62,223 nucleotides of DNA from a virus. Its lineage: Duplodnaviria; Caudoviricetes. A model generated the notes under the pieces. The model searched no databases and was not told the origin of the DNA. It was given only the letters and a program-made list of their open reading frames with translations. A program made the position numbers and the translations under genes. Shown here piece after piece: positions 1-62,223 of the stretch. Positions within the stretch are counted from its first letter, which is position 1, and each line of letters starts with the position of its first letter. The DNA lies in IMG/VR virus record IMGVR_UViG_3300014720_000037, positions 1 to 62,223 of that record. One strand, given 5' to 3'.

Positions 1-446
1 ATAAATGATGATAGAACTTGTATATCATCAAGTGTTATTTGTTTACTAGCTTTAGGATTACTAAATATAGCTTCTGCTTGTTTTAGAAGGACAGACAAGC
101 TAGTAGGATTAATTGATTGTTTGGTCATTATAGGGTTTGTACAACTTCTTTATATAGACTAATAACTCTATCAAACTCTGCAAATAAATCTTTAAATACA
201 ACAGGTGCCGTATTTTCAACTTGTGTTCTATCAATCTTAGCAAGTTGAGCTGTAAGAGTAGATACATTAAGTCTCTTACTAGCTTTAGTATCAGCAACAG
301 TAGTAACAGTTGTTACTTGTACATCTGCTGACTGAATCAAATCAACATTAGATATGTCAGATAATGTTGCTGCTGCAACATTATCTACATCAGAGTAACT
401 TACAGATTGTGTTTCTTCTTCAAACATATTAGGTTATTTCCTTTAA

Positions 447-1460
447 TCAGATAATAGAATTGTTTACTTGTTCTTTGAGGGCCTCAAATACTTCTGGTCT
501 AGCCTTTAGTAGTTGTACTAAATTAGCTTCCCCCTGTATTTTAATAGGCTCCTCACTTAAATTGGACAGACTTAAATTAATCCAAGATCCAGCTTGTTTG
601 ATAATATCAAACTGCTTGGCCATTCTTACAACATCAACATACTTATTATAGTTAGTTTTAATTGAACCATCTTCTTCATTGACATCTAAATCAACTTGTT
701 GTTGAACCCTTCTAAGAGCTCTACCATATTTACTCTTAACAGTTTGAAACTCAACATTAAAGTTATTTAAACCATCATCATCATCAGCACTTAATGCCTT
801 CTTAGTAGCTTTAATCCTAATAGAAGCCCAATATGGTAAACCCTTGCCACCCATGCTACCTTCTGGGTTACCATAGCCACTGAGATTAGTATTTCTTAGT
901 TGATTGACAAGTATTAGAACCGTGCCAGTTTCAACACACTTAATACTAAATTGTGGTAAGTTCTCACTTAATAGTCTAGCTCTTACACCCATAACATGAA
1001 CCTCACCAACATCCTTACTCTCATCAGTAAGCTTAGATGGCACAAGACCCGCCACACTATCAAGTATCACACAGCAGAAATCAGTGGTTAGACATTGTCT
1101 AATACAGGTTAATGCCTCTTCTGCCGTATTAGCATTAATGACTAACACCTTATCAGTGTCTAATCCTATATTAGCCGCATGACTAGTAGTATAACCAACC
1201 TCACCAGCTTGTATATAAGCTACAAACTTACCAGTAATCTGTTGTAGATTGGCCGCCCAATTTAATGATTTAAGACTCTTTGTTGTTTGTTCTAAACCAA
1301 ATATTTCAACAATAGTGCCTATAGGCATCCCACCACCCAATAAGTAGTTATCACTAGGACTATCTAGTTTATACCTAGCATATTCTATATCTCCACCTTT
1401 AACAACTTTACCCTTGCCAACAACAGATTGTGTTAGCTTCAAGTACTCATTTAAATCCAT
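447..1460 (-). CDS. recA: RecA/UvsX-like recombinase
   Basis: GGGMPIGTIVEIFG, Walker B VILDSVAGL, LILVNQLR, GGKGLPYWASIRI and IKQAGSW match RecA motifs. Walker A is degenerate (GLEQTTKS). Confidence 0.9.
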   Translation of the reverse strand: MDLNEYLKLTQSVVGKGKVVKGGDIEYARYKLDSPSDNYLLGGGMPIGTIVEIFGLEQTTKSLKSLNWAANLQQITGKFVAYIQAGEVGYTTSHAANIGLDTDKVLVINANTAEEALTCIRQCLTTDFCCVILDSVAGLVPSKLTDESKDVGEVHVMGVRARLLSENLPQFSIKCVETGTVLILVNQLRNTNLSGYGNPEGSMGGKGLPYWASIRIKATKKALSADDDDGLNNFNVEFQTVKSKYGRALRRVQQQVDLDVNEEDGSIKTNYNKYVDVVRMAKQFDIIKQAGSWINLSLSNLSEEPIKIQGEANLVQLLKARPEVFEALKEQVNNSII

Positions 1461-2181
1461 TATCTATATACTCTGTAATTAGGATTAATTAATCTTAAAT
1501 TACATACTTAATGGTTACTAATTAATCAACATATAAACTGGTATCTGGATCATTATTATTAACCCAATCAATATAATAATTACCACTTTGTTTTAATAAC
1601 ATATGTAGTTGTTGCCAGCAGTTATATACTCTATCTCTAACAGTCTCATTTAATACAACATCATCCATATCTGCATAGTCAAAACAAGCACCTCTAATAA
1701 TACTAGCTATGTCATTAGGTGGTGGGTTTGTATATTGTTTGTCACACATAATTATAATTATTATTAATCTTCAAATAGCAATTTATATCTACCATCAACA
1801 CCATGTCTTTGCCATAATTCTTGCATAGCCCTACAACCTTTTCCTGCAACTATAGCTCTTTCAACTGGATCATCTATATCAACATTATTACTTAGTTTAA
1901 AAGCATTAATAACATCATCTACTAACATCTCATCATCAACATCTTTATAGACCCTATCACAATACTCTAACTCATCATCTAAAGTCCAAGTTCTACCTAA
2001 GTATTCTAGCCAGTCTTCATCCTCACATTCATCTAAACCTATAAGACCTTGCTCATGTATATCATCATAGAATGAATCTTCAAAGTCATTTAAAACATTA
2101 TTAATGTGTTTAATAGTATTTTGTCTTTCTCTCCTCTTATTAATCCTTCTAACAAGGTGTTTATATTTACCAATAAACTGT

Positions 2182-2664
2182 TTAGTCCTGTGTAGTAGTT
2201 TGCTCTTGCCTAACATAACCTTGCTCCAACTGATTAAACACTAGTTCTGACATGATGAACACCTTACCATACTCCTTACTATGTATTATATGTATCTCAT
2301 CAATCCTATACTCTTTAGCAGTAACAGCTAACTTATTAGTAGTTGTTCTACTCTTAATAGATGTTTGTATAGTATCACCATTAGGTAGTAATAAGTTACC
2401 ATCACCATCTCTAAACTTGGCACCACTTGCTTCAGTTGGTTCTAATCCTAACTCTTTAACAATAGCAGCTTCAACCTTTCTACCTCTCTTATTATTAGCT
2501 TTACCCCTATTAGAGGCTGCTACATCCTTACAAGGATGAGGTGCCTTTATAGTTTTAGTTAGAGGTTTATAATATAATTTACCTTCACCAGTCTTAGCAA
2601 GACAAACATCACATCTATCATCTCTATTAGCACAGTTTAATTCATACTCAATTGGACATGTCAT
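2182..2664 (-). CDS. Putative PD-(D/E)xK nuclease (Holliday-junction-resolvase-like) with Cys-rich N-terminus
   Basis: RGRKVEAAIVKELG...SGA...DGD...SIKS pattern; lies near recA. Confidence 0.4.
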   Translation of the reverse strand: MTCPIEYELNCANRDDRCDVCLAKTGEGKLYYKPLTKTIKAPHPCKDVAASNRGKANNKRGRKVEAAIVKELGLEPTEASGAKFRDGDGNLLLPNGDTIQTSIKSRTTTNKLAVTAKEYRIDEIHIIHSKEYGKVFIMSELVFNQLEQGYVRQEQTTTQD

Positions 2665-2743
2665 ATTATCTATTATTATTGTTTACCTACATAATATTTA
2701 GTTGTATATAGTACATTAATAGCACTTATATAAATATAAACAA

Positions 2744-3157
2744 ATGATATTAAAGTACAACTTATCTAGTCAGATATCAGACTCAGAAGTAACAGATGTT
2801 AGATTAGTACTGCCTAATACAATAACACTAGCAACTGATAATAAATATACATTTACTGCTGTCAACATTACTAAAAACAACCCCTTTACAATAACAATTG
2901 AAAACACCTATCAAGTTAGATACTTAGTAGTATATAGTGATCAATCATTTACCATATCTATTAACAATGGACAGGAGCTTATAACAAGAACACATGTTGT
3001 TGATTATGGTGTTAATAGAACTGGCTTTAACAATGTTAGTAAGATTAATACTATTAAGATAACAAATCCTATAGGAGCCAGTGGTCCTATAGGAAGTCAA
3101 TTTAGTAATCCAACAACAATTGAAGTTAAATACTTATTAGTATTAGAAAAGATATAA
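2744..3157 (+). CDS. Hypothetical beta-rich protein, possibly a virion protein
   Basis: Thr/Asn-rich ORF preceded by TATAAATA at 2729-2736. Confidence 0.45.
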   Translation: MILKYNLSSQISDSEVTDVRLVLPNTITLATDNKYTFTAVNITKNNPFTITIENTYQVRYLVVYSDQSFTISINNGQELITRTHVVDYGVNRTGFNNVSKINTIKITNPIGASGPIGSQFSNPTTIEVKYLLVLEKI

Positions 3158-4011
3158 CTATTTAGCTGTTGATTGATTAGATTGATTATTATTTGTTACT
3201 AGTATGTCCTCAGATGTTGTTACAAAGTACTCACAGTTATCTTCAATGTAGTTAGATCTTTTCTCAGCAACTAGATTGTAACAAGTATAATTAAATATAG
3301 ATCTACAAGGAACAACCTGCTCATTATCAATCTTATCTCCTTTCATCTTAGGACTATTAAGCTTAATAGTCCTTCTTTCTTCTATGTTAAACTTAACCCA
3401 CTCACCAGGCTCTGTTGGCACTACAAATGTTATATAATCAGGGCCCCCTTTATCAGTTGGTAGAGGTATAACCTGTGGTGGATACTTAGTACTTCTAATA
3501 ACAACAAGATGTAATGATGATGAATCCTTACTTGTATTTACCTTTGGTCTTCTAATTGGCACTACAACATCTGTTGGCTTCATTATTTAATCCTTTTAAA
3601 TATGTAATAGATTACTTAACACCCTATCTTTCAAAGGTGGATACATATTAAGGTCATCTCTATTATATATATAAGTTACTACTAAATCATTCATAGTTGT
3701 AGGCTTATTAAACACTAAAGATATATATATTCTATTAGTCTTTTTATTACAAATACATCTATTTAAAAGGGGCCAATAATACTCAGTTCTAATATATATG
3801 TTAGGTGTTATAAGACTATATGTAATAGAAGCGGCTAACAAATCAAGATCACCTAAACACTTACTTATATGTTTAACTCTAATAATAGGTGGATCGACAG
3901 TTCTTTGATATGTGCCACTAACAACCGCCTTAAATAAATAATCACTCATAAATGTAAAACGTTTATGTATAACAATACTATATAAATACAATATAAACAA
4001 TTATAAGTTAA

Positions 4012-4551
4012 GTGATATGGAGAAATAATGGCACTGGTTATAGTACTGGAGACATTATACTATTAAGACAGACAGCATCTAATACAGTAGAATATTTAAA
4101 TGCAACTACTAATAATGTTATTACTCCTAATAGTAATGATTTAGGATCTATTAGTACTGTAATAGCTAATGCTAGTACAAACCTCAATACTTCACTGCTA
4201 AGCCTTGAATCAACACAAGTAGCTTTATCCGCTAAGTTGCCTAGTAGTCTAGGTATAAAAACATCGGCGGGTAGCCTTAGTATTGCCCCTGCAAGTGATG
4301 CGACTTTTACACAAAAATCAAATGCTTTCAGAAGCTCCGCAGCGCTGACAAGAGCCAACAACACTAATCCCTATGCCGCGAACGATATTGAAAATTTAAT
4401 AGCTGGCGGGTTAACCTCAGAGACGATTGCAGTATTGAATGAGGCAATTGCTGATGTAATAGCTGGTATACCAAATCCTATAACCACACTTTATCAAGCT
4501 CCATATCAGGATTACGGGCTAGCACCTATCATGCTTAGTGACGTTGAATGA
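4012..4551 (+). CDS. Putative structural-protein fragment, possibly chimeric or truncated
   Basis: Ser/Thr/Ala-rich sequence (SAKLPSSLG...SLSIAPASD; LTRANNTNPYAAND). GC and CpG content rise locally in the 3' half. Confidence 0.35.
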   Translation: MIWRNNGTGYSTGDIILLRQTASNTVEYLNATTNNVITPNSNDLGSISTVIANASTNLNTSLLSLESTQVALSAKLPSSLGIKTSAGSLSIAPASDATFTQKSNAFRSSAALTRANNTNPYAANDIENLIAGGLTSETIAVLNEAIADVIAGIPNPITTLYQAPYQDYGLAPIMLSDVE

Positions 4552-5150
4552 TGCGCCCAACAATTATGGAATTTCCGTTGCCTAAACCCGAATTACCAAA
4601 TCTACATATTTGAAAGAGATAAACCCCAACTTCCAAAAGATTATTACAATGATATTTAGTAATAATAGCTAGTTTAATATAGGTATAACCGTAGGATCAT
4701 TTATATAATTAAGCACCGCATCAAATGAGTTATAAGCAAAACCATCTTGTACTACCTCCATTTGTTGTGATAGTAGATATAAGATGGTTTTTGTTGTATC
4801 TACATCTCCTAGTTGATACATAAGAGGCCCCAAGTTAGACAAATCATTAAACAGTAATAAATTAGGCACAGTATTATACTTAAGTATCCCCATCTGCCAC
4901 ACATTATAATAGTCATAGCTATTAGAATAGGGCATAGAAACAGTTAATGTTCTTCTTGATTTAACAACATCTAATGTTATAGAATGCACCTCTAATGTTG
5001 GTTGTTGTTTAAGATTTAAATGGCCTAAATATGCATTAAAAAACTTAGTTATAATTGGGTTTAAATTAGTAAGTGTGTATAAAGTTGGAAGAGATAATAC
5101 TTCTGCTTTTGTGTACATAGTTATAACAATAATATAGGTATAAGTAAAAT

Positions 5151-6773
5151 ATGACACAAACTATAGCTCAGAATCTAATCATACTTAATAATAGTAAGCA
5201 TAGAAAGACTAATTATAATAAACATCCTATTGAAGTATTTAGTGACATTGATGATCAAGTAACAAGTAATAATACTTATATAGATATAATCAATAAAATA
5301 AATAAGTTAGACATTAATTACAATAATACAATTGATGATTTAAACAATCTTATAAGTGCTGCTAGACAGGTATATACAACTCTAAAACAAGAACAGCAGT
5401 TACTTAGTTTAATTGATTTATATACTTACACAATTCCTAATAAGACATCTTTTATTGCACAATTAAATACAATAAACACATTAATAGAAGATTGTAATAA
5501 GATAGTAAACAATATATTAAACAATACTGTTAGTAGAGTATATACATACATTAATCCTTTAATATTAGATGATATTAGCAGCAATGTTAATGCTTTAATA
5601 TCTAAACAATGGTTGACTAATTATTTAATTACACTACCCTTAATACCTAAAATTAGACCAATTAATGCGGCTTTAATATGTGACAGTAGTGGACAAGTAA
5701 AATGGCAACAGGAGTAATAATATGAGTGATATTAGAGGTGAAAGAATAGGCACTGAGGCTATACAATCAATACAAGATATTGATAGTTATATTAGCAATA
5801 ATTACCTACAGATCATTAAAGATAAGATTGAACTGTTAAAAATAAAAAGGGCCCAAATTGAAGATTTAAGACTGTTATATGAATCAATAAATACTACTAA
5901 TAACAGTATTATTAATAATATTAAAAACAGTTCTAAGTACACACAAATTACAACTAATCAAACAACTGCTGAGCCTCTTATTGATGAATTAAACACTATA
6001 CTTAGAAGTCTATTAACAATAATAAACAGTGACATTACTATTGGCAATTTAAACTACAAAGAAGAGTTATATGGTATTGATAAGATATCAATTACAGAAG
6101 GAGAATTTACATCTGTAGAAGGCCCCTCTAATAACAGTCCTAAAACAGCTATTAATAAAACAATATTTAATAAAGAATTAGAGAAGTTAGAAAGAGTACC
6201 AGAACCAACTCAAGGTTTCTTTTACATAGCAACTGATAATAGTGGAAATATTATACTTAAGAGGGCTATATAATGACAGACTTGTTTAATAGAAAGGACC
6301 TAATAGGTGATCAAAGTATAAACACAATAAACAACTTTAATGATTATATTGATTCATTATTAAACCCTTTTAACAACATATTAACAGACCTTATATTAGA
6401 ATTAAATAGTATAAGTATTAATAGACCAGTTCAATATAAAGACTTATTAGTAACAAACTTACAAGTAAAAAATGAACAGCTATTATCTAAGTACAATCTT
6501 ATAAATATTAGTAGTCAAATATCAACAGATGTTGCTACTTATATAGGAACACTGACAACTAGTAAAAACAACTTTAACTCCATATTAAATAGTAAAGCTA
6601 GTCCAACCTTTCCTCTTACAAGACCTATTACAACCACTATATTAGATAATAGTACTAGTTATATAACTAAACAGTATGTAACTAATAATTTAATTAAATA
6701 CACTTTACCTACCCCTGTGCCAAGTACTAAATTATATGTAAATGAATCTGGAACAGGTTACATATGGGCATAG
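5151..6773 (+). CDS. Three adjacent coiled-coil-like hypothetical genes (5151-5717, 5722-6273, 6273-6773), probably virion/tail-associated
   Basis: Tightly coupled ORFs with similar C-terminal motifs (CDSSGQVKW, TDNSGNIIL, VNESGTGYIW), upstream of the endolysin. Confidence 0.5.
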
Positions 6774-6814
6774 TTAAATTGTTATTTTAATTGTACATAT
6801 TATTGACTAAACAT

Positions 6815-8068
6815 ATGAGTGATAAAAAACCACAAAATCTATTTACAACCTCCCATGTCCTAAGTGTATTAGGTATGTTGTACATCTTAGCTATAAGTCC
6901 TGCCATTGATAAATGGAGTAATGATCAATTATCCAAGAAAGATGTTATTAATTTATTCAATGGATTTGTATTTGCTCTTGTGACTGGTGGATTAAAGCTA
7001 AAGGATGATAATGTTTACACACATAAATTCTTACCAGGTAAGAACAAGGAAGATATAATATCTAGTCTAACTACTAATATTGTTCAAGAGCAAGTAGTAA
7101 ATCCAATTACTAACAAGATACAAGATCAAATATTAAATCCAATTAATAATGTTATTAATGAAGTTAGTATTAACCCCTTAGATCCTGTTACAAACACAGT
7201 AAACAATACTATTAATAATCCTTTTAATCTCTTATCTAATCCTCCTACTAATCTATCAAACACCATTCTGAGTCCCTTATACGTTAAAGCTAATCAAGAT
7301 ACATGGTATAAAACAAGTCCTGTTGATAGTAATACATTAGATAGTAGTAATAAGATAAGAGTACAACAAGGTACCAATACTAACATTAATGATTATTTGT
7401 TTGATAATGATAATAATCATTGTAAGATAACAATTAATAATAATAAAGTATTGTATGCTTACACGCCACACATATTCATTATTAAAGATGGAATAGAAGT
7501 TAATAGTACTCTCACACCAACTGTAAATCCTAATTCTTTTATACCTACTATAGAACAATGTAATGAGTTATATAACACGAATCTAAGACAAGAGGAGTAT
7601 AAAGATCTATTAAACTGTCTAGCAAGATTTAACATAAGTACTAAGAAGGATGTTGCACATTTTCTAGCTCAAGTAGGACATGAGAGTGCTGGTCTAAGAT
7701 ATAACAAAGAACTAGCAAGCGGGGATGATTATGAGTATAGAGATGATCTAGGTAACACAGAACCTGGTGATGGAAGAAGATATAAAGGCGCAGGATTCAT
7801 CCAACTTACAGGCAGAGCAAACTACCAAGCATTTAGTGATTACATTAAAGATCCTAAAGTAATGGAAGGCGTTGATTATGTTGCTAGTATATATCCATTT
7901 GCTAGTGCTGGCTTTTGGTGGTGGGACAATAAAATGTCTGAGTATATTAATAATGAAGGGGCTGATATATACCAAGTTTCTACGGCTGTAAATGGTGCTA
8001 ATCCAGCTAATGGAATAGAAGATAGAATTTACTATTACAACAAAGCTTGTAACTTACTAGGTATTTAA
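6815..8068 (+). CDS. Endolysin, GH19 chitinase/lysozyme family, with N-terminal hydrophobic segments
   Basis: HFLAQVGHES, DLGNTEPGDGRRYKGAGFIQLTGRANY, SAGFWW and VNGANPANGIEDR. Probable ATG at 6815 (MSDKK). Confidence 0.9.
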   Translation: MSDKKPQNLFTTSHVLSVLGMLYILAISPAIDKWSNDQLSKKDVINLFNGFVFALVTGGLKLKDDNVYTHKFLPGKNKEDIISSLTTNIVQEQVVNPITNKIQDQILNPINNVINEVSINPLDPVTNTVNNTINNPFNLLSNPPTNLSNTILSPLYVKANQDTWYKTSPVDSNTLDSSNKIRVQQGTNTNINDYLFDNDNNHCKITINNNKVLYAYTPHIFIIKDGIEVNSTLTPTVNPNSFIPTIEQCNELYNTNLRQEEYKDLLNCLARFNISTKKDVAHFLAQVGHESAGLRYNKELASGDDYEYRDDLGNTEPGDGRRYKGAGFIQLTGRANYQAFSDYIKDPKVMEGVDYVASIYPFASAGFWWWDNKMSEYINNEGADIYQVSTAVNGANPANGIEDRIYYYNKACNLLGI

Positions 8069-8086
8069 ATACCTATTAATAATAAA

Positions 8087-8126
8087 TAAAAGGCCTTTTA
8101 CTATTGATTAAGTAAACGGCCTTTTA
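8087..8126. terminator. Bidirectional intrinsic terminator between convergent genes
   Basis: TAAAAGGCC...GGCCTTTTA inverted repeat between the endolysin and tail-fibre genes. Confidence 0.65.
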
Positions 8127-8163
8127 TATTTAATATAATACTTATTTACATGTCTAATTATAA

Positions 8164-9198
8164 TTAAATTCTCATTATATAAGCAAGAGCATAATATGGG
8201 GGTAGATTAGATGTAGTAGCAGTAGTTGCTGAAAAAGTGTGGGAGTGACCCTCATTATTACCATTGGCTAAAATTGATGTGTTTGTACCATTGGCTAAAA
8301 TTGATGTGTTTGTACCATTGGATTGTATGGTTATACCAGTAAATGATGATGTTGTTGAATTAATAGGAATAGACCCAAAGCTATTAGTCTTAACAAGAGC
8401 ATCTATACCATCATTAGCAGGCACTGTATCAACAGGAAAGAAGGTATGAGCATGCCCTGGATCATTAATTATATGAGTATGCCCTGGATCATTAATTATA
8501 TGAGTATGCCCTGGATCATTAATACCATGTGTATGATAAGGCATTTGACCTACTGTTAAAACAGTACTAGATGTATTACCACTAATATTATGTGTATGAC
8601 TAACAGAACCACCAATAGCATCAACAGCATATGTACTACCAGCAGCAATAATAAATCTATTTCTCAAATCTGGAGTACCATTTGTACCATCACAAAAGAC
8701 CCAACCAGTAGGAATAGCTGTTAATAATCCCCTCCAAACAACAATGATACCAGATGCAATTGCAAATGCAATAGCTCCTTCTATGGTTGTTAAGCGGCCT
8801 TCTACAGACAATAATCTACTATTAAATGATTCAACAGTACCACTTAAACTGTTAAAACCACTAGTTAATGTGGTCACTTGTGTAGTCAGATCAGCTATAG
8901 TTGCATTCTGATTATTAATAAGTGTTACTAGATTGTTAATGCTAGTTTGTAATGTTGTTTGACTATCTGTTAAGTCTTGTGCAACCTCACCAATAGCAGT
9001 AGCATTATCACTTATGTCTTGTTGTAGTTGTATAATTACACTATTAGCTAAAAGACAAGTGGCTAGGCTTAGTTGATTTATCTTACTACAATCTAAAAAT
9101 CCTGTAGCATTAGCTAAGTCTAAAGAGAATAAGATATTTGCCTCATATTCCTCACAGGTTAATGGACTTCCTTTTACAGAGGGCAGTGTTAAACTCAT
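8164..9198 (-). CDS. Tail-fibre/collar-domain protein
   Basis: Coiled-coil N-half, collar motif GIIVVW..IPTGWVFCDGTNGTPDLRNRF, HxH repeats and C-terminal NLPPYYALAYIMR. Confidence 0.85.
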   Translation of the reverse strand: MSLTLPSVKGSPLTCEEYEANILFSLDLANATGFLDCSKINQLSLATCLLANSVIIQLQQDISDNATAIGEVAQDLTDSQTTLQTSINNLVTLINNQNATIADLTTQVTTLTSGFNSLSGTVESFNSRLLSVEGRLTTIEGAIAFAIASGIIVVWRGLLTAIPTGWVFCDGTNGTPDLRNRFIIAAGSTYAVDAIGGSVSHTHNISGNTSSTVLTVGQMPYHTHGINDPGHTHIINDPGHTHIINDPGHAHTFFPVDTVPANDGIDALVKTNSFGSIPINSTTSSFTGITIQSNGTNTSILANGTNTSILANGNNEGHSHTFSATTATTSNLPPYYALAYIMRI

Positions 9199-9282
9199 AT
9201 TGTTATTACTTTATTTAAATTACTAAATGATGTATATATTATCATAGCAATAAACATATAAATAAAGTAGTACATAAACAAC

Positions 9283-10854
9283 TTAACTATATAAAGCCAT
9301 ATTTATAAGAGACAACATAATGTCAGTATTTTGTATATACTCATTAGATAGACTCTCTATATTTAAACTTATGACTCTATTAATCTTTGTACAAAGATTA
9401 ATCATTTGATCTCTACTTAATATTGCTACATTATTATTATACTCTGGAACACATATTAGTTGATCCCTTTCAAAACCAGGGGATAACTTATACTTTCTAA
9501 TAACTTGATAGTCACAGTATATTTTATATAAGAGAGTGTAATTTGCTAATAACCAATCACAATGTTTAATAAAGTAAGTATTACCCAAACTGTCTTTATT
9601 TAAATAAAGATAAAGTCCATAACAAAATCTAAATCTCTTAGAGGCCCCTCCTGTTAAATACAAATTAAGTGTTTTTTGATTATAAAAAAGTTCTTCATAC
9701 ATTATAAGTTTCATTTTTTAGTAAAAAAAAGCCCTTTATTTATACAAGTAAAGATTGAGATGATCTATTATAAATGATTTATGAAATGAGGGTATTAAAC
9801 TATTTAATAACAAATGTTGAATGTGCATAATAAAAGACCTATCAACTAACCTAACTTCATTTTTATTAATACTATTAATATTTATATAAAAATATATAGG
9901 ACGTATCTTAGTATTATATCCTTTATATAATCCTCCATAGCATAACAAACAATGCTCTACAAATATATATAAATCTTTATTATTATAGCTAAGAGACCAA
10001 AGCTGTATATAACATTTATTATGAAGGGGCTTTTTATTATCCTTTGATATGTATATATTAATATAATCTTTATCAAGGGGTTCCCAACTATAGACATTAA
10101 TATTAATCATTATAAATAGCCATATTAAGTAGATTACAAATTAAAATAATATCTCTAGAACAGTCCCAACCACCTATTGCTTTTAACTTATTAACCTTAC
10201 TAGTTAGTAGTACTAGTTCATTAACATTTAAACATTGTTTATCATATAAGTATTTATATTCTATACGGTAATCTTTAACCCAATCAATATTATATTTCTT
10301 TATACTATAAATATCTAAATAAATACAATATAAACGTTCTTCATCCTCTATATAATAATATACATCTTCTAACACATTTAAACGTTTAGTATTATTATTA
10401 CCAGTAATATAAACACATATCTCTTTATAGTTGGTGTTTCTTAATTCCCTATAAACTTTAATCATTTTTAATCATTATTATAAATAGCCATATTAAACAA
10501 ATCAACAATAATTTTAAGTCTACTATCTCTTTCAAAGATGTCTACAAACTTTACAAGATAGTCTCTATTTAATCTACAATAACAAAAGGTTTTATCGGTG
10601 TAAATAGTATTAAGATTAAAAGACCAATAATACTTATTACTCTTAACAAGATCATATATATTTGCATGGTAACAAACATCATTAGAAAGATTTAGCATAT
10701 TAGCTAAGGGTTCATCAACAAAGAAATCAAAGTATTTATTATACTCTATGTCAAAATCCGTATAAAACCATAAACAGTTATTTAGATTAGGGTCTACTGT
10801 AATAATAAACGTTTTAGTAGATGACTGTTTATAATTTTTACCAAATACATACAT
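9283..10854 (-). CDS. Four paralogues of the LLxMAIY C-terminal family (9283-9714, 9736-10110, 10103-10465, 10468-10854)
   Basis: C-termini are LINMALYS, HLNLYLYK, LLNMAIYND and LFNMAIYNND. Confidence 0.7.
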
Positions 10855-11101
10855 ACTGTTTATATGCTATAATATTTAAAACTTATAATTTATTTTATAA
10901 ATGGCCCTTTACTCTCAATTCTACTTTAGCAACTTAGTTGATAGGTATAAACTATCAGCTATTTTGTGGTGTGCGTTGAGATGCAAGGAGGGCAAAGTTG
11001 ATGTTAATATTAATGACCTAGCAAGTACTTATAATGTTGATGTTAAAACTGTTAGAAAGCACTTAAATAATAGTTGTTTCTTTAGGTCTTGTTATAGATT
11101 G

Positions 11102-12396
11102 AGCAAGTTTATTGTTAATCCAATCTATATTTTTTTTTGAAATTTATTGTATTTTTATTTAAAACATTGATATAATAACAGAGTACAATACAAAACGTTT
11201 ATTATGTTTGCTATTAAAAGAGCTTTAAAACTAAATAATAAAGAAGCAACTTTAATGGCAAAACACGCTGGTTACAGACGTATTGTTTATAATCTAGGTT
11301 TGAGTCTTAGACAGCAACTTTATGGAGTTGTAAAAATTTCTGACAGTAAAGCTATTAGTGAAATCAAAAAGATTTTAACCAATCACATCAAAAAGCGTCC
11401 TGAGAATGCGTGGATGAATGAACTCTCTAGTAGGGTTTATCAAAATGCTTTAAGGGATCTTAATGATGCTTTTATTAGATTCCGCAAAGGCTTAGCTAAA
11501 CATCCTACTTTTGCTAGTCGTAAAGATGGTCAATCTTTTACTGTTGATAACTGTAATGGAAAATCAGTTTTAGTGATTGGAAACAAAATTAAAATCCCAA
11601 CACTAGGGACTTTTAGACTTCATGAACCTCTAGAAGAGAGATATGTCACACAAACATTTAATCTTACAAAGGAAGGTAATAACTGGTTTGTAAGTTTCTG
11701 TGTTGATGCTGATAGATTGCCTGTAAATCAACCACAAGAAGCGGTAGGCATAGACTTAGGTATTAAAACCTTTGCAACTTTATCTAATGGTGAAACTTTT
11801 GATGCTCCTAAACCTTTTAAGCAAGTGAAAACCAAGCTTGCTAAATTACAAAGAAAAGCAGCAAAACAAGTTAAAAGGTCTAATAATCAACGCAAAACTT
11901 ATGACAAAATCAGAGGCTTACATTACAGAATTAGCTGTATGCGTAAAGATTTTCTTCATAAGTTAACTACTTACATTGCCAAAACATTCAAGTTAATCAA
12001 GATTGAAGATTTAAATGTAGCGGGAATGCTTGCTAATAATAAATTAGCTGGTGCTATTGCTGATTTAGGATTCTTTGAATTTAGAAGACAATTAGAATAT
12101 AAATCTTTAATGTACGGCTCTAAAGTTGAAGTTGTATCTCAATGGTTTGCATCTTCTAAGATATGTTCTAGTTGTGGACATAAACAAGATATGCCACTTA
12201 ATGTGAGAATATATAACTGTCCTGTGTGCAAATTATCTATTGATAGAGATTTAAACGCAGCAATCAACATTTTAAATTATGAACCCTTGGCTTAAGGGAG
12301 ATAGCCTACTAATTCTACAGATAGCCGTCTACTGTACAGCGTAGGAAGAAATCACTAACTAACTTTGATTAGATTTAGGTAAGTATTTTGAAGCAG
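11102..12396 (+). mobile_element. TnpB-only insertion element (IS200/IS605/IS607 group); boundaries tentative
   Basis: Contains tnpB and no transposase. About 100 nt of non-coding 3' region ends in GAAGCAG. Removing the element restores a reading frame at a G|G junction. Confidence 0.65.
11204..12295 (+). CDS. tnpB: RNA-guided endonuclease TnpB
   Basis: N-terminal HTH, RuvC-I VGIDLG, RuvC-II KIEDL, Zn finger CSSC...CPVC and RuvC-III DRDLNAAINI. Confidence 0.95.
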   Translation: MFAIKRALKLNNKEATLMAKHAGYRRIVYNLGLSLRQQLYGVVKISDSKAISEIKKILTNHIKKRPENAWMNELSSRVYQNALRDLNDAFIRFRKGLAKHPTFASRKDGQSFTVDNCNGKSVLVIGNKIKIPTLGTFRLHEPLEERYVTQTFNLTKEGNNWFVSFCVDADRLPVNQPQEAVGIDLGIKTFATLSNGETFDAPKPFKQVKTKLAKLQRKAAKQVKRSNNQRKTYDKIRGLHYRISCMRKDFLHKLTTYIAKTFKLIKIEDLNVAGMLANNKLAGAIADLGFFEFRRQLEYKSLMYGSKVEVVSQWFASSKICSSCGHKQDMPLNVRIYNCPVCKLSIDRDLNAAINILNYEPLA

Positions 12397-12555
12397 GGAG
12401 TTAACAGAGAGTTAATAGTAGCAGCAGCTTATAAAGGAGATATTAGATGGTCATATGCACCCGCCACATTAGAACAAGCTGTAGGCTATTTAAAGTGCCA
12501 ATATCAATATGATCCTTTATATGAGAGTGATAGAGAGCTATTCTTTAATAGTTAG

Positions 12556-12875
12556 TTGTATAAACACATTTCTAATAGGTATAAGGCCTTTTTATAATTA
12601 ATAAATCTCCTTTCCTCACATCTTTTAGTCATACGCTCTATAACAAATAAAAGATCATCTCTATTACAACAACAATATATTATTTCATCTCAAGATACAC
12701 CACTTATATTATAAGGATAAGAAGATGAGATCTCATACTTCTCACAAATATCAAGATCAATATAAATATAACGACTCTTAGCTATATAAGTAAATTTTGC
12801 TAATGATTTAAAGTTAGTACTATCAACTATTGCATAACAAATTGTATATCTATACTTAAACTTAATAAGCTGCAT
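12556..12875 (-). pseudogene. Degenerate LLxMAIY-family paralogue
   Basis: The frame continues past an in-frame TGA (...NRDDLLFV...) and, after a frameshift, ends YLLEMCLYN*. Confidence 0.5.
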
Positions 12876-12946
12876 ATTAATCCTACAAACACCTTACTAT
12901 AAAACATATTATTACTCATATAAACATACACACATATACAAACAAG

Positions 12947-13192
12947 ATGGCAGCTAAGAAACAAGTATCATTTAGGAAAGAACATAAGAATCCTAATGGT
13001 GGACTTAATGATAAGGGTAGGGCATATGCTAAGTCTAAAGGCATGGATCTAAAAAGACCACAACCAGAAGGTGGGCCTAGAAGAGATAGCTATTGCGCCC
13101 GTAGTCTTGGACAGATGAAGAGTAATTCAATAGACTGCTCAAAAACTCCAGATAAACGCATTTGTTTAGCTAGGAAAAAATGGAACTGCTAG
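12947..13192 (+). CDS. Small basic conserved phage protein (DUF6321-like)
   Basis: KNPNGGLNDKGR...RRDSYCARS...ARKKWNC pattern. Confidence 0.65.
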   Translation: MAAKKQVSFRKEHKNPNGGLNDKGRAYAKSKGMDLKRPQPEGGPRRDSYCARSLGQMKSNSIDCSKTPDKRICLARKKWNC

Positions 13193-13276
13193 ATCAAAAG
13201 ATCAAATAAAATCAAACAAAGAATAAAATGTGTTATTATAATATATAAATAACACATTTTTTTATTTAATAAAACT

Positions 13277-14251
13277 ATGAGATCTAAAAGAGAAAAGAAA
13301 AAAGGTATATATAAAATAATAAACATTATAAATAATAAATATTATGTAGGGTCTACATTAGATTTATACCAGAGAAAAACAACTCATTTTAGAAAATTAA
13401 GAATAAACAAACATCATTGTATACATTTACAAAATGCTTGGAACAAGTATGGAGAAGAAAACTTTAAATTTGAAATTATTGAAGAATTAAATAATCTAAG
13501 CTTAGAAGAAATTAGAGATATAGAACAAAAATATATAAACAATGATTTTAATAATCAATACAACATAAGAAAGGACGTAAAATGCCCAAATAAAAATTCA
13601 CAAGAAACTAAAACTAGAAACGTTATATCCAGAAGAAAAACAAAATCTAATAAAACAATATACCCTGGGATAAAATGTCAAAACAATTTATATAGGGTTT
13701 GTATACAAATATGGGGAATAAGAATTTCATTAGGTTCTTATAAAACATTAGAAGAAGCAATAAAAGTTAGAAAAGAAACAGAAGAATACTTTTGGCATGA
13801 TTCAATTGATTGGTTATCTACGGAATTAAAGCAAATAATAATCAATCAATACATAACTGCTTTTAACAATAATAAACCCCATTTTGAAATTAAGAAATCT
13901 AATAGTAAATACTATAGGAAAAAGAATAATTTATTTCAGGTTTATTATACTTTAAATAAAAAGACATTATTTTTTAGTACTCATATAAAAGAAGAAGATG
14001 CTAAAAAAGAAGTTGATTATATAAAAAGTCTAAGTTCAAATGAATTAATAAATTACAATCAAATATGTAGAAATAATATAAGAAAAAGGCCTAAAGAATC
14101 AAAGAATTATTATTATGATAAACGTAGAAATAAATATTCAGTTTATATAATAGTAAATAAAAAGACATACTATTATGGTTATTTTGATAATGAAGAAGAA
14201 GCAATTAAAATAGCAAACAAAGCTAAACAAGAACTAAATATACCAATATAG
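13277..14251 (+). CDS. Free-standing GIY-YIG homing endonuclease with AP2-like C-terminal repeats
   Basis: GIYKIINIINNKYYVGS, HLQNAWNKYGEENFKFEIIE, GSYKTLEEA and GYFDNEEEA. Confidence 0.9.
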   Translation: MRSKREKKKGIYKIINIINNKYYVGSTLDLYQRKTTHFRKLRINKHHCIHLQNAWNKYGEENFKFEIIEELNNLSLEEIRDIEQKYINNDFNNQYNIRKDVKCPNKNSQETKTRNVISRRKTKSNKTIYPGIKCQNNLYRVCIQIWGIRISLGSYKTLEEAIKVRKETEEYFWHDSIDWLSTELKQIIINQYITAFNNNKPHFEIKKSNSKYYRKKNNLFQVYYTLNKKTLFFSTHIKEEDAKKEVDYIKSLSSNELINYNQICRNNIRKRPKESKNYYYDKRRNKYSVYIIVNKKTYYYGYFDNEEEAIKIANKAKQELNIPI

Positions 14252-14309
14252 ATTGTTCAAAGACACCAGATAAACGTATTTGTCTAGCTAGAAAGAAGTG
14301 GAATTGTTA
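14251..14309 (+). repeat. Orphan synonymous duplicate of the 3' end of gene 12947-13192
   Basis: Encodes DCSKTPDKRICLARKKWNC*, the same peptide as 13133-13192, with different codons. Confidence 0.9.
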
Positions 14310-14777
14310 ATTATATAAACACATTTCTAATAGATTACAAATAGTAGCAGCATAATTATGCATACTATTTTTATCTATATAGACTTTTATATCTTTAATA
14401 ACTACAATAAGGTCCTCTCTAGAAAGACACCATGCAGTATTCATCCATTTATTTATATAAGCATTATGTAGTTTAATAGTTTTAATAGATGAATCAATAT
14501 CAATATTATTATGTTTATGTTCTAGTAATTTTAAACCATCTGATAAAGATTTATTACTTTTTATCCAAGTACGTCTATCAAAGTGTCCAGTATGTTTTAA
14601 TTTAGGGTATAACATATTAAACAATACATCATCTAATACAACTTCAATTGATGAGTATGATGAAATATAAAATAAGGAAATTGTTGTTAATGAATATCCT
14701 TTTTCAGCATCTGAATCAGTTATTATTAACATAATACTATTTAGACCTACATGTTTATACTTAATATATACATTCAT
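14307..14777 (-). CDS. LLxMAIY-family paralogue
   Basis: LSREDLI...LLEMCLYN. Confidence 0.7.
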   Translation of the reverse strand: MNVYIKYKHVGLNSIMLIITDSDAEKGYSLTTISLFYISSYSSIEVVLDDVLFNMLYPKLKHTGHFDRRTWIKSNKSLSDGLKLLEHKHNNIDIDSSIKTIKLHNAYINKWMNTAWCLSREDLIVVIKDIKVYIDKNSMHNYAATICNLLEMCLYN

Positions 14778-14803
14778 TTATTTATACATATCTACTTATA
14801 ATA

Positions 14804-14855
14804 TAAACACAGTTAATGGTTGATTAAACAAATAGTCAACCATTAACTGTGTTTA
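14804..14855. terminator. Long hairpin (20-bp arms), probable terminator after the VWA gene
   Basis: TAAACACAGTTAATGGTTGA / TCAACCATTAACTGTGTTTA. Confidence 0.6.
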
Positions 14856-14859
14856 ATAT

Positions 14860-16203
14860 CTAATCTATTAACAATATCTCACCAAACTCAACATCTCTAC
14901 TACTATGTTGTTCCTTTGGCACCACCCATACAGTAGGCACTTTACCCCTAATATTATATGGTTCTAATGACTTATCAACTTGTTCTAACCATAAGTCTGT
15001 CAACACAATAACCATGCATATATTATTAGTATTAACATCTATATCATCATAAGCATCAGAGTCTTTAAACCCTTCAAGAAATGATTGAAATAGAGGTATA
15101 ACATCAGTACCACCACCACCTTTCAAGTACTTATCTTTATCATCTAATATGTAACTACCTAAGTCCTTATCAATACTAGACATGTCAAACATAAAAGCAC
15201 TAATAGGGCCAACGTCAAATGTAATTAGTAGAAGATTACCAACCGCCTTTGCAATTGATGTTATCTGATCTAAGAAGCGCCCCAACAATGTATCATCACA
15301 GAATATAGAACCACTTAGATCTAGATACAAAGCAACAGTATCAGGCACTGGTTTAGGCTTATAGTTATACTCAATAGCACATCTGTTAAAAGGTGCCAAT
15401 CCCATCTCATAGGGATAGAAGTTTGGCTCCACAATGGAGTTATAATCAACATAACATTGACTACTAGTTGTTATAAGAGCTAACTGTTTAAGTCTATCCT
15501 CCCATGAAAGATCATTAGACTTAACAATAACCACATCATCCTTGACAATAGAAGCACTTAGCTTACCAATCTCCTTATCACTATTCTTAAGGATATTAAT
15601 AGCCTTAGCCTTTACCTCTTTAATAACCTCAGATCTATCTTCTGTCTCATCAAATATAAGATCACCGTCAAAGTCTCCAATGTATTTAACAGTTATAAGA
15701 TCATTATTAAGCACATATGTTAATAACTCTTCTTCTGTCCAATTATGATTAACTCTTGGATGATCTTTACCCAATAACTTATCTAATGTAACACAGGGTA
15801 AGCTGCCAGAAGTATAACCAGCATCAATTAGACTTTTATTAATAATCGCATCTAATACAATATTAATAATATCTTTTAGAACATATGCTTTATCTTTATA
15901 CTGTTCATAGAGAGCATTTTTATAAAAACCAAAGCGCCAACAATGATTAAGATATATATGATATATCTCATGTAGAACAACAAACAGTAACTCATTTAAA
16001 CAACCCTCTTGTTTTACCTTATCAATAAAGGATTGTTGTATCATAATACTCTTAGATGATGCGGCTGCTATTGGAAATCCTTTAAAAGAACCCACCTTAA
16101 TAGTTATTGCGGATAACAAATAACCAAAGAAGGGTTCTTTATTAGATACCAAAGTAGCAATAGTCATAGGATTTAATTCTATGAACAATTTACTTTTAGT
16201 CAT
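14860..16203 (-). CDS. DUF2201-like metallopeptidase-VWA protein
   Basis: HEIYH zincin motif; MIDAS-like DLSGS, GGGTD and LTD. Confidence 0.8.
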   Translation of the reverse strand: MTKSKLFIELNPMTIATLVSNKEPFFGYLLSAITIKVGSFKGFPIAAASSKSIMIQQSFIDKVKQEGCLNELLFVVLHEIYHIYLNHCWRFGFYKNALYEQYKDKAYVLKDIINIVLDAIINKSLIDAGYTSGSLPCVTLDKLLGKDHPRVNHNWTEEELLTYVLNNDLITVKYIGDFDGDLIFDETEDRSEVIKEVKAKAINILKNSDKEIGKLSASIVKDDVVIVKSNDLSWEDRLKQLALITTSSQCYVDYNSIVEPNFYPYEMGLAPFNRCAIEYNYKPKPVPDTVALYLDLSGSIFCDDTLLGRFLDQITSIAKAVGNLLLITFDVGPISAFMFDMSSIDKDLGSYILDDKDKYLKGGGGTDVIPLFQSFLEGFKDSDAYDDIDVNTNNICMVIVLTDLWLEQVDKSLEPYNIRGKVPTVWVVPKEQHSSRDVEFGEILLID

Positions 16204-16220
16204 TAAAATACACTCTTAAC

Positions 16221-17507
16221 TTATTTTAAACTAGTTGTAATAGCTAATTTTACACTGTGTTTATTAAATAAATATTGTTTGTATACCTCCTTATTAACTA
16301 AGAAGTGAACAATTTTATCAAACTGACTAAATCTATTTTGATCGCTAATAAGATCAATAATATTAGTAACAATAACACTAGCGTTAATACCACTACCAAA
16401 GTTTGTACTATATAACTTACTTAATACATCCAACAATAGATCTAAGGGAGAATATACATATACAACTTCACCCTTTTTATCAGTTGTAGTTTCAACATTA
16501 TTAGACTCAACTAGCTTAGTAAGATTATTAGTTTCTTCTACAATCTTTTGATAAAGAGTAAAAGATATACTACTAATAGCTTCAATGTCAGCCGTAATAA
16601 TGTCACTATAATCATATTTACTATCTAACTTAGCAATTAGCTCTTTAACAGAGGGTATATTTAATGTTGTCTTTAAAGATTTAATAAATAAAGGGGCCAA
16701 AGCAGATCCAATTAAACCTGCAACACCAACCTCTCTAAAAATATTAATTCTACTCTCATCTAATACATTATAATTGGCCTTGTATAAAATATCAGATACT
16801 CCCTTCCAAGTTCTAGGACAAGGATGAACAACAGAGAACGATGCATCCTTAGCACCATATCCAATAACATCACTAGGAACATTATTAGCTTTTAAAAACT
16901 CAATGTCATCACTAATAGCCCATAGTCTATCACCTAAGAATGCTCTTACAGATGGATGCAGATTACCATCCGCATAACTTAGAAACTCAGTTGCATCTAA
17001 ATCAACCTGAACAACAGAACATCTGCTTAGAATAGGACTACTAATACTATGAACATTAGCATTATCTTGTTGTCTATTTGTAGCACCAACTATTAGAAAC
17101 TTACTAGTAGGTAAATCATAATTTCCTAGCTTTCTATCACCTAATATCTGTTGTAAGATATTCATTTCTTGTGGCAAAGCATTAGCAAAATCATCTAAGA
17201 ACAGTAAACATTTATTATTAGAGCTAATAGCCTTTGCATACCACTCAGCAGGATAGTGAATTGAGCATCTATCTTCTGGCTGAATAAAGTCAACACCATA
17301 AATATTATTCTTAGTGATTAGACCACCAGTAAAGACATAAACATCATAGTTATTATCTCTAGCATATTGATATATTGATGCTGACTTACCAATTCCTGGG
17401 GCACCTTGTAACATCAATGTTCTATCAGTTAAACTGATTAGATCAATAGCTTCATAGATCTTTCCAACTGTAATTCTTCCGCCATTAAAATTTGCTAACT
17501 TACTCAT
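16221..17507 (-). CDS. MoxR-like AAA+ ATPase
   Basis: Walker A GAPGIGKS, Walker B LLFLDD, ATNR and CPRTW. Adjacent to the VWA gene. Confidence 0.85.
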   Translation of the reverse strand: MSKLANFNGGRITVGKIYEAIDLISLTDRTLMLQGAPGIGKSASIYQYARDNNYDVYVFTGGLITKNNIYGVDFIQPEDRCSIHYPAEWYAKAISSNNKCLLFLDDFANALPQEMNILQQILGDRKLGNYDLPTSKFLIVGATNRQQDNANVHSISSPILSRCSVVQVDLDATEFLSYADGNLHPSVRAFLGDRLWAISDDIEFLKANNVPSDVIGYGAKDASFSVVHPCPRTWKGVSDILYKANYNVLDESRINIFREVGVAGLIGSALAPLFIKSLKTTLNIPSVKELIAKLDSKYDYSDIITADIEAISSISFTLYQKIVEETNNLTKLVESNNVETTTDKKGEVVYVYSPLDLLLDVLSKLYSTNFGSGINASVIVTNIIDLISDQNRFSQFDKIVHFLVNKEVYKQYLFNKHSVKLAITTSLK

Positions 17508-18724
17508 ACAAATTATTATTTATCCTATTATTAATTAATTATTAAGCAGTTACTAATCTGCTCATTTGCATCATACACAATTAAATCTAAGTAGTTAACT
17601 AGTTTAAATATGTTATACAAAGATCTATATCCTCTTAACTTCCAACTATCAAACTCATAATATATAAATCTATCTAGCTTAATATCATTAATATCAAGAT
17701 CAAACATTATTAACAACTCAAACAATATCTCATCTTTAATATAATTCTTATCAGGTAGATTGTAATTCATTAAGGTGTAATAGAACTTAGGATATCTAAT
17801 AACTCTACCAATTATATCTAAGCCAATTAAAGATACCTCTTCATTTGTTTTTGGGGATTTATCTTTCAACTGATTGTTATAAGTAATACAAGCAGAGTTA
17901 AACAAAAATAACTCTTTTATTCTAAGATCTAGACTTATTCGTTTACCCTCTAATGTATTGAGATTAATAGCCTCTGATATGTCATAATGCCTTCTAATTA
18001 TATATTTGTAATTACTGTCTAACTCAACATATTGACCACCTACAATTCTTAGACATTCTTCTTGAAAGACATTTATATACATATTTAAATAACAAGAGCT
18101 GTTGTTCTAGCCTTAATATGCTCAGGTATTCTAACAATATCTTTACTAAGGATATCAAGGGCCTGCTCAATATCAATCTTTTTAGTATTTCTGCTATCTT
18201 CAGTCCACAAGTGAGTGCCACTACTACTAACACTAATAATAGTGTCACTTAGCATTGGAAAATAGAAACATTCAACAAGTTTCCCCTCCTTACTTCTTTT
18301 ATTTACATCATAGCCCTTAGTAGTATAACTAAGCTCTAACGTATATTCTGCACTCTTATAAATTAAATTATTAAATCTATGATCATCAAATGTCATACAT
18401 TCAATATCATTAGACTCCATATCCCCTTTTAAAACTGGCAGTTCAATATACAAAGATACTCTCTTTTTATTAATCTTGTCAGTGTTAGTATTATTTGCGG
18501 GTAAATTGTAATGAATTAAATCTGACCCAACAAATCTATTAACTGCAAAATGAATTGTAACTGTATTTGTTTCTTTATTTTTCTTCCATGATGTAAACAC
18601 ACCACAAGTAAATGTTGACATAATTACCATTAGACTACTGATTTGTACCTTAACTTACACACTTAAAGTAACTGTATATACTTTATATTAAACTTTATAA
18701 TCCTACTTATACGTTACAAATATA

Positions 18725-19448
18725 TGGCTTCTAAAAAAGATATCACAATTACCTGCTGCAACTACTGTTACAAACGCTTCATTGTTGCTAGTAGTAACCA
18801 ATGGTGTTACAGAAAAGGTTGCAATATCTCAACTTCCAACAGGTATAACATCAGTTAATAATCTTGGCGGGGGGTACTACTCTAGGAGCAGTACAAGGTG
18901 TTGAGTTACAACTAAAAACTATAATACCTGGTACTGGTTTGTCTTTTACAACAACTAGTAACACTATAACAATTAATAGCAATTTAAATGCCACTAGTGT
19001 TGGATCTGGGGTATCAATAATAAACACTTTTAGTAATCCTAATATAGCTTTTAAATCTATAACAGGTAGTAATGGTATAGCAATTACTAACAATACAACA
19101 AGTATTAACATTGCAAATTCAATTAACACAGCCCTTGATTCAATTATTGGTTTAATAGAATTACCTCAACAAAAACAATATAAACTAGATCCTTATGTTA
19201 ATAAAGGTTTTACTATCAACAACCTATATTTAATAGCTACTAGTGGTACTGCTGTTGTTAGACTAAAAGTACAAGACCCTGCTAATATTGACATTGCAAA
19301 CACCTCAAATTTTAATGTCACTAATACTAGAACTCAAAACATTATTAATGGTATAACTCTAACAGTTGGACAACAATTGATACTAGAAGTTATCACAGTA
19401 AATACATGTTTAGATCTATCATTTACAATAGATCTAAACTATACTTAA
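18725..19448 (+). CDS. Putative virion/tail protein, apparently split by two homopolymer insertions
   Basis: Removing one A from the A6 run (about 18733) and one G from the G6 run (about 18869) gives MASKKISQLPAATTV...NNLGGGTTLG..., continuous with ORF 18864-19448. Confidence 0.6.
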
Positions 19449-19894
19449 TAATTAATAAGATCTATTCTTTTAGGGAACCATTTGTCAAAATGATCTAAGA
19501 TCTCTGTAAAAACATAATCATAGACATTACAATTAGATAAGTCTATTACTATTTTATTATTAATAGACTTATCCAAACATTCTAATATCACATGTGATAA
19601 CTCACAATAATCAGAGTTGTTATTTAAAAACTTACCAAGATTAATTATTTTAGTCATGTTATACCAAATGAATTAGCAAAAGCATATATATCTGTACTAA
19701 CTTGTTTTTCAACATCTCTAATAGCATTAGAGATATTTATAACAATAAGCTCTTTATGAGTTATATCATCATATGAGCCATCATCAAATCTAACCACAGC
19801 TTTTTCTTTATCTGTATATATAACTTCTCCAATATTAAGATAAGGATAAGTATGTAGATTATCATTAAGCTTTAAAATTGCAACTGCAACCTTA

Positions 19895-20245
19895 TCATGT
19901 TGTTTTATTAGTCTTCCTAGTTTGTCTCTCATAATTAAACACCTCCTTAGTCACATTAAAGTATTTGCACAAAGTATTCATATTAGATGTAAGACTATTA
20001 CAGCCATTAATCATCTCTGATAGTTGTCTTGATTTAATACCAAGATCAGATGCTATATCATCTCTCTTCTTACCACTCATCTTAACTAACAACTCAAGAG
20101 CAATAGCGCCCCTTCTTTGTCTCCAATGAGTAATAATAGACTCAGCTAACACCATATCGTGTAAGGATAAGGTGCCACTCCCATATAACTTCTTTAACTG
20201 TTTAAATTGGGTCAATGTTTGTGGGTATATAATTGTATTGTTCAT
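19895..20245 (-). CDS. XRE-like HTH protein
   Basis: KRDDIASDLGIKSRQLSEMING. Confidence 0.5.
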   Translation of the reverse strand: MNNTIIYPQTLTQFKQLKKLYGSGTLSLHDMVLAESIITHWRQRRGAIALELLVKMSGKKRDDIASDLGIKSRQLSEMINGCNSLTSNMNTLCKYFNVTKEVFNYERQTRKTNKTT

Positions 20246-20300
20246 TGTCTTTATATTGTAATAGTTTTACTAATTAATATACAAACTTAAAAGTTTAGAC

Positions 20301-21392
20301 CTATTCTTGATATATAGCAAGTTGTAATAGAGCTTTTATATAATCATCACACTTAATGGTATGTGGATATCTCACACCATGACTATTAACCTCAGATAAA
20401 AGATTAAGCAATTCTATTCTTGATAGTGGTGTCCTATTTAAATGAGTAGTAACAGATTGATTAAAACTCGTAATTAGATCCATATTATAAAAGCTAGCAA
20501 CATGCTCACATATCCTAAAATGGAACTTTCCAATATAAATATCAATAATATTTCTTTTATTAGAAAGACATTTCCCATTTAAACATTTAAACTTTATAAA
20601 GACAATGTCATCTTTCATATAGACTTCAAGCTTTCTACTCATAAAGCAAATATCATTGTATTTAATATGGAAATAGATGTGTTTAATCTTTTTTTGTCCA
20701 AAGGATTTTGGCTAATAGATTCTTGATTAACTAATAATGCAATAATGTTTATTAGACTAGATCTATCTATAACCTCCTTATAAAATTTAAAGTTATTTAT
20801 TATACTAATCTTTCCAAGCCAATGATCTGATGTCGGTTCAAACAATATAAATCTATAAGCTATGTTATCAATTATTAGTCTCTCAACAAAATAATATCCA
20901 TACATACTATGTAAATCTATATTAAAGTGTGGAGGGCATAGAATATACACAGTATATGGTGTTATTGTATAATAGCCTCCTTCAAACATGTCTCTTCTAT
21001 AAAGTTTATAATCAATCATAAAAACCACATTATCAGATATCAAAGTAATACAACTTGTATAAAAGATCCTACATAAACATATTAAGTATTACCAAATTAA
21101 TTTGTTCCATAACAGAAGGTTCAATGTTGCCACTTATTCTTTGAATAAACTCTATTGTTTGAGACCTATTAAGGATCTCATAGAGACTAATATTAGGCTT
21201 TACATTAGTAAAATCAACGTCAGATATAATCTGATCAAATAAGAACTTATAACTCCTATCACTACAAACAGTTATAGTCTTAACCCCCAAGTTAAACTCT
21301 TTTAAATTGTTATTATTAATATGGAGAAAATACAAATAACCTTCTGCACTAAATATTTTTCTCCTAATCATTAGATAGTCAACATTTAGCAT
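20301..21392 (-). CDS. Three LLxMAIY-family paralogues (20301-20642, 20639-21043, 21069-21392)
   Basis: LSRIELL..LLQLAIY, IDRSSLI..ILNTMIF and LNRSQTI..ILNMFM. Confidence 0.6.
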
Positions 21393-21709
21393 GTCTTTTT
21401 AGCTATAGCCCTTTTAGTATTATACAAGTTACCTCTGTGAATACCATCAATATACAACTGTTCTAATAGTAATAACGCATCCTTTTTAATATTCTTAGGA
21501 GCCACTTCTAATATGCTAAATTTAAAAGATGTATAACCATACTTATTAAAGTCTGCTTGTAGTTCTTTATTACTATGCTTATTAAATATTAAAGATGTTA
21601 GATGACTGTTCCACCTAACAAATATGTCAATCGAGCTGCCAATATACTTCTTGTTATTAGTAGTACATTCAATGCAGTAAATACCAACTAAACCTAATCT
21701 TCTATTCAC
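21386..21709 (-). CDS. Single-domain GIY-YIG nuclease
   Basis: GIYCIECTTNNKKYIGSS..RWNSH..FKFSILE..LEQ. Confidence 0.85.
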   Translation of the reverse strand: MNRRLGLVGIYCIECTTNNKKYIGSSIDIFVRWNSHLTSLIFNKHSNKELQADFNKYGYTSFKFSILEVAPKNIKKDALLLLEQLYIDGIHRGNLYNTKRAIAKKTC

Positions 21710-21767
21710 AATATAAGTAATCTGATATATGTTTAAGTATTAATATAACAGATTAAATAAATATGTA

Positions 21768-23302
21768 CTAAGAAGAATAAAGAGCCATTTCTAACAAATT
21801 AATTATACTTGAACTTTCTGTATAGAACCTAGCACTAATATTATAATCATATATATTGTTTAGTAATTCTATTAATTGAGATCTTTTTAACCTGTTTTCT
21901 ATAATATCTTTAAATGATCTATATAAAGACATAGTTTTATAAGATAAAGGTTTAGGTAATTCATCTTGAATATACCATCTACTATTTCCAATAGAATCAA
22001 ATACAAAATGAGTATAAGCTGCATGATGAGAATAAAAGACAGTTGATCTATTGTTGCTATCCTTAATATAAAAGTCTCTATAAGTTGTCTCATCATAAAC
22101 ATATGAAGTCATATAAACTTCTATATTATCCATACAATATTAAATTTAATAATTCAAGTACAATTAATAATCTATCTTTAAACTTTATAGTATTAGTACA
22201 TACTGTAAAAAAAAGAGTTAATATCTCTAATCAAAGTAACTAAATCATCTCTACTTAATAGTTTATTTGGTATTTGATTATAAGGTATATACATTCTTTG
22301 ATGGCCTTCAAACACATTATCAATATTGTAAAACCTTAATACATAAAAAGGTACAAATATAGTAGTAAAAGTATTATTTATACCTATATTATTACATATA
22401 GTAAAATAATAAACGTTCCAAGCCTCTTCTTGTATTGTGTTTTGATACTTATTAAAATTAAGCCCAATATAAATATGAGATTTAATTCTACTATTAGTAC
22501 ATATAAGCTTGTTAGTCTCCATATATTGCTAAGTCTAATAAATTAAGTATAATAGGCCCCTCTTTACTTTCTAATATCCTGTCATTAAAGTTATATATAT
22601 CATCACTAGTATTAATAAGATGTATGGTATCTATTATTTGTTGTCTTGTAAGAGGGGGCCTTTTAAAGAATGTCATTACATTAATCTTCTTTCTTATACT
22701 TATTATTTCTCTATATTTAACCCCCTTAACCTCATACAAGTTATACATATTTATAATAGATGGACTAATATAAAACTTAGTAGTAATAGTTTGTATAGGA
22801 TTTAGGTTATAAATATATTGACTAGTAAAGAATAAATCATTAGATAGCTCATCCTCTAGCTTAAAGAATAGATCTCCTTTATTACCATATACAAGTATTC
22901 TAGACATAATTATCATTACCTATTTGTATATTAATTATATATAGCTTGCTCTAATAAACTTATTATTATTAATCTTATATTCTCAGTAAATAAACTTGAA
23001 GATGAAGATTTTGTAATAAGCCAACTATTATTTATAATTTGATCTCTTTTTAATAAACTACATATTTCAGAAGAAGGACATATAACAAATGACTGACTTA
23101 GCTTTAAACCTAAGTTTTGCAAATTATAGTACTTAATAACTGATTCTTCTAAGTATACATTTGTTCCTGCAAATGTATTATAAGCATAATAAAACATACC
23201 ATAAGTATCTTTTGTAATATCTTCTATTAAAGTTATGTATATACTAGAGACATAATCATTTATAGGTATAGACTTGTATACTCTTATATTTTTACTAGAC
23301 AT
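21768..23302 (-). CDS. Four LLxMAIY-family paralogues (21768-22133; 22126-22522, frameshifted; 22512-22916; 22931-23302)
   Basis: LKRSQLI..LLEMALY; LSRDDLV..(+1 in an A8 run)..LLNLILY; LTRQQII..LLDLAIY; LKRDQII..LLEQAIY. Confidence 0.7.
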
Positions 23303-23307
23303 TACTA

Positions 23308-23868
23308 CTATATAGACTTAGCAATAGTGCTTAATAACTTACTATCATATTGCCCATTATAATTAGCCTTAAAGTATGACATAACATCTTTGATATTACT
23401 TAGTTTATTAGTACTAATAATAGTTCTAATATCACTCTCATCTAATTGTTTTGGTAGTAATGATTGTAGATATTCAATCTCCTCTACAAAGACTTGCAGA
23501 TTAGTATTAATAGGATCTAGTTCTAATATCTGTACAAGTGTTAACTCATCATATGTAATACTAACTTGTTTGTTATCTTCAGTAGTAATAATTAAAGCCA
23601 CCTTAGTACCAATATTAGAATCATTAGATCTACTAACAATTTTAATAGCGGCTTCCCTGTTAACTCTGATTCTCTTTTTAATAACGTCATAGAGATCATC
23701 ATTTGATAGATTAAACACTTCTAGATGTTTATCCTTAGCAACGGCTTTAAGAGCTGTTAATAGATTTGTTTTAAACTCATGCAGATTAGTTGTTAATCTA
23801 TTTTTTCTACCATCTATAACCTGTTCACCTAAATCTAAAATAGTATTATTCAGGCCCATATTATTCAC
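23308..23868 (-). CDS. GatB/YqeY-domain protein
   Basis: EIEYLQSLLPKQLDESDIR...KDVMSYFKANYNGQYD. Confidence 0.7.
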   Translation of the reverse strand: MNNMGLNNTILDLGEQVIDGRKNRLTTNLHEFKTNLLTALKAVAKDKHLEVFNLSNDDLYDVIKKRIRVNREAAIKIVSRSNDSNIGTKVALIITTEDNKQVSITYDELTLVQILELDPINTNLQVFVEEIEYLQSLLPKQLDESDIRTIISTNKLSNIKDVMSYFKANYNGQYDSKLLSTIAKSI

Positions 23869-24217
23869 TCCAAAGATCTAAACATTCAACTTTAATAAAA
23901 CCTCTTTCATAGCACCTCTTAGAAGGCATTCCATTAGCTTTAGCTTGTCTAACAGATACATGAGGACCACTATCAATATTAGATTCATGCATATAAACAT
24001 CAACAATATAAAACTTTAATCCTATCAGATTACTATATATTGCATTTTTACAGTTAAAAGTAACAGCAGTCCCAACAGTAAAAGGACTTAGATAATCATT
24101 AAGTAAATTATCTAAGTCTCTTTTATACTGTTCTTCTAACTGCCTAAGATGTTTTCTATGATCTCTAATATTGTTTAGTAGTTGATTATATTTACCACTA
24201 AACTCATTATAATCCAT

Positions 24218-25010
24218 CTATTTATTAGGCGTATTAATGATAACAGGAGGCTGATTTGTAGATCCACCAACATTAAACACAGCACTATTACCATTCCACT
24301 TATCAATGGCAGTCTTTTGTAATAGTGTAGGAGTTAGTGACTTGCTAATAATGTCATTATTCTCAGCAATAGTTCTAGCAGTTTGCAAATCAATTTGAGC
24401 CTGCTGTTGTTTCTGTAGTGCTATAGCCTTATTCTCAATAGCTTGTTGTACTTGTTCATCCAATACAAAACCAGTAATAGTAAATGATTGTAGAGATACA
24501 ACTGATTGGGCCTTCAAGTTCTCATTGATACCCTTTACAATCTCATCCAGCAATAGCAGCTTGATTACTAATAATCTGACTAATAGGATACTTAGCAACT
24601 ACTTGTTTAACCTCACCTAGTAGGATTGGTTGTAGTGCAAAGCTCTTAATAGTCTCACCATCTTTATCCCTATCACCAGTAAGTATTACTAACCTAGCAG
24701 TTTGAGCCGCATGAACACCATTAACATTGTAGTTAGCAGTAGCAGTAATAACTACTTGCTGACCATCTTGTGTTAATGCTTGAAACTTCTCAGGTACTGA
24801 CTTAGTACTAACATCTAACTGCTTAGTTGATGTTACAAAAGGCACCACAAGATTAAGACCAGGAGTTAGTACTTGTTCTTGTGCCTTACCAAACCTATAT
24901 ACAGTGTGTACTGTACCTTCTTGTACTGGCACAATAGCACCAAATCCTACAACACTAATAAATGCTGCAATTCCACCAGCTAGAATAGTTTGACCAACTG
25001 TAATTGACAT
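24218..25010 (-). CDS. SPFH/prohibitin (band 7) membrane protein split by a +1 frameshift near 24547
   Basis: N-terminal TM segment, PGLNLVVPF, QAIENK, coiled coil and KWNG. Removing one G from GCTGGATGAG joins the two ORFs. Confidence 0.8.
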
Positions 25011-25025
25011 AATTCTTTTCCTCTT

Positions 25026-25391
25026 TTATAGATACTTAATTGATAGATAATTGATTAATAAATGTAAGGTATTGTCCAAGATAATACATAACCAAACACC
25101 TAAGAATGGTGGTGTTGTTTCTGGATATACCTCACTTAATGCTTTAGCATTAAAGGTGCCAAATACATAATTCTTATAACTAGTTATGTAATTAGCAATG
25201 CCTAGATGATCAATAATAACATGTGTAAATGCTATTACAAATAAGGCATTAGAACTGGCTATTAATATAAAAGGTAATGTGTATGTAATACCGTGATAAA
25301 TGGCCCACCGCACATCACTCCTCTTATTAATAGCCATAGTGTGACTTTGAAGTATATAGTCACCAACTAAATGACATAGTAATTGTTCCAT
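25026..25391 (-). CDS. DUF3307-like membrane protein
   Basis: HLVGDYILQ...H...HVIIDH...DNTLH. Confidence 0.7.
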   Translation of the reverse strand: MEQLLCHLVGDYILQSHTMAINKRSDVRWAIYHGITYTLPFILIASSNALFVIAFTHVIIDHLGIANYITSYKNYVFGTFNAKALSEVYPETTPPFLGVWLCIILDNTLHLLINYLSIKYL

Positions 25392-25765
25392 TATATTAAT
25401 TAAATCTTCAATTGACTTGGTGTAAAGAAACCACCACTACAATAACTAATAGTAGTTCTTAGTCCATCTTTATTCTTAACTTCAAGTGGCACCATATAGA
25501 AGTGACCATTACCACAACCTAACAACTGTTTATCTTTAATTGATACAAGCTCTAAGTTGTTATTGTAAGCACTAATCTTAGTCTTTATATCATTGACTTG
25601 TTCTGCTGTTAATGAACTTGATAACATAGCAGATAAACCACCAATAGATATAATAATAAAAGCACCAATTAATAAATACAATGTAATAACATTAAAACAA
25701 ATTAAAAAGTATTGAGACCATTCTCTTTTAAACCTTTTAAACACAATTAATACCTCATATTAACT

Positions 25766-26507
25766 CTAATAATTAACCTTTAAATACTGTTCTATATACT
25801 CTTTATCTTGTGTGAACTCAGGTATATTATCATCTACAACCCACTTAGATCTAACACTATTATTAACAGTGTATGTAGTCTTTACAACACATCTACCTCT
25901 CTTCCAAGAAGTAGGTAGATCATTCCAATTCTTACCTTTAGCAAAGGTTAGATCTTGTACTTGTGACAATGATTTACCATTTAACTCCTTCTGTGAATAT
26001 AATGATTGACCTAATGAGTTAATACTGTTTCTAATAACATCTCTCTGTCTAGCAATAAAGTAGTTATTCACCTCTGCTTCTGGCAAGTTAAAAGCTCTAC
26101 TATCAAAGTATGCAGACCTTCTATTATCACCGCCCCCATATTAAATTACTATAAGTAGTAAACTCAACAGAGGCAATAGCAGCACTAATACTCTCTATCT
26201 TAGACTTGTTATAGTCAAACCAAGCCTCACTTGTTAGCTCTTTATAATCATGTAATAAGATGCTAATCTCATCACTCTGCAAATAAATTACTTGAGCACC
26301 TTGTATTGACTCTGCTAACTTAATAGCTGTTAGATTCATTACTTGTATAAAGTTACTATCAAACCTATCTTTAAGGGGTCTACAGTAGCTATGACCACAT
26401 TTCATATCTAATCTAATAATAACAGGGATATGTCTTGTTAAATAATATTGATGTCTTTTCTCATAAAACGTTTTCATCCTAGTCATAATAGGACAGTGTT
26501 TACTCAT
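25766..26507 (-). CDS. Thg1-like tRNA(His) guanylyltransferase / 3'-5' polymerase split by a +1 frameshift in a G5 run near 26136
   Basis: IIRLD, QSDEIS, and in the second frame AYFDSRAFNLP, YFIARQRD..RNSI and WKRG. Confidence 0.85.
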
Positions 26508-26806
26508 ACTTAATACCTCATATTTAATTACTATTATTACTACTATTCATTGCTTCTATTACATAGATCATTGATTCAAAGAAGGCGGGATATTTAGCCA
26601 ACTCCTTATCAATAACATCTAAATCATCATTTGTTATTACAGCTTTATTAGCCAACTCATTATATACAACTTGTATAAACATAAACTCTTGTTGAAGCTT
26701 ATAATACACCTTATATGTAAGCTTACCTATTAATAAGACAGAGTGGTTAGAGGTCTTATTAAACTCTAACCACAACTTACAACATTGTATGTATTGTATG
26801 TGCCTA

Positions 26807-27304
26807 CTAGTCATCCACTTCGACATTAGGAAGACTAACAACATCTAATATTAGATCAGCCTTCTTTCTATTATGTTCTTTATCATTGTCAGATAGATCA
26901 TTATAAGGTGTATTAGCCCTATCTAACTCATCAGGTGTGGCTCCTTGTAATGATAAGACATCATTAGCCCATATATCATGTGATAAAGATGCTAATTCTT
27001 CTCTAAGTGCTTCAGCATCTACCCAAGCATCATCAGAATCAACAATTTCTTGTAACTTGTCTTTTAGTTGCTTATTCTCCTCTTCCAAATCAGTAATTTC
27101 ATGATTCCAACCAAAAGCCCAAGTAGCTATAATAAAGTTCCAGACTACATTCCAAATAGGACCAGTATTAAATATACTGATAATAGCAACAATAAGACTA
27201 AGCGCTTTATAGTATTTGTTATAAGCAAAGAAGTCCAACATTGCTAATGTGTATCTACTAGCCTTTCTAAGCAGCCAACTGCTAATTGATTTGATAAGTG
27301 TCAT
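26807..27304 (-). CDS. Membrane protein with a C-terminal RyR-like domain
   Basis: LASLSHDIW...PYNDLSDNDKEHNR. Confidence 0.5.
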   Translation of the reverse strand: MTLIKSISSWLLRKASRYTLAMLDFFAYNKYYKALSLIVAIISIFNTGPIWNVVWNFIIATWAFGWNHEITDLEEENKQLKDKLQEIVDSDDAWVDAEALREELASLSHDIWANDVLSLQGATPDELDRANTPYNDLSDNDKEHNRKKADLILDVVSLPNVEVDD

Positions 27305-27837
27305 GTTATTTAATTTCCTCTAAATAGTTTATTGTTTGTTCTTTTAAATAGGTTATTGCTTGTTCTCTTGTATCAAAGAACTTATCCTTTGATGCTGTAT
27401 TAATCACATCATTAATAAAGACAGTACCTCTACTATCATTAGGACTAATATAATGTACATACTCCATAAGAGTATAGTCATAATCTTTATCACATTCTTG
27501 TTCTAGCATTGTTGCTATATGATCAATATAAACAAGATTTATATATTGATCATATAGCAACAATGCTAGAAGGGGCCTTCATCCTTATTACCTTCTTTTA
27601 AGTCTTTATATATTCTATTATCTCTACAGCTAACCTTATCTAAGTTAGCAAGAATGATGTCAGTTATAAGTTGTCTTATATGATCATATCTTAATTCATC
27701 ATCTGTATACTTATAGTCAGAGCATTCAGATTCTAACTTGTATATAGTATAAGGCACCACCTTTAACTTAGACTTAACAAGAGCTAATACTGAGTCAGAT
27801 AAGCCTTCATCTTCTAAGTAGTAATCAATATTAATTG

Positions 27838-28410
27838 TCATATAGTAAAAGTATCTCCATGTGTTACAACACCATCTAGTATTAGTTGTATTACATCTAC
27901 TGCTTTTTGTATTGACTTATTAGTAGCTTCTATGTCTGGCTCCTCACCTAACACATAATCAATAATAGATTGACCATTATTAGGACTACCAATACCAACT
28001 TTAACTCTAGTAAAGTCTTCAGTTTGTAGGCTCTGTATTATTGATTTAACACCATTATGACCACCACTAGAACCACCTTCTCTAACCCTAATAGTACCAA
28101 TTGGTAAACTAATATCATCATATACAACTAATATGTTAGCTGGTTTAATGTTTAGTTCTGTCATCACTTTTAGAAGGGGCCCACCACTATCATTCATGCC
28201 AGTAGCTGGTTTAAACATATACACTAGTTGTTTATAACCAATGTATAACCATCCATCCATATTGTGATTAAACACATTATTAGAAGTCCAAATGCCATGC
28301 TTATCAACAAGACTATCAATCACTCTATAACCAATATTATGTTTAGTATTAGAGTATTTAGGCTCTGGATTACCAAGGCCAGCTATTAGTTTTATATTAC
28401 TTATTGTCAT
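27838..28410 (-). CDS. pth: Peptidyl-tRNA hydrolase
   Basis: GLGNPEPKYSNTKHNIG, MNDSG, VYDDISLP and GGHNGVKS. Confidence 0.93.
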   Translation of the reverse strand: MTISNIKLIAGLGNPEPKYSNTKHNIGYRVIDSLVDKHGIWTSNNVFNHNMDGWLYIGYKQLVYMFKPATGMNDSGGPLLKVMTELNIKPANILVVYDDISLPIGTIRVREGGSSGGHNGVKSIIQSLQTEDFTRVKVGIGSPNNGQSIIDYVLGEEPDIEATNKSIQKAVDVIQLILDGVVTHGDTFTI

Positions 28411-28729
28411 TATTGTTAACCTTATATATTAGTGGATATGGACTGTCTATTGGATAGTCTTTATTATGGGTAAAGCCCCATCTAAAATACCAGTTAAACA
28501 AGGCCTCATAACTTAGACTATTACTATAATACTTAGTAAGATTGACAGGAACTAGTACTATGTCTTTACATTGTAGTTGACAGTATTCTATTATCTTAGA
28601 CAGTAGAGCAGAAGCATAACCTTTACCTCTATAATCATCTTTAATAACAAGGACATCAACTACAATGTAAGGGTCTTTAACCCACAACATAGCATATCCA
28701 TGTTTAGTGTTAATAGTTATATAAGACAT
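28397..28729 (-). CDS. GNAT acetyltransferase-like protein
   Basis: YRGKGYASALL and WYFRWGF. Confidence 0.7.
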   Translation of the reverse strand: MSYITINTKHGYAMLWVKDPYIVVDVLVIKDDYRGKGYASALLSKIIEYCQLQCKDIVLVPVNLTKYYSNSLSYEALFNWYFRWGFTHNKDYPIDSPYPLIYKVNNNDNK

Positions 28730-28744
28730 TAGTAATAACTACTA

Positions 28745-30452
28745 TTAATCTTCATCATCATAGTAAAATTCATTCTCATCATCACTATTATCATTGGAAG
28801 GCCCTCTATACAAGATCTTATCAATCTCACCTTGATCATATGTATATTCTTCTAAAGGAGTATAAGTAGTACATCTAATCTTACTATTGTTATAGTCTTT
28901 AGGAATAGCAACAATATCAGTTGGATCTAGCTCACAAAGTAGTATTGCATCTCTACCATTAACAGCACTACCATAGTGAGGTAGATATTGCCAAGCGCAT
29001 AAGTGTCAACTCTGTTATCTTAAAGGCTTTTTATCCTTTAATTCTAATCCTTTCGGTTTATAATGATTTAATAAATAATTATTATATTTTCTATCTATTG
29101 ATAAACATCCAGGGTAATAAATTTCAGATAAGAATTTATTACCACTTACTTTTAAAGTTAACTTATAAGTATTATTTTGTTTACTAATAGAAAAACAATT
29201 TCCATAATTATTTAATATGTATTGACCTAATTGATTAATAAAGGTTTCACTTGCGGATATTATACAAGCTTGTCTACTTAAACAGCCATCTCCATCCCAA
29301 CAACCTCTTATTAAATCAAACATATAAATACTATTTATATTAGGTAAACTAACCGTAAAAGATTTCTTTTGAGTAATTGAATATTTCTCTAAATCTTTAA
29401 CCATTTGTTTACATCCAATACACAACAAAACATATTTATATTCTATTACTTTAAAACAATAATTATCTACACCTAAATCTAAAAGAAATTTATCTAATAT
29501 ATCTTTATCTTTTATATGTAACTTTATATTTACTGTTTTGCCTTGATGAATATACCCATCACTTAAAATAAGCCCAAGAAAATAAGCTTTATTTGAGGTG
29601 TCTATATTTTCAAAGTAATTTTTAGGCCAATTGTATTTAATCATTAAATATTAGTTCAGACTATCTTTTCATCCTATTATACTATAGGATGTCCCTGCCT
29701 CGTGGATTTATTATATTCTGATATTTCTATCAGGTTCAAAATCTAGTCGTTGCACCTGACTAATATATTACTATTAGCCTTCAGTTGCTGATTACCATAT
29801 ACCATATTAAGTACTTAGGCTTCCAGTTTATTTCAGGGATTTATTACCTACTAATCACTTAGTAGGAGGCCACACAGTTTAGCCCATATGAACATGTCTT
29901 TTCAATGTCATCATCAACTAGTCTTCTTTCTACTTGTACAGGTTTTCCTAATTCATTCTTAAACTTACCAGTGTACAAATCAACAAACACATTAGGATCA
30001 CTAGTTCTTTTAACAATCTTATACATGATTAGATTGCCCTTCTCATTAATAACAATGTTGTTATGACTAATAAAGTCAAACAAGCAGTTATTAACTCTAT
30101 AACTAGGATTAAGTTTAAGCTTTTCCCAGAACAATATTAAAGGTTGTACTGATGCTTCATCTTGTTTGAACATAGCAACAAGAGACTTAATTAAAGCTGT
30201 AGGTAGTGCCTCTTGTTGGCCCTCTTTATTAATATAAGTAACAACACCATCTACTATTGATAGGCCTTGATTATTGTACTTATTATTAATATTAGTAGCG
30301 GGGTCTAACAAGTCTTCTAACCCTTTAACATCTCCCTCTTTAATAAGAGTTAAAGCAGTTTCATATCTACTATCTGATTGATAGATTACAAAGGGCCTAC
30401 CCTTAACAATTGTATTTAATCTATCACTATGAATGTTATATGGAATGGCCAT
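28745..30452 (-). CDS. rIIB: rIIB-like protein, two exons (30452-29881 and 29006-28745), 277 aa when spliced
   Basis: Splicing restores TCSYGL|HLCAWQYLPHYG...DPTDIVAIPKDYNNSKIRC, the rIIB C-terminal motif. Directly follows rIIA. Confidence 0.85.
29007..29880 (-). mobile_element. Group I self-splicing intron, 874 nt
   Basis: The 5' exon ends in U and the intron ends in G. P1 is GGGCU/GGCCU, P10 is GUGU/ACAC and P7 is GACUA/UAGUC. Core-like segments are AAUCAGCA, GCAACGACUAGA and AAGAUAGUC. Confidence 0.9.
29015..29644 (-). CDS. Intron-encoded two-motif LAGLIDADG homing endonuclease
   Basis: AYFLGLILSDG and LIRGCWDGDG. Confidence 0.9.
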   Translation of the reverse strand: MIKYNWPKNYFENIDTSNKAYFLGLILSDGYIHQGKTVNIKLHIKDKDILDKFLLDLGVDNYCFKVIEYKYVLLCIGCKQMVKDLEKYSITQKKSFTVSLPNINSIYMFDLIRGCWDGDGCLSRQACIISASETFINQLGQYILNNYGNCFSISKQNNTYKLTLKVSGNKFLSEIYYPGCLSIDRKYNNYLLNHYKPKGLELKDKKPLR

Positions 30453-32400
30453 TATTATTACCTCTAAAGCTGTCTTCTAACATGATATATCTTTCTAAAT
30501 AGTCAGACTTAATATCTTGTCTAAATAGTGGATATAGATTATATATATCCTTTAATAGATCTTTCAAATTAAAAGATGCTTCTGGAACATCAATAACATT
30601 ATTAATAATAAGATTATCAATAAATTTACTATGTCTACCCTCATAAAACCTATTAAACTTAATAGCTTCATTTAAGTATTTAGTAATAATATGATTAGGA
30701 TTGTTAGTTATAAAAGAGGCTAAGATAGAGGGCTTATTAAAAGTTACATTATATACCTCATATGACTTATATATTAGATAGTTAGAATCAATGTCTTTTA
30801 AATAACCTCTAAGCATATTATGACCACATGCCCAATGATCTTTAACATAATCAACATGACTTGTTATGTATAAATCACAATTAAAGTAGTCAAATAAACG
30901 CCCCCTAAATATAGGATCTTTTGCTACATACTTATAATAAAAGTCCATTGACAGATATGTATAAGACTCATTCAAATCAATGTTTAACTCTCTACCTAAA
31001 CCCTCCAATCTAGACAATCTATAACACTTCTTAGTAGTGCTAATAGTTCTAGTTCTAGTTGTCTTACTAGTAGGAGGTGCTATTGTAATCACAGAGGATA
31101 GAGGTGTTAAATTATAGAAGCTATTATCAATATTATTAACAATAACAACTTTAGTTAGATCTATATTTAACTGTGCTTTTAAAGCCTTAGTTGGCACCTC
31201 ATATGACAAGTCATTATAATAAAATGTATTATTTTTATTAGAAGAATCAAAGTAAACTGTCTTATTATCTTGTCTTAAATGATTATCCTTTTTATTAGAT
31301 CTAAACGTAGTAACACTTTTAAGCCAAACGTCTGTATTAGGCAATGTTTTACCCTTCCAAGTAAAAGGCACATTATCTAAGTTATTCTCTAACAAGAACT
31401 TAGACACTTGAGTTATAGAGTTAAACTCTAACAAAGAATTAGTAACAAACTCCTTATGATCTTCTACAACTTGATTAATACAACTACATATAAACTGTTT
31501 AGTTCTAGTGCTAAGTTGAATTGACTTGTCTGCTGCTTGATCCACAGCACCAATAGGAATATCCAATACTATAGTTTTATTATTAGATATAGTATTAAAG
31601 TATTTATTTACTTCTAGGACATTGTTTAACAACATATTAAAGTCATAGAAGTTTAAGTTATTTGGTAGGCCCCCTATAAGACCTAACAATTTACTACTAT
31701 ACCTACCTTTATTATTAACAGCTTTAAATGACTTATAAGCCAGATCAAACTTACAAGGCACAACTAATTCCTTATTAATAGTAATAGGAGTAGTAACATA
31801 TTCAACCGTCTCTCTAACATACTGTTCAACTAAGGTAAAGTCCTCTTTTTTAATAGGATAACTAATAGTAACACCAGTACCTTCTTGTGTTATCTCTTCT
31901 AATAAGAATGAAACAAAGACCTTATTATTATCATTAGATACAACATATTCTCTTCTAACATTAGTATATTCCCCTTCAAACAGTTCACTAGTTATGCTTA
32001 CAACAGTGAACAAATCAGCATAGGCTAGAGGTGACATTCTGCCAATTCCAATGCCTCCGAGTGAAGTATTATCTGAAGACTTAGTTGAAAGACCCACCTT
32101 AGTATAATCATTTAACATAAAGTCTTTAGACATACCATTAGCCCAATCTCTAATAATAAGATTAGAGTTAAAGTAGTTAGGTAAAGTTATGTCAACTGAC
32201 TTTTCTACATTAAACTTATTATGTTCATCTAAACTGTTAGACAGAGATTCTCTAATGCTTGCTAGAAGGGGGTTCTTATAGATATTATTTCTAAGCAAGC
32301 TAATGATTAGACCAGCTTGTTGTTCATCAATTGAGAACACCACTTGATCCATATTAGAAGCAAATGGTTGATTAATTGTTGGAATCATAATTAAGTACAA
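30436..32400 (-). CDS. rIIA: rIIA-like protein with a GHKL ATPase domain
   Basis: IRESLSNSLD, RDWANGMS, STK, GGIGIG and GTGV. Upstream of rIIB. Confidence 0.8.
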   Translation of the reverse strand: MYLIMIPTINQPFASNMDQVVFSIDEQQAGLIISLLRNNIYKNPLLASIRESLSNSLDEHNKFNVEKSVDITLPNYFNSNLIIRDWANGMSKDFMLNDYTKVGLSTKSSDNTSLGGIGIGRMSPLAYADLFTVVSITSELFEGEYTNVRREYVVSNDNNKVFVSFLLEEITQEGTGVTISYPIKKEDFTLVEQYVRETVEYVTTPITINKELVVPCKFDLAYKSFKAVNNKGRYSSKLLGLIGGLPNNLNFYDFNMLLNNVLEVNKYFNTISNNKTIVLDIPIGAVDQAADKSIQLSTRTKQFICSCINQVVEDHKEFVTNSLLEFNSITQVSKFLLENNLDNVPFTWKGKTLPNTDVWLKSVTTFRSNKKDNHLRQDNKTVYFDSSNKNNTFYYNDLSYEVPTKALKAQLNIDLTKVVIVNNIDNSFYNLTPLSSVITIAPPTSKTTRTRTISTTKKCYRLSRLEGLGRELNIDLNESYTYLSMDFYYKYVAKDPIFRGRLFDYFNCDLYITSHVDYVKDHWACGHNMLRGYLKDIDSNYLIYKSYEVYNVTFNKPSILASFITNNPNHIITKYLNEAIKFNRFYEGRHSKFIDNLIINNVIDVPEASFNLKDLLKDIYNLYPLFRQDIKSDYLERYIMLEDSFRGNNNGHSI

Positions 32401-32445
32401 ATAAGGTTAACAGATTACCCCTTAATTAGCACATTAATTACAGAC

Positions 32446-33027
32446 TTAATTAGCTTTAACTTGTTTATTTAATAACTCATTAGACAATCTAAGATCTTCT
32501 AATTCAATGCCTTGCCAAGTTACTTCATTGAACAGATAAAACAATCTACAAGCAACATAATTAAAATCTTTTAACTTATTAATAGGCAACCATTCATTCT
32601 TAGAAATAGATTCAAAGAAGGTGCCATCTTGTTGACCATTAACGTTTAAAGATGAATCAACAAAGGCATAGAACATATGAACTAATTCATCAGACTGAGT
32701 ACCAACTAGATAGTCAAACAAATAAATTGGAGTTACACTATAACCACTTTCTTCTAACACCTCTCTAGTAGCAGCTTGTAATGGTGTTTCTCCTTCATCT
32801 ATTGAGCCAGTAATAGGACAAGGGAATAACTTTTGTTCACTATCCAAATCAGCATTGTGTCTAGGTAGAGGCTGCCATCTAACAAGGACCAACTGTTTAG
32901 CCAAGTCAACTAAGAAGACAGCAACAGAGTCTCTACCTTTTCTTCTACTGTAATAAAACTTATTAGGCGTTTCTATTAGTTCCAACCAACCACCAGGGCT
33001 AGTATAAACAACTTGTTCTTTAGACAT
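32446..33027 (-). CDS. Nudix hydrolase
   Basis: Nudix box GSIDEGETPLQAATREVLEESG. Confidence 0.9.
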   Translation of the reverse strand: MSKEQVVYTSPGGWLELIETPNKFYYSRRKGRDSVAVFLVDLAKQLVLVRWQPLPRHNADLDSEQKLFPCPITGSIDEGETPLQAATREVLEESGYSVTPIYLFDYLVGTQSDELVHMFYAFVDSSLNVNGQQDGTFFESISKNEWLPINKLKDFNYVACRLFYLFNEVTWQGIELEDLRLSNELLNKQVKAN

Positions 33028-33299
33028 ATATTAATACGTTATTATTATTTACTATTATTTTCTATACAAACACTTATCATTTCCACAATACTTCTCTGCA
33101 ATATCCCTATCTGTTTCACCACACTCTTTACATTTAAAAGCAGTAATAGGAATTAGTAATATGGCCCGTTTAAATGGCCCTTTATTATTCAATTTAACAG
33201 GTTGATTATTAACCCTATCAACAACACAACAAGACATATATAATACTCCTTTAATTACTTTATATAACAACTATTATTTAACTACAACCTAACTACAAC

Positions 33300-33986
33300 C
33301 TAACCAATAACATTACAATATTCATCTACTGTTCCATTGTTTATTAATTGATAGAGATAAACAGTTTTATCCAACATCTTTCTAATAAAGCGGCCAGCAA
33401 AGGCAATTACTTGTTTAATCTTATTAGGAGTGTTATTACTACTATACATATAACCACTATAATCAAATGTCATAGCAACAGTTAAAGCAATAACACCCAT
33501 AATAAACTTGGCCCAATTCTTAACCTTATTACCCTGCTTATTAATAGATGTTCTAAGGCCCATTAACACACCACCAACCTTATAAAATGATTTAATAGTG
33601 AATGTACAAACCTTTCTTTGATGTCTAGTAACTAAAGCATGATCTTCTTCAGTTAGATAGACCAAGTTAGAAGGCCTATTGTCTAGAGTATTCCCTGACA
33701 GATGATGAGTAACATGTTCACCAGCAGAGCCATCCATTGGCTTATTAGGACTAACAAAGAGGAAAGCTATTACTTGATGTTCACTGACCAAGTTCTTACT
33801 TCTATTAGGAGCAAACAACCAATAACCAAACTCTTCTAACAACTCTTTAATACAAGTATTAGCGGGTCTAGTTAGATCAAACATTTTATACTTATGGTGG
33901 CCCTTTTTATTCTTATTAGTAAGATATGAGGGACAACCGTCTAACAAGTCTTTAACTTCACTATATGATGGTTTAGATTTAGTCAT
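33300..33986 (-). CDS. HNH endonuclease-domain protein
   Basis: HQVIA...VTHHLSGNTLDNRPSNLVYLTEEDH. Confidence 0.75.
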   Translation of the reverse strand: MTKSKPSYSEVKDLLDGCPSYLTNKNKKGHHKYKMFDLTRPANTCIKELLEEFGYWLFAPNRSKNLVSEHQVIAFLFVSPNKPMDGSAGEHVTHHLSGNTLDNRPSNLVYLTEEDHALVTRHQRKVCTFTIKSFYKVGGVLMGLRTSINKQGNKVKNWAKFIMGVIALTVAMTFDYSGYMYSSNNTPNKIKQVIAFAGRFIRKMLDKTVYLYQLINNGTVDEYCNVIG

Positions 33987-34409
33987 TTATAAATACCCTT
34001 TATATTTATTGTTTATTGTTTATTAAACTAGTAATTAAAAAGCCCACTACTACTAGGCTGTTAATCCCCCGCCAAACGAAGGAGGCACAAGTAATAATGG
34101 ACTTTTTAATTCAAACAACAAACACAATAATAATTATTAGTAGACTAACATTGACTCTTGCTTACTTCTACTTATTTCTCCAAGTAGACAGATCAAGGGT
34201 GATACTAGTCACTACAGGGCATACACATTAACTAGCTTAACCAGTTAAGCAGCGTTACCTGTTCAAACAAATACAATTGGTGCTTTTTGTTTATGTAATA
34301 CATCATAACATAAGATTCCAAACATTGCAACTACAAAATATAGGCACCAATAATATTCTAGATTAAGTTATAATATAGACATAAACTAATTAACACAGGA
34401 ATAACTACA

Positions 34410-34811
34410 ATGACTAAAATAACTAACTACAACTTCTATGATGAGACATCTATTCCTGCTAAGCAATTATATGTAAAGGAGCCACAGTTTTACATTATTG
34501 GCCCTGCTGAGTATGACAACTTAAGGTATCTACCAATATCCGTAGGAGTAACTACAAACCCAATTGAGTTAATACAATCCTTACAAAAAAGGGCCACACC
34601 CTCTCTTAAATTTTACAATCTAATACAAAGAGAGAATGAGCAAGCTTGCTATAACACTCTATTATCAGTGTTTGACAATATGATTGTTAGAGGAACTGAA
34701 TGGATAGATGTTGACAGACAAATACTTGCTAATCTAAAGAGAAATAGACTAATCTCATCTAATATAAAGACAAGGATGAGTGACAAATTAGATGAGTTAG
34801 GTATTGCATAG
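34410..34811 (+). CDS. Divergent GIY-YIG/T5orf172-like protein
   Basis: FYIIG...ISVGVTTNPIELIQSLQ. Confidence 0.45.
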   Translation: MTKITNYNFYDETSIPAKQLYVKEPQFYIIGPAEYDNLRYLPISVGVTTNPIELIQSLQKRATPSLKFYNLIQRENEQACYNTLLSVFDNMIVRGTEWIDVDRQILANLKRNRLISSNIKTRMSDKLDELGIA

Positions 34812-34895
34812 TAGTAAGAATTAGAATATAATAAATAAAGAGTTACTATTTTTACTCACATTTTTTTGGCCCCCCTTAAACAAGGGCCATTTTTA

Positions 34896-35360
34896 TTATT
34901 TAACAATACTACTATCATCATTTAATTCTTGTCTCAACTCTTCTAAATACTCAATAACCCATTGACTACTACCAGCAACTTGTTTACCATTAAACACATA
35001 ATAGTGTGTAAAAGGAAGCTTAGAAGATATAAATGTCTGCAACATATGACTAGACATAATCTTATGTCTAATAGCACCTTTAATAGTACTTTTAAACACA
35101 TCATCTGATAGATTAATAGTCCTGTTTAAAGACCGCCCTAGTTGTTTAGCAGAATAACCGTACAAAGTCTTAAGTCTATCATCTCCACATCCTAAGTAAT
35201 ACCATAGACCCTCTATTGAATAGAAGGTGCCAAGGTCATCAACATGTTGAGGATATTTGTACCAATTAGATAAGAATCTACCTAACTCAGTATTACCTTG
35301 TGAATAAACATTAATGTGATCAATGCCATCATTATTAAGATTAAACATTACTACTACCAT
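34896..35360 (-). CDS. Conserved phage protein, tentatively NADAR-like
   Basis: DGIDHINVYS..TELGRFLSN..FYSIEGLWY..AKQLGR. Confidence 0.45.
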   Translation of the reverse strand: MVVVMFNLNNDGIDHINVYSQGNTELGRFLSNWYKYPQHVDDLGTFYSIEGLWYYLGCGDDRLKTLYGYSAKQLGRSLNRTINLSDDVFKSTIKGAIRHKIMSSHMLQTFISSKLPFTHYYVFNGKQVAGSSQWVIEYLEELRQELNDDSSIVK

Positions 35361-35779
35361 GCATCTAACAATTTAAGCCAAGGTAAAACCCAAGCAGATG
35401 TTATATTAAAAGTAAAATCAATAGTACTACTGTTACTAAACTCATGTCTAATAACTATAGATACATTAGAACCACTTGGACTTGAATACAACATAATTTG
35501 ATATTTATTATCTAGCATCAAGCATAATGTCTCATCAGGTGAATGCATCCAAGTAATAATACTACTAATATTATCATTACTGATATTAAAGATGACATCA
35601 AACCCACCATCAGACACACAAACTTTAAACCCACCATCTATCTTTTGAATAGTAAAACGTAGATTATCACTAACAAGAACACTAATAGACTTCATAGTTA
35701 CTATATCTATACCTATCTAATAAAAAAAATATAGGCCCTTTTTACAGAGCCTATATAAACCAATTATTAAAACAATAAT

Positions 35780-36103
35780 TGCTAATACAACAGCCAGAGG
35801 ATGACTCAAGGTTGGTTTAATAACTACCTATAACCTTTAATCTGGATTTAAAATAACTTTAACATTTAATCTTTGATCTTTGATTGTACAGTAAGTTAAT
35901 ACATGTACTTGTTTGATCTTTGAACTTATAAACTTTAACCTTTAAACTTATAAACTTTGAGTTTATTGTTTTGCTTTGTTCCAAAATACAAATGCTAATT
36001 TAATAGCTGCTTTTAGGTTTTGACCTTTTACAGTCAAAGTATATAATAGGCTTGAGACAGCAAGCCCAACTGTATTAAGATTAAGAGTTACATTGTATTA
36101 GCA
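35780..36103 (-). ncRNA. Putative 324-nt structured ncRNA with AAAG-repeat tracts
   Basis: No ORF. An 11-bp terminal inverted repeat (TGCTAATACAA/TTGTATTAGCA), a long-range GCAGCUA/UGGCUGU helix, several local hairpins and 7-8-nt repeats. Strand inferred from neighbours. Confidence 0.65.
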
Positions 36104-36170
36104 TAGAATTGTCTTTTTAGACAAAAATATGTTATAATATTAAAATAAATTTATTTTAATATTATAACAT

Positions 36171-37082
36171 ATGAATACTAAAAATGCAGGAATATATTCT
36201 ATTACATCTAAAATTAATGGTAAAAGATATATTGGTTCAAGCATTAGAATATCCTATAGATGGAAAGATCATAAAAGAAAATTAAGAAGTAATAAACATC
36301 ATTCTACTCATTTACAAAATCATTATAATAAATACGGAGAAGATGATTTAGTATTTTCTATTGTTGAAATAATAGAAAAAGATAATCTATCTCTTAAACA
36401 ATTTAAAGAATTATTATTAGAACGTGAACAAACTTATTTAGACAATTGGCAGGAATGTCAATTTAACAACTCAAAAACTGCTATATCTAGTTTAGGATGT
36501 AAAAACAAAGACACTAAATATTATGATTATCATAAAAAAGCGAACGTTTATACAACTTGGTATTTAATAGATGGTCATCGTAAATATTTTAGTTCTTATC
36601 TATTAGAACAAGATGCAATAAATCAAGTTAAATATATTAAAACATTAACAGAAAAACAAATAGTTGATTATTACAAAACATGTAAAAACTTTAGATATAA
36701 AAATTCTAAGTTTTATAGTTACATCAAAAAACTTAATTTATATAAAACTTATTATATTGTAAATAATAAAGTTCAACATTTTAGTTGTCATTTTATAGAA
36801 CAAGATGCAATAGATCAAATTAAATATATTAAAACATTAAGCGAATATGAATTACTTATATATCTTAAAGAATGTAGAAACAGACCTTATAATTATAGAA
36901 AAGATATAAAAAAAGATAGAAAAAAGAGAGGTGTAAAGGGTTTTTATTATAATAAAAAAGCTAAGATTTGGTTTATCCAATTTAAAATTAATAACAAATC
37001 AAGAAATTTTGGTTGCTATAAAACAGAAGAAGAAGCTATGAAAAAAGCTAATGAAATCAAATTAGAATTTGGATTATTGTAA
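36171..37082 (+). CDS. Free-standing GIY-YIG homing endonuclease with AP2-like repeats
   Basis: GIYSITSKINGKRYIGSS, HLQNHYNKYGEDDL and GCYKTEEEA. Confidence 0.9.
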   Translation: MNTKNAGIYSITSKINGKRYIGSSIRISYRWKDHKRKLRSNKHHSTHLQNHYNKYGEDDLVFSIVEIIEKDNLSLKQFKELLLEREQTYLDNWQECQFNNSKTAISSLGCKNKDTKYYDYHKKANVYTTWYLIDGHRKYFSSYLLEQDAINQVKYIKTLTEKQIVDYYKTCKNFRYKNSKFYSYIKKLNLYKTYYIVNNKVQHFSCHFIEQDAIDQIKYIKTLSEYELLIYLKECRNRPYNYRKDIKKDRKKRGVKGFYYNKKAKIWFIQFKINNKSRNFGCYKTEEEAMKKANEIKLEFGLL

Positions 37083-37279
37083 TCCAAATTCTAAATTATA
37101 ACATAGTATTACACTATGGTCCCTCTGCAAGGGAGTAAAATAGGCTGCCAAACAAAGCATTACCTACTCCTAAACTAAACAAGCACCCCGCTAAAATAGG
37201 ATTTATAAATAAAAATACTGTAGAAACAATCATACTAATTACACCACATATAAATTGAAACTTAAACAATTTAGTCATA

Positions 37280-37945
37280 TTATTCATTATCAGGAATAGT
37301 AATAGTATTAGTAGCATTAGCTTCTGACAGACTAATATCCACCTCATCTTCAAACTGAGTAATAAAGTCATCTAACTTATTAATCTCAGCAGTAAAGTCA
37401 AAAGGTTCATAGATCTTAGGATAGTTAGTAGCCGCATAACCAGCAGTAATCTTAGCTACAAAGGTTTCATCAGGCTCCTTTCCTTTCTCTTGCTTTTCAA
37501 GCTCTTTAGCTTTAATAACAAAGGCTTCCAACTTTCTATTATATTCAACTAGTTCTCTCTCCAATCTAGTTCTAGCAGCTTGTTGCTCCCTTCTTAGAAA
37601 GTTTAAAAGCTCCTTTTGAATGTGGATTGTCTTCTTCTTTTCAATTGCTTCTGCCACTGTAAATGTATTACCAGCAATGGTAATAGTATTACTAGCATTA
37701 GATAGAATTACAAGACTTTTAATCTTGTCCCTTCTATTAATCAATGTTGTTACAGATTGATATTGAGCCTTAGCATCCTCTCTAAACTTATCAATCTCCT
37801 TTTTTCTATTTGTAGATTCTAAATTAGAAGGGGCCACAACAAGATAGCCTTGAAAGCTAGAATTAGTAGTATTAAGCTTACTAATCCTATCAGTTAAAGT
37901 ATCAATCTCTTTAAGCGCTCTAGTAATTGTTAGTGTTACAGTCAT
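37280..37945 (-). CDS. DIP1984-like coiled-coil protein
   Basis: TITRALKEIDTLTDRI...TVAEAI...EVDISLSEANATNTI pattern. Confidence 0.55.
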   Translation of the reverse strand: MTVTLTITRALKEIDTLTDRISKLNTTNSSFQGYLVVAPSNLESTNRKKEIDKFREDAKAQYQSVTTLINRRDKIKSLVILSNASNTITIAGNTFTVAEAIEKKKTIHIQKELLNFLRREQQAARTRLERELVEYNRKLEAFVIKAKELEKQEKGKEPDETFVAKITAGYAATNYPKIYEPFDFTAEINKLDDFITQFEDEVDISLSEANATNTITIPDNE

Positions 37946-37997
37946 ATTGTTTAACCTTTGAATGTTGATTTAAATTATATTTACTCAATAGAGTAAG

Positions 37998-38082
37998 TGC
38001 CTGAGAAAGGATTTGAACCTTCACATCTTTTACAAGATAACACATCCTAAGTGTGTTGTGTCTGCCTTTCCACCACTCAGGC
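37998..38082 (-). tRNA. tRNA-Leu(UAG), long variable arm, CCA not encoded
   Basis: Acceptor stem GCCTGAG/CTCAGGC plus A, D-loop GG, anticodon arm ACACA-CTTAGGA-TGTGT and T-loop GGTTCAAATCC. Confidence 0.93.
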
Positions 38083-38088
38083 AAAAAT

Positions 38089-38115
38089 ATACTTGTTAGT
38101 ATTACTAACAAGTAT
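38089..38115. promoter_or_regulatory. Perfect palindrome just 5' of the tRNA gene (operator or processing hairpin)
   Basis: ATACTTGTTAGTA-T-TACTAACAAGTAT. Confidence 0.4.
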
Positions 38116-38267
38116 TTAGAGAAAACTTTTTATCCATATCCACATGTAATATAACTTACATCATATTACTTGTCAACTAACTATTACTTCTTAGCTACTT
38201 CAGTAACATTAGTAATAACTTGTTGTGGGTTAGCAGCTATATAAATTCCTTTAATATAGTAAATAAT

Positions 38268-38327
38268 TACAAGATGATTGTGTTATCAGTTAAACGTTGA
38301 TTACATTATTATTTGCTGAATCATCTT
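38268..38327 (-). ncRNA. Solitary eighth CAGCAA hairpin unit downstream of the DUF2828 gene
   Basis: AAGAUGAUU-CAGCAA-insert-AAUCAUCUU-GUA, the same architecture as the array. Confidence 0.8.
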
Positions 38328-38347
38328 TATTTATCTATTATATCAGA

Positions 38348-39907
38348 CTACTTTATAGCACTGCTAACAGCATCATATCTACTAGAATAAACAGCCTCTC
38401 TCATCACATCAACAGCAGTTATAACCTTACTATTAAGTACAGCCTTCATAGTAGAAGGAGAGCAACCACTAACAAGAGCAACGCCTCTATCATCAATGGT
38501 CATAGGAACATTAGAGGCGCTACAAACATTCCAGAAGATAATATTAGGCATAGTATAACCCGCCTTATCATATAACTTCTGCATCTGTTCTAAGTTAGTT
38601 CTCTTATTACTAATACAACATCTATCAAACTGCATATCACTTACAATAATCAAAGAACTAGGCATTTGATCTTGGGGCACCTTACCTTTAACACCAGCAT
38701 CTAATATGGCTTTAATAGCCTTCATTAGATTTGTGTTCTCCATCCTTTGAGTACTTCTAACAACTGTTTGTAGTTTAGTGTATATGTCACCACTACTAGG
38801 TAAAGATACAAGTCTTGGATTACCATCAAAGACAATAAACTTATCTTTCCAGTAATCACTTGTATTCCTTTCAGCAATATATACTGCTAATGATACAGAC
38901 ACATCAATAGGTTTAATGTTTGATGTCTTTCTTTTACCAGTACCATCAGTATAGCTATAAGGACTATACATTGATCCTGACACATCAGCTAATACTAAAC
39001 CATTAAAGTCAGCCCCTTCCATGTAATTAGGTAGAGCCTGCCATTGAGCACTTAGACCTTGTCTCTCAGTATTAGATATCTTCTTCAACCCAGTATAACT
39101 ATTAGTAACAGCATTACTAATGTCATAAGGATATAAGGTGCTAGCATTAATCTTCTTCTCACCTCTACTAACAGCTTCTATGTACTGTTTATATCTATCT
39201 TCATCATGCTTTTGAAAGGCCTTTCTATACATCAACATAGCCTTAGATGGCACATGCTCATAGTTAATATTAGACCAATCACCACTACACATTGCATGTT
39301 CTACAATGTTGATTCTTGTTCTCAATCTAACTAGTAACTGTCTATAGTCTTTCTCACTTAGACCTAAATCCTTAGCAACCTTTCTACCTAGCTCCTTAGT
39401 TCTTTTACTAGAAGCATTAATAGATGGTAGCCATTTACCCAACAGAGATACTGAGTTATCACTATTTAGAGCTAATACATCCTTATCTAATTGAGCCTTA
39501 AACAAGTCAATAACAAGGGGCCACAAGTATGTGTCATGTAGTACTAATATATCATCCCATCTACCATAGAATGGAATCAAGTGTACTAATTTCCTAGCAA
39601 GAGGACTAAGACTAATAGCTAACTCTCTAAACACATGTCTAAATACAGATCTTTCACCTTGACCACCATTACCACTACTATTACTTCTAACATCTCTGCC
39701 ATAGAATAGTATTCTTAAAGCTGTCTCTTCATCCTCATTGAGAGCCATATTAAACAGATGAGTAATACCACTTAAATCATCTCTAGAGGAGCCAACCTTA
39801 CCAAAGAAGTCAACACAACTATTAAGAGTACTTGTATATGCCTTAGCACCATTCCAAGTAGTAGTTGTGTTTAATCCTCTATTCAAACTACTAATAAAAT
39901 CTGTCAT
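38348..39907 (-). CDS. DUF2828 / TROVE(Ro60)-like helical protein with a C-terminal vWA domain
   Basis: RD..GGQGER..FR, YGRWDD, GKWLP, INYEHVPSKAM, LYPYD, DVSGSM, TNL, SDMQFD, FWNV and VSGCS. ATG at 39907 is preferred over TTG at 39919. Confidence 0.85.
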   Translation of the reverse strand: MTDFISSLNRGLNTTTTWNGAKAYTSTLNSCVDFFGKVGSSRDDLSGITHLFNMALNEDEETALRILFYGRDVRSNSSGNGGQGERSVFRHVFRELAISLSPLARKLVHLIPFYGRWDDILVLHDTYLWPLVIDLFKAQLDKDVLALNSDNSVSLLGKWLPSINASSKRTKELGRKVAKDLGLSEKDYRQLLVRLRTRINIVEHAMCSGDWSNINYEHVPSKAMLMYRKAFQKHDEDRYKQYIEAVSRGEKKINASTLYPYDISNAVTNSYTGLKKISNTERQGLSAQWQALPNYMEGADFNGLVLADVSGSMYSPYSYTDGTGKRKTSNIKPIDVSVSLAVYIAERNTSDYWKDKFIVFDGNPRLVSLPSSGDIYTKLQTVVRSTQRMENTNLMKAIKAILDAGVKGKVPQDQMPSSLIIVSDMQFDRCCISNKRTNLEQMQKLYDKAGYTMPNIIFWNVCSASNVPMTIDDRGVALVSGCSPSTMKAVLNSKVITAVDVMREAVYSSRYDAVSSAIK

Positions 39908-39914
39908 ATGTTTG

Positions 39915-40461
39915 TACAAGTTAATTTGTTTTCTTTTACCTTAGAAAATTGTATTAATTGCTGAATTAACTTTTAACAATTAATGTGTTATACAAGATAG
40001 TTACTTATTTTGTCTAAATGCCAAAGGTTAGTTAATAATTTGCTGAACTATCTTAGATTATTTAATTACAAGATGACTTTGTTTTCTTAAGACAATTAAT
40101 GGTAAGAAATATAATAGTTGCTGAGTCATCTTATTAGAGATTTACAAGATACGTCTTTTGCCATTGGCAAGCATTACTAGTGCTTATTTATATTATTGCT
40201 GAAGTATCTTAGATTATTTAATTACAAGATAGTATATTTAACTTATTTTAGCCTGGAGCCAAAGGTTAATTAATTGCTGAACTATCTTTGTTTATTGCAA
40301 GATGATTACTGTTTCTTAGTTTTACCTTTGCAAGAAATATAATAATTGCTGAATCATCTTATGTTTAATATCTACTATTACAAGTTAATTTAACCACCAA
40401 CTGGCTAGCAAGCTGCTATTCAGGAATTGAACCTAATATAAAATTATTGCTGAATTAACTT
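39915..40461 (-). ncRNA. Array of seven hairpin units with invariant CAGCAA (putative Y-RNA-like small RNAs)
   Basis: Units at 39915-39972, 39991-40054, 40067-40132, 40143-40210, 40223-40288, 40296-40360 and 40379-40461. The 9-bp closing stems show compensatory changes and the inserts are variable. Confidence 0.85.
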
Positions 40462-40481
40462 TATCTAATAGTATATACTAA

Positions 40482-41537
40482 CTATGTAGTTTCATCCTTA
40501 CCATGCTTCTTCATAAACTTATTGTTCTTAATTTTAATAAACTTATAACCATTACTAAGAACAACGCCTTCATTTAATGTTTTACCATCAAGAATAGAAT
40601 ATTCATGTTGTGCTAATTGATTTACCAACTCCATAAGATCTAATGAGAAGAGCCCTCTATATAACTCAGGTACAAAGTACAAGTTAGTACTTCTTCTAAG
40701 TACATTCAAATCAATATAAACACCATCAACATAGATAGCATATATATAAACAACTGGCTTATCTAAATCATAGTTAAAACCTTTAATATATGGGATAACT
40801 TCACCAATGATTTGCACAACAGAGCCACTAACATTCTTACCACATAGATTAGACAATAGAGATTTAAATGTGCTATAAGAGTTATCCCAATCAATACATC
40901 CAATAGTATTAACCCAAGCCCTCTTATAAGCATTATCAACGCCTTGTTTAAACACTAAGCCTTGATCCCATAAACCTTTACTACTGATGTACTCCTGACC
41001 ATCTATCCAAATAATGTTTATTTGACTACCATGTAACTTACTAGTAATAGTTACATCTTGGCCCTCTTTAAATCTATCTAGATATACAGATGGATATTTA
41101 CAATCATGTTTGATGTCATGCTTTAACTCTTTATCAAATACTTCAACGGTGTCTTTTAACTCATTAGGAATATCAGGCACATACTTAGTAATGCCTAACA
41201 CATCACTAATATCAACACCAACTTCAAACTCACTAATGTCATACCCCATTTTATTGAGTACTTCATTAGGAATAACAATGCCTTCTGACTCTTGCTCTCT
41301 AAGTACTACAAAGCCAACCCTATCTTTATTTGGCCCTCTAAGATACTTGTTCCATTCCTCTAACATAATAGAGTGAGTTAATACACTGTTCTTAGGAACA
41401 GCTACACCCTTATCACCATTCTTATATGTTCCTTTAGCAACAACATATTGATGATCACCAATGCTTACTAGTTCTAACAGATCAGCATTAGGATGTGGAT
41501 ATACATTTACACGTTCAACGCTTACTTTAAATGACAT
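40482..41537 (-). CDS. ATP-dependent RNA ligase, DRB0094/Rnl5 family
   Basis: HPNADLLEL N-domain, motif I TSKLHGS, GEV, EGVV and KIKN. Confidence 0.85.
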   Translation of the reverse strand: MSFKVSVERVNVYPHPNADLLELVSIGDHQYVVAKGTYKNGDKGVAVPKNSVLTHSIMLEEWNKYLRGPNKDRVGFVVLREQESEGIVIPNEVLNKMGYDISEFEVGVDISDVLGITKYVPDIPNELKDTVEVFDKELKHDIKHDCKYPSVYLDRFKEGQDVTITSKLHGSQINIIWIDGQEYISSKGLWDQGLVFKQGVDNAYKRAWVNTIGCIDWDNSYSTFKSLLSNLCGKNVSGSVVQIIGEVIPYIKGFNYDLDKPVVYIYAIYVDGVYIDLNVLRRSTNLYFVPELYRGLFSLDLMELVNQLAQHEYSILDGKTLNEGVVLSNGYKFIKIKNNKFMKKHGKDETT

Positions 41538-41797
41538 ATTAGTTACTATTTACTATTGTTTAACTTATTCAACAAATCAATATTACCTCTACAGGCTCTA
41601 CGTCTATTATTATGACAATCCCATCTAACAGATACATCATGTTGATATTGTAAGGGTCTACTACTTAACTCATATGTAAGATCAGTATATAAACCCCATA
41701 CAACAGCACAATCACTACAAGGCACCTCTAGCGGTTCTAATACATCATCAGATAAGATAAAGTCAAAGTCATAACTATCACTAGAAGTCATAATGTA

Positions 41798-43645
41798 TTA
41801 CCAACTACTATCACTAGATGATGAAGACGATGACCAGTCACTACTAGAAGATGAGGACCAACTACTATCACTGCTAGAAGAGGATGAATAACCACTACTA
41901 TATCCTCTATTAGAAGAAGATGAGTAGCTGGGTCTTTTATCCTCATTAGTATATGTAATAATAGCAGCATTAAATGAATTGTAATCCTCATTATCAAGGT
42001 GCCTTGTTAGAGTCTGCTTTCTACTACTACTATAGGATGACAGCTTAGCTTTAGCCTCTTTGTACTTCTTAGCATCAACTACAAACTGTTTAACATTGGA
42101 TTTAAGACCTTCTAATGTCTTAGCAGTCTCATAGAATCTATTATCAAGAGGCAATTGTGAGATAGTATTGGTTAAATTATCCCTCTGATTTGTAAGCTTT
42201 GTAGATAGATTAGTAATGCTTAGATCCTTAATAAGTTGATCTCTAAGTTCTTTAGTATTGTTATAGTCCTTATCTTGTTGTTTATAAGAAGTTACAAACA
42301 GTTCTAACTCTTGTTTAATCTTATTAAGAGCATCAATGTCATAGTTATAATCTGTCAAATTACTAGCTTGGCCAGCTAATGAGGAGACATAAGTATTATC
42401 ATCAAAGGAGATAGGATCTGTATAGTATGTATTGTTATTAGTAACAACATATTTATACAAGTCTTTAATAGCTTGTTTAGTTTTAACAAACAAGCTAATC
42501 TTTTCATCTTCTAATGTAATAGTACTATAGAATCTACTATAAACATCCCTTCTAACCTCATATGATTGAGCATCAACAACCTCTTGATATAGTCTATGAA
42601 CAGGAGAGACAGACACATATCTAATACTATTCTCTGGGGCATACAGTTTAGTAGCACCATCTAACAGTTCTTTATATTGTTCAGCCTCATGTTTAAGTTT
42701 ATTTTGTCTATTAATCTCAGCAATAGGATCAGTGCCACTAACAACACTAATATGCTCAAGGAAATTACTAATATAGGATATAGTAGCATCTATATCTCTA
42801 TTAATGTTATCAATAGTAACTACAAAAGAATCCCATGAGGGCTTATTAAACAAAGCCTCCTTAAAAGAGGGCAGTTTAATAGTTAGATACAACTCACTAA
42901 TATTATTAATCGATACTAACAATCTATCACATATAGCCTTAGTCTCACCTGTATAACCATTCAAGTATGTTGATTGTTCAACCAACTTACTATAGTTAGT
43001 GTTGATTGATTCAACTAGATCTTCATACTTGTTATATAGATCTTGTTTATCCTTAAAGTAGTATATAACAGTCTTGTATGATGTGTATATAACAGCTAAC
43101 ATAACTATTATAAACACAATAATAAATAAGCTATTAAAGAAGAAGCTAACACTATTATTAAATGCAATCTTACCTTCAATCTTAGTTCTAATACCCTCAG
43201 CAACTACTGGAATAAAACCTTGTGGATTCTGTGGTAAAAACCTCTTAATATTAGGTCTAACAATGTCACTATCAATCTCTTCTTTAGTGATATATGATCT
43301 AAAATCAGCACCAACATTAGCACTAAATGAGCCCTTACTAGAATCAGTTACAAGCCTATTATAGACAAGAGTTACATAGCTATTACCACTAACATTGCCA
43401 GTGCTAATAAACCTATCATTAATAGTAACTGCCCTCTCATTACTAATGCTGTTTAATGAGTAGAATTGAATGTTTAAACTCTTACTCTTATCACTAACAG
43501 TAGTTAGCTCTTGTTGCAACTTAATATTATCAAAGCCCAACACAGGATCACTCTGAACAACAGCAGGGGCTGCTAATGCAGACTGACCAAACAACAATAG
43601 TGATGATACTGTAGTAATACCAACCAAACTTAACTTTCTAATCAT
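41798..43645 (-). CDS. Secreted/membrane protein (TPM-like N-domain, TM helix, coiled coil, Ser-rich tail)
   Basis: Signal peptide (SALA), TM segment FIIVFIIVMLAVIY and an SSSSDW-repeat tail. Confidence 0.55.
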   Translation of the reverse strand: MIRKLSLVGITTVSSLLLFGQSALAAPAVVQSDPVLGFDNIKLQQELTTVSDKSKSLNIQFYSLNSISNERAVTINDRFISTGNVSGNSYVTLVYNRLVTDSSKGSFSANVGADFRSYITKEEIDSDIVRPNIKRFLPQNPQGFIPVVAEGIRTKIEGKIAFNNSVSFFFNSLFIIVFIIVMLAVIYTSYKTVIYYFKDKQDLYNKYEDLVESINTNYSKLVEQSTYLNGYTGETKAICDRLLVSINNISELYLTIKLPSFKEALFNKPSWDSFVVTIDNINRDIDATISYISNFLEHISVVSGTDPIAEINRQNKLKHEAEQYKELLDGATKLYAPENSIRYVSVSPVHRLYQEVVDAQSYEVRRDVYSRFYSTITLEDEKISLFVKTKQAIKDLYKYVVTNNNTYYTDPISFDDNTYVSSLAGQASNLTDYNYDIDALNKIKQELELFVTSYKQQDKDYNNTKELRDQLIKDLSITNLSTKLTNQRDNLTNTISQLPLDNRFYETAKTLEGLKSNVKQFVVDAKKYKEAKAKLSSYSSSRKQTLTRHLDNEDYNSFNAAIITYTNEDKRPSYSSSSNRGYSSGYSSSSSSDSSWSSSSSSDWSSSSSSSDSSW

Positions 43646-44169
43646 ACTTAATTAACTCCTTATATTAATCCACATCATTTCTATTAATAAGCCAATACCC
43701 TAAATCATCTAATGTAAAAGACTCAGTAAATATTTTATACTTTAAGTCAGTAAAATGACTAATAAGATCTTTTAACTCCCACCATTTATCATTCCAATAA
43801 ATCTTTGAATTGATGTCTCCATTACTAATAGTTCTAAATATAAGGCGGTCTCTACCACCACTATGATCATGCACATGATAATAAATCCATTCTTCCATAT
43901 TAACTCCTTCAATTTAAATACTAATAACAGTTGCTACTGCCATCAACTTACCATTCTCTGTTAGATACAAGTTATCACTAACATTAATAGATAAGCCCTC
44001 AACAAATAACACCTTAAGATGGGCCTTATCTAAACCACCATCAAACACTAATTCAACACTAAAACATTGAATAATAGGATTATTCAAGCTCATTAGACAT
44101 AAATAAGGATAGTCTAATGGAGGTGCTCTTCTTTTAACACCCTCAATCCAACATATACTTACAATCATA

Positions 44170-44346
44170 TTAAATGCCCTTATTCATATCATAGTAGTAA
44201 CAATCATTGTCATCTGCAACCCACCTATCAGATACTGTCTCCACATTTAATAACTCAGTATCAACTTTAAATATGGACAAATCATCTGGCAACTTATTAG
44301 TAATCCAATTACTATCATGCCATAATAATCTGTTATTAGGCATTAA
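44170..44346 (-). pseudogene. Orphan alternative 3' end of gene 45345-45962
   Basis: Encodes LMPNNRLLWHDSNWITNK...DRWVADDNDCYYY...*, paralogous to LMPNNRLIWRDSNWITNK...DRWVSEDNDNFFY. Confidence 0.85.
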
Positions 44347-44394
44347 GTTTTACATTTATGTTATACTATATTTATATAAATAACAATAACATAT

Positions 44395-45303
44395 ATGAAT
44401 AATAATAGCGGTATATATTCTATTACAAGTAAAACAAATGGTAATAGATATATAGGATCTTCTATATCAATAAATAAAAGATGGAATCAACATAAATTCA
44501 ATCTAAGACTCAACAAACATCATTCTTCATACTTACAAAATCATTTTAATAAATATGGTGAAGATGATTTGATATTTGATATCCTTGAAATAATTGAAAA
44601 ACATGATTTATCTACAAAAGAATTTAGAGTCGTTTTATTAGAAAAAGAGCAGCAATACTTAAATGACTGGAAAAATTGCCAGTTTAATGTAAATAAAAAA
44701 GCAGACTCTTCTTTAGGTTCAAAACATATAGATGCCAATTATTATACATTTTGTCCTAATAGACAAAAATATAGAGTTTTTTATAAAGTAAAAACAAAAA
44801 ATCTAATGTTTGGATGTTTTGATACGGAACAAGATGCAAAAAATCAAGTTGATTATATTAAAACATTAACTGAAGATGAGTTAATAGAGCTACACAAATT
44901 AAATTATAAAGGTAAAACATCAGCAGGAGTTAGAAGTAAAAACGGATGTAAAGGATATAGAAAAAAACTTAATAGTTGGGCTGTTGAATTTACAATACAT
45001 TCTAAACGTATCTACTTAGGATCATATAAAACAGAAGAAGAAGCAAAAGAAAAAGCTGAATATTTTAAAACCTTAAAGCCTGAAGAACTGATAAATTTAT
45101 ATGAATTAAACTATAAAAATAAAAGTTTAATAGGAAAAAGAATGAGCAGATGTAAAGGATATAGTAAAAATAAAAATACTTGGAAGGTTAGATTTATAAT
45201 AAAAGGAAAAGAAAAATACTTTGGTAGTTATAAAACAGAAGAAGAAGCTAAGCAAAAAGCAGAAGAAGTTAAAAAAGAATTAGGAGGTTTATTAAGATTT
45301 TAG
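44395..45303 (+). CDS. Free-standing GIY-YIG homing endonuclease with AP2-like repeats
   Basis: GIYSITSKTNGNRYIGSS and GSYKTEEEA twice. Paralogue of 36171-37082. Confidence 0.9.
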   Translation: MNNNSGIYSITSKTNGNRYIGSSISINKRWNQHKFNLRLNKHHSSYLQNHFNKYGEDDLIFDILEIIEKHDLSTKEFRVVLLEKEQQYLNDWKNCQFNVNKKADSSLGSKHIDANYYTFCPNRQKYRVFYKVKTKNLMFGCFDTEQDAKNQVDYIKTLTEDELIELHKLNYKGKTSAGVRSKNGCKGYRKKLNSWAVEFTIHSKRIYLGSYKTEEEAKEKAEYFKTLKPEELINLYELNYKNKSLIGKRMSRCKGYSKNKNTWKVRFIIKGKEKYFGSYKTEEEAKQKAEEVKKELGGLLRF

Positions 45304-45344
45304 TATATACAAGATTAAATAATCTTGTATATACTTTTATTTAA

Positions 45345-45962
45345 CTAATTATTTTCTTTTATCAAATAAAAGAAATTATCATTATCTTCAGATACCCATC
45401 TATCAGTAACATTTTCTACACTTAACAACTCCTCATCTACTTTCCAATTACTAAAATCACTAATATCTTTATTTGTTATCCAATTACTATCTCTCCAAAT
45501 CAAACGATTATTAGGCATAAGATAAATTCTTCCATCATCTCCTTTTAATAAATGACCGCATTTATAATCTGCTGCTTCTTCACTGTAAGGATTATTAAAC
45601 CAATCAATAGTTAAAATATAAGAAGATTCAACAAAAGTTCTATCCTTTAAAATAATTTGACATTTATGATACTTAAGAAAATCATATACTATTACATGAG
45701 CATTTTCACTAAACATGTCCCATAGCTGATGATAATGAAAAGGTATATTATTTCCTACAGGTGGTTTAGAATATACTTCATGTATTGGTACTCTACTTCT
45801 CATAGCCCCATTATCTGTTACTAGATGAAAAGTAAGAATTTTACCACTTATAGATTGAATGGCAAAGCAAATAACATTGTAGAACTCATCCTTATCTAAT
45901 TCATTCTTTGTAAAATAGCTCTTTCTAACTAATGCTCTAAAGTGGGGTATATTGTAATTCAT
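45345..45962 (-). CDS. Conserved hypothetical phage protein, probable homing-endonuclease target
   Basis: QLWDMFS, YILTIDW, KCGH and PNNR. Its 3' end is duplicated beyond the endonuclease gene. Confidence 0.7.
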   Translation of the reverse strand: MNYNIPHFRALVRKSYFTKNELDKDEFYNVICFAIQSISGKILTFHLVTDNGAMRSRVPIHEVYSKPPVGNNIPFHYHQLWDMFSENAHVIVYDFLKYHKCQIILKDRTFVESSYILTIDWFNNPYSEEAADYKCGHLLKGDDGRIYLMPNNRLIWRDSNWITNKDISDFSNWKVDEELLSVENVTDRWVSEDNDNFFYLIKENN

Positions 45963-46006
45963 ATAATAATAAAGAGGTAATGATTATTACCTCTTTATTA
46001 TATATA

Positions 46007-46456
46007 CTATTTTCTACTTAGTATAGTAACTTGTACTTCATCTACACCATCAAATCCAATTGCTTGTGCTGTCCCCTTTGATAGGTCAATACCTCTATTC
46101 TGACTGCTATCATAGTACTCACCTTTAATATGTGGAAAGGGCCCTCTATCATTGACTCTAGCTACTACTGATTTACCCTTATATGTAATCTCTAACATAG
46201 TATTAAATGGTAAATCAGGTGATGCTACAGTCAAATGATTCTCATTAAACACCTCACCATTAGCAGTAAGATTGCCATCAAAGCCAGGGCCATACCAACT
46301 AGCTAATAATACCTGTTTATTACTAGCAACATATTGATTGGCATCTTCTTGTTTAGTAGATGGTAGTAAGTCTTGAATTGATGGTAGCTTATTAGAAACA
46401 ACATCAATTACAACTGGAGCTAGAAGACTAATTAGAATGCTTGTTACAATTGTCAT
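46007..46456 (-). CDS. rlpA: RlpA-like double-psi-beta-barrel lytic transglycosylase
   Basis: ASWYGPGF.G..TANGE, VNDRGPF and IDLS. Confidence 0.9.
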   Translation of the reverse strand: MTIVTSILISLLAPVVIDVVSNKLPSIQDLLPSTKQEDANQYVASNKQVLLASWYGPGFDGNLTANGEVFNENHLTVASPDLPFNTMLEITYKGKSVVARVNDRGPFPHIKGEYYDSSQNRGIDLSKGTAQAIGFDGVDEVQVTILSRK

Positions 46457-47166
46457 TTATACTTGTTGAATTGGTACAGTTGCTATGTTTATACGTTGCT
46501 ATTAGTAATGGTAATAATACTATTACAATAACAACATAAGGCCATAACAGAGCCAAAGAATATCTCCTTATTACTATGAATAACAATGTAATAAGGAGAT
46601 ACATTAATAATAAATATTGAATCATTCTTATAATAATACAACAGACATTATGTATTATCTAGGCAAATACACCTTCTGCTATCAAGGTACTGCCATTAAA
46701 TAGATCAAACATAAGATCAGTTGGATTACCATCAAAGGGCTTCTCAAATAGTAAGTAGGCCTCCTCATATGTGTTAGCAAATGACATAACAACGTTGTCA
46801 TATCTTTTGCTATTCAATAGAACAGTTAGCTTATATTCTTGATCAATATGTAAGTTATTAACAAACAACCTAGTCAGTCTAACAAGATAATCATTAGTAG
46901 TAATGTTGTGCTGCTTAAACAAATCTTTAGCCAACTTATAACTGTCAACGTTAGACATGGCAAAGCCACTAGCGATAATCTTATTAGTAAGATCAATCTT
47001 AGCCAATAATGACCTTGTTAGACACTTAGAACCATCTTGTAATTTATTACAGACTTTCTCTTTATATTGTTGTCTTGGTATAGGATTACCAATGTTAACT
47101 GTTACATAATTAGCTCTAATACCACCTACAAAGAGGGCCCCACATTGAGGACATGTTACATCATTA

Positions 47167-47442
47167 TTACTTGTTGTCATGAGTATGTCTCCAACCTAGT
47201 AGATCTTGTTTAGCCATAAGACTAGCCACATGTTGTTGGGCTAGATACAACTCATGAATAGACAATAATAACTCTTTAGCTTGATCTAAACTTATATTCT
47301 CAATCTGTTGTTTAAAGAGTGATTGTGTGAATCTCTTTTCTAATGGCAATTCCCCTAAAGAAGGGCCACTAGTATATGAATTGATAAGACTATTATCAAT
47401 TGGTTGCAAATCATCATCATCAGGCTCTAACACGTTGGGCAT
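47167..47442 (-). CDS. nblA: Phycobilisome degradation adaptor NblA-like protein
   Basis: LPLEKRF..SLFKQQIENISLDQAKELLLSIHELYLAQ fits the NblA helix-loop-helix consensus. Has an acidic N-terminal extension. Confidence 0.75.
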   Translation of the reverse strand: MPNVLEPDDDDLQPIDNSLINSYTSGPSLGELPLEKRFTQSLFKQQIENISLDQAKELLLSIHELYLAQQHVASLMAKQDLLGWRHTHDNK

Positions 47443-47467
47443 AATACACCTCTAATTTATTTATAAA

Positions 47468-48127
47468 TTACATCTCATAAATAGGATTAAAGTCCCATTT
47501 ATATCTCAAGCATCTAATAACATCTCTAGCATCTTCTGGTGCTGTATGACTAACCTTATGAGTAAAGTTAGCCCTTTCTAAACACTGTTGTAGACTAGGT
47601 AATCTATCATCTACATTCTCATCAAAGAAGAGGATAGCAGGATCTATACATCTATGAATTAACCACTTATCAAGCACCTCTTTAACACCAGGAACAGCAT
47701 CAAGAAAGAGCCTATCAAAACCACTAAAGTTCTTACCAGCAGGCATTATCTTTTTAGTACAATGACTACTAAAGAACTTATCTAATTGAAAGGCTAACTC
47801 ATCTAATGTAATGATATTAGGTATATAGTCTTCTGGTACATATCTACCTTCAATGATGTCAATGATATGCTTATTCATGTTAACAGCATAAGGATCACCA
47901 TCATAGCTATCATGTCTAATATAACAATGATAATATGGCAGCCCTTTAACATAGTCATTAATAGTAGAATAGTTAATTCTATGAAGATGATTGTCTAAGA
48001 CAACAGCCACTTCAATGATCTTATGTTTACTGCTATCTAGACCTAGTGTTTCAATGTCAATAGAAGCATATGTGTATTGTGGTTTAGAAGGTCCCACATG
48101 TTTAACACCACCATTCATCTTAATCAC
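47468..48127 (-). CDS. DEDDh 3'-5' exonuclease
   Basis: DIETLGL, GKNFSGFD and HTAPED. Confidence 0.85.
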   Translation of the reverse strand: MIKMNGGVKHVGPSKPQYTYASIDIETLGLDSSKHKIIEVAVVLDNHLHRINYSTINDYVKGLPYYHCYIRHDSYDGDPYAVNMNKHIIDIIEGRYVPEDYIPNIITLDELAFQLDKFFSSHCTKKIMPAGKNFSGFDRLFLDAVPGVKEVLDKWLIHRCIDPAILFFDENVDDRLPSLQQCLERANFTHKVSHTAPEDARDVIRCLRYKWDFNPIYEM

Positions 48128-48448
48128 AATTCATCCTCGGTCAACTCTACTAACTCTTCAATGTCAATGACATGTGTTGTTTGAGTTGTAAGATTGATAT
48201 AAACACCATGTCCAGACTGATTAGCAACTGGCCCCAAGTATAACAATCTACTATAATCAACCTCATTGTATTGAGTCTGACCTAATATAGAAAGACCTCC
48301 CTCTTGTGTTAGATATGTCCTTCTAAACATAGAGTTATCACTAAATCTAACTAGTGATAAGGGTCTTGGTTCTACATATCCACTAATAGCTCTTTCAATA
48401 GCAACTTGTAACTCCTCATCACTTGGGGGAGTCCAAGACTTACCCTTT

Positions 48449-48778
48449 TTACTCATTATTAATATCCTCGCTAGGTACTTCACCAAACATAAGAGATAAT
48501 AGGAAAGGAGTAATAGATTGACCACTTGCTACACCTTCTTGTGATAACCAACAAGTAGTATATTCATTATATATGTACTCACCACCTTTCCAACCTACAA
48601 AAGAGCTACTCATTGCAGCAGAGCAATCCTCTAACATTTGTTTAACTGTAACACCTACAGTCGATTCAAAGGCTAAATTATTATAATAACCTCTATAAGA
48701 ATGAGGATTATTAAAGCCAATAGGCGGCACCTCATTCTCATCTCTAGTCTTTAGAAAACTAATAATATCTTTTAACAT
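48449..48778 (-). CDS. Conserved hypothetical phage protein
   Basis: PHSYRGYYNNLAFE...GWKGGEY motif. Confidence 0.55.
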   Translation of the reverse strand: MLKDIISFLKTRDENEVPPIGFNNPHSYRGYYNNLAFESTVGVTVKQMLEDCSAAMSSSFVGWKGGEYIYNEYTTCWLSQEGVASGQSITPFLLSLMFGEVPSEDINNE

Positions 48779-49822
48779 ACTTAGTACAAACCAATTGCTG
48801 TAATCATAGCTTTTACAACTGGATACAAGTCAACCAATGACATATCCATCTCATTTAATCCTAGAATTGAGTCAACAAACTCCTCACTATCTTCTTCTGT
48901 GCCAAACAAGTTATTAATAGCAGTTTGCCAGTTATTAGTTATAACACTATATTGATCATCATACTTAGAGTCAGTTGGATCAAATGATGGATTTGTATAA
49001 TCAATAAAAGCCAGCCAAAAGTCCATAAATTGATAGCTAACAGGTGTAACACCATTAACTAGTTCATAAGTTGATAGAAACTGTTTAAGTCTTAACAACT
49101 CAGTAAAGTTAGGATCATTAGATTGTAGTTTCATAGTACTAATAGCATTGGATAGAGCATACTTTCTACCTTCTGCTTTACTAAACCTATCACCATGTTG
49201 AGGACGACTAAAACCACCAACAACAATGTTAGTATCAATGTCCTTAGATCCTTTAACTGTTAAAAGATTACCTTGTCTATCATATAGTGTAATAGAAGTA
49301 CTAGTATTAATCTTTTGTTTAACCTTAGATTTATCTAGATCAATACTGTACTCATCTCTTGCCACTGCTCTTAAAACAGTATTAATAACATATGCTTTAT
49401 TATTCTTAATCTTTGAAAAGTGTTCAACCTCAAAGATAGGCTGTAGTCCAGTCTCAACAATCTCACCTTCAATAAATACTTTACTCATAAATTTAAACTC
49501 CTTTTAATATTAATTCTAATTAAATCTAACAAATACTATCCTATAGACTGTTGAACAAGTCCATTAATAATAAGGTCTCCTTTAACCTTCATATTACTAA
49601 ATGCAGTTTGTTCAACATGTTTAGCATCACCCTCATACTGTTGCTTAACAGCACCATCTTCTGTTGCCTGTTGAAGAAGTAAAACAGAAGAGCCATTTGA
49701 CATCACAACATAATCTCCATTATCAGTAAGACTAATAGTGATGTACTCCTCTAAACTTTTATGAATAGCAATACTGGTTGCCTTATCAATTACAACGGTT
49801 TTAGTATAATTAGCCATACTAT

Positions 49823-50194
49823 TTAAACTCCTTTTAATTTACCTATAACAATATCTAACAAATCAGTAATAACATCCTTATTAGCATCAATCAAGCCTTT
49901 ATCATTAGTACTATCAACCACACTAATAATACTAGTAATTAAGCTAGTGTCTTCTTGGCTCAATCTATTACGTCTAACAAGTTTTTCTTTCCAGTAAACA
50001 TTACTAGGTCTATATAGATCTTTACAATTAATCCTATATAACATGTAGCCCTCCTTATAACTACTAATTAGATCATCATAGAAGTTAGTAAAGAGGGCCC
50101 AGTCATCACACAATAAACCTCTACATTTAATACTGTTATGTATCTTATATAGGGGATGACCAGACAAACCATGAATAGTATTAATCTTCTTCAT
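49823..50194 (-). CDS. Degenerate HNH-endonuclease-derived protein
   Basis: HGLSGHPLY...CDDWALFTNFYDD...RINCKDLYRPSNVYW resembles 59696-60304. Confidence 0.5.
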   Translation of the reverse strand: MKKINTIHGLSGHPLYKIHNSIKCRGLLCDDWALFTNFYDDLISSYKEGYMLYRINCKDLYRPSNVYWKEKLVRRNRLSQEDTSLITSIISVVDSTNDKGLIDANKDVITDLLDIVIGKLKGV

Positions 50195-50468
50195 TATAAG
50201 GAGGCACTAAACTACTAACATACATCTAATGAGTAGGATTATCTAACAAGTCTTTATCTTTTTGTATTAATAGATCCAATAAATACAATAGGCCAGATCA
50301 GAATAATAAGAAAATAACTAAGAAAGAATATAAGATTGCTACCATTAGATATGTCTGAAACAATCACCTTATTATTTTCAATCTCATTTTCTATTGCAAT
50401 ACTAATTTGATCCTTAAAAGTATATACAAATAACAGTCCAAAACTAAAATACAACTCAATATAATTCA

Positions 50469-51296
50469 TTATTTAATACCCTTAATACTATCTAATACAA
50501 CTTGTCTAACAAACCTCTTAGGCAATCTAACATTAGATATACCTTCTAATAATACAATCTTAAACAATGGTGCCATTTGTTCCACTGTAAAGCCTGCCAG
50601 TCCACAACCTATTTCTGTTACTAAGAACTCTAAATGTTTATTATCCTTAGCAAATTGTATGAATCTATTAACACTATCTCTAACAACTTCAATGTCAACA
50701 GATGGTCTGTATGACTTATTTAAATCAGTAGTTATAATGCCATATGTTTGACCCTTATAAGGACTACTAGTATCACCATAGACAGCGCCCCATTTAAGAG
50801 CTAACTTAGCAGCACCAGCACCATGAGTTGCTGTCAAATTAGCACCGTATATGAAGACTTGATTAGATTCTAACTCAGTAACAACATCAGGACAATAGTT
50901 ATACTTAGGAGGGTATAAACTGTATCTAAACTGCCATAAATCCTTACTAATATGCTCTTTTAAGTAGGCCTTAGCAAAGTCTATATCCCAACCTTCAACG
51001 TCACACCATCTTTGTAATAGCATTGGGTTATCAACATAGTAAGAAGGCAGTTTATAACCAACCTTATCATAAATATCATCATTGACGGCAAATACTATAA
51101 TACTATCAACAATGTCACCATTCTTATTAGTTCTATTGAATCTAATAAGTTGGCCATGTTTAAGACCTTGTATAAGACTTATCTCATTGGGATAATATCT
51201 AGTACTAGCAGTCCTAATACCATGCCTAATAGCATCTATTGTGTACATAGACCTATTAGACATGTAGAAGGACATATTAAACATTGGTATGTTCAT
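50469..51296 (-). CDS. ASCH-like N-domain fused to an A1S_2505-type (macrodomain-like) domain
   Basis: GIRTASTR and VEGW; VFIYGAN..HGAGAAK..FLVTEIGCGLAG. Confidence 0.6.
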   Translation of the reverse strand: MNIPMFNMSFYMSNRSMYTIDAIRHGIRTASTRYYPNEISLIQGLKHGQLIRFNRTNKNGDIVDSIIVFAVNDDIYDKVGYKLPSYYVDNPMLLQRWCDVEGWDIDFAKAYLKEHISKDLWQFRYSLYPPKYNYCPDVVTELESNQVFIYGANLTATHGAGAAKLALKWGAVYGDTSSPYKGQTYGIITTDLNKSYRPSVDIEVVRDSVNRFIQFAKDNKHLEFLVTEIGCGLAGFTVEQMAPLFKIVLLEGISNVRLPKRFVRQVVLDSIKGIK

Positions 51297-51523
51297 GAAT
51301 TAATAATCTTATTAATTAGCTCTCTAAACTTTGATTTAATACTGTTAGAACTAGATGAATTATCACTAGAAGGTACCTCTTCTCCCTTCTTAGTAATCTT
51401 ATCATTTTTAATACTATAACCCTTCATACTATTGCCAGGTAATGTAGTAACAACCTCATTACCATCAGCATCTTTTGTTGTTATTCTAATAGACATTTGT
51501 ATTATATCCTTTATTATTCCCAC

Positions 51524-52150
51524 CTAACGTATCTCTAACTCAGCTAACTTTAAAGCACTAATAACACTCTTAAATACATCTTCAAAGGCTAGATTAAACA
51601 CTGGAATGTCATAATCTTTAGCAATTCTAAGAGCTTGACTAGTCCCACCAACCTCTTTACCATCTGGTGTCCAACATAGTATAAAGTCAACAGGACTATT
51701 CAAGTCTAAACCCAACACACAATAAGCATTTCTAGCCATTAACTTCTTACCAAAGTCATTGAGACTATAAGGATTAGGATGATATTTATAAACTGTTTGC
51801 AAGGCTTCATTCCAGTTAGGTAGAATAGTACAATCAATTAAGTCTTGTCTATTACTAGTTCTTTGTTGATGTATGTGTGCTGGCATAAACACTTTATAGT
51901 ATTGAGTACCAGCCATAAAAGCAGTGTCAGCACCCTCAGCACCACCAGTATATAAAACAAACCATTGATGTTCTAACCTCTTTGCTATTCTCCTCATATA
52001 AGTCAACATATAAGGAGGAGTTGATCTAGATCCAATACCACAATATGTTATATGTTTACCACTAACTTCATTGCTATGTATTAGATCTAGTAACAACAAG
52101 TTAAAAGGCGTTTTATCAATGATATTAACTAGAAAAGGTGAATCAGTCAT
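51524..52150 (-). CDS. SLOG/DprA-like Rossmann-fold protein
   Basis: GIGSRSTP, TGGAEGAD, MARN and GGTSQALRIA. Confidence 0.75.
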   Translation of the reverse strand: MTDSPFLVNIIDKTPFNLLLLDLIHSNEVSGKHITYCGIGSRSTPPYMLTYMRRIAKRLEHQWFVLYTGGAEGADTAFMAGTQYYKVFMPAHIHQQRTSNRQDLIDCTILPNWNEALQTVYKYHPNPYSLNDFGKKLMARNAYCVLGLDLNSPVDFILCWTPDGKEVGGTSQALRIAKDYDIPVFNLAFEDVFKSVISALKLAELEIR

Positions 52151-53234
52151 TATAATTTACTTGATTGGTCCAATAAACAATACAGTCTTATCATCAACAA
52201 CATTACATAGTTTGGGCCATTGTAGTACTTGTTTATACTTAGTAGTTAAATGCAAACAAATACTATTAATAGGCCATGTTGAATGTATTAAACCTACCAC
52301 ATTTAACACTATAAACAATGTAGTATTTGGCCATCTAATAACCACTTCATTAATACATTGTTCTATATGTTCTAATACTGGATCTCTAATAAAAGTACTA
52401 GTCATATGCTGTCCAATTCTTAATAATATATTGTAAACAGGCCTCTATATTAGAGTCATTATAGAAGGGATCATACTCAGTATCAACAATAATATCAGCT
52501 AGATGATTATTATAACTAGATAGCATATTAAATAGATGTTGGCCCTGTCTAATATCAGATGGTCTTTCTAATAAAGACTTAATAAAAGAGATAAAGGACT
52601 CACTTGTTTGCATGACTTAACACTGCTATTTTTAAACTCTTATAACTATTACTAGGTAAACTAAAAGCTCTACAAAGTTTTGAACATAGAGTTAGTTTGT
52701 CATCATTGAAAGCACTAATAAACTCAACTCTTTTACTATCTGGATGCTCTGTAATCCAATCAATCGCTTTATTACATAGTGAGTTAACATTAGTAGTTGG
52801 ATACATGCTATTAAACATGAATCTAGTACCCTTATCACTATTATATTTAGGACTAAACTTAGCCCTATATGCCCCCACCGCATGTACTAGCTTAGATGGA
52901 TTCTCATTAGTAACAATAATTACTCTTGCAGTCTCTGTTAAACCATAATAATTATATATGCTAGAAGAATAATCATATATGCGTTGACATTGACCAATAT
53001 AAAGAACAGTGTTTTTACTGTCTAAGAAGATTAGAAGGCCCTCCTTACTAGCAAGATCAGAGCGTCTCAATACAATGTGCCAAGGATTATTAGCTAATAT
53101 CTTAATATCATAGATGTTATTAGCATCATGATGCTGACATAGAAACTTAATAAAATCAAATGATGTCTTTTTAATTCTCTTTGTTGGATCAGATAAACGT
53201 GTCATATTACTCACTACAAATTGTTTATATCTAC

Positions 53235-53281
53235 AATAAATAAAGTAGGTGGCTGTATATTAACCACCTACTTTATTTATT
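53235..53281. terminator. Intrinsic terminator hairpin
   Basis: AATAAATAAAGTAGGTGG / CCACCTACTTTATTTATT. Confidence 0.6.
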
Positions 53282-53852
53282 ATTGTTATTTTTACTTCAG
53301 CTACTATTTAAACCCAGGTAAGATATACTTTTGGTCCATTAAACTCTTTAATAGTAACAACCTCTTTTAAACTCTTTAATACTAGTTCTAATAGAGGATA
53401 AGACTTTCTAATAGTATACTTAGCAGTAACACTATTATTAATAAGATCAAGTTCAATTTTAATAAGATTTAATTGACCCTCATGTGTAGCTAATTTACTA
53501 CCTAAAAAGCCTAATATATTACTATTATTAGTAAGAGTATACTTAGTACTAAAAGTCTTTATCTCTTGTGTTGATTGACCTTCTAGTAACTCCTTATTAA
53601 CCTGTTCAATTGCAGCTTTAATTGTACCATCCTCTACATTACTAACGAGTAACTGTCCTTGTGAGTTAATAGTACTATTATTAGCCCCTACCTTCAACAA
53701 ATCAATAATCTTATTAGCAACTTGAAGTCTACCACCAATATTAAAAGCGTATGTATTTGTCATGTGTTCCGTATTTATTAATTAACTTAAATTATATTAC
53801 TACATATAAGAGCTGTCTAACAAGTAATAATGTGTAGAGACAACCCAATAAT

Positions 53853-54866
53853 CTAATTATTGTTGTCACTACTAGATTGTTGTGTCTTATCATCATCCTT
53901 ACAGAAGTCTAAATACTCTTCAACTGCAATAACAAAGTTCTGTTTAAGCTCATCTAAAGTCTTACAGAAGTCTAAATACTCTTCAACTACAATAACAAAG
54001 TTCTGTTTAAGCTCATCTAAAGTCTTACCTTCAAATGTAATAACATCAGTAATATCAGCTAATCTACCATGATACTTATTAGCTTCATCATCCCATCCAA
54101 AAGTACCAGTATATTCTTTATATAACAAGGTACTACCTAACATATTAATAGCTTTAACAATCTTATTAGGATTAACATTTAAATCCCCATCAATATCACC
54201 TACTGGCACCACCTTAGTAAAGTCAGTATAGATACCACCAACGTCAACATTAGAAGGGGCCAATTCAAATAGACCATCATTATTATTAAAGGCATCAATA
54301 TTAGTAGTCTCATCAATACTATTTGATTCTTGTCTTAACTCCTCCAAAGTCTCTGGAGTTGTAGTAACAAAACCACTAATATAAGGTGTTGTTGGATCAA
54401 TACTATCTTTACCCATACCTTCAATAGCAAGTATATGAGCAATAGGATTAATAATACCTTGTTGTTGGGCCTCTTTTATCTTAACATCAAAGTCTTCAAC
54501 AACTTTATAGGAGCCAAGTAACACATTAGATATAGTACTAATACCAATATCAGATATAAATTTATAGTACTTCTCACGATTTTTAATAATATCTAGAGAG
54601 TTAATCTTTGCATTAAACTCATTTAATTGTCTAACATAAGTGTTTAAATCTCTATCTACTATACCTGTATATACAAGTACTAACTCATCTGGATAAAAGG
54701 CTCCATCATCAAATTTACTAGTTGAAATAATAGTCTCTCTAAACTTACCAAACATCTTAATGGTTATACCAGTTATACTAATAAGACGTACTAGTAAAAA
54801 CTCCAATTCATCTGTTTTATCAGTTAGAGTCAAAGCTGTTTTAATGTCAAAAATATAATACTTCAT
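53853..54866 (-). CDS. Protein with an N-domain paralogous to 54863-55276 and a C-terminal HicB-like domain
   Basis: YKEYTGTFGWDDEANKYHGRLADITDVITFEGKTLDELKQNF..VEEYLDFC. Confidence 0.7.
   Translation of the reverse strand: MKYYIFDIKTALTLTDKTDELEFLLVRLISITGITIKMFGKFRETIISTSKFDDGAFYPDELVLVYTGIVDRDLNTYVRQLNEFNAKINSLDIIKNREKYYKFISDIGISTISNVLLGSYKVVEDFDVKIKEAQQQGIINPIAHILAIEGMGKDSIDPTTPYISGFVTTTPETLEELRQESNSIDETTNIDAFNNNDGLFELAPSNVDVGGIYTDFTKVVPVGDIDGDLNVNPNKIVKAINMLGSTLLYKEYTGTFGWDDEANKYHGRLADITDVITFEGKTLDELKQNFVIVVEEYLDFCKTLDELKQNFVIAVEEYLDFCKDDDKTQQSSSDNNN
53898..54023. repeat. 63-bp tandem duplication (one mismatch) in the HicB-like helix
   Basis: 53898-53960 and 53961-54023 both encode TLDELKQNFVI(V/A)VEEYLDFCK. 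Confidence 0.95.
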
Positions 54867-55276
54867 TTGTTTTCTTCTCTCAAAATATGTGCAATTGGAT
54901 TGATAATTTGTTGCTCTTTAACAACTCTAAGTTTATCATCAAAGTCTTCAACAACCCTGTATGAACCTAATAAAAGATCAACAATAGTATGAACTCCAAC
55001 ATCATAGAACTCTTTATAACCATCACTATCTTTAATAAGACCAGATGCAATTCTAATAAACCTATCCCGTTTATTAACATACTTTTGTAGTCTCTCTTCT
55101 ATTGCTTCTTTGGCTACAAGGACCAACTCTTCATGATAGAAGGCACATTTATTATTACCTCCACAGTTAAGAATAGAAGCAGACAAAACAAGAACTTGTA
55201 AGATAATATCTTCATAGCCCTCTTCTTTATGAGCCAAAGATAAGGCCCCTTTACCATCAAACACATAATACTTCAT
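54863..55276 (-). CDS. Hypothetical protein, paralogue of the N-terminus of 53853-54866
   Basis: Shared MKYY.FD, FY..ELVLV, LLGSY.VVEDFD and IINPIAHIL. Confidence 0.75.
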   Translation of the reverse strand: MKYYVFDGKGALSLAHKEEGYEDIILQVLVLSASILNCGGNNKCAFYHEELVLVAKEAIEERLQKYVNKRDRFIRIASGLIKDSDGYKEFYDVGVHTIVDLLLGSYRVVEDFDDKLRVVKEQQIINPIAHILREENK

Positions 55277-55788
55277 TTGTTCTAATTCTCACTAATTTGT
55301 TCAATCTTAATATAATCATAGCCGTATATATCTTCTAAATATGACATCTTATTGTTATAGTCTTCAGTGTTTATATCAACTATGAATCTAGGATGCCAAT
55401 CAACACCTTTACTATTATCATCATAGACATAAATGATATGACTAGGTTCTAATTTACAAGCTATATCATATAGCTCTTGTACATCATCATTTGTATCACA
55501 CTGTTTAGTGTTGTTAGTACCATCAAACATGTATAAATCTTCTATGTTATTATCTTTAAATAAGATGGCACCTTGAGGACACTCTTTACTACCAACAGAC
55601 ATAAACATACTAGTACTAAGACTGTAAGACAGAGATATAAACACATTATCCTTAACTGGTATTTTTGCATTCATAATACCTTTGCCTAACAACTTATACT
55701 TTACATTAGTAATATCAATCATTAATTATTAACCAACAACAATTATCTGTATATAATAGAGATATAAATACAATAAAACACAACAAAC

Positions 55789-56751
55789 ATGTATAACAAC
55801 TTACCAGACTTATCCTCTATTACTAGCTACAACTTTTATAACACAGATTGGTATATAGCAGCAGATATTGTTAAACAATATAACTTATCTACTAACTACA
55901 ATACTTACTACTCTAAATACTTCTCTAATGGCCGCTTATATGGCCCTACAACCTCATATGAGTTTAGATTGTCAGGATCATACTTAGAAGAATTTAAGAG
56001 GTTGTACGGTGCAAATAACAGTAGTTTAAATAAGAGTAATAATGCTGTCTGGTTAATTGATAGGGAGACAGTATACAAGTTATTAAACAATAATACTATT
56101 ACTAACAAGGATAAGACTAATAAGAATGTAATAACAGTTGAGTCTAATGCTGTGTCTATTGATTTACATTTAAAGCCAACCAAACAGTTATTAGAAGGCA
56201 CTGGTATTAAAGTTAGTGAGGTGCACTCACATATTATTAATTTACCTGTTTCTGGCTCAATTAATCCTAACAACATTGGTAATAATAGATACTCAGAAGA
56301 AGAGATAAGTGATGCTATTGTTCTTCTAAGTTCTAAGTTAACCAATACACCATATCAACAAGAGAAGATATTAGATGGTGGGTCTATTAGGTTAGACTTG
56401 TTTACAGCAACTAGAAGGAATGTATATGCTATAGAGCTAAAGAAGGATGTTATTACTTTGTCTATGATTAAGGAGAAGATAGAGGATAGACATTACCTAT
56501 CAACGTTGATTAGTGAGTATCCCAACTTACCAATAACATTTATATTCTCATCACCAAAGGGCATAACATTTGAGGGCCTTTTATACTTACAAGAGATATC
56601 ATCTAGTATTAAAGATCATAGGGTTATATACAAGCCAACATCAAATATAATACTTGATATGATTAATAAAAGGGAGAAAGAACTACCAACTTACTACTAC
56701 AAACAAATGCTTGATAAACCTATAATTAAATACTTATTACAAGCTGTTTAA
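55789..56751 (+). CDS. ORF6N/antirepressor-like DNA-binding domain plus a PD-(D/E)xK nuclease domain
   Basis: FRLSGSYLEEFK; IRLDLF...VYAIELKK. Confidence 0.55.
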   Translation: MYNNLPDLSSITSYNFYNTDWYIAADIVKQYNLSTNYNTYYSKYFSNGRLYGPTTSYEFRLSGSYLEEFKRLYGANNSSLNKSNNAVWLIDRETVYKLLNNNTITNKDKTNKNVITVESNAVSIDLHLKPTKQLLEGTGIKVSEVHSHIINLPVSGSINPNNIGNNRYSEEEISDAIVLLSSKLTNTPYQQEKILDGGSIRLDLFTATRRNVYAIELKKDVITLSMIKEKIEDRHYLSTLISEYPNLPITFIFSSPKGITFEGLLYLQEISSSIKDHRVIYKPTSNIILDMINKREKELPTYYYKQMLDKPIIKYLLQAV

Positions 56752-56770
56752 TAGTTATTAATAACTAACA

Positions 56771-56808
56771 TAAAAGGCCCTTTCTATTGATTTAGTTGGG
56801 GCCTTTTA
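56771..56808. terminator. Bidirectional terminator resembling 8087-8126
   Basis: TAAAAGGCCC...GGGCCTTTTA between convergent genes. Confidence 0.65.
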
Positions 56809-57239
56809 TATTATCTAATGTTATAGTCATAATCATCAGAGTGTTCTTCTGTTAGATCAATATATGTATCATCATCATCATCCATATCAATAATAGTAAA
56901 CGATAAAATATATTCTTTAAAGGCCAGTTTTACCTCTTTATTAGCAAAAGTATACTTCTGATAACACTTTCTACCCTCTCTTATAGAATAAGCTAATAAC
57001 TCATTATCTAAGAAGTAAATCCTCTCACCACACCAGCTACCACTGTCATGCCATTTATACAGCCAATAACATTTAACTCTAGTATTAGTAGCTTCTGTAT
57101 TTAAATCTATTTCAATACCAAATACTGACCTCAACATTAATTGTAAGTCATAGACATCTATAACATCTTCATTAGATTCACTCTTGTCTAACCTGTCAAT
57201 CAACTCACCTAATAACATAGAACCTACTCCATATAATAA

Positions 57240-57608
57240 CTAGTAACTAAACTCATAAAACTCAACTCTAACATTACATTTGAAAGGGGCCATCTCTAAT
57301 GTTTTATAATTACCATCTTCTAACATGGTATTACTATCACTAGGTAAGGCCCCATCAACATAGCTAACAGTTATGTGTGAGTTCCTCTTATGAGGGATAT
57401 ATTGTGGGACCACACACAACAAAGCTTGTATGTTACTATTATAACAATTAGCAATAACATCAACGGTAAACTCTTTTCCAATTAAATTCTCATAATCCTC
57501 TCTACTAACATCAAAGAACAATGTTATATGATGTAAGGATAGATTAGAATATAGCGTTTCTACATGTGTTATTGGATCTAATAAGACGGCCCACAATATA
57601 CCTCTCAT
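57240..57608 (-). CDS. 2H phosphoesterase-like protein
   Basis: Two HxT motifs, HITLF and HITVS. Confidence 0.65.
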   Translation of the reverse strand: MRGILWAVLLDPITHVETLYSNLSLHHITLFFDVSREDYENLIGKEFTVDVIANCYNSNIQALLCVVPQYIPHKRNSHITVSYVDGALPSDSNTMLEDGNYKTLEMAPFKCNVRVEFYEFSY

Positions 57609-59695
57609 ATAGTTACTCCTTTACTAAGCCTTTAACTAATAAAGTAGTATTAAGCATTAATTTCTCTCAAATTGATTTAAAACTAAAGCATTTCTTTTCT
57701 CATAAAGGTTGCCCCTTTCATCTCTTCTAATACATAGTCTTAACATATAAGTTTGCACACCAGTATTAGAATCAAAGTTGCTCTTTAATAGACCATTCTT
57801 AAGAGGTTTATTATCCTCATTATATGTGACAAAGCACAAGTTAGTAGATTGAATATACCAATTGTTAAAGTGTGGCGTACCCACTAAAAAGAGCAAACAT
57901 TCTACTTGCTCTTCACCATTATTAATAGCTTCCTCCTCAGTTGTTAGAAGAAGTTTAGCCAGCTCATATTGTTGAAGACTAAGAGTAAATGGAAACTTAC
58001 CATTTACAACTTCAGACCAAGTTTTATAAAGATAAACGCCTCTTGCATTATTACTAGTACTAACAATTAGCTTTTGCTTATCTAGGTCTTTTTGAGAATA
58101 TGTAATATAAGACCAATATGGAGCCACATTATTATTACTCAAGAACTCTTCAAACTCCTTAAATGAGTAGCAAGAATAGTGATGATTACTTTCATCCTCT
58201 AAGGCCTCTTGATATGTCTGATTAGGACCAACCGTTGTATATACTTGCTCATACATAATAGTAATATTTCTACCATAGTTAATAATAAGATCTCTCTTTG
58301 GTAGGTTTGATACACCTTCAAACAACAACTCAGTATTATTTAATACCTTAATTTTTCTAAGATCAGACATGATTACTCTCTAAATAAATGATAAATACAC
58401 AACAAAAAAGCTATTAAAAGCTTCTATCTAAATCCAAATATGCCGCCTCTTTTAAAGAGACTATAGGGACAACTTTAGACCTAAGTTTAAGTCTAAAAGG
58501 ACCAATTCTTCTTTTTCTTGTTTTTAATCTAATAGATATCATCGTATAACTAGTTATATGTTTGAATATGACTTGCAGATAATCTTGAGTAGCCCATCTT
58601 ATTTAATCTTTTAATAAGACTGGAAGAATAAGTAAGAAGACTCTCCCTATCAAAGCGTGAATGACATGTCTCATAATTAGCAGTGTTATATCTTCTTCTG
58701 TCATTTACCATATCCTCAAAGCTTATACCAGTCACTTGAGAAGGAATTGGTACAATATCCTTATAAGAATTTTCTCTCATACTTTATACACTATTTAATT
58801 GTTATTGCTTGTCTTGTCTGTTTATTTACAATGTAATACTCTTTACTATACTCATCAAAGAACGCCATAAAGTCAGTTAACTCTATGATCTGTCTTTTAT
58901 AGTTGTCAGTATAACTTTTAATTACATCTTGTTTAGACAACAAATCTTTCCACGTAGGAACAATATAAAATCTACTAATCTTATAACCAGTACATTCACT
59001 ATATTGCCCCATCTTCTTTCTATATTTAAAGCCAATTCTAGCACTATAAAGAGCCTCATATAATGAGGTGCCAACTAAGAACATCTCCAAATCATTGAAG
59101 AATTTAACCTTATATAGTCTCTTCTTACCATCTGGTTCAGGATCTTTTGATAATAATGATCCACTTACAACGCTACTCATAATACATTACCCATACTTCA
59201 TCATAATAAAAAAACAGCTCAGTTCTAACTTCCTATAATATAAAGTTTAGATAGATCATATACAAATAATATAAGGATTAAAATAGGGTCCATCAAATTA
59301 ATAATTAAATCAAAGAACATTAATACTCTAACAATAAAAAGTGTTTGTATAGCATATTGGTTTAGGCTATATTAATAAAGTAATCAGATGGCAGTATGCT
59401 TAAGAGCTTGTTTAACCACCTGATTACAAAGATTATAAGCAAACTAAACAAGCCCCATATTACTACTGTTAATAACAATATATAGATGGGGCTTGTTTAA
59501 TTTATTACTACTAATCTAATAACTTAGCTAACTATTTACTAGTTAGAAGTTCAACCCACTGTTGACCACACATTATCTTATGTGCCCGTCTAAGTGATAA
59601 AAAAGGGCCATCTATTAGATAGATTTGGCCTCTTATATCTTTCTTTAATATGTAATATCTCTTACTAGTTAAAAATAAAAACATATAAGTTTATA

Positions 59696-60304
59696 TTAGT
59701 TATATAGGTATTCTTTTTGTAACTTATTATGAGCTAGTCTATAGTCTAAAGTTCTACGTTTAACATTGAATAATTTACAATATTCTTCTTTCGTATATAA
59801 AGTATTATCAACTATAACTCTTACACTTGATCTTCTATTATTAGCCTGTTGTTTAGGAGTGGCCCAAACACAATTCTCTTTATAATAGCCTTTATTACAA
59901 TCAAGTCTTTCAATGCTTAGTCCTTTATTCCAAGTACTTAACATATCCTCTAAAAAGTTATTGAAAGAAGCCAACCACTCATCACAGACAGTAATACCTC
60001 TAGCACCATATAAATCATAGTCTTTATTATTAGTGTTATAACATCTGTTTTTCATGCAGTAATAAGCTTTATATATAGGATGTTTTCTATATCCATGTCT
60101 ATAACTCATTGCAGCTAATTGTTCTTTTTTAAGACATCCACAAGACTCAGTATCTCCTCTGCTAAGTTCAGCTTGATGTACTATTTTATAATTAGAACAA
60201 TCACATAAACACATATAATGTTTACCCTTTCTTTTAAAAGGCCCTATAGCATAATCTATTACTTTCAGTCTTCCAAATCTCTTATTTATGAATTTATCTT
60301 GCAT
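59696..60304 (-). CDS. HNH-type homing endonuclease
   Basis: FGRLKV, CLCDC, SCGC, YGARGITVCDEW and SIERLDCNKGYYKENCVWATPKQQANNR. Confidence 0.85.
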   Translation of the reverse strand: MQDKFINKRFGRLKVIDYAIGPFKRKGKHYMCLCDCSNYKIVHQAELSRGDTESCGCLKKEQLAAMSYRHGYRKHPIYKAYYCMKNRCYNTNNKDYDLYGARGITVCDEWLASFNNFLEDMLSTWNKGLSIERLDCNKGYYKENCVWATPKQQANNRRSSVRVIVDNTLYTKEEYCKLFNVKRRTLDYRLAHNKLQKEYLYN

Positions 60305-61240
60305 GAAATAATATAGTTTAATCTAATTCTTTCGCATTTAATTTATAACAAGGGGGATTAGAAGGGTAAATTGTCCTTGGGTCAGCACAGCTTCTAGGAT
60401 CTTGACTATAAGCGTTAGCATTAGATACAAACATGTTACTAATAATACTTACATTAACCAAGCCAATCATTGAACTAATTATAAGACTTCCAATTACTTT
60501 AAACATATATTTCTCTTGTTTTTATTTATATTTAATTCTAATTATACAATAACAATTCAATCAACTTATAAGCTTATTAGTATCAATTCTAACAAGATTT
60601 ATATAAGTTATATAGTTGTTATTACTGCTAATATTACTACTCATTAAACATTGATTCTAATAAAACTAGCACACTTAAAATGGGCCAGAATAACACATTT
60701 ATAAAAGGCACCACATAATACACAAGAATCTTTAAATCATTATTACTCATAGTACTAAATAATAACCAGTTATCTTGTATATACTCCTTACTTGATTTAA
60801 CATATGTCTCAAACTCTAATAAAGTTAAAATGGTGCCAATTATAATCCAAATACTGAATCCAATAGCTAATTCCATTATTACCTCTGTTTATTACTATTA
60901 ATATTATTATTACTATTACTAATTAACAGTTGATACAATGCTTTTATATTGCCTTTTGTCATATCTTTAAAGGTGTTATAAAGCCGCCAATTATTAGGTA
61001 TATTATTAATCATAATACATATATCATCAACTACTCTATACAACCTATTATTACTGATTTTAACAATAGTAAAAGCGCCATTCTCACACATATAAACTCT
61101 AATAATATTACTATTATTACTATTATTATTACTGTTTATAATATGGTTCTTGTTAAATAAGTGACTTGCATTAATCACCCTACAATCATCAATACTACTT
61201 CTATACATAATATTATTATCTATTATTACTATCCAAACAC

Positions 61241-61409
61241 ATGACAAAACAAACAAGTAAACCTGGTCTATATGCCAACATTCATGCTAAAAGAGCAAGG
61301 ATTAAAGCTGGCTCTAATGAGAGGATGAGACCAGTTGGATCAAAAAAAGGGGAGGGGGCCAACTGCAAATAACTTTAAACAGGCTGCTAAAACTGCTAAG
61401 AAGAAATAG
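61241..61409 (+). CDS. Small basic phage protein, frameshifted in a homopolymer tract near 61341-61358
   Basis: MTKQTSKPGLYANIHAKRARIKAGSNERMRPVGS...PTANNFKQAAKTAKKK*. Confidence 0.6.

Positions 61410-62223
<814 letters not shown>

What the first reader, a model, noticed from the sequence alone, without database searches (positions are those of the whole stretch)
35780..37945. Second candidate system: 324-nt structured RNA with AAAG repeats downstream of a DIP1984-like gene
Seen: an ORF-free region is closed by an 11-bp stem (35780-35790 with 36093-36103). It has an inner long-range helix (GCAGCUA at 36004-36010 with UGGCUGU at 35790-35796) and local hairpins GGCTTG/CAAGCC, TTTGAC/GTCAAA and GTACA/TGTAC. 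About ten 7-8-nt repeats lie inside (minus strand UCAAAG, UUUAUAAG, UUUAAAGG, UUAAAG, UUCAAAG, AUCAAAG), in two tracts split by a hairpin. It lies on the same inferred strand as the coiled-coil gene 37280-37945, separated by a small membrane ORF and an inserted GIY-YIG gene. Inference: an RNA scaffold with iterated sites for an oligomeric protein, possibly the DIP1984-like product.
Basis: partly seen in the sequence, partly recalled or inferred. Interest (0 to 1): 0.75.

Follow-up and report, generated by a model that had tools for sequence, protein, structure and literature searches.

The report
New phage RNA beside helical protein gene
The flagged stretch is a real, roughly 325-base structured non-coding RNA carrying a run of AAAG-type seven-base repeats; the same RNA follows the same small helical protein gene in many unrelated phages, including phage T5, and it matches no described RNA family.

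Summary
Window 35779-36104 (minus strand) is one member of a conserved structured RNA, median 317 nt. This RNA lies directly downstream of homologues of the 37280-37945 protein (phrog_1491, DIP1984/3kdq-like fold), on the same strand. I detected it in 82 of 89 non-identical phage or metagenome loci, and in 22 of 24 loci from bacterial genome assemblies that played no part in building the detectors.

Shared anatomy:
- a closing stem P1 of about 13 bp;
- an H-type pseudoknot near the 5' end;
- a single-stranded tract of N-U-Y-A-A-A-G heptads;
- an AAAUCC box that opens a 5-bp helix (Pa);
- a 3' GGCUG that joins Pa to P1;
- then a terminator or a tRNA.

P1 and Pa show heavy compensatory change, G-U pairs and strong strand asymmetry, so the element works as RNA and not as DNA iterons. 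Nothing in Rfam 15 matches it, and eight literature searches found no description.

In this window a GIY-YIG homing-endonuclease cassette and a small membrane ORF separate the protein gene from its RNA.

Binding of the protein to the heptads is plausible but untested.

The parts
35779..36104 (-). The structured RNA, 326 nt from the first to the last base of closing stem P1
   Evidence: Limits set by the P1 duplex. MFE fold z = -4.57. Only one copy in the window by nhmmer.
36091..36103 (-). P1, 5' strand (UGCUAAUACAAUG)
   Evidence: Pairs with 35780-35792. P1 covaries: 11 of its 13 pairs show changes on both sides in a 15-sequence MAFFT alignment.
35780..35792 (-). P1, 3' strand (UGUUGUAUUAGCA)
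36074..36090 (-). Junction after P1. Most relatives carry GAAAAC..AAAC here; the window's version is divergent.
   Evidence: Read from the alignments.
36047..36073 (-). H-type pseudoknot. S1 is ACAG 36070-36073 with CUGU 36057-36060.
   Evidence: A tight pseudoknot descriptor at this position hits 38 of 55 RNAs. Twenty shuffles give a mean of 1.8 and a maximum of 7. There are 22 distinct S1 and 30 distinct S2 sequence pairs.
35962..36046 (-). Variable region holding local hairpins, including TTTGAC/GTCAAA
   Evidence: Length and sequence are not conserved among relatives.
35857..35961 (-). Heptad tract: units such as UCAAAG, UUUAUAAG and UUAAAG in two runs split by the GUACA/UGUAC hairpin (about 35888-35910)
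   Evidence: Family consensus N-U-Y-A-A-A-G. AAG-to-AAG spacing peaks at 7 nt (100 cases) and 8 nt (47 cases).
35794..35849 (-). 3' domain: AAAUCC box (35844-35849); helix Pa, CCAGA 35841-35845 with UCUGG 35794-35798; inner hairpins 35799-35840. C 35793 links Pa to P1.
   Evidence: nhmmer hit, E = 1e-6. Pa covariation: 98.3% of cells paired, 44 cells changed on both sides against 12.1 in shuffles.
35720..35756 (-). Intrinsic terminator: 11-bp stem followed by a T run, just after the RNA
   Evidence: Also seen in the alignments.
36105..37113 (+). Inserted GIY-YIG homing-endonuclease cassette: ORF 36171-37082, and a perfect 23+23-nt palindrome at 36127-36172 that covers the start codon
   Evidence: Pfam GIY-YIG 2e-8; PHROG homing endonuclease; palindrome (I1). 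In relatives the RNA starts a median of 10 nt after the stop codon.
37114..37278 (-). Small 54-aa hydrophobic ORF between the protein gene and the cassette
   Evidence: no family. That it is a real gene is not shown.
37280..37945 (-). Partner protein gene, 221 aa: helical bundle, phrog_1491, DIP1984/3kdq-like fold
   Evidence: PHROG 6e-46. AF2 pLDDT 87.7. 3kdq: Z 10.2, probability 0.99, profile E-value 0.022.
37997..38082 (-). tRNA-Leu(UAG) just upstream of the protein gene, on the same strand

Best explanation
Window 35779-36104 (minus strand) encodes a member of a previously undescribed family of phage structured non-coding RNAs. The RNA is normally made on the same transcript as the gene upstream of it, a roughly 210-aa helical protein with a DIP1984-like fold. 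It is often part of a tRNA operon, and it ends at a terminator or at the 5' end of the next tRNA.

The RNA folds into a closed frame made of stem P1, a 5' pseudoknot and a 3' domain (Pa). This frame holds out a single-stranded tract of about 7 N-U-Y-A-A-A-G heptads. In the 55 RNAs the tract spans 8-126 nt, median 44 nt.

The most likely mechanism is that the tract is a multi-site binding platform and the RNA forms a ribonucleoprotein with several copies of its cognate protein. The frame would act as the specificity or nucleation element.

Shown here: the RNA family, its fold, its strand, and its strict linkage to the protein gene. Inferred: co-transcription, protein binding and stoichiometry. 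The biological role of the complex is unknown.

In this phage a homing-endonuclease cassette has been inserted between the gene and the RNA.
For: Linkage. ORF-free gaps of 300-1200 nt follow the homologue in all 9 diverse named phages fetched: hosts Pseudomonas, Lysinibacillus, Ralstonia, Clostridium, Escherichia (T5-like), Vibrio, Lactococcus, Proteus and Erwinia. A 9-sequence nhmmer seed of the 3' domain hit 63 of 103 downstream regions (E <= 10). Every hit in the other loci was on the sense strand and 170-390 nt after the stop codon. A structure descriptor hit 78 of 89 non-identical downstream regions, against 13 of 89 reverse complements, 10 of 84 upstream regions and 8 of 89 shuffles. Either method: 82 of 89. 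On 24 bacterial-genome loci that were not used to build the detectors, the descriptor hit 21 of 24 on the sense strand and 1 of 24 on the antisense strand; either method gave 22 of 24.

Structure.
- P1: the 16 nt after GCUG pair with the first 1-105 nt after the stop codon in 55 non-identical RNAs. Mean duplex energy is -16.2 kcal/mol, against -9.3 for mismatched partners, and the stem sequences differ between RNAs.
- P1 plus Pa on a MAFFT alignment that was not fitted to any structure: 94.7% of cells paired against 68.3% in shuffles; 71 cells changed on both sides against 20.7; 0 of 500 shuffles as high; sliding the partner gives 23-48% paired.
- Pa on 48 sequences: 98.3% paired, 44 double changes against 12.1.
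- Pseudoknot: 38 of 55, against a shuffle mean of 1.8.

RNA rather than DNA. AAAG occurs 344 times against CTTT 80 times in the 55 RNAs. 69 of 707 P1 pairs are G-U, and 42 of 55 RNAs have at least one.

Transcription unit. The median gap from stop codon to RNA is 10 nt. 0 of 54 have a terminator-like site between gene and RNA. 21 of 54 have a terminator within 80 nt after the RNA. 9 of 54 have a tRNA starting 5-12 nt after it. All 243 tRNAs in the loci lie on the same strand.

Only the protein is a constant neighbour. The 61 flanking ORFs scanned belong to many unrelated PHROGs.

Two divergent loci (L073, L075) keep a closing stem around purine-rich repeats: (GAAAAG)n in L073 and a shorter AAAGG-rich stretch in L075. 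They lack the usual 3' boxes, which points to the repeats as the core (read by eye).
Against: - No expression data: no RNA run holds this stretch.
- There is no direct evidence that the protein binds RNA or forms oligomers, and no RNA-binding family matches it.
- Linkage of gene and RNA would also be expected for a 3'-UTR element.
- In the window the RNA is 1175 nt from the gene. An antisense endonuclease gene and a terminator-like hairpin (37094-37062) lie between them, so co-transcription is doubtful here and a separate promoter would be needed.
- 7 of 89 loci were missed by both detectors. By eye, 5 of these carry the boxes and 2 are variants.
- The heptads are degenerate. Only G and the two A's before it were fixed, by the way I anchored the units.
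Confidence: 0.5

Rival explanations
1. The RNA is real, but it acts on a host factor and not on its neighbour protein. It would be a decoy or sponge whose iterated A-rich heptads titrate a host RNA-binding protein, a ribonuclease or a translation component. The neighbour protein would be a helper, or functionally separate.
For: Multi-copy short motifs in single-stranded RNA are how sponge RNAs of the CsrB/RsmZ type work (recalled knowledge). The module sits inside tRNA operons in 46 of 102 loci, which fits a role in translation or RNA metabolism. The protein has no recognisable RNA-binding domain.
Against: The same heptad motif is kept in phages of Gram-negative, Gram-positive and cyanobacteria-related hosts. 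That is easier to explain by a partner that travels with the RNA. The protein gene is the only constant neighbour.
Confidence: 0.25
2. The element acts in cis as a structured 3' untranslated region. It would stabilise, process or autoregulate the upstream mRNA or the tRNA precursor, and would not be a free-standing RNA.
For: It starts a median of 10 nt after the stop codon with no terminator in between (0 of 54). It is followed by a terminator (21 of 54) or abuts a tRNA (9 of 54).
Against: Three hundred nucleotides with a pseudoknot, a closing stem that joins both ends, and a repeat tract is far more than known 3' stabilisers need. In this window the RNA has been kept intact although it is cut off from the gene by about 1.2 kb of inserted DNA.
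Confidence: 0.15
3. The repeats are DNA sites: iterons of a replication origin, or a centromere or operator bound by a DNA-binding protein.
For: The region is AT-rich and has a 22-bp direct repeat made of three units (D3). Runs of 7-8-bp units resemble the operator arrays of ribbon-helix-helix proteins (recalled knowledge). A sigma-70-like promoter match lies at 36020-36047 on the plus strand.
Against: The motif is strongly strand-asymmetric (AAAG 344, CTTT 80). The helices keep G-U pairs that would be mismatches in DNA (69 of 707). The helices covary. The element always lies on the sense strand of the neighbouring gene and ends at a terminator or tRNA.
Confidence: 0.03

Closest known systems
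GOLLD and ROOL RNAs (large ornate non-coding RNAs of phages and prophages; Rfam families, names recalled)
   Same: Phage-borne, elaborately structured, function unknown, and commonly next to tRNA genes. Here 46 of 102 loci carry tRNAs, all on the same strand.
   Different: No Rfam match at the gathering threshold in the window or in 9 relatives' loci. It is much smaller, about 320 nt. It is tied to one protein gene and built around a heptad repeat tract.
TRAP with the trp leader, and HutP with hut mRNA (ring-shaped proteins reading iterated NAG triplets; recalled knowledge)
   Same: Short purine triplets (here AAG) repeated at a fixed short spacing in single-stranded RNA. HutP sites have a 7-nt period, like the 7-8 nt found here.
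   Different: Those sites lie in 5' leaders and control attenuation, and the proteins are beta-rich rings. Here the sites lie in a dedicated closed RNA downstream of the gene, the protein is a helical bundle, and binding is not shown.
CsrB/RsmZ-type sponge RNAs
   Same: Many copies of a short motif in one non-coding RNA.
   Different: The motif is not GGA in hairpin loops. The units are contiguous and single-stranded. The RNA is phage-encoded and has a conserved pseudoknot and closing stem.
Stable RNAs of the phage T4 tRNA cluster (species 1 and 2; recalled knowledge)
   Same: Non-tRNA stable RNAs embedded in phage tRNA operons, function unknown. A free-standing GIY-YIG endonuclease (SegB) sits in that T4 region (PMC2330249, search listing and abstract start only).
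   Different: No sequence comparison was made. The T4 RNAs are shorter, and I know of no linked protein for them.
Y RNA with Ro60
   Same: An RNA closed by pairing of its two ends, encoded beside a protein gene. This phage also has a Ro-like gene at 38348-39919.
   Different: No Y RNA or YrlA match in Rfam. The constant neighbour is the DIP1984-like gene, not the Ro-like gene.
DIP1984-type protein, PDB 3kdq (Corynebacterium diphtheriae, function unknown)
   Same: Best structural match of the partner protein: Z 10.2 with 151 of 152 residues aligned, Foldseek probability 0.99, profile E-value 0.022 over the conserved N..T-[VL]-A-[ED]-A core.
   Different: No Pfam or NCBIfam model reaches its threshold. 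The phage protein is about 60 residues longer. Whether bacterial DIP1984 genes carry such an RNA was not tested.

Membership tests
Any Rfam 15 family (including GOLLD, ROOL, Y RNA, tmRNA, group I/II introns, 6S) | Match to the family covariance model | tested here: not met
   Whole window at the gathering threshold: only the tRNA. Region 35600-36300 at E <= 10: only weak terminator-driven matches far below gathering scores. Nine relatives' loci: tRNAs and one drum RNA elsewhere.
tmRNA | tRNA-like end domain and tag reading frame | tested here: not met
   ARAGORN finds no tmRNA in the window or in 102 loci. The heptad period of 7-8 nt is not a reading frame.
Group I intron carrying the homing endonuclease | Intron core around the endonuclease ORF, on the same strand, interrupting a gene | tested here: not met
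   No intron model match. The ORF lies on the opposite strand. The RNA occurs without any endonuclease in most relatives.
Type III toxin-antitoxin RNA (ToxI-like) | Tandem repeats of about 34-45 nt upstream of a ToxN-type endoribonuclease gene | tested here: not met
   The units are 7-8 nt. The RNA lies downstream of the gene. The protein is a helical bundle. There are no PADLOC hits.
DNA iterons of an origin or centromere | Function as double-stranded DNA: no need for strand bias or for RNA-type pairing | tested here: not met
   AAAG 344 against CTTT 80. G-U pairs in 42 of 55 P1 stems. Covarying helices.
Iterated-site RNA bound by an oligomeric protein (TRAP/HutP-like mode) | Regularly spaced short motifs in single-stranded RNA | tested here: met
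   AAG spacing peaks at 7 nt (100 cases) and 8 nt (47 cases), with multiples at 14 and 21-23 nt.
Iterated-site RNA bound by an oligomeric protein (TRAP/HutP-like mode) | A cognate protein that oligomerises and contacts each unit | not testable with these tools
   Needs binding and stoichiometry experiments.
DIP1984 protein family (partner protein) | Match to the curated family model | tested here: not met
   No NCBIfam or Pfam hit at E <= 0.01, and none relevant at E <= 10.
DIP1984 protein family (partner protein) | Same fold as the solved member 3kdq | tested here: met
   VIA-align Z 10.2 with the next row at 7.5. Foldseek probability 0.99, E-value 0.12. Profile against 3kdq sequence, E-value 0.022. 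For helical bundles a Z under about 13 can reflect a common arrangement, so this is suggestive only.

The most novel reading that the evidence does not exclude
The RNA and its neighbour form a self-contained phage ribonucleoprotein of a new type. Several copies of the DIP1984-fold helical protein would line up on the AAAG heptads, as a ring or short filament. A dedicated scaffold RNA (closing stem, pseudoknot, 3' domain) holds the heptads out. The particle would be produced from tRNA operons and would act on host translation, tRNA metabolism or RNA-directed defence. The module has spread by horizontal transfer through tailed phages of many bacterial phyla, including T5.
Probability: 0.3. Interest if true: 0.9.

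Novelty: categorically new. Interest (0 to 1): 0.8.

Why it matters
If this holds, a widespread RNA-protein module has gone unannotated in hundreds of sequenced phages. The protein has homologues in 735 of 50,697 phage records. The T5-type RNA is present in 440 records, and in 48 of the 60 rows listed nothing is annotated at that site. The family includes the model phage T5, where the gene is T5.085, currently labelled 'tail fiber protein', and the RNA lies at NC_005859 43143-43494 on the minus strand.

This gives a function-unknown protein family (DIP1984-like, with a solved structure but no known role) a concrete candidate ligand. It adds a mid-sized RNA with an unusual heptad array to the short list of complex phage RNAs. 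It is also directly testable in a laboratory phage-host pair. Finally, it corrects a recurrent mis-annotation.

Tried and rejected
- **Rfam.** The scans gave nothing relevant.
- **Expression.** No RNA holder is listed among public runs, so expression could not be examined.
- **Contigs of four lake or freshwater DNA runs laid on the region.**
  - They showed identical sequence in run X2, broken at the palindrome.
  - A single run-X4 contig joins 35760 to 38185. That might be a relative lacking the whole tRNA-protein-endonuclease-RNA block, but the flank is short (side 38), the likeness threshold was low, and the letters between are unknown. I do not use it as evidence.
- **Close relatives.** Proteins at 70-79% identity exist (P0002-P0012), but their DNA could not be reached.
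  - Single-protein scans of viral and metagenome contigs found none.
  - The alignment scan returned only relatives at 29-48% identity.
  - So an endonuclease-free allele of this locus was not seen.
- **Complex prediction** with two copies of the protein gave no verdict.
- **No lead on the protein's function** from PADLOC, NCBIfam, Pfam or the protein atlas.
- **No conserved third gene** in the PHROG scan of 61 flanking ORFs.
- **Literature.** Eight searches found no description of this RNA or of T5.085. I read passages of PMC10690425, a catalogue of 8,495 candidate structured RNAs from IMG/VR. Its supplementary tables, which I could not open, may list part of this motif under a number. Passages of PMC12783706 concern a different T5 protein.
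- **Ideas considered and dropped.**
  - Anticodon-loop mimicry by the heptads: the units are contiguous, not in stem-loops.
  - Slippery-site frameshifting: there is no ORF.
  - Hfq A-R-N triplets or CsrA GGA sites: the heptad phase and the base at +3 do not fit.
  - A Y RNA for the nearby Ro-like gene: no model match, and the linkage is to the other gene.
- **Not done.** I did not build a covariance model. Detection rests on nhmmer and on a descriptor I wrote myself, which has a measured background of about 10-15%.
Full report
**Setting.** The window is a 62-kb fragment of an uncultivated virus from IMG/VR, estimated 28% complete. It is AT-rich, and its near-identical holders are lake-water DNA runs. 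Its genes are phage-like: an rIIA-like gene, NUDIX, HNH and GIY-YIG endonucleases, an RNA ligase of the DRB0094 type, and a Ro-like DUF2828 protein. No phage in the INPHARED collection is close at the DNA level.

**The observation.**
- The 11-bp perfect inverted repeat 35780-35790 / 36093-36103 is there.
- There are ten 7-8-nt units: 8 CTTTRA and 2 CTTATAAA on the plus strand. CTTTRA runs at 24.7 per kb here against 1.85 per kb window-wide, and this is the only such cluster on either strand.
- The three local hairpins are present.
- There is no ORF of 60 aa or more. One 41-aa ORF crosses the repeats.
- The minus strand folds better than shuffles: z = -4.05 for 35770-36115 and -4.57 for 35779-36104. 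The plus strand gives z = -2.83.
- An intrinsic terminator on the minus strand (35756-35729 plus a T run) follows directly.

The closing stem alone would not be convincing. About 27 comparable inverted repeats occur in the first 60 kb (my count from its list).

**The decisive test: regions downstream of homologues.** The 221-aa protein of 37280-37945 matches phrog_1491 (E = 6e-46, labelled 'tail fiber protein'). It has tblastn relatives in 735 of 50,697 phage records.

I fetched nine loci from phages of very different hosts: Pseudomonas PN09, Lysinibacillus LC76P1, Ralstonia RsoM2USA, Clostridium D-1873, a T5-like coliphage, Vibrio Cody, Lactococcus AM4, Proteus Mydo and Erwinia Deimos-Minion. 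In all nine the gene is followed by an unannotated or barely annotated gap of 300-1200 nt. Read on the sense strand, each gap holds:
- a run of AAAG-type heptads;
- then an AAAUCC box;
- then a GGCUG box;
- in five of the nine (PN09, LC76P1, RsoM2USA, Cody, AM4), a terminator hairpin with a U run after it, as in the window.

I then collected more loci: 17 from metagenome contigs and 80 from IMG/VR, the best 80 of 423 relatives.
- A 9-sequence nhmmer seed of the 3' domain hit 63 of 103 downstream regions at E <= 10. In the other loci every hit lay on the sense strand, 170-390 nt after the stop codon.
- A structure descriptor that I wrote hit 78 of 89 non-identical downstream regions. It requires AWNC, a 5-bp helix, a CUG-like triplet, and a P1 duplex of -10 kcal/mol or better. 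The controls were 13 of 89 reverse complements, 10 of 84 upstream regions and 8 of 89 shuffles.
- Either method: 82 of 89.
- Of the 7 misses, 5 show the boxes and a P1 by eye. Two (L073, L075) are variants in which a closing stem encloses purine-rich repeats, (GAAAAG)n in L073 and a shorter AAAGG-rich stretch in L075.
- As a test set that played no part in building these detectors, I used 24 loci from bacterial genome assemblies: mostly Bacillales, plus Paenibacillus, Clostridia and several metagenome-assembled genomes. The descriptor hit 21 of 24 on the sense strand and 1 of 24 on the antisense strand. Either method gave 22 of 24.

**Structure.**
- *Closing stem P1.* In 55 non-identical RNAs the 16 nt after GCUG pair with a segment 1-105 nt after the stop codon. 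Mean duplex energy is -16.2 kcal/mol, against -9.3 when 3' strands are paired with the 5' regions of other loci. The stem sequences differ freely between RNAs.
- *P1 and Pa by RNAalifold.* On a plain MAFFT alignment of 15 full-length members, RNAalifold recovered a 13-bp P1 and a 5-bp helix, Pa. 19 of its 22 predicted pairs show changes on both sides.
- *Counting those 18 pairs.* 94.7% of cells are paired against 68.3% in shuffles. 71 cells are changed on both sides against 20.7. 0 of 500 shuffles reach the observed values. Sliding the partner by 1-3 columns gives 23-48% paired.
- *Pa on 48 sequences.* 98.3% paired. Pair types include CG 29 / UA 17; UA 28 / AU 7 / UG 7 / CG 2 / GC 1; and GC 23 / AU 10 / UA 5 / GU 3.
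- *Junction.* The GGCUG box is therefore the end of Pa (GG), one unpaired C, and the start of P1 (UG, paired with a conserved CG or UG).
- *Pseudoknot.* Near the 5' end a tight H-type pseudoknot descriptor, placed 30-60 nt from the 5' end, hits 38 of 55 RNAs. Twenty shuffles give a mean of 1.8 and a maximum of 7, and other positions along the RNA give 3-9. There are 22 distinct S1 and 30 distinct S2 sequence pairs.

**The repeats.**
- In the 55 RNAs AAAG occurs 344 times and CTTT 80 times.
- Spacing between successive AAG peaks at 7 nt (100 cases) and 8 nt (47 cases), with multiples at 14 and 21-23 nt.
- Anchored on AAG, the unit reads N-U(0.61)-Y(0.72)-A(0.72)-A-A-G, followed by N-U(0.80)-Y.
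- The tract spans a median of 44 nt, about 7 units, with a range of 8-126 nt. It sits between roughly 47% and 64% of the RNA's length.
- A period of 7-8 nt excludes a reading frame.

**RNA, not DNA.**
- the strand asymmetry of the motif;
- G-U pairs, 69 of 707 P1 pairs, with at least one in 42 of 55 RNAs;
- the covariation in the helices;
- the fixed sense-strand orientation, with a terminator or tRNA at the end.

**Transcription unit.**
- The RNA starts a median of 10 nt after the stop codon (range 1-105).
- 0 of 54 loci have a terminator-like site between gene and RNA.
- 21 of 54 have one within 80 nt after the RNA.
- 9 of 54 have a tRNA gene starting 5-12 nt after the RNA.
- All 243 tRNAs found in the loci are on the same strand.
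- 46 of 102 loci contain at least one tRNA.
- The flanking ORFs are otherwise unrelated from locus to locus (61 scanned). Homing endonucleases, an RNA ligase, PhoH and HU-like proteins recur a few times each.

So the gene-RNA pair is the unit. It is usually embedded in, or next to, a tRNA operon.

**This window's peculiarity.** Here the gene and the RNA are 1175 nt apart. Between them lie two inserts:
- a 54-aa hydrophobic ORF (37114-37278);
- on the opposite strand, a GIY-YIG endonuclease gene (36171-37082).

The endonuclease start codon sits inside a perfect 23+23-nt palindrome (36127-36172). A 46%-identical paralogue lies at 44395-45303. The RNA itself is intact from P1 to P1 and keeps its terminator.

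The palindrome carries a TGnTATAAT-like sequence on both strands. I read this from the sequence; the promoter scan listed only the plus-strand copy. It might supply a promoter for the RNA, but that is inference only.

**The protein.** AlphaFold2 on a 38-sequence alignment gives a confident helical bundle with a small sheet (pLDDT 87.7). The best solved match is 3kdq, an uncharacterised Corynebacterium diphtheriae protein:
- Foldseek probability 0.99, E-value 0.12;
- VIA-align Z 10.2 over 151 of 152 residues, next entry 7.5;
- profile against its sequence, E-value 0.022 over the conserved core.

No curated family model reaches its threshold, and there is no defence-system match. 'DIP1984-like' is thus a reasonable structural label and says nothing about function. 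Conserved basic residues (R20, R72, K76, K104) are compatible with nucleic-acid binding, but that is inference.

**What it is, and how likely.**
- That this is a conserved structured RNA family linked to this protein family, I regard as established (about 0.95).
- That it works as a ribonucleoprotein in which the heptads bind several copies of the cognate protein is the best mechanistic reading (about 0.5 for the whole statement). The reasons are that the protein is the only constant partner, that the motif is kept across hosts of different phyla, and that two divergent loci keep little but a stem and the repeats.
- Rivals: a decoy for a host factor (0.25), a cis-acting 3' element (0.15), DNA sites (0.03).

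**Known or new.** Rfam 15 has no match for the window or for nine relatives. In 440 T5-like records the site carries no annotation in 48 of the 60 rows listed. The other rows show small hypothetical ORFs, one 'promoter', or a record with no annotation at all.

In T5 itself the gene is T5.085 ('tail fiber protein', 43505-44143, minus strand). The RNA maps to 43143-43494, minus strand, at 97.7% identity to the T5-like copy.

Eight literature searches found nothing on it. The one catalogue that might list it under a number keeps its lists in supplements I could not open (PMC10690425, passages read).

The nearest comparisons are, by context, GOLLD and ROOL RNAs and the stable RNAs of the T4 tRNA cluster, and, by logic, the iterated-triplet sites of TRAP and HutP and sponge RNAs. 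It is a member of none of these.

Noticed in passing
window 39920-40481 (minus strand), between the RNA ligase gene (40482-41537) and the Ro-like DUF2828 gene (38348-39919): A 562-nt ORF-free gap holds a tandem array of 6-7 units spaced 72-156 nt apart. Each unit starts with ..AAGAUnnnUUCAGCAA and ends with a complementary nnnAUCUUGUAA, so each can form its own closing stem, and the stem sequences differ between units. There is no Rfam match at E <= 1, and the whole-gap fold is no better than shuffles (z = -0.8). Given the adjacent Ro-like gene, this is a candidate array of Y-RNA-like small RNAs.
   Followed up: partly
window 37997-38082 (minus strand); Bacillus phages vB_BsuS_PJN02 and 2S-4: The tRNA-Leu(UAG) next to the Ro-like gene is the only part of 35300-38200 with a DNA match in the phage collection (77% identity). 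In those Bacillus phages the matching, unannotated stretch lies about 0.9 kb from their own DUF2828 gene. In Synechococcus phage B3 the closest Ro-like homologue (49% identity) is followed by a 110-nt 'tRNA-pseudo' and then tRNAs.
   Followed up: no
window 36127-36172: A perfect 46-nt palindrome buries the start codon of the GIY-YIG endonuclease gene and carries TGnTATAAT-like sequences on both strands. It looks like the hairpin-masked start sites known for some T4 endonuclease and late genes (recalled knowledge).
   Followed up: partly
window 36171-37082 and 44395-45303 (both plus strand, among minus-strand genes): Two paralogous GIY-YIG homing endonuclease genes, 46% identical over their full length. 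An HNH endonuclease gene lies at 33300-33986.
   Followed up: partly
L105 about 2520-2610 and L016 about 2750-2820 (inside the variable region of their RNAs): A T-arm followed by a 3' acceptor-like sequence is immediately followed by a matching 5' acceptor plus D-arm-like sequence. This is the order expected of a circularly permuted tRNA-like element. ARAGORN calls no tRNA there.
   Followed up: no
L011 3910-4017 (Clostridium phage D-1873 contig): A drum RNA (RF02958, 47.7 bits, gathering score 43) lies about 0.8 kb downstream of the protein gene, in the same long ORF-free gap.
   Followed up: no
L073 and L075 (IMG/VR), first 250 nt after the protein gene: Variant form of the element: a closing stem of about 13 bp encloses purine-rich repeats. 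In L073 this is roughly 190 nt of (GAAAAG)n-type hexamer repeats, and in L075 a shorter AAAGG-rich stretch. Both lack the usual pseudoknot and 3' boxes.
   Followed up: partly
window 35760 / 38185: One contig of a lake-water run joins these two points. That would remove the tRNA-Leu, the protein gene, the small ORF, the endonuclease and the RNA as one block. The support is a single short-flanked contig at 80% likeness.
   Followed up: no

What the first reader, a model, noticed from the sequence alone, without database searches (positions are those of the whole stretch)
38268..41537. Candidate RNP system: RNA ligase, CAGCAA hairpin array and a Ro60-like DUF2828 protein
Seen: the intergenic gap between the RNA ligase and the DUF2828 gene is filled by seven units of 58-83 nt. 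On the coding (minus) strand each reads 9-nt stem, invariant CAGCAA, variable insert, complementary 9-nt stem, then GUA/GCA. Stem sequence changes between units while pairing is kept: AAGUUAAUU/AAUUAACUU, AAGAUAGUU/AACUAUCUU, AAGAUGACU/AGUCAUCUU and AAGAUGAUU/AAUCAUCUU, with two units carrying one mismatch. This covariation points to selection on RNA structure. Inserts fall into related groups: two share AACCUUUGGC..AAAAUAAGU, three share a UUUCU/AGAAA hairpin, and one linker is repeated exactly. An eighth unit sits just after the gene. Known: bacterial Ro60 (a TROVE plus vWA ring) binds a conserved helix in adjacent Y RNAs and is often linked to RNA-repair ligases. Inference: the DUF2828 protein binds a constant stem+CAGCAA handle and presents a library of variable RNA cargoes, working with the ligase in tRNA repair or counter-defence. 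I do not recognise this array as a described family but could not search for it.
Basis: partly seen in the sequence, partly recalled or inferred. Interest (0 to 1): 0.95.

Follow-up and report, generated by a model that had tools for sequence, protein, structure and literature searches.

The report
Phage Ro-like protein with RNA array
A phage gene for a ring-shaped, Ro60-like RNA-binding protein is flanked by eight small RNA genes that share one handle (a closing stem plus CAGCAA), and the same pairing recurs in well over a hundred phage and bacterial loci, so it looks like an undescribed cousin of the Ro60/Y-RNA particle.

Summary
Eight minus-strand units (58-83 nt) flank the DUF2828 gene. 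Each has a 9-nt stem, CAGCAA, a variable insert, the complementary stem and GUA/GCA.

It is a family, not a local oddity.
- A covariance model built only from other loci finds 7 of the 8 window units.
- It gives 249 further hits in 113 of 161 DUF2828 loci, all on the gene's strand.
- In five whole bacterial genomes, all 6 hits lie inside the DUF2828 loci.
- The stem covaries: 9 of 9 pairs show double changes.

The protein model matches Ro60/TROVE structures best and over its full length (Z 16.3). Pfam TROVE and Rfam Y RNA/YrlA do not match.

In bacteria the layout is regulator, RNA array, DUF2828, RtcB in 27 of 70 loci. This parallels rsr-yrlBA-rtcBA. Some units carry tRNA-like arms.

Best reading: a Ro60/Y-RNA-like particle with a new protein family, a new RNA handle and unusually large RNA arrays, acting in tRNA/RNA repair or surveillance. 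Binding is not shown.

The only Rfam family resembling the units is Dictyostelium Class I RNA, below threshold.

One earlier scan note was retrieved and was unrelated.

The parts
40482..41537 (-). RNA ligase gene (351 aa; N-terminal OB-fold-like part plus nucleotidyltransferase part), immediately upstream of the RNA array
   Evidence: Pfam RNA_ligase PF09414 at 28.6 bits (cut-off 27); PHA02142 OB-fold at 24.4 bits, below its cut-off of 27. PHROG 968 'RNA ligase', 8e-33.
40379..40461 (-). Unit 1 (83 nt): stem AAGUUAAUU, CAGCAA, insert with a T-arm-like hairpin (UUAGG-UUCAAUU-CCUGA), a small closed hairpin (AGCA-GCU-UGCU) and a D-arm-like hairpin (AGCC-AGUUGGU-GGUU), then the complementary stem and GUA
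   Evidence: 9 of 9 pairs; the MFE fold keeps the closing stem and both hairpins; scored as T-arm-like. Not found by R1, probably because of the long insert.
40296..40360 (-). Unit 2 (65 nt): stem AAGAUGAUU, CAGCAA, UUUCU/AGAAA hairpin insert, ends GCA
   Evidence: 9 of 9 pairs; R1 23.7 bits, E 0.003.
40223..40288 (-). Unit 3 (66 nt): stem AAGAUAGUU (8 of 9 paired), CAGCAA, AACCUUUGGC..AAAAUAAGU insert
   Evidence: R1 32.1 bits, E 2.8e-5.
40143..40210 (-). Unit 4 (68 nt): stem AAGAUACUU (8 of 9 paired), CAGCAA, two short G+C hairpins in the insert
   Evidence: R1 27.3 bits, E 4.2e-4.
40067..40132 (-). Unit 5 (66 nt): stem AAGAUGACU, CAGCAA, UUUCUUA/UAAGAAA hairpin insert
   Evidence: 9 of 9 pairs; R1 31.4 bits, E 4.2e-5.
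39991..40054 (-). Unit 6 (64 nt): stem AAGAUAGUU, CAGCAA, insert related to that of unit 3
   Evidence: 9 of 9 pairs; R1 29.8 bits, E 1e-4.
39915..39972 (-). Unit 7 (58 nt): stem AAGUUAAUU, CAGCAA, UUUUCU/AGAAAA hairpin. It ends 10 nt before the ATG of the DUF2828 gene, so it may also serve as a leader element
   Evidence: R1 33.0 bits, E 1.7e-5. In 8 relatives a unit with an AAGUUGAU or AAGUUAAU stem ends 11-13 nt before the gene and abuts GGAGA.
38348..39904 (-). DUF2828 + DUF7788 protein (518 aa): helical N-terminal part plus a vWA domain with a DxSxS motif; Ro60-like fold
   Evidence: Pfam; invariant D307 S309 S311 T391 D423; model pLDDT 75.4; Foldseek: the 12 best listed rows are all Ro60/TROVE, E 6.7e-8 to 2.3e-5; Z 16.3, rmsd 5.9, 411 aligned, against 9kop.
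38268..38327 (-). Unit 8 (60 nt): stem AAGAUGAUU, CAGCAA, 21 nt after the stop codon of the gene
   Evidence: 9 of 9 pairs; R1 30.1 bits, E 8.7e-5.
37997..38082 (-). tRNA-Leu (anticodon UAG) downstream on the same strand (context: in relatives the gene sits in tRNA arrays)
   Evidence: A promoter-like site (11 of 12 matches) lies at 38176-38148 on the minus strand.

Best explanation
The locus encodes a Ro60/Y-RNA-like ribonucleoprotein system built from parts not so far filed under that name.

The protein has a DUF2828 helical part plus a DUF7788 vWA domain with a MIDAS-type motif, and its predicted fold is closest to Ro60 (shown).

The eight small RNAs share a handle. It consists of a 9-bp helix formed by the RNA's two ends, starting AAG and ending CUU-G, followed directly on the 5' strand by single-stranded (N)CAGCAA. 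Between the handle halves each RNA carries a different module: short hairpins, and in unit 1 a tRNA-like set of T-arm and D-arm hairpins (shown).

Inferred steps:
- The array is transcribed with, or next to, the gene and cut into single RNAs.
- Each RNA docks on one protein through the handle, as Y RNAs dock on Ro60 through their terminal helix.
- The variable modules act as adaptors or tRNA mimics. They connect the protein to tRNA-handling or RNA-repair and RNA-decay enzymes, here the adjacent RNA ligase and elsewhere RtcB, PNKP or CCA-adding enzymes.
- For the phage, the likely job is to keep tRNAs and other structured RNAs working during infection, by repairing or clearing RNAs cut by host nucleases.
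- The unit that abuts the start codon may also let the protein control its own translation.
For: RNA family and its tie to the gene:
- In 157 loci with enough flank, CAGCAA on the gene's strand occurs 141, 80 and 52 times in the three 200-nt bins upstream, and 72, 52 and 41 times in the three downstream. Distant bins hold about 10. The opposite strand holds 3, 3 and 3 upstream.
- 232 of 436 near-gene copies are closed by 8 or more contiguous pairs, against 67 of 436 after shuffling the downstream sequence.
- Alignment A3 (35 units, none from the window) is 94.3% paired. All 9 pairs show changes on both sides. There are 92 compensated cells against 28.4 in shuffles (0 of 500 reach it), and slid registers are 34-45% paired. 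These rows were chosen for having stems.
- Model R1 gives 99 hits in 49 of 81 viral loci and 150 hits in 64 of 80 bacterial loci, all 249 on the gene's strand.
- In five whole genomes of 2.4-5.8 Mb, all 6 hits (in 4 genomes) lie within the DUF2828 loci.
- R1 also hits beside the gene in named phages of four host phyla: Listeria LP-064, Shigella Sf13, Mycobacterium LeBron and Synechococcus B23.

Protein:
- Foldseek and VIA-align put Ro60/TROVE first, over both domains.
- The DxSxS..T..D residues are invariant.

Function context:
- RtcB is a nearest neighbour in 27 of 70 bacterial loci, often with a WYL/WCX protein of about 300 aa upstream of the array.
- Relatives sit in tRNA arrays: 25, 17, 12 (plus one tmRNA) and 7 tRNAs in four loci; Sf13 is another case.
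- 33 of 288 unique near-gene units carry a T-arm-like hairpin, against 0.1 in shuffles.
- Circularly permuted tRNA-like chimeras carry the same motif.

Expression in a relative (passages of PMC12282133): the three most transcribed regions of Listeria phage CKA15 lie within 2 kb upstream of its Rsr-like gene. By its described neighbours, that gene matches the LP-064 DUF2828 gene (inference).
Against: - No binding, processing or expression data exist for this phage. No RNA run was listed for the window.
- Sequence methods do not place the protein in TROVE. The Pfam scan gives only DUF2828 and DUF7788. The PDB sequence profile search finds no Ro60. hhalign against 4 TROVE proteins gives only 25% probability over 57 columns.
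- The structure model is moderate (pLDDT 75.4, pTM 0.56), and TM-scores to Ro60 are 0.34-0.53 with rmsd 9-12 A in Foldseek.
- The RNAs do not match Rfam Y_RNA or YrlA. They lack the CGAA motif that the phiLo paper uses for canonical Y RNAs.
- G-U pairs are not commoner than A-C mismatches in stems (23 against 29), so that usual RNA signature is absent.
- 48 of 161 loci have no R1 hit at E 0.01, and one complete genome with the gene (locus L160) has none.
- RNA ligase adjacency, as in the window, was not seen among the 122 nearest ORFs of viral loci.
Confidence: 0.72

Rival explanations
1. The units are cis-acting RNA elements of the operon rather than free partner RNAs. They could be processing punctuation between tRNA-like transcripts, stabilising hairpins, or a leader through which some factor controls translation of the DUF2828 gene.
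For: - Linkers between units are only 7-20 nt, and no convincing promoter precedes each unit, so they are probably made as one transcript.
- Unit 7 ends 10 nt before the ATG.
- In 8 relatives the last unit abuts the GGAGA ribosome-binding site 11-13 nt before the gene.
- In relatives the units are interspersed with tRNA genes.
Against: - Units also lie downstream of the gene (unit 8; 103 of 317 near-gene units), and up to 7 occur per locus. A leader function does not need that.
- An invariant single-stranded 6-7-nt motif beside a covarying helix is typical of a protein-binding site.
- The motif is kept in circularly permuted tRNA-like chimeras.
- This reading is compatible with the main one for the last unit only.
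Confidence: 0.12
2. The CAGCAA hairpin is a short intron-like or mobile insertion that invades tRNA genes. It would be removed by a cut-and-ligate pathway using the neighbouring ligase (RtcB or Rnl), with the DUF2828 protein as a cofactor. The free-standing units would be degenerate or excised copies.
For: - Rfam tRNA hits of 113-120 nt carry a roughly 40-nt insert with ACAGCAA at the anticodon-arm position (L003 1002-1116; L020 4559-4671 and 4733-4852; others). ARAGORN does not call these as tRNAs.
- RNA ligases are frequent neighbours.
Against: - In the examples read no normal anticodon loop is evident once the insert is set aside.
- Most units are free-standing with their own closing helix and no tRNA body.
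- No splicing endonuclease was seen among the neighbours scanned.
Confidence: 0.05
3. The repeats act at the DNA level, for example as binding sites for a DNA-binding protein, recombination or homing-endonuclease targets, or REP-like palindromes.
For: - Homing-endonuclease genes lie nearby in the window (36171-37082 and 44395-45303), and HNH genes lie upstream in cyanophage-like relatives.
- There is no excess of G-U over A-C in stems.
Against: - All 249 R1 hits, plus the 7 in the window, are on the gene's strand.
- The conserved CAGCAA is asymmetric and lies outside the palindrome.
- The stem sequence changes freely while pairing is kept (95 distinct 5' stems in 150 hits).
- T-arm and D-arm-like modules and tRNA chimeras make sense only as RNA.
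Confidence: 0.04

Closest known systems
Bacterial and phage Ro60 (Rsr, TROVE + vWA) with Y RNAs / YrlA, including the Salmonella rsr-yrlBA-rtcBA RNA-repair operon and Thermus phage phiLo Ro60 with Yrl1/Yrl2
   Same: - The protein is a helical-repeat part plus a vWA domain with a MIDAS-type motif. Its best structural matches are Ro60 structures, first of all the phage phiLo one.
- The small RNA genes lie directly beside the protein gene, on the same strand.
- The RNA's two ends form the conserved helix.
- At least some RNAs carry a tRNA-like module (Chen 2014, PMC4201824, abstract and passages).
- RtcB follows in the same gene row in bacteria.
   Different: - No Pfam TROVE match and no Rfam Y_RNA or YrlA match.
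- The handle is a perfect helix plus single-stranded (N)CAGCAA, instead of a bulged helix with the CGAA motif (passages of PMC12135203).
- Arrays are larger: 8 units here and up to 7 R1 hits per bacterial locus, against two to four Y RNAs.
- Circularly permuted tRNA-embedded forms exist.
- The bacterial regulator upstream is a WYL/WCX protein. RtcR as the Salmonella regulator is recalled, not seen in a call.
- R1 found nothing beside 4 canonical TROVE genes, a small control.
Dictyostelium Class I RNAs (Rfam RF01414)
   Same: - This is the only Rfam family whose model aligns full-length, in register and on the right strand with the units. Scores are 18.3 and 17.0 bits in the window, 23.1 and 19.1 bits for both R1-detected units of Listeria phage LP-064, and 15.3 bits in L003.
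- Shared plan: about 60 nt, a helix formed by the two ends, a 5' AAG, a motif ending ACAGCAA directly after the 5' strand, a variable A/U-rich rest, and a 3' end CUGU (Kjellin 2021 passages). The units here end CUUGU(A), and the Listeria phage units end CUGU.
- Four of the five positions that the paper calls nearly invariant in the 11-nt motif fall on the invariant C, C, A, A of CAGCAA.
   Different: - All scores are far below the gathering score of 41.5.
- No RF01414 hit appeared at E<=5 in 8 whole loci.
- The Dictyostelium stem has 6 bp, not 9.
- Those genes are eukaryotic, dispersed, and driven by the DUSE promoter.
- Their known direct binder is an RRM protein (CIBP/Rnp1A).
- Whether Dictyostelia encode a DUF2828 protein could not be tested here.
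Phage tRNA gene arrays and tRNA-like RNAs
   Same: - In relatives the gene and its units sit inside arrays of up to 25 tRNA genes, with tmRNA in two loci.
- Some units contain T-arm and D-arm-like hairpins, or a whole tRNA-like body.
   Different: - Most units have no cloverleaf.
- ARAGORN and the Rfam tRNA model do not call the free-standing units, none of them in the window.
- The defining feature is the CAGCAA handle, which ordinary tRNAs lack.

Membership tests
Ro60 / TROVE protein family | Ring of helical (HEAT-like) repeats followed by a vWA domain | tested here: met
   Foldseek: the 12 best listed rows are all Ro60/TROVE entries (E 6.7e-8 to 2.3e-5), aligned over 527-593 columns. VIA-align: Z 16.3, rmsd 5.9, 411 aligned (model residues 28-514) against 9kop; Z 11.1-15.2 for the other Ro60 entries; vWA-only chains reach at most 10.9. 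The model is of moderate confidence (pLDDT 75.4). Whether the helices close into a ring was not checked.
Ro60 / TROVE protein family | MIDAS-type motif (DxSxS ... T ... D) in the vWA domain | tested here: met
   D307, S309, S311, T391 and D423 are invariant in the 13-sequence alignment A1. Assigning these residues to the MIDAS positions rests on the recalled motif.
Ro60 / TROVE protein family | Sequence match to Pfam TROVE (PF05731) or to solved Ro60 chains | tested here: not met
   Pfam at E<=0.01 gives only DUF2828 and DUF7788. The PDB profile search at E<=10 finds no Ro60. hhalign of A1 against 4 TROVE proteins gives probability 25%, E 7.7e-4, over 57 N-terminal columns.
Ro60 / TROVE protein family | Binds the terminal helix of an adjacent small RNA | not testable with these tools
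   Only co-location and covariation were measured.
Y RNA / YrlA (Rfam RF00019, RF02553) | Covariance-model match at the gathering score | tested here: not met
   There are no such hits on the units. YrlA hits of 25-29 bits against a gathering score of 69 fall in tRNA-array regions of the relatives, several on ARAGORN-called tRNAs.
Y RNA / YrlA (Rfam RF00019, RF02553) | Helix formed by the 5' and 3' ends, conserved as structure, next to a variable module; gene beside the Ro-like gene | tested here: met
Y RNA / YrlA (Rfam RF00019, RF02553) | Conserved bulged helix with the CGAA-type Ro-binding motif | tested here: not met
   The conserved single-stranded motif is (A/U/G)CAGCAA: C 150, A 150, G 150, C 149, A 147 and A 140 of 150 rows. 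The CGAA criterion is taken from passages of PMC12135203.
Y RNA / YrlA (Rfam RF00019, RF02553) | tRNA-like module in at least one RNA of the locus | tested here: inconclusive
   Unit 1 has T-arm-like and D-arm-like hairpins. 33 of 288 units carry a T-arm-like hairpin, against 0.1 in shuffles.
Dictyostelium Class I RNA (Rfam RF01414) | Covariance-model match at the gathering score (41.5 bits) | tested here: not met
   Best scores are 23.1, 19.1, 18.3, 17.0 and 15.3 bits. There were none at E<=5 in 8 loci.
Dictyostelium Class I RNA (Rfam RF01414) | Terminal stem, conserved motif ending CAGCAA next to the 5' strand, 5' AAG and 3' CUGU | tested here: inconclusive
   The plan is shared. However, the stem is 9 bp rather than 6, the 3' end is mostly CUUGU rather than CUGU, and only the last 6-7 of the 11 motif positions agree.
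Dictyostelium Class I RNA (Rfam RF01414) | DUSE promoter about 60 nt upstream; found in Dictyostelia | not tested
   This feature belongs to eukaryotic genes. No dictyostelid sequence was available to the tools.
ATP-dependent RNA ligase (Pfam RNA_ligase PF09414) | Family model match above the curated cut-off | tested here: met
   28.6 bits against a cut-off of 27; PHROG 968 'RNA ligase', 8e-33, over residues 7-347. Catalytic residues were not examined.

The most novel reading that the evidence does not exclude
The Class I RNAs of dictyostelid social amoebae have been reported as unique to that group, and their function is unknown. In this reading they are the eukaryotic branch of the DUF2828-associated RNA family found here in phages and bacteria. 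Their conserved stem plus ..ACAGCAA motif would be the docking site for a DUF2828/vWA Ro-like protein, possibly acquired with the RNA from a phage, a bacterium or a giant virus.

Two observations keep this open. A DdR-21 pull-down recovered a protein of unknown function, DDB_G0281243 (bioRxiv 10.1101/2020.04.05.026054, section 16), which would be the first candidate to check. DUF2828 proteins are also reported as mimivirus-like (bioRxiv 10.1101/033464) and occur in plants (listing).
Probability: 0.22. Interest if true: 0.92.

Novelty: new variant of a known kind. Interest (0 to 1): 0.78.

Why it matters
Ro60 and its Y RNAs are a classic RNA-surveillance particle, but their bacterial and phage biology rests on few examples, all with TROVE-annotated proteins.

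This work links a second, very large protein family to its own RNA partners. The family has at least 5585 proteins at E<=1e-5 among the 8000 candidates scored, and homologues occur in 710 of 50,697 phage records, including Felix O1-like, Listeria, Staphylococcus, Campylobacter, Mycobacterium and cyanophage genomes.

The partners have a simple, searchable handle. They come in arrays, and they exist in three topologies, two of which combine the handle with tRNA-like parts.

This gives:
- a covariance model to annotate hundreds of overlooked RNA genes in well-studied phages;
- a concrete explanation for the highly abundant unannotated RNAs seen in a Listeria phage;
- a second, independent RNA-repair gene row (regulator, RNAs, Ro-like protein, RtcB) to compare with rsr-yrlA-rtcB;
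- a direct test of where the enigmatic Dictyostelium Class I RNAs come from and what they bind.

Tried and rejected
- **Single-sequence folding.** The closing stems are predicted, but energies are not significant against shuffles (z -0.23 to -2.24). It was not used as evidence.
- **G-U versus A-C asymmetry** as an RNA signature: absent (23 against 29 cells).
- **Rfam at gathering score.** The window yields only tRNA-Leu. E-value scans of the array found no Y_RNA or YrlA hit.
- **Sequence-level homology to Ro60.** The PDB profile search found no Ro60. hhalign against 4 TROVE proteins was weak.
- **Negative control at canonical TROVE loci.** Only 4 of 61 genomes sampled had the gene. R1 found nothing there, but Rfam YrlA at gathering score found nothing there either, so the control is weak.
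- **Search for fused or long forms.** One protein of 1148 aa combines DUF2828/DUF7788 with RecQ-helicase domains. This search was also meant to surface long eukaryotic homologues, and none appeared.
- **Protein Atlas look-up.** It returned only DUF2828 clusters of viruses and bacteria.
- **Earlier scan notes.** One note on an unrelated tRNA-promoter finding was retrieved and not used.
- **Papers that could not be read.** Burroughs & Aravind 2016 (NAR 44:8525) is cited by Iyer 2021 for the 'ROT/TROVE' module with a tRNA-like partner. It is not held and may already place DUF2828 proteins with Ro. Avesson 2011 (RNA Biol 8:1094) has no PMC id in the reference list that I saw, and I made no attempt to fetch it.
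- **Supplements not opened.** I did not open those of Chen 2014, which list the phages with YrlA.
- **Literature searches for prior description.** I searched 'DUF2828' (5 papers, none on RNA), 'ACAGCAA' with phage or ncRNA (no listed paper held the motif), Ro-like/phage terms and YrlA/Rsr/phage terms.
- **Extra R1 hit** at 59449-59497: a hairpin without CAGCAA, rejected as a unit.

Full report
**What is in the window**

The window is a 62-kb fragment of a virus record with 29.8% G+C. CheckV estimates it at 28% complete.

On the minus strand, from 41537 down to 37997, lie in order:
- an RNA ligase gene at 41537-40482 (Pfam RNA_ligase 28.6 bits against a cut-off of 27; PHROG 968 at 8e-33);
- seven tandem units between 40461 and 39915;
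- a 518-aa gene at 39904-38348 that matches Pfam DUF2828 (1e-40) and DUF7788 (4e-38);
- an eighth unit at 38327-38268;
- a tRNA-Leu(UAG) at 38082-37997.

Every unit reads 9-nt stem, CAGCAA, variable insert, complementary 9-nt stem, GUA or GCA. Six units pair 9 of 9 and two pair 8 of 9.

Folding each unit alone gives the closing stem but no significant energy (z -0.2 to -2.2). The case for function therefore rests on comparison with other loci.

**The units are a family tied to DUF2828 genes**

I collected 164 stretches with a homologue of the protein. They comprise 4 + 80 viral-contig loci, 80 genome-contig loci and the window itself. Protein identity to the window ranges from 34 to 54%.

Position and strand. 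On the gene's strand, CAGCAA occurs 141, 80 and 52 times in the first three 200-nt bins upstream, and 72, 52 and 41 times in the first three downstream. Distant bins hold about 10. The other strand holds 3, 3 and 3 upstream. These counts cover 157 loci.

Closing stems. Of 436 near-gene copies, 232 are closed by at least 8 contiguous pairs. After shuffling the downstream 204 nt the figure is 67 of 436. It is 54 of 182 for distant copies and 62 of 401 for the other strand.

Covariation. An alignment of 35 units from other loci (A3) shows 94.3% pairing. All 9 pairs change on both sides. There are 92 compensated cells against 28.4 in shuffles (0 of 500 reach that), and slid registers give 34-45% pairing. 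Those rows were picked for having stems, so this result measures covariation, not existence.

The covariance model. R1 was built from A3 and holds no window sequence.
- It finds 7 of the 8 window units at E 1.7e-5 to 3e-3. Unit 1, with its long insert, is missed. The only other hit is a CAGCAA-less hairpin.
- It gives 99 hits in 49 of 81 viral loci (the loci were counted from the table).
- It gives 150 hits in 64 of 80 bacterial loci.
- All 249 hits are on the gene's strand.
- In five whole bacterial genomes of 2.4-5.8 Mb, all 6 hits at E<=0.01 lie inside the DUF2828 loci. One genome with the gene has none.

Named phages. The protein has homologues in 710 of 50,697 phage records. R1 hits lie beside the gene in Listeria phage LP-064, Shigella phage Sf13, Mycobacterium phage LeBron and Synechococcus phage B23.

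Consensus over 150 bacterial hits: A-AAG-RYR-C-NN-A-CAGCAA ... NN-G-YRY-CUU-G-U/A, with 95 distinct 5' stems.

**Three topologies**

1. Most units are free-standing with short hairpin inserts.
2. Some enclose tRNA-like parts. Window unit 1 has a T-arm-like hairpin (UUAGG-UUCAAUU-CCUGA), a small closed hairpin and a D-arm-like hairpin (AGCC-AGUUGGU-GGUU). Across loci, 33 of 288 unique near-gene units (in 28 loci) carry a T-arm-like hairpin, against 0.1 expected from shuffles.
3. In several relatives the Rfam tRNA model hits RNAs of 113-120 nt that ARAGORN does not call. They have an acceptor stem, D arm and T arm. At the anticodon-arm position sits a capped hairpin followed by (N)ACAGCAA (L003 1002-1116; L020 4559-4671 and 4733-4852). 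This is a circular permutation of the second form. Such permutation is what one expects if a fixed three-dimensional arrangement of handle plus tRNA-like body is under selection.

Chen et al. 2014 note that the order of T and D arms also differs between YrlA and the Deinococcus Y RNA (passages).

**The protein**

A model built from a 13-sequence alignment has pLDDT 75.4 and pTM 0.56.

Foldseek against the PDB lists Ro60/TROVE entries as its 12 best rows, with E 6.7e-8 to 2.3e-5 and alignments spanning both domains. The next matches are vWA/MIDAS domains at E 1e-3 and worse.

VIA-align gives Z 16.3 (rmsd 5.9, 411 residues aligned, model 28-514) to the Thermus phage phiLo Ro60 (9kop). It gives Z 15.2 to 9l5y and Z 11.1-12.6 to frog, human and Deinococcus Ro60. 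vWA-only chains reach at most 10.9.

The DxSxS..T..D residues are invariant.

Sequence methods do not make the link:
- Pfam gives no TROVE match.
- The PDB profile search finds no Ro60.
- hhalign against four TROVE proteins gives 25% probability.

I therefore describe it as Ro60-like in fold. It is not a member of Pfam TROVE.

Annotators already use 'Ro-like RNA binding protein' or 'RNA-binding protein' for homologues. Iyer et al. 2021 mention a ROT/TROVE protein with a tRNA-like partner in some jumbo phages (passage).

**Genomic context and function**

Phage relatives. In those closest to the window (51-54% identity) the gene sits inside tRNA arrays. Four loci hold 25, 17, 12 (plus one tmRNA) and 7 tRNAs. 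The same is true in Sf13.

Among viral loci I scanned 122 of the 149 nearest-ORF references; most of the 27 left out were near-duplicate loci. The RNA-repair-type neighbours found were one PNKP and two CCA/poly(A)-polymerase-type enzymes. No RNA ligase was among them. The window's ligase adjacency is therefore not general in phages. Even so, LP-064 has an RtcB-like ligase 1.3 kb downstream, and LeBron encodes an RNA ligase and a polynucleotide kinase elsewhere in its genome (passages).

Bacterial loci. I scanned 105 of the 145 nearest-ORF references, from 70 loci; most of the 40 left out were the short ORFs. RtcB is a nearest neighbour in 27 loci, mostly directly downstream. A T4 Rnl1-type ligase appears in one locus. 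An upstream protein of about 300 aa matches WYL or WCX domains in three loci, and WCX also appears fused to RtcB in two ORF calls.

The row regulator, RNA array, DUF2828, RtcB mirrors the Salmonella rtcR-rsr-yrlBA-rtcBA arrangement. That arrangement is established knowledge (Chen 2014; Hughes 2020, which I saw in the search listing only).

The best-supported function is therefore RNA repair or surveillance centred on tRNAs. The small RNAs would act as handle-bearing adaptors or tRNA mimics. Which enzymes the modules recruit is inference.

Unit 7 ends 10 nt before the ATG. In eight relatives the equivalent unit abuts the GGAGA site 11-13 nt before the gene. This suggests an added autoregulatory role (inference).

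**Expression evidence from a relative**

In Listeria phage CKA15, the three most highly transcribed regions of the genome are unannotated and have their own sigma-A-like promoters. They lie within 2 kb upstream of CKA15_055, whose best HHpred match is Rsr. The authors suggest they may be Y RNAs. CKA15_055 was also detected in purified virions (20 peptides, 57% coverage) (passages of PMC12282133).

In LP-064, three units lie at 2661-2917, just upstream of the DUF2828 gene and after a promoter-like site. Two were found by R1 and a third by eye. CKA15_055 is described as downstream of the tRNA genes and upstream of a transcriptional-regulator gene; the LP-064 DUF2828 gene has tRNA genes upstream and an XRE-family helix-turn-helix gene directly downstream. 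That the two genes are orthologous is my inference from this shared gene order; I did not see the CKA15 sequence.

No RNA run was listed for the window itself.

**Comparison with known families**

The system works like Ro60 with Y RNAs. It fails the sequence-defined memberships (TROVE, Y_RNA, YrlA), and its RNA handle differs from the CGAA-bearing bulged helix of canonical Y RNAs.

The only Rfam model that aligns with the units is Dictyostelium Class I RNA (RF01414).
- It aligns full-length and in register, scoring 18.3 and 17.0 bits for two window units.
- It scores 23.1 bits (E 0.048) and 19.1 bits for the two LP-064 units, the top hits in that stretch.
- It scores 15.3 bits in L003.
- All are well below the gathering score of 41.5, and there was no hit at E<=5 in 8 whole loci.

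According to Kjellin et al. 2021 (passages), Class I RNAs are 42-65 nt. They start AAG, have a short stem joining the two ends, carry an 11-nt motif next to the 5' strand (CCUUACAGCAA in the Rfam consensus) and end CUGU. That paper reports them as absent outside Dictyostelia, after searching selected eukaryotes and Myxococcus.

The resemblance may be chance or convergence. If it is homology, it would give these RNAs a protein partner and an origin. A pull-down with a Class I RNA recovered, among four proteins, DDB_G0281243 of unknown function (preprint section 16). I could not obtain that protein or any dictyostelid sequence, so this remains the most novel open reading.

**Verdict**

The Ro-like reading is supported by fold and by conserved gene-RNA linkage. 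The RNA family appears undescribed: it is not in Rfam 15, and the literature searches found no description. Burroughs & Aravind 2016 and the Chen 2014 supplements could not be checked. Binding and function are still to be shown. I class it as a new variant of a known kind.

Noticed in passing
L020 4559-4671 and 4733-4852; L003 1002-1116 and 1729-1843; L169 4863-4972 (annotated 'tRNA-Undet'); further Rfam tRNA hits of 113-120 nt in L017, L021 and L035: These tRNA-like RNAs have an acceptor stem, D arm and T arm, but the anticodon arm is replaced by a capped hairpin followed by (N)ACAGCAA. They are circular permutations of the free-standing tRNA-like units. ARAGORN does not call them.
   Followed up: partly
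window 41798-43645 (minus strand): A 615-aa ORF with no Pfam or PHROG match ends in a serine-rich repeat (runs of S interrupted by D and W). A small 81-aa ORF (41546-41791) lies between it and the ligase gene.
   Followed up: no
window 36171-37082 (+) and 44395-45303 (+): Two paralogous homing-endonuclease-like genes (PHROG 7168 and HNH PHROG 99) lie on the opposite strand and bracket the region.
   Followed up: no
window 38176-38089 (minus strand): A strong sigma-70-like promoter match (TTGACA-17-TATATT, 11 of 12) lies upstream of tRNA-Leu. Between the two sits a 12-bp hairpin followed by a T run. None of the three minus-strand gene starts I looked at (41537, 41791, 39904) has an obvious Shine-Dalgarno sequence.
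   Followed up: no
L003 about 440-1290 and 1290-2020: This 3.5-kb viral contig carries a direct duplication of roughly 727 nt covering the RNA array. One copy has an extra insert of short 'GAAAGAGGAAACCCCUUGCC' repeats. It may be an assembly artefact or a true duplication.
   Followed up: no
protein P0121 (1148 aa): This single long homologue has precomputed Pfam domains that combine DUF2828 and DUF7788 with RecQ-type helicase domains (DEAD, Helicase_C, RecQ_Zn_bind, HRDC).
   Followed up: no
L008, L013, L017, L019, L020, L021, L028, L035 at about 2930-2985 (L013: 2567-2615): In cyanophage-like relatives the last unit before the gene has a conserved stem (AAGUUGAU or AAGUUAAU). Its 3' end runs straight into GGAGA, 11-13 nt before the start codon. 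Window unit 7 has the same stem but no GGAGA.
   Followed up: partly
L021 2505-2798 and L017 about 5595-5854: Phage-encoded tmRNA genes (permuted/cyanobacterial type; tag peptide ANKIVAFSRQTALV in L021) lie in the same tRNA arrays as the DUF2828 gene.
   Followed up: no
Papers: PMC12282133 and PMC13148394: The Rsr-like protein of Listeria phage CKA15 was detected in purified virions. LeBron gp53 (Ro-like) was moderately toxic when overproduced in M. smegmatis.
   Followed up: no

What the first reader, a model, noticed from the sequence alone, without database searches (positions are those of the whole stretch)
40379..40461. First transcribed array unit carries a circularly permuted tRNA elbow (YrlA-like)
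Seen on the minus strand: the insert contains UAGG-UUCAAUU-CCUG, a canonical T-arm (40421-40435). A short closed hairpin AGCA-GCU-UGCU follows, then UAGCC-AGUUGGU-GGUUA, a D-arm with the conserved GG (40391-40407). The order T-arm, closed acceptor-like stem, D-arm is permuted relative to tRNA. Known: bacterial YrlA Y RNAs have a tRNA-like domain of this permuted kind attached to the Ro-binding stem. Inference: this independently links the array to Y-RNA biology and tRNA mimicry.
Basis: partly seen in the sequence, partly recalled or inferred. Interest (0 to 1): 0.8.

Follow-up and report, generated by a model that had tools for sequence, protein, structure and literature searches.

The report
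Permuted tRNA-like Y-type RNA in phage
The first of eight small RNA units beside a phage gene for a Ro60-like ring protein carries a tRNA elbow in circularly permuted order, and it belongs to an apparently undescribed family of such RNAs found in many related phages.

Summary
On the minus strand, unit 1 (40461-40379) reads: 9-bp outer stem, CAGCAA, spacer, canonical T arm (40436-40420), short hairpin, UA, D arm with AGUUGGU loop (40405-40393), 3' strand of the outer stem.

The gene 472 nt downstream (DUF2828+DUF7788, not Pfam TROVE) models with confidence. All 13 of its significant PDB fold matches are Ro60.

Relatives of this gene in viral contigs carry the same stem+CAGCAA units. Some units have the same permuted T / closed-acceptor / D order. 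An alignment of 13 such units, window excluded, is 96% paired, with 19 of 24 pairs changed on both sides. Other loci carry the un-permuted form: a tRNA body with the CAGCAA stem-loop in the anticodon position, seven of which pass Rfam's tRNA threshold.

Unit 1 is a reduced member. Its acceptor-like stem has only 3-5 bp. A core-only model scores it 8.7 bits (E 0.26 over the window, 0.0024 within the array).

It has YrlA architecture but is not a YrlA family member: no GNCGAA motif, a different partner protein family, and no Rfam hit. No expression data were found.

Verdict: a real new variant of the Ro60/Y-RNA kind.

The parts
40379..40461 (-). Unit 1: outer stem, CAGCAA, and a permuted tRNA-like insert (T arm, short hairpin, D arm)
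   Evidence: Sequence read. Unit parse (9-bp stem). Descriptor hit. Model R1, built without this unit, scores it 23.9 bits, E 0.0095.
40453..40461 (-). 5' strand of the outer stem (AAGUUAAUU)
   Evidence: Pairs with 40382-40390 over 9 bp.
40447..40452 (-). CAGCAA motif directly 3' of the 5' stem strand; inferred binding determinant for the Ro60-like protein
   Evidence: Present in all 8 units of the window and invariant in the 13-unit alignment A4. TCAGCAA occurs 19 times against 8.1 expected.
40420..40436 (-). T arm: UUAGG / UUCAAUU / CCUGA
   Evidence: Aligned to the T arm of models R1 and R2.
40406..40418 (-). Acceptor-like closed hairpin (GCA-GCU-UGC core, up to 5 bp if U8/A9 pair). Marginal.
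   Evidence: Best hairpin is 3 bp, which is chance level. Not formed in the MFE fold.
40393..40405 (-). D arm: GCC / AGUUGGU / GGU, preceded by UA at 40407-40406 (the tRNA U8 A9 positions)
   Evidence: TAGCNAGTTGGT occurs 2 times against 0.02 expected; the other match lies in a coding region.
40382..40390 (-). 3' strand of the outer stem (AAUUAACUU), followed by GUA
40365..40481 (-). Extra lower helix specific to unit 1 (40481-40466 pairs with 40380-40365). It gives a long, interrupted terminal stem.
   Evidence: Inverted repeat I3, 16 nt, 88% complementary. Fold of 131 nt: -26.8 kcal/mol, z -2.0, 8 of 200 shuffles fold as well.
39918..40361 (-). Units 2-7: plain stem+CAGCAA units with no tRNA-like insert
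   Evidence: stems of 8-11 bp. Folds. All six are among the ten best R1 hits in the window.
38267..38327 (-). Unit 8: a further stem+CAGCAA unit, just downstream of the Ro60-like gene
   Evidence: R1 hit at 38266-38330, 18.6 bits, E 0.13. Sequence read.
38348..39907 (-). Gene for a Ro60-like protein (DUF2828 + DUF7788/vWA with a MIDAS DxSGS motif)
   Evidence: Pfam 9.9e-41 and 4.1e-38. PHROG 850 'RNA-binding protein' 8.7e-132. Model pLDDT 91, pTM 0.91. All 13 PDB fold matches with E <= 0.001 are Ro60/TROVE.
40482..41537 (-). RNA ligase gene directly upstream of unit 1
   Evidence: Pfam RNA_ligase 28.6 bits (cut-off 27); PHA02142 OB domain 24.4 bits, below its cut-off. PHROG 968 'RNA ligase' 8e-33.

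Best explanation
Unit 1 is a Y-RNA-like small RNA of a phage. Its terminal helix plus the adjacent CAGCAA motif is the handle for the Ro60-like ring protein encoded next door. Its insert is a tRNA-body mimic in circularly permuted order: T arm, closed acceptor-like hairpin, D arm, with the handle standing where the anticodon stem would be.

The T loop (UUCAAUU) and the D-loop GG would form a tRNA elbow. That elbow would present the particle to proteins that recognise tRNA shape, such as modification, processing or repair enzymes, or host tRNA-targeting factors. This is the role proposed for the effector module of YrlA.

Shown here:
- the motifs and their order;
- the Ro60-like fold of the neighbouring protein;
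- conservation and covariation of the same four-helix architecture in other phages;
- the existence of the un-permuted counterpart.

Inferred, not shown:
- transcription and processing of the array;
- binding of the protein to the CAGCAA helix;
- formation of the elbow in this reduced copy;
- the identity of the effector.
For: - Motifs sit at the stated places and are rare by chance.
- The partner gene lies 472 nt downstream on the same strand. Its model has pLDDT 91 and pTM 0.91. All 13 Foldseek PDB matches with E <= 0.001 are full-length Ro60/TROVE structures, TM 0.38-0.57, including a phage Ro60. The vWA MIDAS residues are invariant in 58 relatives.
- Stem+CAGCAA units accompany the gene in relatives: 151 units on the gene's strand against 34 on the other strand in 78 loci, and 59 of 78 loci have at least one.
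- Permuted tRNA-like units with the same element order occur directly upstream of the gene in L021, L060, L062 and L078. One lies 1 kb downstream of it in a virus record rated 100% complete. Others occur in further viral contigs.
- In the alignment of 13 such units, window excluded, 96.3% of cells pair and 19 of 24 pairs change on both sides. 0 of 500 shuffles reach this, and slid controls pair at 30-47%. Their acceptor-like stems have 5-7 bp, often with UUCG, UCCG, GUAA or GUAU loops.
- The un-permuted counterpart has the same cyclic order of elements. There are 19 distinct descriptor hits, of which I count 15 as composites. Seven of these exceed Rfam's tRNA gathering score, at 38.5-51.5 bits.
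- Model R1, built without the window, finds unit 1 at 23.9 bits, E 0.0095. The core model R2 finds only unit 1 within the array, E 0.0024 over 581 nt.
Against: - The core-only model scores unit 1 just 8.7 bits. Over the whole window that is E 0.26, rank 2 behind an unrelated site.
- R1 scores plain unit 5 as high as unit 1 (24.0 against 23.9 bits), so that score comes from the handle and not from the tRNA-like part.
- The acceptor-like hairpin is at chance level and competes with pairing of AGCA in CAGCAA to UGCU.
- Folding energy is not unusual (z -0.95).
- The D stem has 3 bp, and the 15:48 Levitt pair would be G:A or G:U. In the family this position pairs in 8 of 13 units.
- There is no evidence of transcription: no promoter-like site in front of unit 1.
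- The RNA ligase neighbour is not conserved: 0 of 78 related loci hold a relative within about 2.5 kb.
- Three of the five records with permuted units showed no DUF2828 gene. All three are fragments, rated 3-66% complete.
Confidence: 0.7

Rival explanations
1. Decayed relic. Unit 1 descends from a permuted tRNA-like unit of this family, but in this AT-rich phage it has lost a working acceptor stem and part of the D arm. It now acts only as one more plain CAGCAA unit.
For: - The acceptor-like stem has 3 bp, against 5-7 in most relatives.
- The V spacer is 10 nt against 17-36, and the D stem has 3 bp.
- The core model scores it only 8.7 bits.
- Folding z is -0.95.
Against: - The T arm is perfect: a 5-bp stem, UUCAAUU loop, and G53-C61.
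- The D loop keeps AGUUGGU, with the GG at the right distance, and UA in the U8/A9 places.
- One relative (L207a) also has almost no acceptor stem yet keeps canonical T and D arms. A short linker there may therefore be tolerated.
- Unit 1 alone has an added 16-nt lower helix. This suggests maintenance rather than decay.
Confidence: 0.15
2. Chance resemblance. A T-loop-like and a D-loop-like hairpin happen to lie in one variable insert of the array.
For: - The inserts of units 2-8 are unrelated in sequence.
- The thermodynamic signal is not significant.
- The D-arm definition alone is permissive: 280 hits on one strand.
Against: - The joint expectation is 0.04-0.08 per window, and 0.1 per 1.4 Mb for the full descriptor.
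- The same order and the same junctions recur, with covariation, in unrelated viral contigs beside the same protein family.
Confidence: 0.05
3. Permuted tRNA precursor. The unit is processed at the closed acceptor loop by RNase P and a 3' end-trimming enzyme, and joined at the outer helix by the neighbouring RNA ligase. This would yield the un-permuted tRNA-like RNA that other phages encode directly, or even a working tRNA.
For: - An RNA ligase gene ends 20 nt before the unit.
- The un-permuted form, with a closed CAGCAA hairpin, exists in relatives.
- M. smegmatis YrlA, with a 7-bp acceptor stem, is cut by RNase P and receives CCA (PMC4201824, passages read).
- Several relatives have 7-bp acceptor-like stems.
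Against: - Unit 1's acceptor-like stem has 3-5 bp, which makes it a poor RNase P substrate.
- There is no anticodon loop in any form.
- The stable tetraloops on relatives' acceptor stems suggest that the closed form is the final one.
- The ligase is not linked to the gene in 78 related loci.
Confidence: 0.05
4. Fragment of a phage tRNA gene captured by recombination into the array, with no function of its own.
For: - DUF2828 loci often sit in phage tRNA clusters: 78 tRNAs were called in 80 upstream regions.
- A low-depth contig in one run joins unit 4 to the 3' half of the tRNA-Leu through a shared repeat.
Against: - A captured tRNA fragment would keep the tRNA order. Here the T arm precedes the D arm and there is no acceptor 3' strand or anticodon arm.
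- The permuted order is the conserved one in the family.
Confidence: 0.05

Closest known systems
YrlA (tRNA-like bacterial and mycobacteriophage Y RNAs bound by Rsr/Ro60)
   Same: - The 5' and 3' ends form the protein-binding stem.
- The interior holds T arm, closed acceptor-like stem-loop of variable length, then D arm.
- It is encoded next to, and on the same strand as, a Ro60-type ring protein.
- Further Y-like RNAs without the tRNA-like part lie beside it (YrlB in the published case, units 2-8 here).
Sources: PMC4201824, sections 5 and 6 read; bioRxiv 10.1101/312249, passages read.
   Different: - The GNCGAAN0-1G motif is absent. The conserved motif here is CAGCAA, directly 3' of the 5' stem strand.
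- The partner is DUF2828+DUF7788, which sequence searches do not recognise as TROVE/Ro60.
- No Rfam family matched.
- The array holds 7+1 units.
- Relatives also encode the un-permuted topology. I did not find that reported for YrlA in the parts of the papers I read.
Thermus phage phiLo Ro60 with Yrl1/Yrl2, and Deinococcus Yrn1
   Same: A phage-encoded Ro60-type ring with Y-like RNAs encoded just upstream of the gene (PMC12135203, abstract and passages read). The phiLo protein is among the top fold matches (9kop, 9l5y).
   Different: - Yrl1 and Yrl2 were identified by the CGAA motif and a stem-bulge-stem shape.
- The passages I read describe no tRNA-like module.
- Sequence identity to the window's protein is 13-16% in the fold alignment.
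tRNA (Rfam RF00005)
   Same: - T loop UUCAAUU with G53-C61.
- D loop AGUUGGU with G18 G19.
- U8 A9 before the D stem.
- The un-permuted relatives score 38.5-51.5 bits on the tRNA model.
   Different: - Permuted order, no anticodon arm, and a closed acceptor.
- ARAGORN and Rfam do not call unit 1.
Circularly permuted tRNA genes of the red alga Cyanidioschyzon merolae, and two-piece (permuted) tmRNA genes (both recalled, from no call)
   Same: The gene order of tRNA elements is rotated relative to the mature fold.
   Different: Those genes give a normal tRNA or tmRNA after processing. Here no anticodon loop exists, and the closed acceptor seems to be the final state.

Membership tests
YrlA | Encoded within about 4 kb of a Ro60 (TROVE) ortholog, on the same strand | tested here: inconclusive
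   The gene at 38348-39907(-) starts 472 nt downstream on the same strand. Pfam calls it DUF2828+DUF7788, not TROVE. PDB sequence searches find no Ro60. By fold, all 13 significant matches are Ro60. It is a structural relative; orthology is not shown.
YrlA | GNCGAAN0-1G motif near the 5' end (the proposed Ro60 contact) | tested here: not met
   There are 0 matches to GNCGAA on either strand of window 37532-41026. The 5' region of unit 1 reads AAGUUAAUU-CAGCAA.
YrlA | Conserved T and D stem-loops with an acceptor-like stem-loop between them, in the order T, AS, D | tested here: met
   and the descriptor. The AS is only 3-5 bp.
YrlA | Nucleotides for the tRNA tertiary contacts (U8:A14, G18:U55, G19:C56, U54:A58, G53:C61, 15:48 Levitt pair) | tested here: inconclusive
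   U8, A14, G18, G19, U54, U55, C56, A58 and G53-C61 are all present. The 15:48 pair would be G with A or U, which is not canonical. In the 13 relatives this position pairs in 8 of 13.
YrlA | Match to the published YrlA covariance models | not testable with these tools
   The models are in the supplement of PMC4201824, which I did not open. The Rfam 15 scan at E <= 10 gave no Y-RNA or tRNA-clan match to unit 1. I could not verify whether Rfam holds a YrlA model.
YrlA | tRNA-type modifications (pseudouridine 55 by TruB, dihydrouridine by DusA) and binding by Ro60 | not testable with these tools
   This needs experiments.
DUF2828-associated stem+CAGCAA RNAs (family defined here) | Helix of 7-11 bp, CAGCAA 0-3 nt after its 5' strand, U/G-rich tail after its 3' strand, next to a DUF2828 gene on the same strand | tested here: met
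   Model R1, built from 13 units of other viruses, gives 23.9 bits, E 0.0095 for unit 1.
Permuted tRNA-like subclass of that family | Four helices (outer stem, T, AS, D) in this order, supported by covariation | tested here: inconclusive
   The order and junctions are met. The structure is supported in relatives. The core model gives unit 1 only 8.7 bits: E 0.26 over the window and 0.0024 within the array.
tRNA | Cloverleaf in canonical order, with anticodon arm and open acceptor | tested here: not met
   ARAGORN and Rfam call only the tRNA-Leu at 37997-38082.

The most novel reading that the evidence does not exclude
The DUF2828 proteins and their stem+CAGCAA RNAs are a second, sequence-unrelated branch of Ro60/Y-RNA particles in phages. 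This branch has fused its protein handle to a tRNA body at least three ways: in place of the anticodon arm with the acceptor closed (the window), as a hairpin inside the anticodon loop of an otherwise normal tRNA gene, and around a whole tRNA.

In the boldest version the forms are interconvertible. RNase P-type cleavage plus the neighbouring RNA ligase would re-join the permuted unit. The particles would then serve as tRNA decoys or repair scaffolds against host tRNA-cleaving defences.
Probability: 0.15. Interest if true: 0.9.

Novelty: new variant of a known kind. Interest (0 to 1): 0.72.

Why it matters
What the tRNA-like module of bacterial Y RNAs is for, and which effector it recruits, is still open. 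The YrlA structure paper expects an unknown elbow-binding factor.

Here a protein family with no detectable sequence similarity to Ro60, but the same fold, has its own small RNAs, and these also carry a tRNA elbow. The same set of elements occurs in nature in permuted and un-permuted forms, beside many plain units.

This argues that the elbow, rather than any particular connectivity, is the selected feature. It also gives a set of natural variants for binding, modification and pull-down experiments.

In addition, it assigns a likely role to a widespread phage protein family (Pfam DUF2828, PHROG 850). It flags about 115-nt 'tRNA with insert' genes in phage tRNA clusters that ARAGORN, run without intron search, did not call.

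Tried and rejected
- **Rfam, gathering threshold, whole window:** only the tRNA-Leu.
- **Rfam, E <= 10, on 39700-40700:** six sub-threshold matches. Two are to Dictyostelium class I RNA, which shares a CAGCAA word, at E 2 and 4.2. I treat these as chance.
- **blastn of the locus against 50,697 phage records:** no match.
- **PDB sequence searches:** none with the single protein. The 58-sequence profile matched only a vWA protein. The Ro60 link rests on the fold search alone.
- **Sequencing runs:** no RNA holder listed. The four DNA runs laid down gave only short contigs identical to the window, so no variant copies of unit 1.
- **Promoter and terminator scan of 39700-40700:** no more sites than in shuffles, and none in front of unit 1.
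- **RNA ligase linkage:** tblastn of the ligase against 78 related loci gave 0 hits. I therefore do not treat the ligase as a conserved partner.
- **Core-only covariance model as a leave-one-out test:** weak for unit 1.
- **Rows left out of alignment A4:**
  - duplicates or near-duplicates: L092, L125/L127/L146/L163/L196, L140, L155;
  - doubtful parses: L068, L109/L209, L135/L166;
  - the window's own unit.
- **Earlier notes of this scan:** two look-ups returned nothing.
- **Literature:** a full-text search for 'DUF2828' gave 5 unrelated papers. Searches combining Ro60/TROVE, phage, Y RNA, tRNA-like, RNA ligase, vWA and RNA repair gave no description of this RNA family. Supplements of PMC4201824 were not opened, and the 2020 Annual Review was not held.

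Full report
**What is there.**
The window is one viral record of 62,223 bases, rated about 28% complete. On the minus strand, seven tandem units lie between an RNA ligase gene (40482-41537) and a gene of 519 codons (38348-39907). Each unit has a helix of 8-11 bp whose 5' strand is followed by CAGCAA, a variable insert, and a 3' strand followed by G-U/C-A. An eighth unit lies just after the 519-codon gene, at 38327-38267.

Unit 1 is the first in the 5'-to-3' direction and starts 20 nt after the ligase stop codon. It reads, in order:
- AAGUUAAUU (40461-40453);
- CAGCAA (40452-40447);
- a 10-nt spacer;
- UUAGG-UUCAAUU-CCUGA (40436-40420);
- A/AU, then a small hairpin around GCA-GCU-UGC;
- UA (40407-40406);
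- GCC-AGUUGGU-GGU (40405-40393);
- UA;
- AAUUAACUU (40390-40382).

Unit 1 also has a second, lower helix that no other unit has: 40481-40466 pairs with 40380-40365. Together with the outer stem this gives a long, interrupted terminal stem. The 131-nt fold is -26.8 kcal/mol, z -2.0.

**Is it more than chance?**
- The T-loop word GGTTCRANNCC occurs twice in the window, in the one real tRNA and in unit 1, against 0.07 expected.
- A generic T arm followed within 6-40 nt by a D arm occurs once on both strands, against 0.08 expected.
- The full descriptor (CAGCAA, T arm, U+N, D arm, closing helix) hits 29 times in 703 kb of fetched DNA, against 0.1 per shuffled replicate.

On its own, thermodynamics says little. 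RNAfold forms the outer stem and the T and D hairpins in both MFE and centroid, but z is only -0.95. The MFE pairs AGCA of the CAGCAA motif with UGCU instead of forming the middle hairpin. That middle hairpin, at 3 bp (4-5 if U8/A9 pair), is no better than shuffled sequence.

**The neighbouring protein.**
- Pfam calls the 519-aa product DUF2828 plus DUF7788. PHROGs calls it family 850, 'RNA-binding protein'.
- Sequence searches against PDB chains find no Ro60.
- A model built on 58 relatives is confident: pLDDT 91.1, pTM 0.91.
- Foldseek against the PDB gives 13 matches with E <= 0.001. All are full-length Ro60/TROVE structures: Xenopus, human, the Deinococcus Rsr protein, and Thermus phage phiLo. 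Alignments span 527-596 columns with TM 0.38-0.57. Below these come only vWA domains.
- The MIDAS residues (D308, S310, S312) are invariant.

So the gene encodes a Ro60-like ring with a vWA domain that is too diverged to be recognised by sequence.

**Related loci.**
Of 409 pattern matches in IMG/VR, 360 encode relatives of this protein. The best 80 were kept, at 35-47% identity in the best tblastn segment.

In 78 usable loci, stem+CAGCAA units number 151 on the gene's strand and 34 on the opposite strand, and 59 of 78 loci have at least one. The loci often lie in phage tRNA clusters.

Three kinds of tRNA-linked units appear:

1. **Permuted units like unit 1.** Four lie directly upstream of the gene (L021, L060, L062, L078). 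One lies 1 kb downstream of it in a record rated 100% complete (L206). More were found by a pattern scan of viral contigs (L207, L208, L210, L165 and duplicates).
   - Their acceptor-like stems mostly have 5-7 bp, closed by UUCG, UCCG, GUAA or GUAU loops. UA or UG precedes a canonical D arm.
   - In an alignment of 13 of them, window excluded, 96.3% of 296 cells pair and 19 of 24 pairs change on both sides. 0 of 500 shuffles reach these values, and sliding the partners drops pairing to 30-47%.
   - The 15:48 position pairs in 8 of 13.
2. **Un-permuted composites.** The order is acceptor 5' strand, D arm, anticodon-type stem, then a closed hairpin made of the same helix followed by CAGCAA, then T arm and acceptor 3' strand.
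   - The descriptor gave 19 distinct hits, of which I count 15 as composites, in L003, L007, L008, L034, L035, L057, L063, L064, L068, L076, L081 and L135.
   - ARAGORN, run without intron search, does not call them. Seven of them exceed the gathering score of Rfam's tRNA model, at 38.5-51.5 bits and 112-120 nt.
   - Going round the molecule, the order of elements is the same as in unit 1. Only the break point differs.
   - The closest relative of the window's protein (L007) has this form, downstream of its gene.
3. **Units whose helix encloses a tRNA or ends in a T arm.** Examples are L073 2138-2238, around a tRNA with a UCA anticodon, and the last units of L063, L076 and L035.

**How well does unit 1 itself fit?**
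- A covariance model of the whole permuted unit, built without the window, finds unit 1 at 23.9 bits, E 0.0095. It scores plain unit 5 just as high (24.0 bits), and all seven array units are among its ten best hits. That score therefore reflects the handle.
- A model of the T-AS-D core alone gives unit 1 8.7 bits. That is E 0.26 over the window (rank 2), or E 0.0024 if only the 581-nt array is searched, where it is the only hit below E 1.

Unit 1 is thus a reduced member: shortest spacer, shortest acceptor-like stem, 3-bp D stem, and no A21. One relative (L207a) also has almost no acceptor stem but keeps canonical T and D arms.

**Comparison with what is known.**
The published YrlA RNAs are described as follows (PMC4201824, sections 5 and 6 read):
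- They are encoded within 4 kb of Ro60, on the same strand.
- They carry GNCGAAN0-1G near the 5' end.
- They have conserved T and D stem-loops with a variable acceptor-like stem-loop between them.
- They were found in 254 bacteria and 22 phages.

Unit 1 shares the architecture and the genomic logic. It does not share the sequence family. GNCGAA is absent from the whole locus, the conserved motif is CAGCAA, the partner belongs to another Pfam family, and Rfam has no match.

Phage Ro60 with Y-like RNAs is known: Thermus phage phiLo (PMC12135203, abstract and passages read) and jumbo phages (PMC7824862, passages read). In both cases the protein is of the TROVE type and, for phiLo, the RNAs carry the CGAA motif.

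My searches found no description of DUF2828-linked RNAs. Supplements were not opened, and subscription papers are outside the library.

**Most likely mechanism.**
The helix plus CAGCAA is the handle for the Ro60-like ring. This rests on adjacency, strand bias and motif invariance; binding itself is inferred. The insert of unit 1 mimics the tRNA body, so the particle can be recognised by proteins that read the tRNA elbow. This rests on analogy with YrlA and on conservation of the T and D arms in relatives.

The setting fits a role in handling tRNA or damaged RNA during infection: an RNA ligase here, a kinase/phosphatase-like gene in L001 (read by eye, not scanned against a family library), and tRNA clusters in many loci. 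No specific enzyme partner is conserved, however; the ligase appears in 0 of 78 loci.

Transcription, processing, binding and elbow formation in this copy are all untested. No RNA data were available.

**Verdict.**
Membership of the YrlA family is rejected, because a defining motif was tested and not met.
- The finding opens onto a wider, apparently undescribed family of Ro60-like proteins with their own Y-type RNAs, some of them tRNA mimics in two or three topologies.
- Confidence that unit 1 is a genuine tRNA-like module of this family, functional or recently so: about 0.7 for functional, and about 0.85 if the decayed-relic reading is included.

Noticed in passing
window 38267-38327 (-): An eighth stem+CAGCAA unit lies just downstream of the Ro60-like gene, outside the seven-unit array. 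Its helix, AAGAUGAUU/AAUCAUCUU, is nearly the same as that of unit 2.
   Followed up: partly
window 37997-38082 (-), tRNA-Leu(UAG): The variable arm of this tRNA (AUCUU-GUAA-AAGAU) has the same sequence as the closed end of the unit helices. ATCTTGTAA occurs 7 times in the window against 1.8 expected, and 5 of the 7 are in units or in this tRNA. This may be a shared protein or processing site, or recombination between repeats.
   Followed up: partly
window 40141 (run X9): One low-depth 151-nt contig joins unit 4 (from 40141) to the 3' half of the tRNA-Leu through the shared repeat. It may be a deletion variant lacking units 5-7 and the Ro60-like gene, or an assembly chimera.
   Followed up: no
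L008 1944-2058 and 2199-2313; L034 2180-2299; L007 4216-4341 and 4450-4561; L063 1539-1658 and 1709-1827: tRNA-like genes of about 115 nt carry a CAGCAA stem-loop of about 45-55 nt in the anticodon loop. Seven of the nine listed pass Rfam's tRNA threshold (L007 4216-4341 does not), but ARAGORN, run without intron search, misses them. I could not settle whether the insert is removed like an intron. No clean 7-nt anticodon loop with U33 could be reconstructed by eye.
   Followed up: partly
L073 2138-2238: A complete tRNA with anticodon UCA (ARAGORN calls it tRNA-SeC, 2157-2230) is enclosed by a unit helix with CAGCAA. This is a third way of joining the handle to a tRNA.
   Followed up: no
L003 1430-1600: Four tandem copies of a repeat of about 39 nt sit inside the array region of a related contig. 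That contig also has an internal duplication (900-1260 is the same as 1600-1990).
   Followed up: no
L208 4727-5082 (-): A phage-encoded tmRNA (Rfam 156 bits) lies about 450 nt from two permuted tRNA-like units and several tRNAs, in a 5.3-kb viral fragment.
   Followed up: no
window 19988-20035 (+): Model R1 gives a sub-threshold hit (20.3 bits, E 0.058) with a helix and ACAGCC in place of CAGCAA. It is probably chance and was not examined further.
   Followed up: no
window 39917-39971 and 40070-40130 (-): Units 7 and 5 weakly resemble Dictyostelium class I RNA in Rfam (E 2 and 4.2), through a short stem followed by CAGCAA. I take this as coincidence.
   Followed up: no
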